The notes: generated by a model not told the origin, from the letters alone. Counted from the first letter of the stretch, positions 1-32,000 are shown. The stretch: 32,000 nt of DNA from Opitutales bacterium (GCA_046881885.1 JBKSMP010000024.1:90001-122000), one strand, 5' to 3'. A program made the numbers and translations.

Positions 1-303
1 TTCAGCAATCTGTTGAATAACACTTGTATAACCTTCGTTAGTTCCTTTTACTACCCCTGTTTTAGGCTTCCAAGCAACAATATCCGTTGCTTTAACTGAA
101 GTTACCCCATTTTCAAGCATATACTGCTGAGCAGCACCCCAGACCTGGCGCAAATTATTTCTAATAGAAGTTTCCAGAGCCTTCCAACGTGCTCTTTGGA
201 ACGCTGGCACGGCGAGAGACGCCAAAATACCGATGATCGTTACCACGATCATAATTTCAACAAGTGTAAAACCGAGAATCTTTTTTTGTAATCCTTTTTT
301 CAT
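1..303 (-). CDS. prepilin-type N-terminal cleavage/methylation domain protein (T2SS pseudopilin / type IV pilin-like); 3' end runs off the window
   Basis: Absent from the ORF track because it is open at the window edge. My reverse-strand translation from ATG 303..301 gives MKKGLQKKILGFTLVEIMIVVTIIGILASLAVPAFQRARWKALETSIRNNLRQVWGAAQQYMLENG... The G/FTLVE motif (Glu at +5) followed by a hydrophobic helix is the classic prepilin peptidase substrate signature. An in-frame ATG at 309..307 is an alternative start. Confidence 0.8.
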   Translation of the reverse strand, partial: MKKGLQKKILGFTLVEIMIVVTIIGILASLAVPAFQRARWKALETSIRNNLRQVWGAAQQYMLENGVTSVKATDIVAWKPKTGVVKGTNEGYTSVIQQIAE

Positions 304-435
304 ATGCATAGGTTAATTGTATAACATCCAATTTCTTTTTGCAACTACTTTTTTTATTTTGCAGTAGATTTTTTACTTAGGAGAGAACTTTTTGTAAAAA
401 GTCCCATCCCAACCTCCTTCAAAAATTTTTACCTA

Positions 436-456
436 TTGCGCAACATTGTTGCGCAA
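436..456. promoter_or_regulatory. twin palindromic 8-mers TTGCGCAA-N5-TTGCGCAA, candidate operator/UAS upstream of the pseudopilin gene
   Basis: TTGCGCAA (its own reverse complement) occurs at 436-443 and again at 449-456, spaced 13 bp centre to centre. The pair lies about 130-150 nt upstream of the pilin start codon in a non-coding gap. Confidence 0.3.
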
Positions 457-481
457 TGAACAAAACATTTTAAGGGAGCTT

Positions 482-507
482 GAGGGATTTTTTATAAAAA
501 ATCTCTC
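482..507 (-). terminator. AT-rich hairpin overlapping the stop codon of the MBL-fold gene
   Basis: GAGGGATTTTTT / AAAAAATCTCTC forms an about 11-bp stem with one G-U wobble. There is no separate U-tract, so this is a weak call. Confidence 0.25.
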
Positions 508-1126
508 AATTCAAAAAACGAAAATTCGAACGTTCTTGGGCTAAGGTTGTTTGTGGGCCATGTCCTGGATAAACAAGGGTAGCTGGTGGTAAAACTTGAA
601 ATAACTTTTGAAGTGATTCTCGAAGTACTTTTGAGCTTCCACCATACAAATCCGTTCGACCAAAACCGTTTCTAAACAAGGTATCCCCTACAAAAATGCG
701 ACCATTGGCCTCATCATAAATACCGATTTGACCCTCCGTATGTCCAGGAATCGGAAGCACTTTCATTTTCAAATTACCTAATTGAATCTCTGTTTCTTCC
801 TTTAAATAAACATCCGGCTTAAAAGAGACAAAAGTATAAGACGGTGGCGTAATAAGCCGCTGATGATCCGGATTTAACCAATACGAATCCGCTTCAGGAA
901 AATAAATTTTTGCCGACAACTTCTCTTTAAACAAATGCGCATCACCAATATGATCCCAATGTCCATGCGTTAAAAACAAATGGATCGTATAACCTTTTAC
1001 TTTCGATTCTAATTGGGAAAAACTATCGGGCGCCGCATCAATAAGAATAGCCACCTTCTCTTTTTCCTGCAAGATTAAGTAAACTTGCGTACCATAAGGA
1101 CCACAGGTAAAAACGTCTAACATCAT
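506..1126 (-). CDS. MBL-fold metallo-hydrolase (glyoxalase II / GloB-like)
   Basis: 206-aa ORF with the HxHxDH zinc motif (LTHGHWDHIGD), plus downstream PIPGHTEG and YPGHG typical of the metallo-beta-lactamase fold. ATG directly abuts the dprA stop. Confidence 0.85.
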   Translation of the reverse strand: MMLDVFTCGPYGTQVYLILQEKEKVAILIDAAPDSFSQLESKVKGYTIHLFLTHGHWDHIGDAHLFKEKLSAKIYFPEADSYWLNPDHQRLITPPSYTFVSFKPDVYLKEETEIQLGNLKMKVLPIPGHTEGQIGIYDEANGRIFVGDTLFRNGFGRTDLYGGSSKVLRESLQKLFQVLPPATLVYPGHGPQTTLAQERSNFRFLN

Positions 1127-2245
1127 TCACACCTCATACAAACCATCGTTCCGGCGAACAATCCACCGATTCAATTCCAAAGCAAATAAAACTTGCTGCA
1201 CGACTTCCGCTGACAAATTACAGCTTTCACAAATCGCAGAGCTACTCAACGGATTTTTAGCGCGAATACACTCATAAACTTGCAACTCAAGCCCGTAAAG
1301 CTCCGGTGTATGTTCTCGCTGCAATGCTTGCATCTTGGGTTCAAAATCAAGCCTCAAATCAAGCGGTAAAGCCGTCTTTAAATCCTCAACAATATCTTCC
1401 ACACACGTCACTAAAGTCGCCCCATTACGAATCAATTGATGGCATCCACGGCTCATTTCTGAATCAATTCTGCCCGGAACCGCAAACACCTGTCGATTTT
1501 GCTCCGTCGCGAAATTAGCTGTCAACAAACTACCACCCTTTAAATCCGACTCCACAACCAAAGTTGCTTGACTCATTCCCGACAAAATACGATTGCGTCG
1601 CGGAAAGGTCATGCGATCTGCACGAGAGCCCAAAGGAAATTCCGAAATTAAACAGCCTTCTTCCTTCAATTGATTATAAAGAGCAGCGTTTTCAGGCGGA
1701 TAAACTCGATCAATCGAACAACCTAAAACCCCTGCCGTCTCTCCATGAACCCGCAAAACACCTCGATGTGCAGCCGTATCAATCCCACGGGCAAAACCGC
1801 TTACAACACACCAGCCACGTTCCGCCAACTCACTTCCAAAACGCTCTGCCAGCTGCAAGCCATAAACACTTGCGTAACGACATCCAACAATCGCTATCGT
1901 GTTTGTAACCGGCCGCAATTTTCCTAAATAATACAACCCTATCGGAGGATCGTAAATCGTTTTCAATAAAGGAGGATAATCAGGGTGCTCAAAAGAAATA
2001 AATTGAGCTCCCATACGTTCTAAATTCCGTTTTTCCTTCTCAAAATCGAATAAAGAACGCCACTGAAGAAGGTTTTTGCAAACGGTTGCAGAAATTCCTG
2101 ATGCTTCCAAATCTTTTTCGTTAGCACCAAGAATAGCAATAGGATCACCGCTAAAAAACTTAAGTAATTTTTGGAGGGTCACCCAACCTACACGAGGAAG
2201 TGCATTTAAAACTAGAAAAGCATCCTCCCTCGAGAGATTTTTCAT
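1127..2245 (-). CDS. dprA: DNA-processing protein DprA (Smf)
   Basis: 372-aa ORF. It has a Rossmann-like DprA core (IAIVGCRYASVYG, VVSGFARGIDTAAHRGVL, TLVVESDLKGGSLLTANFATEQNRQVFAVPG) and a C-terminal winged-helix-like tail. Confidence 0.9.
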   Translation of the reverse strand: MKNLSREDAFLVLNALPRVGWVTLQKLLKFFSGDPIAILGANEKDLEASGISATVCKNLLQWRSLFDFEKEKRNLERMGAQFISFEHPDYPPLLKTIYDPPIGLYYLGKLRPVTNTIAIVGCRYASVYGLQLAERFGSELAERGWCVVSGFARGIDTAAHRGVLRVHGETAGVLGCSIDRVYPPENAALYNQLKEEGCLISEFPLGSRADRMTFPRRNRILSGMSQATLVVESDLKGGSLLTANFATEQNRQVFAVPGRIDSEMSRGCHQLIRNGATLVTCVEDIVEDLKTALPLDLRLDFEPKMQALQREHTPELYGLELQVYECIRAKNPLSSSAICESCNLSAEVVQQVLFALELNRWIVRRNDGLYEV

Positions 2246-2276
2246 CTAAAGAAAGACTTTACGTAAGCAATAAAGC

Positions 2277-2522
2277 TTATTGAGCATTTACAGAAACACG
2301 ACGATGTACTTTATCCCAAGCAACAACACCGTCGATCAAGGAAAACAAGGTAAAATCACGTCCCAAACCAACGTTCTTTCCTGGATGATACTTTGTTCCA
2401 CGTTGACGCATAAGAATCGTTCCAGCTAAAACCTTTTCTCCACTGTAACGCTTTACGCCTAAATTCTTACACTTACTGTCTCTTCCGTTTCTCGATGAAC
2501 CTTGTGCACTATGATGAGCCAT
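2277..2522 (-). CDS. rpmA: 50S ribosomal protein L27
   Basis: 81 aa. [29 protein letters not shown]...[17 protein letters not shown] is the canonical L27 signature. Sits immediately downstream of rplU as in most bacteria. Confidence 0.95.
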
Positions 2523-2535
2523 TTTTCAAACTTCC

Positions 2536-2853
2536 TTATTTAACTTCTATTGCTTCTACCTTAATGACGGACAATTCTTGACGATGGCCTTGCTTGCGTT
2601 GAAAACCACCACGACGACGATGCTTTAACACCAAAACCTTCTTATCGCGCTTATTTTCTAAAACCTTAACACGAACAACCGCATTTTCAAGAACAGGATT
2701 GCCAAAACGAACACCTGATTCATCTTCAAACATAAGGACATCTTTAATGTCCAAAACGCTACCTGCTTCGGTTCCTTGGTACCGATTTACTTTCAAAATA
2801 TCTCCGGCTTGGACCGTAAATTGCCGACCTTGTGTTTTAATGACCGCTTTCAT
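2536..2853 (-). CDS. rplU: 50S ribosomal protein L21
   Basis: 105 aa. MKAVIKTQGRQFTVQAGDILKV...KVLVLKHRRRGGFQRKQGHRQ is typical of L21. Conserved rplU-rpmA pairing. Confidence 0.95.
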   Translation of the reverse strand: MKAVIKTQGRQFTVQAGDILKVNRYQGTEAGSVLDIKDVLMFEDESGVRFGNPVLENAVVRVKVLENKRDKKVLVLKHRRRGGFQRKQGHRQELSVIKVEAIEVK

Positions 2854-3015
2854 ATGCTAATTTTGCAATAGTTAATAAAATTTATAACATAATAATAGAA
2901 CTATGCTGTCCAAATAATTGCAAGCATTTTTTACACTTTTATAAAGAAACTATTCTCTAAAAAACAAATAAACCCCTTAACGAGGCTTACTGCTATGAAA
3001 AAAACAAAATACTTT

Positions 3016-3091
3016 TGGCGTCCCCTAGGAGATTCGAACTCCTGTTGTCGGGATGAAAACCCGGTGTCCTGACCGACTAGACGAAGGGGAC
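3016..3091 (-). tRNA. tRNA-Glu (anticodon UUC), CCA encoded
   Basis: Reverse complement reads GTCCCCTTCGTCTAGTCGGTCAGGACACCGGGTTTTCATCCCGACAACAGGAGTTCGAATCTCCTAGGGGACGCCA. It folds as a cloverleaf with a 7-nt anticodon loop TTTTCAT (anticodon TTC) and a GTTCGAAT T-loop. Closely resembles E. coli tRNA-Glu. Confidence 0.9.
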
Positions 3092-3153
3092 ATAACCAAC
3101 AGTATTCATAGTGAAGCATAAAATTTTTTATGCAAGCACTTTTTTACATTTTT

Positions 3154-3966
3154 TTAAATTACTTCTTTGGCTATCAATAATGCAACCTGTAGAAGCGTTG
3201 GAAGTACCGGAAGAACCTTCTTAAAAGCCTTTTTAGTCATCCCCCAAGTTGTTTGTAAACAACTACAACATGCATTATCATCTACTACTGTGTTAAACTC
3301 TGAACACAACAACTGAGATACAACAGTAGCAATTTTATCACAAAGATCTCCAGGTGTATCATTAAAAATTTCATATGCAGAACTAACCATATCAAAACCT
3401 ACACCACCAATAGTCTCTCTTACTGCATTTACAAAATTTATATCGACATTACAGATCAATTCCTTGTTAGTAATACCGTCCCACAATACTTTAAAAATTT
3501 CCTTCAAGATCCCTTCTTGATTGTCCAGTCTACTTAAATATTTCCCAGCAAACACACGCATGGTTTCTCGGATAATGCCATTAAATAAAGCATCATTACG
3601 ATCTCCAGCAACTACCAAAAAATCTTCTCCGTTACCAACAACTTCAAGCAAGTCGGCAATAATCTTCTTATCATCCTTCTTCTTAGAATGCTTAAAAAAA
3701 CGTTCTAACAACATCGTTTTCAAAACTTCTGAATTACCTAAAGAAGTCTTAATCATCTGCTTAAATAAAGGATTTTGTAAATAAACAACAAAAGATCGAC
3801 TTGCATCCAGCATAGTCTCCATAAAAACGTTTCGCACCTCTTCTTGTTGTTGCGCATTCAACAAGGATTCTTTCGGAAAATTAAAAAGATCTCCTCGTAC
3901 CAAGGTTGTACAAAATTGAGCAACTAAAACCCATAAACCGACGATAAACTTAATTTGTATTTTCAT
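3154..3966 (-). CDS. hypothetical protein with N-terminal signal peptide and C-terminal hydrophobic segment
   Basis: 270-aa ORF with an ATG start. N-terminus MKIQIKFIVGLWVLVAQFCTTLVRG is signal-like. The C-terminus has a Cys cluster (DDNACCSCLQTTWG) followed by the hydrophobic VLPVLPTLLQVALLIA. No family recognised. Co-directional, 56 nt downstream of waaA. Confidence 0.55.
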   Translation of the reverse strand: MKIQIKFIVGLWVLVAQFCTTLVRGDLFNFPKESLLNAQQQEEVRNVFMETMLDASRSFVVYLQNPLFKQMIKTSLGNSEVLKTMLLERFFKHSKKKDDKKIIADLLEVVGNGEDFLVVAGDRNDALFNGIIRETMRVFAGKYLSRLDNQEGILKEIFKVLWDGITNKELICNVDINFVNAVRETIGGVGFDMVSSAYEIFNDTPGDLCDKIATVVSQLLCSEFNTVVDDNACCSCLQTTWGMTKKAFKKVLPVLPTLLQVALLIAKEVI

Positions 3967-4022
3967 ATGAACTTATTATTTAAGCAAACTTTATGCCCAA
4001 AACTTTACTCCTAAAAATAATC

Positions 4023-5309
4023 CTAAACAAGGCCTAATTGCCTTAACCCAGCAAGTATTCGTTCCGTCGCACCACGATTAGAAATTGTCCATCGCTGGGC
4101 AGCTTTTGCATAAGACTCTGCAGACTGTGGCTCCGCGATCCAACGAAGCAATTGCCGACAAACCTCCTTCTTATCGGAACAACGAACAGCACCCCCACAA
4201 GCCTCCAAACGTTTACAAACAACTCGAAAATTCTCCATATGTGGCCCATAAACAATCGGTTTCCCTAAAGCAGCAGCTTCTATAGGCGTTTGCCCACCTC
4301 TATGAGGATCCAAACTTTTTCCGACAAAAACAAATTGCGCTAATTGCAAAAAATGCCGCAATTCTCCTGTCGTATTTACCACATAAATCTCAGAATTCAA
4401 TTTGGGATTCGTCCGAAAGCAAAAATCATAAGGCGATAAAATCTTTTCCAAATCAGAAGCACGTTCCGCATGCCTCGGCACCAAAATAAGACGCAATCGA
4501 GGACAAGTTTTCTTTGCTTTCGTAAAAACATTCAAAAGCATTTCTTCTTCACCAGTCCACGTGGAAGCTCCCAACAAAACAAGGGAATTCTCCCATTCAG
4601 AACCTAAATCAGAAAGCTTTATGGGAGTTACATCATCCCCCATTCGACCTAAAGCAGCATCTACCTTTAAATTACCAACCGTCTCAACAGGAACCGACGT
4701 CAACGATTGAAAACGTTGCCCATCTAAATCACTCGCTGCATAAATTTTATGAATAAAACTAAATAAAACACCAGAAATCGTTTCAAAACGAGAATAGCGT
4801 GCAAAAGTTTTGTCCGAACAACGCCCATTCAAAAGAAAAACCGGAATTTTATTCTGATAGGCTTGCCAAAGATGCTCCGGCCATAATTCTGATTCCATCA
4901 AAAACGCATATTGCGGACGAATTCTCCGCCAAGCAATCCAAGAAAATAGACAAAAATCCAAAGGGAAATAAGCTATCGCGTTGACTAAATTTTTATACTT
5001 ATTTTGAGCAACCTGAAAACCAGTAGAGGTTGTCGTTGTCAAATAAACCCCTACCCCGTTCGCTTTTAATGCCTCCAACAAAGGCTGCAATGCCTCCATT
5101 TCACCCACACTAACGGCTTGCAACCAAATCGTTTTTTGAATTAATGACTTATTTTTAGGAACAAAACCGAAACGATGTAAAAAATGAGGTCCGTAACCCC
5201 CTCTTTTCCACATACGATAAAGATAATAGGGCAATAAAACAGCAAAAATCGGTAAAAAAAGCAGCCGATAACAATAAATAAAACAACGCCTTTTTACCGA
5301 AATTTTCAC
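4023..5309 (-). CDS. waaA: 3-deoxy-D-manno-octulosonic acid (Kdo) transferase
   Basis: 428 aa. N-terminal membrane helix, then HRFGF...IWLQAVSVGEMEALQPLL (the WaaA/KdtA WxHAxSVGE-type motif), and a C-terminal GT-B half (VFVGKSL...GGQTPIEAAALGKPIVYGPHMENF). The start codon in the track is GTG. Confidence 0.9.
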   Translation of the reverse strand: MKISVKRRCFIYCYRLLFLPIFAVLLPYYLYRMWKRGGYGPHFLHRFGFVPKNKSLIQKTIWLQAVSVGEMEALQPLLEALKANGVGVYLTTTTSTGFQVAQNKYKNLVNAIAYFPLDFCLFSWIAWRRIRPQYAFLMESELWPEHLWQAYQNKIPVFLLNGRCSDKTFARYSRFETISGVLFSFIHKIYAASDLDGQRFQSLTSVPVETVGNLKVDAALGRMGDDVTPIKLSDLGSEWENSLVLLGASTWTGEEEMLLNVFTKAKKTCPRLRLILVPRHAERASDLEKILSPYDFCFRTNPKLNSEIYVVNTTGELRHFLQLAQFVFVGKSLDPHRGGQTPIEAAALGKPIVYGPHMENFRVVCKRLEACGGAVRCSDKKEVCRQLLRWIAEPQSAESYAKAAQRWTISNRGATERILAGLRQLGLV

Positions 5310-5339
5310 CTAATCTTGGATATAAAACTATCCTAAAAC

Positions 5340-5588
5340 TTATTTATTAAATTTTGGATGCAAATACTCAACACAGGATTGAAGCGATTCCAAATGTGGA
5401 TAATCTGCTTCAGGAACTTCAATATTGTACTGCTTTCTCAATTCCATAACAATATCCAAAAAATCCATGGAATCCAACTCCAATTGATCGCGCAAACGCA
5501 CATCATCCTTTAAATTACTTAAATCCTCATCTGGAGCGATTTCAGCAATAATATCTACAATTATTTTACGAACCTCTGATTTTTCCAT
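5340..5588 (-). CDS. acyl carrier protein, non-canonical (dedicated-type)
   Basis: The track ORF (5340..5660) overlaps the KAS gene, so I trim to the ATG at 5588, 5 nt after the KAS stop. This gives 82 aa: MEKSEVRKIIVDIIAEIAPDEDL...LRDQLELDSMDFLDIVMELRKQYNIEVP. The DSxDF phosphopantetheine-attachment serine context differs from housekeeping AcpP (DSLDTVELV). Confidence 0.8.
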   Translation of the reverse strand: MEKSEVRKIIVDIIAEIAPDEDLSNLKDDVRLRDQLELDSMDFLDIVMELRKQYNIEVPEADYPHLESLQSCVEYLHPKFNK

Positions 5589-5592
5589 TGTA

Positions 5593-6849
5593 TTACGTGA
5601 TTGGTTGTGAAGGTTCATAACGCCGTACAATAACAACCGAATTAATTCCGAGCATTCCAAAAGAATTGTTAAGAATTGTATCTACTTTGTCTAAATGTTT
5701 AGGCTGATTAAGAACCAAATTGTTAAGTGCGCATTCTGGATCCAGTTCATCCACATTAATCGTTGGATGCACGTAATGATCTTCAAATGCAGGTAAATTG
5801 CCTGCCAATTCCAAAGAGCCAGCAGCTCCCATGGCATGACCAATAAAGCTTTTTGTATTATTGAAATACGTATTGGGTGAGTCTTTAAAAACCTCGTGCA
5901 ATGCCTGACATTCTTTAATATCCCCCAAAACCGTAGACGTCGCATGTGTATTGACAATATCAATATCTTGTGGCTTCAAACCTGCCTTATTTAAGGCTAA
6001 TTGAACACATTCAACTTGTCGTTGGCTACAAGGCAAAACGGCACTCTCTGCATCCGAATTAATACCATAACCAACCACTTCTCCATAAATCTTTGCACCT
6101 CGAGCAAGAGCCGCATCCAGTCTTTCTAAAGTAAAGAAACAACCGCCTTCGCTAATAACAATCCCATTACGAGACTTATCAAACGGCCGACTTGCCTTGT
6201 TAGGATCTTCACATTCGGCCAAAGCGCCCTGATTCTTAAACCCAGCAAAAATACCAAAGGTATGGATACTTTCGCTGACACCGCCAACAAGCGCCATATC
6301 CACTTCACCCAAGCGTAACATCTGTACACCTTGGATAAGTCCCAAGTTGCCACCTGCACAAGCACCACCTAAGGTATAATGAGGTCCCGTAATACCTAAA
6401 TTAATCGAGACCTCACCTGCTGGATTATTAGCAACTGTACGCGGATTGTGATGATGATTCCAGTAACGCGTATCATAACCAAACTTCGAGATTTGATAAA
6501 CCTCATTTTCGGTTTCTACATTTCCGTGCTCGGTAATTCCTACATAAATCCCAATACGACTCTTATCAGCATTAGCTAAATCAAAACCGCTCGACTCAAT
6601 GGCTTTGTGGGCACAATAGATACCAATACTTCCGGCACGCGTTCCTGTACGTAATTCCTTCTTTGTCTGATATTCGGTAGCATTAAAGGTACAAACACCT
6701 GCTAAAACAAGTCCCATATAACGCATATCAATTCGCTGAATACGGGCATATCCCTCCAAAAGATGCTTACGAAACTCAACCAAAGAATTTCCATTTGGAG
6801 CCGTTAATCCAACACCCGTAATCACAATGCGCTCAGACAAATTCAACAT
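5593..6849 (-). CDS. beta-ketoacyl-[ACP] synthase (KAS I/II, FabF/FabB-like)
   Basis: 418 aa. Has an active-site Cys (LGGACAGGNLG) and two catalytic His contexts (VNTHATSTVLGD; KSFIGHAMGAAG), with N-terminal ERIVITGVGLTAPNG. This is the thiolase-fold Cys-His-His triad. Confidence 0.9.
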   Translation of the reverse strand: MLNLSERIVITGVGLTAPNGNSLVEFRKHLLEGYARIQRIDMRYMGLVLAGVCTFNATEYQTKKELRTGTRAGSIGIYCAHKAIESSGFDLANADKSRIGIYVGITEHGNVETENEVYQISKFGYDTRYWNHHHNPRTVANNPAGEVSINLGITGPHYTLGGACAGGNLGLIQGVQMLRLGEVDMALVGGVSESIHTFGIFAGFKNQGALAECEDPNKASRPFDKSRNGIVISEGGCFFTLERLDAALARGAKIYGEVVGYGINSDAESAVLPCSQRQVECVQLALNKAGLKPQDIDIVNTHATSTVLGDIKECQALHEVFKDSPNTYFNNTKSFIGHAMGAAGSLELAGNLPAFEDHYVHPTINVDELDPECALNNLVLNQPKHLDKVDTILNNSFGMLGINSVVIVRRYEPSQPIT

Positions 6850-6898
6850 AAAAAAATTCCGTCACTTTAAAAGTAACACATTTTAAAACTTTTTGAAG

Positions 6899-9550
6899 CT
6901 AAAAAACACACTTTTTAAGTAATTCTTCCAAACTTTGCTTTTTTTGCTGATTTTCTTGCAGTAATTTCCGCACACCATCAATAACGGGAGCCGGTGCACT
7001 TGCCATAAAACGCTCATTCTTTAACTTCTGTTCGGCAGAAGCAATATGCTGCTTAAGACGCTCCAATTCCGCAAGCCACTGTTGTTTTTCCTCTTGAGAA
7101 AGCTCTTTTTGCTCTAAAATAAGCGCAAACGTTCCCCAATGCGTAACCACTTTTGCGGCATGTTCCGGCTGTTCCTGAACCTTTTCTAGGTTTCGTAGCC
7201 CGACTAAGCGCATGATAAGCTCGTGATGGTGCTCAAAAGCCTCTTCATACGTCTTTTGCAAAAGGACACTCATTTCCACATTCTTGTTGGCACTTAAGCC
7301 GTTTTCAGCCTTCAATCCGCGCAATTCTCCTACCAAAGTCCGCAAACGTTCAACTTCCTCAAGCGCTACTTCGGAATAACGAGCAATCAAGTCATGCACT
7401 CTTGATTTAAAGGCTTCCACATCCCAACCAGCTTGCTGAATCCAACCTTCACCTAATTGTAACTGCCCCCATAATTCTTCAGTAATATAAGGAGCATACG
7501 GCGATAACATAACCAAGATTTGCCGCAAAAACAAGTCCTGTATTGTTAAACACTGCGACTCTTGATGCTTTTGCACTTCCAAATACCAATCACAAAATAC
7601 ACTTTTAAAGCATTGCTGAAGGAGTTTAATGGCCGCATTAAATTCGTATTTCTCCAAAAAGTTTTGGAAACTCTCCATCGTTTCGCACAAATGCTTCAAC
7701 AAATGGCAATCATATAACGACAACGATTTTCCTTCCAAAGCCTTCCAATAATCCTCTAAAGACGCGTAAACTATCGTCTCGCCTTGCATCTTCCGAAAAC
7801 GACACGCATTCCACAATTTCGTGCAAAAATTCCGTCCTTGCGTTAAAAACCGTTCGTCAAAACGGATATCTTGCCCTTGAGGCGCGATCGAAAGAAGACC
7901 CAAACGGACACCATCTGCCCCATAATCTTTAATTAAATCGAGCGGATCGGGCGAATTACCTAAACTTTTCGACATTTTACGTCCCTGAGCATCACGCACA
8001 ATTCCGGTCAGATAAACATTTTTAAACGGTACACGTTCCTCCAGAGGCCGATCTTCCAGAAACTCCAAGGACGCAATAATCATGCGTGTAATCCAGAAAA
8101 ACAGAATATCTGGACCCGAAACAAGTGTATTACTCGGGAAAAAGCGATTAAAAAATGCTTTATTTTCGGCATTCTCATCACGCCCATTCAAGGTACCAAT
8201 AGGCCACAACCATGACGAAAACCAGGTATCCAAAACGTCCGAATCTTGTTCCCAATTTTCAGGATCTTGAGGGCCATCCACAGAAACATGAATCGAACCA
8301 TTCGTCTTATGATACCAAACCGGAATACGATGTCCCCACCATAACTGCCGACTGATACACCAATCCTGAATGTTGTCGAGCCAATGCAAATAGGTTTTAA
8401 TCCAACGCTGCGGCCAGAACTTAACCAAAGCTTGCTCGGCAACTTTTTTCGCCTCCTCTACTTTAGGATAACGCACAAACCATTGCTCGGACAAACGTGG
8501 CTCAATCGGTACATCGGCGCGCTCTGAGTAACCAACGGCATGATCGTAAGGTTTTACAGAAACGAGTAAATTCTTCTCTTTTAAAGCTTCTATAACGGCT
8601 TCACGGGCTTTAAAGCGATCGAGACCTGCAAACGGCGCCCCTAAGTCATTCACAAATCCGCGTGCATCCAGCACCTCAATAAAAGGTAATTGGTGGCGTT
8701 GGCCAACGGCAAAATCGATAGGATCATGCGCTGGAGTAATTTTCAAGGCACCTGTTCCAAAATCCTGCTCAACAACACTATCGCCAATAATCGGAATCTG
8801 TCGATCCGCAAACGGACACTGAGCATGCAAACCGATTAAATCTTTGTAACGTGGATCTTCTGGATGAACCGCAAGCGCAACATCTCCCATAATAGTTTCC
8901 GGACGAGTGGTTGCTATTTCCAAAAACTGGCCTGGCTTTTCAACAATTGGATAACGAAAAGTGTATAAAAAAGCCGGTGTTTGCTTCATAATAACTTCTT
9001 CGTCACTGAGAGCCGTTTGCGAAACCGGACACCAATTTACCAAACGTTTACCTTTATAAATATAGCCGCGCTCATATAGATCAACAAAAGCTTGCAAAAC
9101 ACCACGTGAATACTCTGGATCCAGCGTATACGTAGCATGCGACCAATCACAAGAAACACCTAAACGCTTCAATTGATCAAAAATAATCGTACCATGCTCC
9201 TCCCGCCAAGCTTGTACGCGCTGAATAAACGCTTCACGGCCCATTTCTTGGCGTCTGAGCCCTTCTTTCTTCAAAACCTTCTCAACCTTACTTTGGGTTG
9301 CAATACCTGCATGATCCGTTCCGGGAACCCAAAGCACATCCTTACCCTGAATCCGTGCCCAACGACACAAAACATCTTGTATGGAATTATTCAGCGTATG
9401 GCCCATGTGGAGAATACCTGTAACATTCGGCGGCGGCATAAAGACCGTAAACGTTTGCCGACCATCATCTTTAACCTCAAAACAACGTGCTTCTTGCCAA
9501 CAAGCATTCCACTTTTTCTCAATCTCTTCCGGACGATACGTCTTTTCCAT
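6899..9550 (-). CDS. valS: valine--tRNA ligase
   Basis: Class I HIGH motif (PPPNVTGILHMGHTLN), KMSKS (GRKMSKSLGNSPDP), CP1 editing region (TTRPETIMGDVALAVHP) and a C-terminal coiled coil. The track ORF begins at a TTG at 9574. The ATG at 9550 (MEKTYRPEEIEKKW) is the more typical ValRS N-terminus, and 9559 is another option. Confidence 0.95.
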   Translation of the reverse strand: MEKTYRPEEIEKKWNACWQEARCFEVKDDGRQTFTVFMPPPNVTGILHMGHTLNNSIQDVLCRWARIQGKDVLWVPGTDHAGIATQSKVEKVLKKEGLRRQEMGREAFIQRVQAWREEHGTIIFDQLKRLGVSCDWSHATYTLDPEYSRGVLQAFVDLYERGYIYKGKRLVNWCPVSQTALSDEEVIMKQTPAFLYTFRYPIVEKPGQFLEIATTRPETIMGDVALAVHPEDPRYKDLIGLHAQCPFADRQIPIIGDSVVEQDFGTGALKITPAHDPIDFAVGQRHQLPFIEVLDARGFVNDLGAPFAGLDRFKAREAVIEALKEKNLLVSVKPYDHAVGYSERADVPIEPRLSEQWFVRYPKVEEAKKVAEQALVKFWPQRWIKTYLHWLDNIQDWCISRQLWWGHRIPVWYHKTNGSIHVSVDGPQDPENWEQDSDVLDTWFSSWLWPIGTLNGRDENAENKAFFNRFFPSNTLVSGPDILFFWITRMIIASLEFLEDRPLEERVPFKNVYLTGIVRDAQGRKMSKSLGNSPDPLDLIKDYGADGVRLGLLSIAPQGQDIRFDERFLTQGRNFCTKLWNACRFRKMQGETIVYASLEDYWKALEGKSLSLYDCHLLKHLCETMESFQNFLEKYEFNAAIKLLQQCFKSVFCDWYLEVQKHQESQCLTIQDLFLRQILVMLSPYAPYITEELWGQLQLGEGWIQQAGWDVEAFKSRVHDLIARYSEVALEEVERLRTLVGELRGLKAENGLSANKNVEMSVLLQKTYEEAFEHHHELIMRLVGLRNLEKVQEQPEHAAKVVTHWGTFALILEQKELSQEEKQQWLAELERLKQHIASAEQKLKNERFMASAPAPVIDGVRKLLQENQQKKQSLEELLKKCVF

Positions 9551-9662
9551 CAACACCATACCCTTATTATTCAAAACACACCGCCCCTATTCCGTCCAGT
9601 TTTTTTTATAAATTTTGAAAACAAGAAAAAGAATTTCTATCCCTAATCCCACTCCAAACAAC

Positions 9663-9691
9663 TTGACTTACACTTACAAAAAGAATAGAAT
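9663..9691 (+). promoter_or_regulatory. sigma-70-type promoter TTGACT-17nt-TAGAAT, implies a leaderless transcript for the downstream gene
   Basis: -35 TTGACT at 9663-9668, exactly 17-nt spacer, -10 TAGAAT at 9686-9691. The ATG at 9698 lies 6 nt after the -10 hexamer, where transcription would be expected to initiate. No Shine-Dalgarno sequence fits in between. Confidence 0.45.
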
Positions 9692-9697
9692 TTGCCA

Positions 9698-11509
9698 ATG
9701 GATTTATCTTTGGCACATTTGAAAAAAGTTTTGAAATTCGGTTTGTTTACGCTATTTTTTAGTATAAATCTTTCAGTAAAAGCCTACGTTCCCGCACAAC
9801 TTGAAGGGAAATATGCAATAAAAGAGAATGATACACTATGGGGTACAGATTGGTTTTCTAGCTTCCCAAATAGAAATTTAACCTGCACCCCTAGTGCTAT
9901 GGTAGACGAAGCAGGAGTTTTATGGACTGCATCTTTTGAATATATGCAAGATCATAAAGGACTTGGTTACGAACTTGACTGCCATGAAAGGGTAAATGGA
10001 ACAATCACTTCACAAGAACATCGTTTCTATCCATGGACACTCATTCCAAACGTCACACCAAATTGCGGAAGTGATCCCAACCTTAATACCGGAATCCCAG
10101 AGGATTCAAACTTTTTCCAGAAATACATACACAATATCCTACAACCTTGCATCGCACAAGATATTGAAAATGCTTCTCATGTTTGCATGTTCATTTACTG
10201 TCCACCGACACGTTATATGAATGCTACATGCAACAATCCCAATGCTGAGGGGGGAAGTGTTGAAGGCTTAATGTATTTTGATTTTTATAAAGATTTCATC
10301 AAAGGTACTTATGCAACAAATCTCACTCACGAAACAAATTTTTACTACCATACCGACAATCGCATTTATGCTTTTAATCAGCAAAACTTACGAAAAAGCT
10401 CTGATATGACTCACGTAAATCTAGAAACTGGGAATTACACTGCTTGGCATTATCGTGGATTGGTCCATTTAAATTTTATTGCCACCAATGAAAGTGATGG
10501 CACCTGTCATGCTGTGTATCATCAATATAACAGTCGGTGGTCAGATAGAAACTCCATCACAACAAGAACGACACATGCAACTCATACTACAATAAAAACT
10601 TATCCTCGTTATATAAAATTTGGTGATCATGTGTATGGAATGATTGCCGATTCATGCTTTAATGGCATTTATATCACAAAACAAGGAATAGAAGATTCCG
10701 ACTATACAACCATACAAAACTGGGCCTATCCATTTAACAATATAACACATTATAGTATTTGGGCAGTAGCACACAACTACGACTTTTGTATCGCAAAAGC
10801 AAAAGATGGAACAGGTGTTGTTTGCGTATTAGGATTACGTCCTACTTGCGCTTCATCTGCAGATAAAACTGAATTATCCGCCGCTTATAATAAAGCATGG
10901 AATAATACTTATACAAATTGGAACTCCAGTAATATTTCTGACCCCATTTGCCTTATGCTATCTTCTTGTAGAATGGATAAAACACCAAGTGATAAAACCG
11001 GAACATTTTCCGTAAACAAATACCCCGAACTATGCTATGAATCACCGCAAAACATTATTTATTGCACTGGAAAAACTTCTTTTTCTCAAGCTTGCGATCT
11101 TTATTGTTCTTGTCGTACAGATGATTATGAGTATCACGATACACAGCTTTACAAAAATACACATAAATGCTGTGTTTATACAGCTCCAAGCGGCAATCAA
11201 TACATCATCTATGCTTATTGCTATCCCGGAAAAACAAAAAAATGCTATTTAGGTTATGCACAGTGTATCGTGGATTCCAATTATAAAGTACAACTTCTTA
11301 CAAAAACAGAATTTTCAAAAGAAATTTACAACGAAAAAGGAGAGAGGACAGACATAGAAAGTATAGGAGAGATGAATACTTGCGAATATATCGTTTCACT
11401 CGACTGTAAAGGCCCTGCAGGCAACGAAAATGTATGGCTAACTTGGCGTTATGGGGATTCCCATTACTATCTTTTCCATATCGCCGCCAAAGACCTTGTT
11501 GGAGAATAG
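9698..11509 (+). CDS. hypothetical secreted cysteine-rich protein (orphan)
   Basis: Long uninterrupted ORF. The track start 9692 is TTG; the ATG at 9698 gives 603 aa. Signal-like N-terminus MDLSLAHLKKVLKFGLFTLFFSINLSVKA. I count 26 Cys across the length, including CSC and CC doublets near the C-terminus. Rich in Tyr/Asn/Thr/His. No other hydrophobic segment and no recognised family. Confidence 0.65.
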   Translation: MDLSLAHLKKVLKFGLFTLFFSINLSVKAYVPAQLEGKYAIKENDTLWGTDWFSSFPNRNLTCTPSAMVDEAGVLWTASFEYMQDHKGLGYELDCHERVNGTITSQEHRFYPWTLIPNVTPNCGSDPNLNTGIPEDSNFFQKYIHNILQPCIAQDIENASHVCMFIYCPPTRYMNATCNNPNAEGGSVEGLMYFDFYKDFIKGTYATNLTHETNFYYHTDNRIYAFNQQNLRKSSDMTHVNLETGNYTAWHYRGLVHLNFIATNESDGTCHAVYHQYNSRWSDRNSITTRTTHATHTTIKTYPRYIKFGDHVYGMIADSCFNGIYITKQGIEDSDYTTIQNWAYPFNNITHYSIWAVAHNYDFCIAKAKDGTGVVCVLGLRPTCASSADKTELSAAYNKAWNNTYTNWNSSNISDPICLMLSSCRMDKTPSDKTGTFSVNKYPELCYESPQNIIYCTGKTSFSQACDLYCSCRTDDYEYHDTQLYKNTHKCCVYTAPSGNQYIIYAYCYPGKTKKCYLGYAQCIVDSNYKVQLLTKTEFSKEIYNEKGERTDIESIGEMNTCEYIVSLDCKGPAGNENVWLTWRYGDSHYYLFHIAAKDLVGE

Positions 11510-11605
11510 CCATAAACAGCTTTAGCAAAACAAACCACAAATAATTAAAGTTTGCGCTTGCAAAGAAGGCCTGATGTCTTTTTTATAGCATTATATTTAT
11601 TAAAC

Positions 11606-11791
11606 ATGAGCGAAAACAAAGAGAAGATTTCGGTTTTAAATTTAACATGGCGTGATACGGATCAATTGAAGAATTTTACCACAGAAACAGGTAAAATCCT
11701 ACCACGTAAAATTACTCGTTTGTCCGCAAAAGAACAACGCCATATAACGCAAGTCATAAAGCAATCACGCAATTTCTTATTGATGCCGTAA
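11606..11791 (+). CDS. rpsR: 30S ribosomal protein S18
   Basis: The track ORF starts at a non-ATG codon at 11552. The ATG at 11606 gives 61 aa: MSENKEKISVLNLTWRDTDQLKNFTTETGKILPRKITRLSAKEQRHITQVIKQSRNFLLMP. This matches the S18 pattern (D..LL..F....GKILPRR.TG.SAK.QR.L..AIK.AR..ALLP). Confidence 0.9.
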   Translation: MSENKEKISVLNLTWRDTDQLKNFTTETGKILPRKITRLSAKEQRHITQVIKQSRNFLLMP

Positions 11792-11801
11792 ACGCTTTTG
11801 T

Positions 11802-12788
11802 ATGAAAGCAATTGTTGGGCATTCAGCACAGGAAGCTGTTCGTTGGCTGCAATTGGGAGAACCTGTAGCCTTGCCCACTGAAACGGTTTATGGTTTAGCG
11901 GCTCCATTGTTCGAAGTAGCCACCATACAAAAGATTTACAAATTAAAACGGCGGCCAACCGAAAATCCGCTTATTGTACACATTTTGAATACACAACAGC
12001 TAGAAGAAATTGCGTTTGTGCCTTCTAGCGCGCTTGCTTTAGCAGAAAATTATTGGCCTGGACCTTTAACATTAGTCTTAAAGAAAAAAGATTGTGTGCC
12101 GTCCATAGTTACAGGCGGCCTTTCTTCAGTAGCTGTTCGAGCCCCACAAGCTCCCCTTTTTAGGGAAGTCATTTCTTTACTACAAGAACCGCTTGTCGCT
12201 CCCAGCGCCAACACCTTTCAACATCTCAGTCCAACAACAGCACAACACGTTTTACAAGATTTAGGCAATGAACTTTCCTACATCCTTGACGGAGGCCCTT
12301 GTAACTTTGGCGTCGAATCAACCATACTATCGCTTCTTGATGAAGAAAAACCAACTTTGTTGCGCCACGGCCCTATTTCCAAAGAAACACTAGAAGCTTT
12401 TCTAAAAAAACCCATTGTCGATGGCATTTCTACGAAAATCCATCTATCCCCTGGCCTATATAAAAAACATTATAGTCCACAAAAGCCGCTTTATTGGGTC
12501 CAACAACTCGAAGGCTTCACACCATCAGAAGCTTACAAAAAATGTTTTCATGAAAATGCTGCCCATGTTTTTTTGTATCCACCCAAGCATACGTTAGCGC
12601 CTCATGAATACGTTCTAAGCCCTAATCAAACCCTAGAAGAAGTCGCTACGCACCTTTTCGAATGCCTGCAAAAACTAGATCAAGAACATTGGACATCTAT
12701 CTGGATCGAAAAAGCTCCTAATTATGGCATCGGAAAAGCTATTAACGATCGTCTATCGCGAGCAGCCCATATCGATTTAACAGCTTAA
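11802..12788 (+). CDS. tsaC: L-threonylcarbamoyladenylate synthase (YrdC domain plus Sua5 C-terminal domain)
   Basis: 328 aa. YrdC-fold motifs ALPTETVYGLAA, KRRPTENPLIVHI, GGLSSVAVRAP, APSANTFQHLSPTTAQHV, GVESTI. The about 120-aa C-terminal extension is typical of the long Sua5 form. Confidence 0.88.
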   Translation: MKAIVGHSAQEAVRWLQLGEPVALPTETVYGLAAPLFEVATIQKIYKLKRRPTENPLIVHILNTQQLEEIAFVPSSALALAENYWPGPLTLVLKKKDCVPSIVTGGLSSVAVRAPQAPLFREVISLLQEPLVAPSANTFQHLSPTTAQHVLQDLGNELSYILDGGPCNFGVESTILSLLDEEKPTLLRHGPISKETLEAFLKKPIVDGISTKIHLSPGLYKKHYSPQKPLYWVQQLEGFTPSEAYKKCFHENAAHVFLYPPKHTLAPHEYVLSPNQTLEEVATHLFECLQKLDQEHWTSIWIEKAPNYGIGKAINDRLSRAAHIDLTA

Positions 12789-12795
12789 AAAAACC

Positions 12796-13182
12796 TCAAA
12801 GACAATAACGAATCTCCTTAATAACAGGAGTCGGCAAAATTTGATTAAGGGTGTTTTGAATAAGTTCCCGCTCAAACTGTAATTTCTGCTGAACAATCGC
12901 ATTAGGCACTTTTAGCCACAAACACCCTCTTTGCGTTAAACGTTCCGGATTACACTGAGCTGCAGTTGTCCCTGCAAACCAACTCGACCAATGCTCGTCT
13001 AAAAACTGCAAATAATCCACACGCTTTTGATCACGCAACAACCGATTAAGCGCATTCCCCAAAACATTATCTAAAGCAACAGGGGCCTCATTAGGCCTAT
13101 CAATGGCATCCTTAGGAAGCCCCCTAAAGGTAGCAATAAGGCGAATATCGCTTGGGCGAAAAGTAAATTCTTTACGCGACAC
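12796..13182 (-). CDS. DUF721 / DciA-like protein
   Basis: 128 aa with a GTG start. The pattern ...LDNVLGNALNRL...EHWSSWFAGTTAAQCNPERLTQRGCLWLKVPNAIVQQKLQFERELIQNTLNQILP..VIKEIRY matches my recollection of the DUF721 consensus (W..ivG..la.ht.p..l..g.L.v.v.ssaw.qeL.f....il..ln...g...v..irf). Its first 11 nt overlap the upstream gene. Confidence 0.5.
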   Translation of the reverse strand: MSRKEFTFRPSDIRLIATFRGLPKDAIDRPNEAPVALDNVLGNALNRLLRDQKRVDYLQFLDEHWSSWFAGTTAAQCNPERLTQRGCLWLKVPNAIVQQKLQFERELIQNTLNQILPTPVIKEIRYCL

Positions 13183-14509
13183 GTTCTACGATAAAATCTA
13201 AGTAATTAGGCCGTTTAGGAGCTAATCGATAGGCTGAACGCAAGTATTCCAATGCCGTATCCAACCGAGAATGATCATTGTAATGAATCATCATCAACGC
13301 ATCACCTTGTTTGACTTGCGAACCTACTTTTTTGAGCTGCGTAATTCCAACCGAGGTATCGATTTCATCTGAATCTTTCGGCTGCATTAAAATATCCACA
13401 CCTTTAGCCAACATACCTGAATTAATCGCATGAATATAACCACGTTTAGGCGCAGCCAACTTGCGAACGTATTTTGCTTTTGGAAACTTTTCCGGATTGT
13501 CGATATAAGAAGTATCGCCACCTTGAGCCTTAACCATTTCTTTGAATTTAGCGAGAGCAGATCCATCACTTAAATGACGTAAAATCGTTTGCTTTGCAGA
13601 TAAAGTTGATCCGGAAACACCCGCCAAACGAACCATTTCCATACCTAACTTCAAAATAAGTTCTTTCAAGTCTTCTGGTCCACGTCCTTGTAATAACTCT
13701 ATAGCTTCTTGAATTTCCAAACCAGTACCAATAGAACCTCCTAAAGGCTGATTCATGTCGGTCACCAAAGCCACACAACGACGTTGCAAGGAACGAGCAA
13801 CACGAGTAATAACACGGGCCAATTGCTTAGCCTGCTCGAGATCCTTCAAGAAAGAACCATTTCCCCATTTTACATCAACAACCAAATTTTCGGAACCAAC
13901 CGCCAACCGCTTACTTAAAATACTGCTGGTAATAAGCGGAATACTTGCTACGGTAGACGTTTCTTGACGCATTTCATTCAAGGTTTGATCAACAGGAGCA
14001 ATTTGTTTAGGTTGTGAACAGAAGCAACAACCAATTTTTTCTAGCTGTTGGGCACAAGCTTTAACGGATAATTCAGTCTTAAACCCTGGGATTGCTTGCA
14101 ATTTCCTCAAGTTGCCAAATATAAAATTCTCATCTTCACCAATCACCGAAGGCACAATAACCCCACAAGCGGCCACAAGGGGTGTTAGAACTAAGTTACT
14201 TTTGTCACCTACTCCCCCCGTTGCATATAAAGAAATTTTTGGTTTTCCAAGGTCTGTTAAATCAACAACTTCACCTGAAAGCATCATTTCTTCGGTTAAA
14301 ACAGCTGTTTCTTGGGCCGACAAACCACGGAAAAAAATTGCCATAATAAGCGCGGCCAATTGATGGCTAGGAATTTTTTCAGACAAAATGGATTCAACAA
14401 CATAACGAACCTCATTATCTGAAAACTCTTCACATGCGCATTTCTTTTCAATTAAATACGCAAAAGAAGGTTGCATAATTTTACTTGTAGCTGCTTTTTT
14501 TTCGACCAT
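13172..14509 (-). CDS. thymidine/pyrimidine-nucleoside phosphorylase family protein (glycosyltransferase family 3), divergent active site
   Basis: 445 aa, collinear with E. coli DeoA as I recall it: QLAALIMAIFFRGLS, ATGGVGDK, PLVAACG, IPGF, STVASIPLITSSILSKRL, LVVDVKWGNGSFL, ALVTDMNQPLG, C-terminal VGSQVKQGDALMMIHY. The SGRGLGHTGGTLDKLE signature is replaced by VIGEDENFIFGNLRKLQ. Confidence 0.85.
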   Translation of the reverse strand: MVEKKAATSKIMQPSFAYLIEKKCACEEFSDNEVRYVVESILSEKIPSHQLAALIMAIFFRGLSAQETAVLTEEMMLSGEVVDLTDLGKPKISLYATGGVGDKSNLVLTPLVAACGVIVPSVIGEDENFIFGNLRKLQAIPGFKTELSVKACAQQLEKIGCCFCSQPKQIAPVDQTLNEMRQETSTVASIPLITSSILSKRLAVGSENLVVDVKWGNGSFLKDLEQAKQLARVITRVARSLQRRCVALVTDMNQPLGGSIGTGLEIQEAIELLQGRGPEDLKELILKLGMEMVRLAGVSGSTLSAKQTILRHLSDGSALAKFKEMVKAQGGDTSYIDNPEKFPKAKYVRKLAAPKRGYIHAINSGMLAKGVDILMQPKDSDEIDTSVGITQLKKVGSQVKQGDALMMIHYNDHSRLDTALEYLRSAYRLAPKRPNYLDFIVERVA

Positions 14510-14586
14510 GGACTTAAAAGGTTAATCTTAAAAAAATAAAACCTGCACAAAGTACTTTATTTATTTTTTTAATCAAGACTATAATT

Positions 14587-14608
14587 GACATTTTTTTACA
14601 AAAATGTC
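14587..14608 (-). terminator. AT-rich hairpin just downstream of uppP
   Basis: GACATTTTT-TTAC-AAAAATGTC forms a 9-bp stem with a 4-nt loop, 9 nt after the uppP stop. No clear trailing U-tract on the minus strand, so the call is weak. Confidence 0.25.
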
Positions 14609-14616
14609 CAGCTTTT

Positions 14617-15495
14617 TTAAAAAACAAACAATAGTATACCAATAAAAATGCGATAATAACCGAAAATACTTAGGCCATTTTTCTCTAAATATTTAAAAAA
14701 AGAATAAATCGTAGATGTCCCTATTAGAAAAGCTACCAATATACCTAAAAAGCAAGTACTGCCGTCCATAAGCATAAAAATTTCGCTGCCATTTTTTAAA
14801 AATTTATAGCCTGTTGCAACTAAAGAAGTTAATAAACCCAACAAAAAACTAAAGCGAATCGCTTGTATTAGGCCAAGGCCTACACAAACACCCCCCATTA
14901 TTGTTGCTAAAGAACGGCTAAAACCTGGCCACAAAGCAACCATTTGAAACAAACCGATCGTTAAAGCCATAGTCCATGACATTGCGTATAAATCTTTAAA
15001 CTGTTGATTATTGCGACGTCTGAAATACTCCATCACTAATAAAACAATTCCACCAACAATAAGCGCATTGGCCACACAAGTACGATTATAAAACCTCTGA
15101 ATGTAATCATCCAAGAAAAATCCTGCTAAACCAGCAGGTATAAAGGCCAATCCGACATTCCATCCCAGTTTAAAGCCAATTTTATCCTTACCCAACACCC
15201 CACGAATAATACGCAAAACATCTTTTCGAAAAAACAAAAGGAGCGTTAAAATCGTACCTAATTGGATACAAACCATGTAATTATTTAAGGCGCTTTGCCT
15301 CTGTTCCGAAGTCTCCGTGGACCTAAAACAGCGTTCATTCACCAAAATCATATGCCCTGTTGAAGATACCGGCAAAAACTCTGTCAAGCCTTGCACAACC
15401 CCTAAAGCCAATGCTTGCTGCGTGGAAATTTTTTCAGAATCTGCCTGAAGCTTCCAAGGCATAATCGTAAGAATCAAAGCAATCAATATGCGCAT
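14617..15495 (-). CDS. uppP: undecaprenyl-diphosphate phosphatase (BacA/UppP)
   Basis: Multi-pass membrane protein with the UppP motifs GLTEFLPVSSTGHM and PGFSRSLATI. The track start at 15504 is TTG; the first ATG is at 15495 (MRILIALILT...). Confidence 0.9.
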   Translation of the reverse strand: MRILIALILTIMPWKLQADSEKISTQQALALGVVQGLTEFLPVSSTGHMILVNERCFRSTETSEQRQSALNNYMVCIQLGTILTLLLFFRKDVLRIIRGVLGKDKIGFKLGWNVGLAFIPAGLAGFFLDDYIQRFYNRTCVANALIVGGIVLLVMEYFRRRNNQQFKDLYAMSWTMALTIGLFQMVALWPGFSRSLATIMGGVCVGLGLIQAIRFSFLLGLLTSLVATGYKFLKNGSEIFMLMDGSTCFLGILVAFLIGTSTIYSFFKYLEKNGLSIFGYYRIFIGILLFVF

Positions 15496-15581
15496 ATACA
15501 ACAAAACTAATTTTTATTTAAAAGCCTACAAGCTTAAAAACTTTCAAACTTGAACGACTCTTACAAAAACATTTACCTACC

Positions 15582-17063
15582 TCAATAAGCCGTTGCAAAA
15601 ACCGCAAGTGGGCAATTTGTTTTTTGTGTAAACAAACAAGTACCACGCTCGGATGCAAAAGATTGTGGAAGACAGCGTACCGTAACCTTTAATTCTTCTT
15701 TAATTTTTGCTTCAACAGCTGGATCTTCCGACCAATAAGCAAGCGCAAACCCTCCCTCATTCTTAAAGAATTTATAAAATTCCTCCACCGATTCCGTACG
15801 CTTAAGCGAAGCCTGTAAGCGCTGAGAAGCTTTTTGGAATAAACGCTGCTGCATCTGTTCCAAATTTTGTGCAAATTGAGCAACAAAAGCCTCTTGTTGT
15901 ACGGTTTGTTTCTTCAAATCGTCACGCCAAGAAAACGTAAGCGTACGATTTTGAACTTCCGATGGTCCTACTTCAATCAAACAACACGCACCTTTTTTAA
16001 TCCATTGCCAACGTTTTTCACCGCCACGCAAATCACGCTTATCGAGCTCTACTGAAACAGTCCCAAAGGCATTCTGGACACACAACTGCTGTTTTAATTC
16101 TGCACAATAAGCTTCAATCGATGCACGCTGAGCTTCGTCGTGAATAATCGGCAAAATAACCGCATGCGTATTGGCAATTCGAGGCGGCAAAACCAAACCG
16201 TCATCATCGGAATGCGTCATAATGAGCGCACCAATAAGACGCGTTGTAACCCCCCAAGAAGTCGTCCAGGCGTACTTTGTTTCGCCATCGGCATCCACAA
16301 ATTGAATGTTCATGGCTTTGGAGAAATTTTGTCCTAAAAAGTGCGATGTTCCCAATTGCAAAGCTTTTCGATCCTGCATCATAGCCTCTAAGGTATACGT
16401 AGAAAGCGCACCTGGGAAACGTTCGCTAGCGGTTTTTTCTCCTACAATCACGGGAATAGCCAATACGTCCTCAGCTAATTTCCGATAAACCTCCAACATA
16501 CGCAAGGTTTCTTCACGTGCTTCCACCTCGGTCGCATGAGCCGTATGCCCTTCTTGCCACAAAAACTCCGAAGTACGCAAAAACAAACGTGTACGCATTT
16601 CCCAACGCACGACATTGGCCCATTGATTAATCAAAAGAGGCAAATCGCGGTAAGATTGAATCCAGCGCGAAAAGGCTTCTCCGATGATGGTTTCAGAAGT
16701 CGGACGAACAATTAGCGGCTCTTCCAAAGGGGATTGAGGAACAAGACGGCCCTCATCATTGGCTTTCAAACGTGAATGAGTAACGACAGCACATTCCTTT
16801 GCAAATCCTTCCACATGTTTGGCTTCTTTTTCCAGAAAACTAACGGGAATAAAGAGTGGGAAATACGCATTTTTCACACCTAATGCCTTAAATTCCGAAT
16901 CCAAGGTTTGCTGCAAACTTTCCCAAATTTGATACCCATAAGGCTTTAGAATCATGCAACCTCTTACAGGGGAATGTTCCGCTAAATCAGCAACTTTAAT
17001 AACCTGCTGATACCATTCGGAATAATTTTCTGCACGTGTAGGACTCACTCCGGTCTTCTTCAT
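15582..17063 (-). CDS. proS: proline--tRNA ligase, archaeal/eukaryote-like type (no INS editing domain)
   Basis: 493 aa. N-terminus ...FSEWYQQVIKVADLAE.SPVRGCMILKPYGYQIWE, class II motifs (FRTSEFLWQEGHTAH; GTSHFLGQNFSKA) and a C-terminal Zn-binding-type domain ending in ...ATAY. Length and layout fit the type without the bacterial insertion domain. Confidence 0.93.
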   Translation of the reverse strand: MKKTGVSPTRAENYSEWYQQVIKVADLAEHSPVRGCMILKPYGYQIWESLQQTLDSEFKALGVKNAYFPLFIPVSFLEKEAKHVEGFAKECAVVTHSRLKANDEGRLVPQSPLEEPLIVRPTSETIIGEAFSRWIQSYRDLPLLINQWANVVRWEMRTRLFLRTSEFLWQEGHTAHATEVEAREETLRMLEVYRKLAEDVLAIPVIVGEKTASERFPGALSTYTLEAMMQDRKALQLGTSHFLGQNFSKAMNIQFVDADGETKYAWTTSWGVTTRLIGALIMTHSDDDGLVLPPRIANTHAVILPIIHDEAQRASIEAYCAELKQQLCVQNAFGTVSVELDKRDLRGGEKRWQWIKKGACCLIEVGPSEVQNRTLTFSWRDDLKKQTVQQEAFVAQFAQNLEQMQQRLFQKASQRLQASLKRTESVEEFYKFFKNEGGFALAYWSEDPAVEAKIKEELKVTVRCLPQSFASERGTCLFTQKTNCPLAVFATAY

Positions 17064-17110
17064 AATCCATTATCCAAGCGACTTCTTTACAGTTTTGCAA
17101 TCTTCTTCTA

Positions 17111-17148
17111 CAAAAATATCAAAGCCCCACAAATAGTATCTGCAGGGC
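17111..17148 (-). terminator. probable intrinsic terminator of the OMP gene
   Basis: On the minus strand, 25 nt after the stop: GCCCTGCA-GATACTATT-TGTGGGGC (8 pairs including two G-U wobbles), followed by the T-rich TTTGATATTTTTG. Confidence 0.4.
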
Positions 17149-17172
17149 CCTTTCTAGATTTAAAGTAAAAAC

Positions 17173-17823
17173 TTAAAATTGATAACGCAAACCAAACTCG
17201 AGCGAATGCATATACGGCGTCTTGAGCGGCTTGATATCAGCATTAAAATCTTTATGCGCAAAGGTTACGGTTTCTGTCTTCATGCAACGATACCCCATGG
17301 TCAACATCCAATTAGAACTGATTTCATAGGATACACCTGCCATAAGCTGACCAGCAAACGCATATTTGACTAAATCGTAGTTTGCATTAAACATAGCATT
17401 TTCATAAAAATGATACTTCAATCGTACAAGACCACAGCCAGCACCGACATAAAAAGAAACCTGATCTTGCAATTTAAAATCATAATATACATTCAACATG
17501 GAAGACAAAGCTGTAAAACGTGCATTTTGACAATCATCACCACCATGATTAAAAATCGTAGCATAATGCTTTGCCGCACGATCTTTCACTTCTTTATTTT
17601 CGTATTGAATAATACCCAACTGAAATCCCAAACGCCAATTATCATATTGGATACCAATTTCGCCATTCAAAAGCGGTGCGCTTTTGTAAGAAACCCCATC
17701 CTTTTTCTGAGGAACACAATAGCCTGCTTTTAATTCAACATACTTACGAAAGGCATTATCTGCATGCAAACAACTCGCACAAACACCTACGAACAACCCA
17801 ATTACTTTTGTACTTACTTTCAT
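17173..17823 (-). CDS. small outer-membrane beta-barrel protein (OMP_b-brl / Opa-Omp25-Msp4-like)
   Basis: 216 aa with a signal peptide (MKVSTKVIGLFVGVCASCLHA). Shows alternating amphipathic strands (YVGAGCGLVRLKY, AFAGQLMAGVSYEIS, WMLTMGYRCM) and a C-terminal ...LEFGLRYQF with terminal Phe, the usual BAM recognition signature. Confidence 0.75.
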   Translation of the reverse strand: MKVSTKVIGLFVGVCASCLHADNAFRKYVELKAGYCVPQKKDGVSYKSAPLLNGEIGIQYDNWRLGFQLGIIQYENKEVKDRAAKHYATIFNHGGDDCQNARFTALSSMLNVYYDFKLQDQVSFYVGAGCGLVRLKYHFYENAMFNANYDLVKYAFAGQLMAGVSYEISSNWMLTMGYRCMKTETVTFAHKDFNADIKPLKTPYMHSLEFGLRYQF

Positions 17824-17920
17824 TTAAAAAAATATTCTCAGATAAGAATCACACAACAAACAGCACAAAGTCAAGCCATCATTACATGAATTTTATTCAA
17901 TTTCACCTAAAATCAAAAAT

Positions 17921-18008
17921 TCCGAACACAAACAGCAGGCCGCCTAATGGAAACTGCCCGACCTCACAATCGGGCAGTAATGTTTTTTTGTCAAATCTTT
18001 TATTTATT
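17921..18008. repeat. copy A of an 88-nt duplicated 3'-end element (last codons + stop + hairpin 17954-17977)
   Basis: tccgaacacaaacagcaggccgcctaatg...ctgcccga-cctcacaa-tcgggcag...ttttttgtcaaat.ttttatttatt. Differs from copy B at 8 of 88 positions by hand alignment. GC-rich 8-bp stem. Confidence 0.85.
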
Positions 18009-18671
18009 ACTTTGCTCAGACATAAGCACATCAAAATCAGATTGTAACCTTGGAGGTATTTGATTTCGATTCGTGTATAATTGACTTGGTGTAATTTTAT
18101 TTGCTCTTATTAATCTAGTAGCTGCATTTTTTTTCCCAGGTGTCGCCGTTCTTTGTATATAATCAAAAATCTGCTGACCAGTAACCCCCTTAGGCTTTCT
18201 TGCTTCTTTTTCACGGCGTCTTTGCTCCTCTGCTTGTGCCGCCTTGCATACTTTACAGGTTTGCCCCATATCCAAAACTTGAACAAGATCACATAAAATT
18301 GTTACTTCCGATAACAAACGATCGCATTTTTCCAACAAAGCGCGATAAACCCTATCCGCATTCAACGGATCCACTTCTAACGTACCCGTATCGGTCGTCC
18401 TAACAGCCAATTCCTGCTTCAAAGTCCGACAATGGTGACGATTCCTTACACCTCGTAAGCGCTGGGCCTCTAGCTCATGCTCCTGTACAAACGCCTCCTC
18501 TACATCACTATCCCAATTATCAACTTCAAATTCATCTAAACGCAATTTCAAAGTTTCCACAGGGCATTGGCCGATCTTGTGATCCATCCCACAAACGTCA
18601 CAAAAATCTCCCCACAAAAGCCCTTGCAAACCCAAACCTAAACCGATACATTTGAACACACTACTCTTCAT
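18000..18671 (-). CDS. hypothetical protein, small paralog carrying the shared C-terminal KPKG-TGQQ module
   Basis: The track ORF starts at a TTG at 18698. The ATG at 18671 is preceded by AAGGAAA and gives 223 aa (MKSSVFKCIGLGLGLQGLLWG...). Two CxxC motifs (CDVC...C, CKVC). The C-terminus AEEQRRREKEARKPKGVTGQQIFDYIQRTATPGKKNAATRLIRANKITPSQLY... aligns with the end of the 797-aa neighbour. Confidence 0.6.
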   Translation of the reverse strand: MKSSVFKCIGLGLGLQGLLWGDFCDVCGMDHKIGQCPVETLKLRLDEFEVDNWDSDVEEAFVQEHELEAQRLRGVRNRHHCRTLKQELAVRTTDTGTLEVDPLNADRVYRALLEKCDRLLSEVTILCDLVQVLDMGQTCKVCKAAQAEEQRRREKEARKPKGVTGQQIFDYIQRTATPGKKNAATRLIRANKITPSQLYTNRNQIPPRLQSDFDVLMSEQSNK

Positions 18672-18706
18672 ATTATCATTTTCCTTTCTTTTAATCAAAC
18701 AAACGC

Positions 18707-18794
18707 TCCGAACACAAACAGCAGGCCGCCTAATGCAAACTGCCCGACTTGATAGTCGGGCAGCAATGGTTTTTTGTCAAATTTTTTATTTATT
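18707..18794. repeat. copy B of the 88-nt duplicated 3'-end element (hairpin 18740-18763)
   Basis: Same sequence as 17921-18008 apart from 8 substitutions, 4 of them in the unpaired centre of the hairpin: 3 in the 6 central loop positions and 1 (a to g) beside the stem. ctgcccgac-ttgata-gtcgggcag gives a 9-bp stem. On the minus strand it is preceded by an A-tract and followed by TTTGCATT. Confidence 0.85.
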
Positions 18795-21179
18795 TTCTTT
18801 TTCTAAACTCTTAAAAGCTTCATGAAAAAATGGATCTAGTTGACTCAAACTTAAATAAGTTGTACCAGGCTGTATTCTTTGGGCTCGCACCGCTCGATTG
18901 GCAAGCATACTTTTTTTAGGCGTACCATGCTGCACGACATAATTTACCAGTTGTTGTCCCGTAAACCCCTTAGGCTTTCTAGCTTCTTCTTCACGGCGTC
19001 TTTGCTCCTCTGCTGCAAGACGTCTACGTTCTGCCTCTTCGCGCTCAAGACGTTCTCTCTCCAGGCGCTGCTGTTCCGCCAACTTCCGCTGTTCTTCTTC
19101 TCTGCGCTTACGCTCCTCCTCGGCTTTCCTTTTCTGCTCTGCCTCTTCCTTAGCTTTACGTTCCGCTTCTTTTTGCTGTCGGCTAAGCTCCGCTTGACGT
19201 TTTTGTTCTGCCTCTAATCTTTCGTTTTCCTCTTCCAATAAAAGCTCTACCCCTCGAACCATATCCATATCCAGCTCTGCCACATCTGATTCCCGCTGCT
19301 TTAGCAACACATCCATCGACGCTTCTATTCTTTGCTGATTAACAATATTTTTCGATCTTTGCTTTAAAAACATATACTTTTCATCCAACTTACCGTAAAT
19401 CGCCTTCTTTTTCCTCTGAAAATGACTTACATCCAACAATTCAAAACATTCTTTCTTCTCATTGTAATCTAAAAACATCGGCTCTGGAAACCGACATTCC
19501 TGCCGAGACACAAAATTCTGAAGCGCTTTAAACAAAAGCTCATCTGTAGCAAAAACATACACTTTAATTTCTAATTGTTGCTTTTGATTTTCTGGACTGA
19601 TCGAATCTTTAATACAAAGAAACTTATCTCCTATCCCTGATCGACCTAAAGAATAATTTGTCAAAACATGCTGCACCTCTGCATTTTTTTCTTTCAAACA
19701 AGATTTCCACAACAAACCATAAAATATATTTTTTAAACTACGCGGACTAAGATACAAAGCTATTGATTTTTCATCTTTTTTGCCGTTTTCAAGAAACTTC
19801 TGCCCCGTTGCTTGACATAAATCTTCACTAATTAACGCATTAAAAGAAGGTTTTAATACTTTACTATTTAAAACACAGGAAGCATTTAACTGCTGCAACA
19901 TAGACACTTTAATTTCCTTTAAAAAATAAAATTTATTATCTTCTATTTGCGGATATAAAGAAATCTCTTCTTCCTTTCCATTATCCCAAAAAATTGATTT
20001 TTTATTGTAAAGACATACAGAAAAAGCTGTTAAATCAACATTCTTATTTTCCATACTTTCCAAGGACAAAAAACAACTTTCCAAGGACAAAAAACAATAT
20101 ATCTCTGGAATAACCACCTTACCTTCTCTTTTTTCTGCAGAAAAGAAAATAAATTTATTTAACGAACCATCGTTCAAAGAAGGAAACCGATCTAAATAAG
20201 TAGAAGCTGATTGTAAAAGCTTCAATTTTTTTTCCCCCCCAAAAAAATGTTGTAAAGCAAAAGCACAAGCCTTTTTATTTGCATAGATATCTTTATCCAA
20301 TTTATCAAAAGAATCAATTTCTTCCTTTGGGCTCAGCTCAACACGATGCGAATCATTTAATAATTCATAAAAACATTCCTTCAATTTGGATTTGTAACCT
20401 TCCGGAAAAATTCTCAATATACCCTGCAAAGGATCTTTAAATTTACAATAAAAATTTTTAATGGAAAGTTCATCAAATTGTTGCATATAAAAAACTAACA
20501 AATTTTTCAATATTTGTTGTAAGGGAAGCAAAACACCTAACTGATTACTTAAGTTTTCTACCGCTATTAAACTAATAAGTACATTTATACAATTTTTGTA
20601 AACTTGATCATTCGCAAAATCATCTACATCTTCGTTTACAAACAATCTAAAACAATGCTTTGCTAAATTTTCATTAAATTCTTCATTTTTACTTAAACTT
20701 ACAATTTCTGCCTTATGTTTTTTTATAAAATCTTTAAACAAATCCTCTTTTTTCTTATAAAATGTACTTTTAATTAAAGTCTTGCCTTCTGCATCTAAAA
20801 CGTCACTAAAATTGTAAAAATAGCTTTCATCAAAATTCAAAGTTGCTGACTGAACACTAAGATGCTGTATATTATACACTAAAAACCTAGCCAAAACCTT
20901 TTGAAGATTTGCTAAAATTTCATATTCTAATGCATCTGTTTTTCCTCTTTCTAAAATCTGTTTTATCTCCTTTGCTGTTTGAGAATAACGATCTTCTTCA
21001 TCTTGCAAACCAAACAAAGAAAAACAATTCTTAATATCATCTTCTCGAAAACTCTTTTTTTTACTCAAATCTTTTATTGTTTGTATATTTTTCTCATTCA
21101 AAAGACGATCCGCCTTTACCGCGCTTAACGAAAAAGCAATAAAAACAAAACACTTAACAATACTATAAATTTTATGCAT
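18786..21179 (-). CDS. hypothetical large secreted protein: AT-rich N-terminal region, E/R/K-rich helical tract, shared C-terminal module
   Basis: 797-aa uninterrupted ORF with an ATG start. Signal peptide MHKIYSIVKCFVFIAFSLSAVKA. About 90 aa of EAEQKRQAELSRQQKEAERKAKEEAEQKRKAEEERKRREEEQRKLAEQQRLERERLEREEAERRRLAAEEQRRREEE. Then ARKPKGFTGQQLVNYVVQHGTPKKSMLANRAVRAQRIQPGTTY... No family recognised. Confidence 0.7.
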   Translation of the reverse strand: MHKIYSIVKCFVFIAFSLSAVKADRLLNEKNIQTIKDLSKKKSFREDDIKNCFSLFGLQDEEDRYSQTAKEIKQILERGKTDALEYEILANLQKVLARFLVYNIQHLSVQSATLNFDESYFYNFSDVLDAEGKTLIKSTFYKKKEDLFKDFIKKHKAEIVSLSKNEEFNENLAKHCFRLFVNEDVDDFANDQVYKNCINVLISLIAVENLSNQLGVLLPLQQILKNLLVFYMQQFDELSIKNFYCKFKDPLQGILRIFPEGYKSKLKECFYELLNDSHRVELSPKEEIDSFDKLDKDIYANKKACAFALQHFFGGEKKLKLLQSASTYLDRFPSLNDGSLNKFIFFSAEKREGKVVIPEIYCFLSLESCFLSLESMENKNVDLTAFSVCLYNKKSIFWDNGKEEEISLYPQIEDNKFYFLKEIKVSMLQQLNASCVLNSKVLKPSFNALISEDLCQATGQKFLENGKKDEKSIALYLSPRSLKNIFYGLLWKSCLKEKNAEVQHVLTNYSLGRSGIGDKFLCIKDSISPENQKQQLEIKVYVFATDELLFKALQNFVSRQECRFPEPMFLDYNEKKECFELLDVSHFQRKKKAIYGKLDEKYMFLKQRSKNIVNQQRIEASMDVLLKQRESDVAELDMDMVRGVELLLEEENERLEAEQKRQAELSRQQKEAERKAKEEAEQKRKAEEERKRREEEQRKLAEQQRLERERLEREEAERRRLAAEEQRRREEEARKPKGFTGQQLVNYVVQHGTPKKSMLANRAVRAQRIQPGTTYLSLSQLDPFFHEAFKSLEKENK
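20056..20097. repeat. perfect 21-bp tandem duplication inside the 797-aa CDS
   Basis: ctttccaaggacaaaaaacaa occurs at 20056-20076 and is repeated exactly at 20077-20097. It is in frame and gives ...CFLSLESCFLSLES... in the protein. Confidence 0.95.
20226..20247. repeat. composite homopolymer tract T8-C7-A7 (coding sense T7-G7-A8) inside the 797-aa CDS
   Basis: Plus strand tttttttt ccccccc aaaaaaa at 20226-20247, encoding HFFGGEKKL. A 7-nt G/C run is conspicuous in a gene that is about 20-25% GC around it. Confidence 0.9.
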
Positions 21180-21268
21180 GGAACAAAAGTGATTCCCAAA
21201 CTACTAAATGTCAACACAATTTAACAAAAAATAATACCTACACTTATCCCAAAATTAATTTTACCAAA

Positions 21269-22597
21269 TCAAACCCAATCAAAAATAATCGCAAACAATG
21301 CAAAAAGGAACAAAGGAATATTATAATGTAAAAACGTTGGAACACAGGTATCTTTGACATGATCATGTTGACCATCGACATTAAGACCGGCAGTAGGACC
21401 AAGTGTGGTATCCGATACAGGCGCTCCAGCATCACCCAAGGCTGCTGCGGCAGTTACCAGCATAATAATTTGAGGACCCGTAAAATTTAAACCCAAACAA
21501 ACCGGAACAAATACGGTCGCAATAATAGGAATTGTTCCAAAAGAAGATCCGATACCCATAGTTATAATAAGGCCAACACAAAGAATACAAAAAGCACATA
21601 TGCCTTTATTCGCCGGCAATAACTGCAGTAAATCACTCGCAAGCGTTTGTATACAACCCGTCTCTTTCAAAACATTTGCAAAACCTGCTGCAGCCAACAT
21701 TACAAAAGCCACAAAACCCATCATATAAATCCCTTCATACATGAGCTGATCCAAAGCCTTCTTTTCAACCACTTTTAAAACAAATAACACACTTAAGCCA
21801 ACAATAGCACCTAGAGGCAATGAATGAAAAACAAGCTGAATTACAAAAGTAAGAACCATAGCTCCTATCATAATCCATTGTTGTCGCTTACTCAAAGAAG
21901 GTTTTTTAGGCTTATCTTCTACTATCGCTACAGAATTAGATTCACTATAGATACGGGGTTTTTTATAAGAAAATAAAAGCGCCCAAACCAGACCTACAAC
22001 AAAAGAAAAACCTAAAAGCAAAAAAGGAAGTTGAGCATCATGAAAACACACACATACACCATTTTGATTAATATTATCTAAAACCAAGCCCTGAAAAATA
22101 ATTCCAAAACCTACCGGAAAAGCAACATAAGGCATCGTTAAACCGAATGCTAAAATACAAGCAACCGCCCGACGGTCTATCCGGAGTTTATTCATTGTCT
22201 TTAAAAGAGGCGGTATAACCATAGGAATAAATGCAATATGAATGGGAACCAATGTTTGAGACGCCATCGCCATAAGCATTAAAAACAGGTAAAGCAACGA
22301 TTTTTTGCCTTTTGTAAGCAGCGTAATTTTTTCCGACAAAAGACTAGCACAACCAGTATGAATCATAGTAGCCGCAAAAGCACCCAACAGGATATAACTT
22401 AAAGCCGTTTCGCAATTATCCCCCATGCCACCTATAAAGGTATCCATAATCACCTTAAAGGGCATTTGGACACATAAGCCAGCTATCAATGCCGAAAGAA
22501 TAAGAGCCAACAAAACATTAACCTTCTTTAAACAAAGTAGATACAATACACAAACCGAAACAACAACTGGATTTAAAATCAGCTTTAACATAAGCAC
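21269..22597 (-). CDS. polytopic membrane transporter, Na+/H+ antiporter NhaC-like / YuiF-type family
   Basis: 442 aa, hydrophobic throughout (more than 10 predicted helices). The N-terminal pattern ...LLALILSALIAGL...IMDTFIGGMGDNCETALSYILLGAFAATMIHTG... matches my recollection of the Na_H_antiporter (NhaC/YuiF) family. The track start 22597 is GTG; an ATG two codons in (22591) is an alternative. Confidence 0.65.
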   Translation of the reverse strand: MLMLKLILNPVVVSVCVLYLLCLKKVNVLLALILSALIAGLCVQMPFKVIMDTFIGGMGDNCETALSYILLGAFAATMIHTGCASLLSEKITLLTKGKKSLLYLFLMLMAMASQTLVPIHIAFIPMVIPPLLKTMNKLRIDRRAVACILAFGLTMPYVAFPVGFGIIFQGLVLDNINQNGVCVCFHDAQLPFLLLGFSFVVGLVWALLFSYKKPRIYSESNSVAIVEDKPKKPSLSKRQQWIMIGAMVLTFVIQLVFHSLPLGAIVGLSVLFVLKVVEKKALDQLMYEGIYMMGFVAFVMLAAAGFANVLKETGCIQTLASDLLQLLPANKGICAFCILCVGLIITMGIGSSFGTIPIIATVFVPVCLGLNFTGPQIIMLVTAAAALGDAGAPVSDTTLGPTAGLNVDGQHDHVKDTCVPTFLHYNIPLFLFALFAIIFDWV

Positions 22598-22724
22598 TTA
22601 AACGCTTGTAAAAAATTTTTTAAATCCGCAATAAAAATATGAAAAACAGGACTTCCCATTAAACACTAATTAAAAGAAAAATAAAAAGAAAAATCAAGCT
22701 GAGCAATAGGCCCCATCGTTTAAC

Positions 22725-22811
22725 TGGTGGTGGGGGAGCGATTCGAACGCTCGAAAGGGAAACCCTGACAGATTTACAGTCTGCATCCTTTAGCCACTTG
22801 GATACCCCACC
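22725..22811 (-). tRNA. tRNA-Tyr (anticodon GUA), long variable arm, CCA encoded
   Basis: Reverse complement reads GGTGGGGTATCCAAGTGGCTAAAGGATGCAGACTGTAAATCTGTCAGGGTTTCCCTTTCGAGCGTTCGAATCGCTCCCCCACCACCA. Acceptor GGTGGGG/CCCCACC, anticodon loop CTGTAAA (GTA), class II variable arm and a GTTCGAAT T-loop. Confidence 0.9.
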
Positions 22812-22914
22812 ACTGTGATTATTAAATGTAAGTGTTTTTTTTTACTTGCCAAGAACTTTTTTGAAAAAATTTAATACATTGACTTCAAAACAAGTTTTAG
22901 ACAATTCTAATACC

Positions 22915-23352
22915 ATGCAAATTGAAACGTTCAATGAACACAGTATTTATAAAATAGCAGACGTAAACCCTATCCTAGAAGCGCTAGAATCCTACATACC
23001 TATCGGTTATACAGAAATCTCAATCGCCTTTGTAACAGAACAAACAATCTGTGATCTACATGAACGTTTTTTGCAAAATCCAGATCCAACAGACGTTATT
23101 ACCTTTCCTGCAAGCGATGAAGATGTAGAAAAAGTTGGCGAAATTTGCATCTCTGTTGATGAAGCCTTAAAATATTGCAACGAAAATAATTCCCTTGAAG
23201 AAGAGTTAACGCTCTATCTAGTTCATGGTTGGTTACATTTAGCGCATTATGATGATATCCAAGAAGAAGATCGTTCGCTTATGCGTCAAAAAGAGAAAGA
23301 AGCTCTAGCATTCCTTAAAACACAAAAAATCTCAAGGCTTATTCTTCTTTAA
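22915..23352 (+). CDS. ybeY: endoribonuclease YbeY (rRNA maturation factor)
   Basis: The track ORF starts at a non-ATG codon at 22846. The ATG at 22915 gives 145 aa, the usual YbeY size. Motifs DVITFP and LVHGWLHLAHYDD (YbeY zinc motif HGxLHLxGYDH with a variant third ligand position). Confidence 0.85.
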   Translation: MQIETFNEHSIYKIADVNPILEALESYIPIGYTEISIAFVTEQTICDLHERFLQNPDPTDVITFPASDEDVEKVGEICISVDEALKYCNENNSLEEELTLYLVHGWLHLAHYDDIQEEDRSLMRQKEKEALAFLKTQKISRLILL

Positions 23353-23491
23353 AATCCCTACATTTGCTAGCTTTACTAATAAAGTTACAATTCCTCCACT
23401 TTGAGCATTGACTTTTATAAAAAAAGGAGGTCTTATTATAGTAGAGCTATTTTGTTAGCAGTTTTTCATTTTCCTATAGTCAATTAATTTT

Positions 23492-25180
23492 ATGGACGAA
23501 GCATTAAAGAATCCAGAAAATGTTTTAGTGGAGAACGCAGATGTTCCTACCAAACCTCGAGTAAAACGGGCGCGTAAAGCGGTTACAAACAAATCTACCG
23601 AAGATACGAATACCCCTTCGGCAGATATCACAATGGAAGCAGTTAAGGAAACTATAGACTCAAAACCTACACCTACAAATGAACCTCCCAAAGAGCTTAT
23701 AAAACCTAAAGCTCATATTAAAGAAACAAACAGTCTACAACCTTATCGAAAAAACCCTAACAATAAAAATACAAATAATGCCAAGCAAACGACTTTATCC
23801 CCTCATTTACAACGATATCGGTGGTGGATGGGACAATTGAATCAATGGCGAAATATCGGCGACATTCATTCCATAACCAATTTAATAACAGAGGTTACGG
23901 ACCCTGCATTGCCTGCTTTTTCATTCAATGAATGGTACGACAAACCTCTAAAAGAACTTCTCGAAGGTATTCCTGCAGAATCGCAACTAACCTCTTTAAC
24001 TCGACAAAGCATTTTAAGGGAAAAGATGCAAGTTGCTTGTGAACATAAGCAAGCTATTTGTATTGAAGGTGTAGTTGCAAAAGTTCCAAACACAGAAGAA
24101 TGGTGTGTTTGTTATGCTTCTGATAATTATCAATTACGAGAACTAAGCGCCTATCTTCCTAAGGTTTTAGTACGTAAACACGGAATACGTCCAGGACAAA
24201 CCATACAGGCACAAATTTTCATGTCGCCAACACATGTCCAATGTCCTTGCGTTATTAAAATCAATACCGTCATGGAGAAAACTCCAGAAGAAATGCGTAC
24301 CATTCCGCATTTTAAAGAATTGACGCCGTATTATCCTACAGAACGTATTTTGCTGGAAATAAAACCGGAAAAAGGTTGGGACAATAATGCCATGCGTATT
24401 GTGGATATTTTGACACCCATCGGCTTTGGACAACGTGGACTTATTGTGGCGCCACCAAGAACCGGTAAAACAGTTTTACTGCAAAACATAGCTCATTCGA
24501 TCGTTAAAAACCAGCCACAAGCACATCTCATTATCCTTCTTATTGATGAGCGTCCTGAAGAAGTAACAGACTTCAAAAACTTATTACCCGGCATTGAGGT
24601 TATTAGTTCAACCTTTGATGAATCTCCCGAAAGCCATGTACGTGCAGCTGAAGTCGTTATTGAAAAAGCCAAACGTTTGGTAGAAATCGGCGAAAATGTA
24701 GTTATCCTTTTAGACTCCATTACACGTCTAGCACGAGCCTATAATACGATTATTCCAAGTTCTGGAAAAGTTCTTTCGGGAGGTGTTGAAGCCAATGCGC
24801 TCCAAGGTCCAAAAGCCTTTTTTGGAGCTGCTCGTAACATTGAACAAGGCGGAAGTTTAACAATATTAGCAACCGCATTGATCGATACAGGCAGCAAAAT
24901 GGATGAAGTTATTTTCGAAGAATTTAAGGGCACCGGCAACATGGAACTTCATCTCGATCGTTCGCTCATTGATAAACGCGTTTTTCCTGCTATCAATATC
25001 GAAAAGAGTGGAACTCGTAAGGAAGAACTCCTTTATCATCCGGATGAATTACACAAGATTTATGTTTTGCGTCGTGCCTTAAAGGGAGTCATTTCGCCAA
25101 CAGAATCGATGGAAATGTTACTCGATAGAGTTCACAAAACCAACAATAATATCGAATTTTTAATGTCCATTAACGGTTAA
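23492..25180 (+). CDS. rho: transcription termination factor Rho with about 145-aa N-terminal extension
   Basis: 562 aa. Walker [16 protein letters not shown], Walker [17 protein letters not shown] loops ([11 protein letters not shown]; SGGVEANAL), and the C-terminal ...[27 protein letters not shown]. The first about 105 aa are K/P/T/N-rich low complexity. Confidence 0.95.
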
Positions 25181-25181
25181 C

Positions 25182-26705
25182 ATGAAAAAGCATTTTTATA
25201 TTACAACAGCCATTGATTATGTCAATGGGCAGCCGCATCTTGGCCATACTTATGAAAAAGTTTTAGCTGATGTCGTTGCACGTTATCATCGCCTCAAAGG
25301 TGAATCGGTACATTTTCTAACAGGTGTTGATGAACACGGTCAAAAGGTCCAACAAAAAGCTCAAGCCTTAGGTAAAGAACCACAAGCTTTTTGTGATGAA
25401 GTCACAGAATCCTTTGTCGCGCTAACCCACGCCTTAAAGCTTACCAATGATGATTTTATCCGTACAACGGATGAACGTCATAAGAAAATCGTACGATGGG
25501 CTTTACAAAAACTTTATGATCAGGGCTTGATTTATAAAGCTGAATACAAAGGCTTTTATAGCGTTAAAGAAGAACGATTTTTACTAGAAAAAGATAAAAT
25601 TGATGGGGCTTGGCCCGCACTATTTGGAGAAGTTAAAGAACTTTCTGAAAGCAATTATTTCTTTAAATTAAGCGCTTATCAAGATTGGCTAATCAGCTAT
25701 TTAAAAGAAAATCCAGACTTTATTTTCCCGCATTATCGGCAAAAGCAGGTCTTAGAATTCTTAAAAGAACCGCTTAATGATTTGTGCATATCGCGGCCTA
25801 TAGACCGGTTACAATGGGGAATTCCCCTACCCTTTGATCCCGAATTTGTAACCTATGTTTGGTTTGATGCACTTCTCAACTACATTTCTGCCGTAGGACT
25901 CAATACCGAAAGCTTCGAACAATATTGGCCGGCGGATTGCCACATTATAGGTAAAGACATTCTCGTACCATCACATTCGATTTATTGGCCGATTATGCTC
26001 AAAGCCCTCGAATTACCTTTGCCGAAGCAGATCATAGCACATGGCTGGTGGCTCACTTCTGGAGAAAAAATGTCGAAAAGCCTCGGTAATACCTTCAATT
26101 TATTCGATTGGTTTGAAGAAAAAGGTATCGATGCAGTACGCTATTTCTTAATGCGAGAAATGGTAACAGGGCAAGATTGCGAATTTTCTTTAGAAAACTT
26201 CGAAAATCGTTACAATAACGAATTAGCCAATGAATGGGGCAACCTGATAAGCCGTACCTTTAACATGATTCAACGTTATTGCGATGGCAAAGTCCCTACC
26301 CCAAGCCAGCCTAACGAGGATTTAAAAAGCATCTGGAAAGAAACCTACGAAGCTATTAATAAGCATTTTGATCAATTTCAATTCTCGCAAGGCTTAGAAA
26401 AACTCTTTAAATTCATTCGTGAACTCAATCGTTATATCGAAAGCAAAGCCCCTTGGAAATTGGCTAAAGATCCTGCAGAAGCTAGCCAAATGGAATTAAA
26501 AGATGTATTAGCGCATTTGATAGAAGGTATTCGCTTATCGGTTCAATACCTACAAATTATCATTCCGGTCAGCAGTCAAAAACTTATGGAAGCCTTGCAA
26601 ATCCAAGATAAACCTTCCAATTTCTCTTGGAATCCTCAAACTCTATCGGGCACTTTCATAACCGAAAAATTACTGCTATTCCCAAAGGCTGAAAAACGCG
26701 CATAA
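25182..26705 (+). CDS. metG: methionine--tRNA ligase (short form without C-terminal tRNA-binding domain)
   Basis: 507 aa. HIGH-type motif (YVNGQPHLGHTYE), KMSKS (GEKMSKSLGN) and an anticodon-binding helical domain. ATG begins 1 nt after the rho stop. Confidence 0.95.
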   Translation: MKKHFYITTAIDYVNGQPHLGHTYEKVLADVVARYHRLKGESVHFLTGVDEHGQKVQQKAQALGKEPQAFCDEVTESFVALTHALKLTNDDFIRTTDERHKKIVRWALQKLYDQGLIYKAEYKGFYSVKEERFLLEKDKIDGAWPALFGEVKELSESNYFFKLSAYQDWLISYLKENPDFIFPHYRQKQVLEFLKEPLNDLCISRPIDRLQWGIPLPFDPEFVTYVWFDALLNYISAVGLNTESFEQYWPADCHIIGKDILVPSHSIYWPIMLKALELPLPKQIIAHGWWLTSGEKMSKSLGNTFNLFDWFEEKGIDAVRYFLMREMVTGQDCEFSLENFENRYNNELANEWGNLISRTFNMIQRYCDGKVPTPSQPNEDLKSIWKETYEAINKHFDQFQFSQGLEKLFKFIRELNRYIESKAPWKLAKDPAEASQMELKDVLAHLIEGIRLSVQYLQIIIPVSSQKLMEALQIQDKPSNFSWNPQTLSGTFITEKLLLFPKAEKRA

Positions 26706-26716
26706 GCGCTACAATT

Positions 26717-26756
26717 CCTGCAAAACTTGGTGTAAAGATATATCGAGTTTTGTAGG
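26717..26756. terminator. hairpin between convergent metG and kinase genes (possible bidirectional terminator)
   Basis: CCTGCAAAACT (26717-27) pairs with AGTTTTGTAGG (26746-56), giving 11 bp with one G-U and an 18-nt loop. No clean U-tract on either strand. Confidence 0.3.
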
Positions 26757-26765
26757 AAAAATTCG

Positions 26766-28370
26766 TTAATATTTACCTGCATGAATTACCTCATAAACCT
26801 TTTTAGAAACAGGAATACTTTGATTTGTATCAGGGGGTTGACCATCTACATAAGTCCAATCTTTTAATTTTTGAGCTGCCTCTAAATTTTTCTCACACCA
26901 ATTTTTATAAGCATCTTTTCCTTCTTTAATTTTTACTAAACCATATGAAGGAGTATTAACATACGAAGGATCGGCCTTAACCAAAGCATCAAGCGCAGCT
27001 AGACCTTGTTTTGAAATTTTTTTATCTTTGTTAAAAATCATATCTCTTATAGAAATTGGAATAGCTTTCGGACGGTCTTTTTCTACTATATTTTTGGCAT
27101 TTGAATAAAGTATAATTTTCCCATCTCCACCATTGTCTTCTAAAGATGAAGAAAATATTTGTAAAAGTTCTGCTACCTGGGCCGCACTTGGTCGTTCTGC
27201 CGGATTGGGATTAAGACTATCTCTAAGTAATCCTTGTAAAAAATTACATTGTTCATCTGTATAAAAATCGGGAATTTTACCTATTTCCCTTTGTGCTATA
27301 AGGAAATTTTCTTGAGACAAGTTATTGAACAAGGTCCCTGCAATTCTTGTTTTCTGAATTCCTGCAGGAGCATTAGAAATTATTTGATCTTCCCAAAAAC
27401 AATTACCCGTTCCCCCAATAAAACTTTCGATAATAGAAATACCATAAGAATAAACATCGGCAGCAGGTGATATACCCATATCTTCCACCGCTCTCTTTAA
27501 CATTTCAGGCGCCATATACAAAGGACTTCCTATCGCTATTGCTTTTGCATCATTTTCTTTTGGCTTTTTTAGGTCACAAGCAGTTCCTAAATCAATCATT
27601 TTTGCTTGAATTAATTTATTATCTTTACGTTCAGAATCATCAAATACACGTACCATAAGATTTTCTGGTTTTATATCGCGATTCACAACACCCGCTTCAT
27701 GAGAAATCGCAATTGCATGCCCCATTTGTGCTAATATTAAACAGCGATCTTTAATATTTTCTTTTGTACAAGGTATACATGGTGGTCTCGGATTTTCACG
27801 ACACGGTTTTTCTGTATATAAAAACTTTTGAAAATCTTTTCCCTCTGCTTTTTCAAAAACAAGAACTTTTTGCTCATCTATTTTAAATTCCCCATGAAAG
27901 GTTGTTAAAAAACCAATTCCTTGTTGATAAAACATCTGATCATCAAATCGAGCGCTACCTTCAAAAAGTGCTTTATTTTCTTTTGCCTCTTTGATGACAG
28001 CTTCCTCATTACCTGTTGTTTTCAAAACCTTAATAACATATTCTTTTCCACTAGCATCTTTAGCTCCATAAACCGTACCCAAACCACCCTCTCCAAGAGG
28101 TTGTTCATTCTTATTTTTCCACAATTTTTTAAATTCTCTATTAGACAATATTTGCTTAGGCGTTTTCACACGATGCTTAATTGAATCAGTATGAAATCCG
28201 TCAAAACCTTTCCCAGCATTAGAAAGATTATCCATTTTCTCACTAACCCCTGCCTTACCTTTAGGATTTTGTATAATAAATTTTCGTTCTTTAGTTAATC
28301 TTTTTCCTTCAATTAAAAATGATTGAGGTTCAGGTTGTAAAGGAGTTGTATTTGCAGCATTAACAGACAT
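26766..28370 (-). CDS. Hanks-type (eukaryote-like) Ser/Thr protein kinase, soluble, with unknown N- and C-terminal regions
   Basis: 534 aa. Gly loop LGEGGLGTVYGA, VAIK-type Lys in YVIKVLK, catalytic loop VVNRDIKPENLMV, Mg loop MIDLGTA, activation/P+1 GSPLYMAPEM. No hydrophobic segment, signal peptide or recognisable sensor domain. The about 130-aa C-terminal region is unassigned. Confidence 0.85.
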   Translation of the reverse strand: MSVNAANTTPLQPEPQSFLIEGKRLTKERKFIIQNPKGKAGVSEKMDNLSNAGKGFDGFHTDSIKHRVKTPKQILSNREFKKLWKNKNEQPLGEGGLGTVYGAKDASGKEYVIKVLKTTGNEEAVIKEAKENKALFEGSARFDDQMFYQQGIGFLTTFHGEFKIDEQKVLVFEKAEGKDFQKFLYTEKPCRENPRPPCIPCTKENIKDRCLILAQMGHAIAISHEAGVVNRDIKPENLMVRVFDDSERKDNKLIQAKMIDLGTACDLKKPKENDAKAIAIGSPLYMAPEMLKRAVEDMGISPAADVYSYGISIIESFIGGTGNCFWEDQIISNAPAGIQKTRIAGTLFNNLSQENFLIAQREIGKIPDFYTDEQCNFLQGLLRDSLNPNPAERPSAAQVAELLQIFSSSLEDNGGDGKIILYSNAKNIVEKDRPKAIPISIRDMIFNKDKKISKQGLAALDALVKADPSYVNTPSYGLVKIKEGKDAYKNWCEKNLEAAQKLKDWTYVDGQPPDTNQSIPVSKKVYEVIHAGKY

Positions 28371-28452
28371 GCTTTTTTCTCAGCACTTTCCATACCCATT
28401 TCTTATTTCTGTTGAATTCAAAAAACTTTTGCAAATTACTTATATAAAAATT

Positions 28453-28998
28453 TCAAACATCAGTACCCCGTAGTTGCTTCCACTTACGAAACATACGAGT
28501 GCGTTCAGGAAGAGGATCTGGAGGTAAAGTAGTGAACCATTTTAGGTCTAAAGACTCATCGGATAATTTTATAGCATCATCAGGCTGAGTGGTTTTTAAC
28601 AAAAAGCGAATATCGTAATGCCAATGATCGGGTTGTGATTTTATGGAAAAAAGATGTACACTAAGATCGAAAATACCTTCTTTAGCAAGTTCCAAGTGTT
28701 CTAAGCCGGACTCTTCATAAGCTTCCTTAAAAGCAACAGCCAAAATATCCGTATTGCCATCTGCATGTCCACCTACTTGAAGCCAAAAACCTAGCTTTTT
28801 ATGCAAAGTTAACAGAAATTTATCCCCTGTAGCGTTTTCAATCCAGGCGGAACCCGTTATATGTCCAGGAAGGTAGTTCCGATCAAAACACTTGTCACCA
28901 TGCTCTTGAACAAATGCAATCGTTCGCTTTAAATCTTCAGCTTCTGTCTTATCTTCAGGTTTGTATGCAAAAAGCAAATCCAACAACGACGTACTCAT
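28453..28998 (-). CDS. NUDIX hydrolase
   Basis: 181 aa. Nudix box GGHADGNTDILAVAFKEAYEESGLE fits GX5EX7REUXEEXGU, with K in place of R. Confidence 0.8.
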   Translation of the reverse strand: MSTSLLDLLFAYKPEDKTEAEDLKRTIAFVQEHGDKCFDRNYLPGHITGSAWIENATGDKFLLTLHKKLGFWLQVGGHADGNTDILAVAFKEAYEESGLEHLELAKEGIFDLSVHLFSIKSQPDHWHYDIRFLLKTTQPDDAIKLSDESLDLKWFTTLPPDPLPERTRMFRKWKQLRGTDV

Positions 28999-29005
28999 AG
29001 ATTTT

Positions 29006-30316
29006 TCAATCGTTTCCTTTCATTTTTTCAAGTTTTCTATAAAAAGTACGCCTCGGAATACCTAATAATTTTGCAGCTTCTGATTTATTACCGCCAGTTT
29101 CTTGAAGCGTTTGCTTAATCAACTGCAGCTCATTTTGCGTCATTTTAGACAAAGAAGATTCTTCTGTTGCAGCAAAACGACTATCGAGATCAACAACATC
29201 AATGAGGTTATTGCGGTACATAACTACACTATTTTCTGCAAAATTCCTCAATTCGCGAATATTTCCAGGCCAATTATACGTTTGTAAGGCTTCTAAAGCT
29301 GCCGAAGAAAGTTCCGGTGGTCGACACTGGTTTTCTGCAGCAAAAACACTACAATAATGATTTAGTAGCAAAGGAATGTCTTCTTTACGTTCACGCAATG
29401 GCGGCAAATGAATTTCAATAACATTGAGACGATAATAAAGATCTTCACGAAAACGCCCAGCAGCTACTTCCGCCTTTAAATCGCGATTAGTTGCGCAAAC
29501 AAGACGAATATCGAGCGGAATTGCTTGCGTACCACCAATACGTTCGATCGTTTTCGTTTCCAAAAAACGTAATAATTTAACTTGGGTATTAAGATCTATT
29601 TCCCCAATTTCATCGAGAAATAGAGTACCTTCATGGGCTGATTCAAAAAGTCCAATATGGCGTTGATGAGCTCCCGTAAAGGACCCACGCTCATGTCCAA
29701 AAAGTTCAGATTCAATAAGGTTTTCAGGCAATGCAGCACAATGAACGGGCACAAACGGTTTAGATGCTCGCAAACTATATTGATGCAATAAATGTGCCGC
29801 AACCTCTTTACCTGTACCTGTCTCACCTGTAATAAGAACGCCTGTCTTGGATGGCGCCACTTGTTCAATCTGCTGCAAAACTTTCACAAATGCTTTGGCT
29901 TTACCCAACACCTGAAGATTTGCTGGAAGCTTCTTAGACGGATTTTTAGAGGGATTACGGTCTCGCAAGGCCTTTTGTACCAAAGCTTCCAAACGTTCCA
30001 ATTGCACCGGTTTGCTGACAAAATCATAAGCTCCATGCTTCATGGCCTCTACAGCAATTTCTATGGTTCCATAAGCCGTCATCATAATACAAACCGGCTT
30101 ATAGGGCAACGACAAGGCCTTATCAATAACCTGCATACCGCTTTGTTGGCCCATTTTCAAATCTGTAATCACCACATCAAATCTTTCGGATGCAAGTAAT
30201 TGAATCGCTTCTTGGGGATTACAGGCTGTATAGACGTCGAAATTTTCTGAAAAAGCCAGTTTCAGCCCTTCGCGTGTATGTTTTTCGTCATCAACTATGA
30301 GCAAAATTCCTTGCAT
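29006..30316 (-). CDS. sigma-54-dependent response regulator (NtrC family: receiver + AAA+ + Fis-type HTH)
   Basis: Receiver domain (ILLIVDDE...VVITDLKM...KP). AAA+ with Walker A GETGTGKE, the sigma-54 contact loop ESELFGHERGSFTGA, Walker B LFLDEIGE and the R-finger region NIRELRN. C-terminal HTH AAKLLGIPRRTFYRKLEK. The track start 30325 is TTG; the ATG at 30316 (MQGILLIVDDE) lies 5 nt after the plsC stop. Confidence 0.9.
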   Translation of the reverse strand: MQGILLIVDDEKHTREGLKLAFSENFDVYTACNPQEAIQLLASERFDVVITDLKMGQQSGMQVIDKALSLPYKPVCIMMTAYGTIEIAVEAMKHGAYDFVSKPVQLERLEALVQKALRDRNPSKNPSKKLPANLQVLGKAKAFVKVLQQIEQVAPSKTGVLITGETGTGKEVAAHLLHQYSLRASKPFVPVHCAALPENLIESELFGHERGSFTGAHQRHIGLFESAHEGTLFLDEIGEIDLNTQVKLLRFLETKTIERIGGTQAIPLDIRLVCATNRDLKAEVAAGRFREDLYYRLNVIEIHLPPLRERKEDIPLLLNHYCSVFAAENQCRPPELSSAALEALQTYNWPGNIRELRNFAENSVVMYRNNLIDVVDLDSRFAATEESSLSKMTQNELQLIKQTLQETGGNKSEAAKLLGIPRRTFYRKLEKMKGND

Positions 30317-30321
30317 ATGCT

Positions 30322-30963
30322 TCAATCTTGAGGAAGTTTTAAACGCGCAATTTCCTGCATAATCCGATCACTAATAGCTTGCATCGGATCGGCTTGCTCT
30401 TGAGTTTCCGACGCAAGTTCTTCATAGCTAAGTGGTTTCCCAAAAACAATTGCCACATTAGGTTTGAAATTCGGCCACTTAGCACCTTTCGGCCAAGCTT
30501 CATAGGTTCCAAAAATACGAACAGGAACTACCGGCGCTTTCGATTTGCTTACAAAAAGCCCAATACCTTTCTTAGGCCGTTGCGGAAGCCCCGTCGGCGA
30601 ACGCGTACCTTCAGGAAACATTTGTACGGGATTTCCATCCGCAAGCAGCTTTAAAACCTGTTTAATTGAACGAATATCACTTCCCTTATCCCGATCTACA
30701 GGGATCATGTATAAACGACGAAAAAACCATGCAATACCTCGCTTAAATAAAGTCTGACGAGCAAAGGAATAAACCGGTTGCCGATTCGCATGTACAGCGA
30801 TTAAAGGCGGATCTAAATAACTAACGTGATTTCCAGCCAAAATAAACCCACCTGTTGCAGGAATATTTTCTAGTCCGTACAGTCTTCCTTTGTAAGCTCT
30901 TTTAAAAATAAGCTTAAAAAACCAGCAAACCAAACGGTAACAAAAAGAAAGATTTGATTTCAT
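30322..30963 (-). CDS. plsC: 1-acyl-sn-glycerol-3-phosphate acyltransferase
   Basis: 213 aa. Acyltransferase HX4D motif (AGNHVSYLDPP), FPEGTRS and VPVRI blocks. Confidence 0.85.
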   Translation of the reverse strand: MKSNLSFCYRLVCWFFKLIFKRAYKGRLYGLENIPATGGFILAGNHVSYLDPPLIAVHANRQPVYSFARQTLFKRGIAWFFRRLYMIPVDRDKGSDIRSIKQVLKLLADGNPVQMFPEGTRSPTGLPQRPKKGIGLFVSKSKAPVVPVRIFGTYEAWPKGAKWPNFKPNVAIVFGKPLSYEELASETQEQADPMQAISDRIMQEIARLKLPQD

Positions 30964-31008
30964 TACAAAAATTGTATATGACTTTTTTTATAAAATTAAA
31001 AGAATAAT

Positions 31009-31482
31009 ATGCTAGAAGATAAAAAATGGTTGAATTTATTAGAAACGACAATCGATCAACTGGATGGACGGCCCTCTTGGAATCTTTATTTTATGTCCAT
31101 TGCTCTGCTCCTATCTGCACGTTCTAGCTGTGAACGCTTACATGTAGGTTGCGTACTGGTTTCAGGGAAAGAAAATAAACACAGAATCATTGCCGCCGGC
31201 TATAATGGCTTTCTAGCAGGTCTGCCCCACGAATCTATTGTCCGTGATGGCCATGAGCAAGCAACAGTTCACGCCGAACAAAATGCACTTGCCGATGCTG
31301 CACGACGTGGCGTAACTACCCAAGATGCAATTGCTTACGTCACACATTTCCCTTGTATAAATTGTGCAAAAATGTTGTTGGCAGCTGGTATAAAAAAATG
31401 CTATTATTATAAAGATTACCATAATGACGACTTGGTGGTTCGTTTGTTTGAATCGGCCAATGTCGGTTTGGAACAGTTTTAA
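31009..31482 (+). CDS. deoxycytidylate (dCMP) deaminase / ComEB-type cytidine-deoxycytidylate deaminase
   Basis: 157 aa. Zinc motifs HAEQNAL and PCINCAKML, and the N-terminal WNLYFMSIALLLSARSSC typical of dCMP deaminases. Confidence 0.85.
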   Translation: MLEDKKWLNLLETTIDQLDGRPSWNLYFMSIALLLSARSSCERLHVGCVLVSGKENKHRIIAAGYNGFLAGLPHESIVRDGHEQATVHAEQNALADAARRGVTTQDAIAYVTHFPCINCAKMLLAAGIKKCYYYKDYHNDDLVVRLFESANVGLEQF

Positions 31483-31483
31483 T

Positions 31484-32000
31484 ATGCAATTTGAAGTCTC
31501 AGTTTTTCCGCAAAATTTCTCTGGACTCGTACTTTTATCGAATCCACAAGTAGAAACGTGTTGGGATAAAGTTGTTATGGTTGTCATCAAACATAGCCAA
31601 GAGACGGGTGCTATCGGTTTACAACTCAACCGTCCTTCTCGGCTAAATCTAAGCGACTTCAATGACAAAAACTGGGAAAGTTTTGGCAATATCCCTGTTT
31701 TCTTAGGTGGACCACGCCAAATGCAAAAATTGATGATTACAGCCTTTGATTGGCATCGTGAACAACAGCTTATCAAATGGCGTTTGGGTCTATCTCCTAA
31801 GCAAGCCTATCAACTTGTTTGTGATTATCCAGCGATGAATTTTCGAGCCTATTGTGGCCACATAAGCTGGCAAAGCGGACAATTGGAGGAAGAGCTTAAA
31901 AATAAAATTTGGTTGCCAATACCCGTTCCCCAAAAGAAGCTTTTTGCGCCACATCCTCAAAATTTATGGCAGGATTTGATGTCACAATTCTATCCATTAG
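31484..32000 (+). CDS. YqgE/AlgH family protein (UPF0301), 3' end beyond window
   Basis: Not in the track because it is open at the edge. My translation from the ATG at 31484 (1 nt after the preceding stop): MQFEVSVFPQNFSGLVLLSNPQVETCWDKVVMVVIKHSQETGAIGLQLNRPS...PVFLGGPRQ...RAYCGHISWQSGQLEEELKNKIWLPIP... It matches the AlgH pattern (GA.G...NRP, GGPV, GY.GW..GQLE.E.....W). Confidence 0.8.
   Translation, partial: MQFEVSVFPQNFSGLVLLSNPQVETCWDKVVMVVIKHSQETGAIGLQLNRPSRLNLSDFNDKNWESFGNIPVFLGGPRQMQKLMITAFDWHREQQLIKWRLGLSPKQAYQLVCDYPAMNFRAYCGHISWQSGQLEEELKNKIWLPIPVPQKKLFAPHPQNLWQDLMSQFYPL

Follow-up and report, generated by a model that had tools for sequence, protein, structure and literature searches.

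Paralogous envelope genes with near-identical ends and divergent middles are known from the Hop family of Helicobacter pylori (babA and babB) and from the opa genes of Neisseria, in which conversion between paralogues gives rise to chimeras and homopolymer or dinucleotide tracts shift the reading frame. The streptococcal emm, mrp and enn genes are arranged in tandem and encode proteins with a signal peptide, a variable N-terminus, a long helical stalk and a shared C-terminus, and neighbouring genes recombine with one another. In polymorphic toxin systems, orphan cdiA-CT/cdiI and rhs-CT cassettes are characterised by a conserved junction, a replaceable C-terminus and a downstream copy that carries a homology arm. 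The locus described here comes from an Opitutales bacterium (GCA_046881885.1, JBKSMP010000024.1:90001-122000); the whole 32,000-nucleotide stretch is referred to as the window, and positions are counted from its first letter. The locus combines a mosaic of conserved and diverged sequence with concerted edges, swapping of module types, chimeric alleles, purifying selection and linkage to an outer membrane protein (OMP) gene. The evolutionary pattern is a familiar one; its carrier is a rare, unnamed and uncharacterised protein family. We consider it probable that two adjacent genes encode Sec-exported envelope proteins, restricted to a lineage of uncultured Opitutales (Verrucomicrobiota), whose stalk and basic C-terminal module form a cassette that is reshuffled by recombination.

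Both genes lie on the minus strand and are annotated by NCBI as encoding hypothetical proteins. The product of the larger open reading frame (18786..21179; ACLRFH_04100, from an Opitutales MAG) has 797 residues and is identical to protein P0001. It comprises a predicted Sec-type leader (MHKIYSIVKCFVFIAFSLSAVKA, followed by D; 21111..21179, minus strand), an N-terminal region of ~615 residues, an ER/K-rich helical stalk and the C-terminal module. The leader, as read from the sequence, is a typical one; its 11-residue Kyte-Doolittle maximum of 2.46 is similar to that of the OMP leader, and it is conserved in P0009 and P0010. Orthologues of the large protein are 69-72% identical, with a dN/dS of 0.30-0.36 for the gene, and no usable model of its N-terminal domain was obtained (pLDDT 40). 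Searches of the large protein against Pfam and NCBIfam gave no family match, those to MAP7 and TolA being low-complexity matches only. The charged stalk, rich in E, R and K, spans approximately residues 641-733 (18981..19259, minus strand) and varies in length among orthologues, its distal part being homologous to the small-gene stalk in the related locus L006. It leads into a 64-residue module (18789..18980, minus strand; RKPKGFTGQQ...EKENK, pI about 10), referred to as type A, the closest relative of which is the large-gene module of L003, with 79% nucleotide identity over the centre.

The small gene (18000..18671, minus strand, with its ATG at 18671; ACLRFH_04095) encodes 223 residues, arranged as a hydrophobic N-terminus, the cysteine motifs CxxC-x8-C and CxxC, a very short remnant of the stalk and a type B module of 66 residues (18003..18200, minus strand; RKPKGVTGQQ...SEQSNK, pI 10.4). 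Its leader, judged by hydrophobicity and by inspection, is weaker and less typical than that of the large protein. Orthologues are present in L002, L003 and L006, and the N-terminal part of the gene has a dN/dS of 0.14-0.20. In L006 and L002 the homology to the large-gene stalk extends further upstream than it does in the window, implying a deletion at the 5' conserved patch of the window's small gene. Downstream lies a gene for an 8-stranded OMP beta-barrel of 216 residues (17173..17823, minus strand; PF13505, E 3.4e-14). At every locus examined (the window, L006, L002 and L004) a stalk-plus-module gene precedes an orthologue of this barrel gene. The orthologue in L006 is 88% identical; that in the distant L004 is 46% identical and starts 9 nt past the stop codon of P0007, which itself has a hydrophobic leader, the pairing being conserved there despite a different genomic context. 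The initial annotation had proposed an adjacent gene pair with a shared C-terminal module, a clear signal peptide on the large protein, no recognised family for either product and a small beta-barrel OMP downstream. This description holds, profile searches of Pfam and NCBIfam having matched neither protein to a known family.

BLASTP aligns the tails alone, matching residues 167-232 of the small protein (in the numbering of a 232-residue ORF) to residues 734-797 of the large one with 41% identity (E 2e-11), and the 32-kb window contains these two copies of the module and none further. The duplicated unit, of about 320 bp, consists of the end of the charged helical stalk, the basic domain of ~64 residues, the stop codon and a hairpin. 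Its 5' conserved patch, which encodes the stalk end and ARKPKG and is the candidate upstream homology arm, occupies 18961..19014 in the large-gene copy and 18181..18234 in the small-gene copy (both minus strand), and the two differ at 3 of 54 positions (96% identity). The 3' patch, the candidate downstream arm, takes in the last codons, the stop codon, the hairpin and a 29-mer; identity between its two copies (18697..18794 and 17911..18008, minus strand) is 88% across 98 nt, or 90% when 89 aligned columns are counted. In the centre between the patches it falls to 45%, measured over 176 columns. When two breakpoints were placed by a maximum chi-square test, identity was 44% inside them and 92% outside, with an observed value of 80 compared with a largest permuted value of 24.7; none of 300 permutations reached the observed value. 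Near-identical patches around a divergent segment are therefore clustered beyond chance, as is characteristic of gene conversion. Re-alignment gave the same three differences in the 5' patch as had been counted by hand, and the near-identity of the last codons and 3' flank, the strong divergence of the intervening ~170 nt and the mosaic as such, as opposed to uniform divergence, are all borne out. A Logan assembly from SRR26713999 (L007) contains an identical small gene and an identical translated large-gene tail (96 residues), implying, as an independent assembly, that the gene arrangement does not stem from misassembly.

The comparison drew on loci from five further assemblies and on no more than about ten module sequences. 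Both genes lie on a single contig in the window, L006 and L003 alone; the contigs of L001 and L002, from a co-assembly, end at the repeat, and the scaffold of L005 is chimeric. The module centres fall into at least three divergent types, A, B and C, which differ from one another at more than 50% of DNA positions. Type A is found on the large genes of the window and L003, type C on those of L006 and L005 and at the start of that of L002, and an A/B chimera on that of L001. Among the small genes, those of the window, L002 and L006 have type B, and that of L003 has a hybrid of a novel 5' part and a type A 3' part. The chimeric allele MAG_large is A-like over columns 94-140 and B-like over 154-258. 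Chimeric alleles and exchange of variants between the loci of different strains are thus found, with the reservation that some of the contigs are short or co-assembled and that some of the apparent type swapping traces to this. Within types the module dN/dS is 0.11-0.39, implying that each type is under purifying selection.

The edges of the module show concerted evolution, the patches being closer within a genome than between orthologues. The 3' patch of the window's large gene (W_large) is 90% identical to that of the small gene (W_small), compared with 68% to the orthologue E3_large. In the distal flank of W_large, the 29-mer, identity is 86-97% with the flanks of small genes but no more than 47-63% with J6_large. 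The small gene of L003 has a module whose 3' half agrees at 97-100% with the large-gene module of its own genome. The background DNA of the window and L006 is 82-89% identical, yet the large-gene module has been replaced outright; amino acid identity for the genes of the locus is 70-88%, compared with 93-95% for adjacent housekeeping genes, indicating faster evolution than in the neighbours. Simple divergence of the centre after duplication was rejected, since what is seen instead is distinct old types that swap between genes and strains. We conclude that the mosaic is the product of gene conversion and allelic exchange, and not of nucleotide-level constraint. Gene conversion had been one of the two causes suggested by the initial annotation, and the closer match of the patches to the paralogue than to the orthologue supports it. 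The conserved edges would act as homology arms for conversion between the tandem copies and for allelic exchange between strains, and the recombination would reshuffle at least three old and strongly divergent module cores, each maintained by purifying selection.

What kind of domain is being exchanged? An AF2 model of the 74-residue tail of the large protein has a mean pLDDT of 83, with the core above 90, and predicts three helices and a small beta bridge. One predicted fold, with its hydrophobic core, is common to all module types, whose pI values are 9.1-10.4; G, P, I, Q and F are invariant, and none of these is of a catalytic type. Pfam and NCBIfam gave no match to the module, and Foldseek searches of the PDB and BFVD with its model returned no similar fold. 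The family is small, with 4 true matches among 1.84 billion representative proteins; a pattern scan of a related species-representative MAG gave two loci and three module copies, a number that may reflect strain mixing. Three unrelated N-terminal parts precede the module, those of the large protein, the small protein and the distant homologue P0007. Several identities were tried and rejected. For an excisionase- or MerR-like winged helix (HTH_17), suggested by the stretch SRLIRAGKIKP, no HTH family matched any module at E values up to 10 or the whole proteins at E values up to 1, and Foldseek gave no match in the PDB below E 3. Matches among the representative proteins to the tandem HTH_Tnp_1 proteins P0004 and P0006 depend on the string TGQQIV in their linkers. 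A leucine-rich repeat was dismissed as a single unit-like stretch (I.P..LYL..NQL.P....F..L) with no tandem repetition and no Pfam LRR match; the similarity of this stretch to lamprey VLR chains (E 0.027) is made up of individually insignificant segments.

With no match for the fold in the PDB or BFVD, it is the architecture that leads us to propose that the module is probably a polymorphic binding head on envelope proteins. Each protein would end in the distal charged ER/K helical stalk followed by the basic domain of about 64 residues, with the head held on the stalk in the envelope and perhaps acting together with the neighbouring 8-stranded barrel. A more ambitious proposal, which we regard as unlikely, is that the stalk-module proteins and the barrel make up an undescribed envelope system of gut Opitutales, with a swappable head of new fold that would recognise, in a strain-specific way, a host ligand, kin or, as receptor or decoy, phage, and with the second head serving as a phase-variable spare and as a gene-conversion donor.

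The module of the small gene contains a homopolymer tract, G3A8 (18127..18137, minus strand), which is in frame in the window and one base shorter in two orthologous loci, being G3A7 in L002 and G2A8 in L006; both changes truncate the small protein at GKKMQ(Q/L)LD. The frame of the L003 small-gene module is also broken (T6 compared with T7), so that three of the four lineages have the module out of frame. Slippage in the G3A8 tract may switch the module of the small gene on and off. These frames could reflect decay instead of switching, with the small-gene module left over, without function, from a partial duplication and no biological role for the pattern, and the loss of most of the stalk from the window's small gene points the same way. 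Frame-corrected type B modules, however, keep a dN/dS of 0.19-0.31, albeit on small substitution counts, and in all cases the downstream frame remains open as far as the shared stop codon. The window copy, moreover, is intact, with an identical sequence assembled independently, and each of the three frameshifts is a separate change of a single base in a homopolymer, as slippage would leave. Decay of this kind is, on balance, a rather improbable account of the locus.

The occurrence of one C-terminal module behind three unrelated N-terminal regions, together with predicted leader peptides and an adjacent, conserved OMP gene, might also suggest that the module serves in sorting, secretion or anchoring, as a signal by which one machinery takes various passengers to the surface or outer membrane. 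The initial annotation offered as a reasonable hypothesis a modular family with a single shared targeting, anchoring or binding domain. This now appears too broad, given the rarity of the family and the two copies in the window, and we judge a sorting signal distinctly improbable. Recognition by one machinery would call for conservation, but the in-genome copies are only 41% identical and the types are more than 50% apart in DNA. The tail, which is polar and basic, has neither a hydrophobic segment nor a known sorting motif, and its terminal NK is not conserved, other alleles ending in SEQN. Pfam and NCBIfam models of sorting domains do not match, and there are no sortase, exosortase or T9SS genes in the window. 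The PEP-CTERM, LPXTG, GlyGly-CTERM and T9SS CTD classes were specifically rejected, the tails (EKENK, SEQSNK or SEQN) having no hydrophobic stretch and the model being mainly helical. So too was a many-substrate sorting system, with two carriers in the 32-kb window, two loci and three copies in the related MAG, and no sortase-like gene.

Could the edges instead be kept by a function at the nucleotide level, the 3' patch acting as an RNA element, terminator or promoter and the 5' patch as a regulatory or structural element? Each 3' patch contains a 10-bp G+C-rich hairpin (17951-17977 in the small-gene copy and 18737-18763 in the large-gene copy, minus strand), in which the stem is retained while the loop differs and one-sided changes preserve pairing, and a hairpin is found at the same position in L002, L003 and L006. 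The folding z-scores are modest, however (-1.3 and -2.7), only three U residues follow the stem on the sense strand, and an Rfam scan at gathering thresholds gave no family match. The 29-mer that is identical in the two patches (17921-17949 and 18707-18735, minus strand) is not deeply conserved, L006 and L003 lacking it in the flank of the large gene, which marks it as a conversion tract and makes the constraint offered by the initial annotation superfluous. The 5' patch lies within the coding sequence for a conserved peptide, and constraint would leave the chimeric alleles and type swapping unexplained. We give this explanation very little probability.

Least probable of all is that the large protein delivers a variable C-terminal toxin past the junction ARKPKG-TGQQ, with the downstream copy as an orphan replacement cassette like cdiA-CT or rhs-CT: the C-terminal segment is indeed replaced wholesale between strains beyond a conserved junction, and the second, downstream copy has the same upstream homology arm, but this is a resemblance of layout only, given the single predicted fold across types, the lack of any catalytic-type invariant residue, and profile searches that detected no toxin or immunity family. 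Weak, non-significant profile matches to an Rhs-family chain (9zdm_B, E 0.38) and to TccC2 (E 0.69) are at noise level in the PDB. What follows the large gene is no immunity gene but the small gene, which has a ribosome-binding site, a start and a conserved N-terminal region of its own, and no immunity gene lies between P0007 and the barrel gene in L004. The window has no CdiB, T6SS or Rhs-core genes, the neighbours being housekeeping genes.

How, then, do the cassette-bearing envelope proteins that we propose compare with described systems? TolA and TonB likewise have an N-terminal hydrophobic segment, a long spacer and a small C-terminal domain, which in their case contacts outer membrane partners, whereas the large protein has a large extra N-terminal domain. 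A relationship with them was rejected: the TIGR02794 match (15.1 bits, compared with a cut-off of 59.45) covers the charged stalk only, neither Pfam nor Foldseek matches the module to TonB_C or TolA domain III, and the window has no TolQR or ExbBD partner genes. The orphan cdiA-CT and rhs-CT loci have in common with this one the conserved junction, the replaceable C-terminal segment and the downstream copy with its homology arm. They differ in that the window shows neither an immunity gene nor a toxin domain, has no conserved catalytic residue in the module and encodes no delivery apparatus, and its downstream copy is part of a complete gene under purifying selection. With the streptococcal M proteins the locus shares tandem genes, a leader, a stalk, a common C-terminal region and recombination between neighbours. 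M proteins, however, are fixed to the wall of a monoderm by an LPXTG anchor and vary in their N-terminal part; here the host is diderm, there is no LPXTG motif or hydrophobic tail, and it is the C-terminal module that is the most polymorphic. In the bab/Hop and opa families the shared C-terminal part is a beta-barrel membrane anchor and the family is large, whereas the window genes have in common a soluble basic domain of ~64 residues carried on a charged stalk, a separate gene encodes the barrel, and no more than two copies were seen per genome. The module showed no relationship to bab/Hop or opa in sequence or fold; the likeness is one of arrangement and evolution, with shared ends, a divergent middle, conversion chimeras and tracts that shift, or in the window genes may shift, the reading frame.

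The two genes of the pair are neighbouring minus-strand open reading frames, the large one at 18786-21179 (ACLRFH_04100, 797 aa) and the small one at 18000-18698 (ACLRFH_04095), for which the NCBI annotation takes the ATG at 18671 as the start, giving 223 aa. Both are labelled 'hypothetical protein' on the 128.7-kb contig of this Opitutales MAG, and searches of Pfam and NCBIfam returned no family for the large protein, the small protein or any copy of the C-terminal module that they share. The large protein begins with a typical Sec leader (MHKIYSIVKCFVFIAFSLSAVKA, with D after the cut), followed by an N-terminal region of ~615 aa without family match, an E/R/K-rich charged helix of ~90 aa and the 64-aa module. 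Its weak matches to MAP7 and TolA come from the charged helix alone, and the AF2 model of its N-terminal region, with a pLDDT of 40, is unusable. Within the N-terminal part of the gene, 20001-21000 has a G+C content of 27.9%, against ~38% for the window. A 21-bp unit repeated perfectly in tandem at 20055-20097 (2.0 copies, 100% match) gives CFLSLES-CFLSLES; the orthologues P0009 and P0010 have it once. The small protein comprises a hydrophobic N-terminus (MKSSVFKCIGLGLGLQGLLWG), the cysteine motifs CxxC-x8-C and CxxC, a very short stalk remnant and the module. These motifs, located close to the N-terminus and directly before the stalk, respectively, are kept in all small-gene orthologues (18222-18671 in the window) and may provide, in an exported protein, a zinc site or disulfide bonds; P0003, another protein with the module, has Y in place of two other cysteines.

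When the two proteins are compared by BLASTP, the tails alone align (41% identity over 66 residues, E 2e-11). At the DNA level, the 5' edges of the two module copies, 18181-18234 and 18961-19014, have mismatches at 3 of 54 positions and the 3' patches are 88% identical over 98 nt, with an identity of 45% over the 176 columns between them; alignment thus confirms the near-identical edges, three differences in 54 included, and the diverged centre described in the initial annotation. In a two-breakpoint maximum chi-square test the breakpoints fall at columns 54 and 226 of 314, with identities of 44% inside and 92% outside. The observed chi-square of 80 compares with a permutation maximum of 24.7, and none of 300 permutations comes near it. 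The gene arrangement is real, since an independent Logan assembly, made from another run, contains the small gene in identical form and a large-gene tail with the same translation. The 3' patch includes the stop codon, a 10-bp G+C-rich hairpin, of which the stem is kept and the loop differs between the two copies, and an identical 29-mer; an Rfam scan of the flanks found no RNA family.

The alignment of ten module copies, from the window and related loci, resolves three core types, A (...RAQRIQPGTTYLSLSQLDPFFHEAFKSLEKENK), B (...RANKITPSQLYTNRNQIPPRLQSDFDVLMSEQSNK) and C (...NRNVIVPATLYTDPNQLPLKYRQYFSIIMSEQN). The large gene carries type A in the window and in L003, type C in L006, L005 and the contig start of L002, and an A/B chimera in L001. 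The small gene carries type B in the window, L002 and L006, and a hybrid in L003, where the 3' half of its module matches that genome's large-gene module at 97-100% identity. The window and L006 have 82-89% DNA identity elsewhere, and between them the large-gene module has been replaced outright. The window, L006 and L003 span both genes; part of the swapping evidence rests on short contigs, because L001 and L002 were obtained by co-assembly, with contig breaks precisely at the repeat, and L005 is probably a metagenome scaffold of chimeric origin. Its positions 1-480 have a CotJA-like N-terminus and unrelated upstream DNA fused to the tail of a large-gene orthologue, so that its product, P0002, is probably not a natural protein. 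Contig ends fall in or beside the repeat in several independent short-read assemblies: the end of L001 lies just past a module stop, L002 begins within the 5' patch, L007, the Logan contig, begins in the stalk just upstream of that patch, and L008 begins at the 3' flank. Assembly apparently breaks at the repeat, and several strains may be present together.

The edges of the module evolve in concert, the 3' patches of the window's large and small genes being 90% identical to each other and that of the large gene 68% identical to its L003 orthologue. Nucleotide-level constraint at the edges, one of two causes proposed at the outset, is not upheld: the 29-mer 3' of the window's large gene matches the small-gene flanks and not the large-gene flank of L006, implying a conversion tract and not a deeply conserved element. 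The other proposal, gene conversion, is borne out by edges that are alike within a genome and module types that are swapped across strains, and conversion between the tandem copies, together with allelic exchange between strains, is the best explanation of the mosaic. The conserved edges would then act as homology arms for recombination of the module. The dN/dS within each type, 0.11-0.39, marks the cores as functional protein sequence.

The small gene has a stalk of 30-40 aa in L006 and L002, homologous to the large gene's distal stalk; the duplicated unit thus runs from the distal stalk through the module and stop codon to the hairpin. The 5' patch has as its left edge a deletion boundary specific to the window genome. 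The charged stalk (18981-19259, with equivalents in L001, L006, L003 and L004) varies widely in length and sequence, covering roughly 60-110 aa in large-gene alleles and 10-40 aa in small-gene alleles, and in L003 it is largely not ER/K-rich.

The window's small-gene module has an in-frame G3A8 tract (18127-18137, minus strand). The tract lacks one base in L002 (G3A7, about 917-926) and in L006 (G2A8, about 6363-6372), where the protein is truncated at ...GKKMQ(Q/L)LD*, and L003 has an independent T7-to-T6 frameshift, at about 1800-1806, with the same effect. In all three out-of-frame alleles the frame beyond the tract is open to the normal stop codon, and the frame-corrected dN/dS is 0.19-0.31. 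This variation fits slippage-driven on/off switching. It also fits rescue by transcriptional slippage or by -1 ribosomal slippage on A-AAA-AAA, which could be a slippery site in the out-of-frame alleles. The variation could also reflect decay of the small-gene copy.

The module family is extremely narrow. A module profile gave eight matches at E <=1e-3 among 1.84 billion representative proteins, four of them true (the large protein itself, P0002, P0003 and the distant P0007) and four repeat proteins matched through short strings. A scan of 185,579 species-representative genomes found the module in a single MAG, 'uncultured Opitutales bacterium' (L001 and L002). No relatives were found by module alignments against metagenome and viral contigs or by tblastn against phage and plasmid collections, and a word-indexed homologue search with the module gave no match. 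Searches with the N-terminal regions of the large protein and P0007 recovered nothing beyond orthologues or the query itself, and a literature search on the sample accessions found no match.

L006 has full synteny with the window (YbeY, antiporter, large gene, small gene, OMP, ProRS), and in L003 the large-gene tail is followed by the small gene. The OMP gene, 17173-17823 (-), encodes an 8-stranded barrel (PF13505, E 3.4e-14). The distant locus L004 encodes P0007 (697 aa), in which a leader precedes an N-terminal region that is not related to its counterpart in the window's large protein and is followed by an E/K stalk and the module; the orthologous OMP gene (46% identity) comes after 9 nt, in a genomic context that differs from the window. 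The module is thus found behind three unrelated N-terminal parts, always immediately upstream of this OMP gene. Directly 3' of the OMP gene, L004 also has a fragment (4060-4317) that by eye resembles the N-terminus of an IS30-type transposase and, upstream, guanylate-kinase-like sequence and a 153-aa gene.

The remaining genes of the window are housekeeping genes (aminoacyl-tRNA synthetases, KdtA, FabF, Sua5, DciA, UppP, YbeY, Rho, a kinase and an NtrC-like regulator), and no secretion or mobile-element genes were found in it. The Rho-like protein at 23492-25180 (+), 562 aa and recognised by eye in translation, has a long polar N-terminal extension ahead of its conserved core. Three ORFs are without Pfam match at E <=1e-5: 9692-11509 (+), 605 aa; 3154-3966 (-), 270 aa; and 28453-28998 (-), 181 aa. 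ARAGORN finds an 87-nt tRNA-Tyr at 22725-22811 (-), and the Rfam scan at gathering threshold listed only tRNA-Glu at 3019-3091.

The AF2 model of the module, built on a 7-sequence alignment, is confident, has a mean pLDDT of 83 (core >90) and comprises a short strand, helices 18-28 and 31-42, a second short strand and helix 60-73. Foldseek found no match for it in the PDB (best E 3) or BFVD (best E 0.5). All types are basic (pI 9.1-10.4), and the invariant residues (G, P, I, Q and F) suggest a structural and not a catalytic role. Lpp-like covalent anchoring through the C-terminal lysine is rejected, since several alleles end in N instead of NK. An excisionase-like HTH, raised by motif likeness and by string matches to the tandem HTH_Tnp_1 proteins P0004 and P0006, has no profile or fold support and is rejected, as are a single LRR-like motif and an Rhs/TccC likeness, both at noise level.

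The module is a recombining cassette under purifying selection, carried on proteins with Sec-type leaders and genetically coupled to an OMP barrel, and the three genes evolve faster than those adjacent to them. Between the window and L006, amino acid identity is 70% for the large N-terminal part, 81% for the small N-terminal part and 88% for the OMP, compared with 93-95% for adjacent housekeeping genes; dN/dS is 0.30, 0.14 and 0.125, compared with 0.05. The proposal of a modular family sharing a targeting or anchoring domain stands only in part: a genome has about two carriers, and the module copies inside it diverge too far for one machinery to read them as a signal. We infer that the module is probably a polymorphic binding head, held on the charged stalk in the envelope, that would act together with the barrel.

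If so, the pair would represent compact cassette-style variation in a poorly studied, uncultured Verrucomicrobiota lineage, in which both copies are expressed, the homology arms are conserved and there are old head types, at least three of them. It offers a concrete hypothesis on what a small OMP barrel does and with which partner. The practical value is modest: a repeat is flagged as a breaker of short-read assemblies, the new domain profile, without match in the family and structure libraries searched, could join family databases, and a possible contingency locus in a microbiome member is pointed out. There is no bearing on any long-standing open question.

Among known systems, the orphan C-terminal cassettes of polymorphic toxins are alike in layout, and the bab/Hop genes of H. 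pylori, the opa genes of Neisseria and the streptococcal emm-like genes show the same gene-conversion-driven variation of paralogous envelope proteins. The window pair has no sequence or fold relationship to any of these, and no anchor motif, immunity gene or toxin features, and so is not a member of those families; what it has in common with them is the layout of the toxin cassettes and the mode of variation of the envelope proteins.
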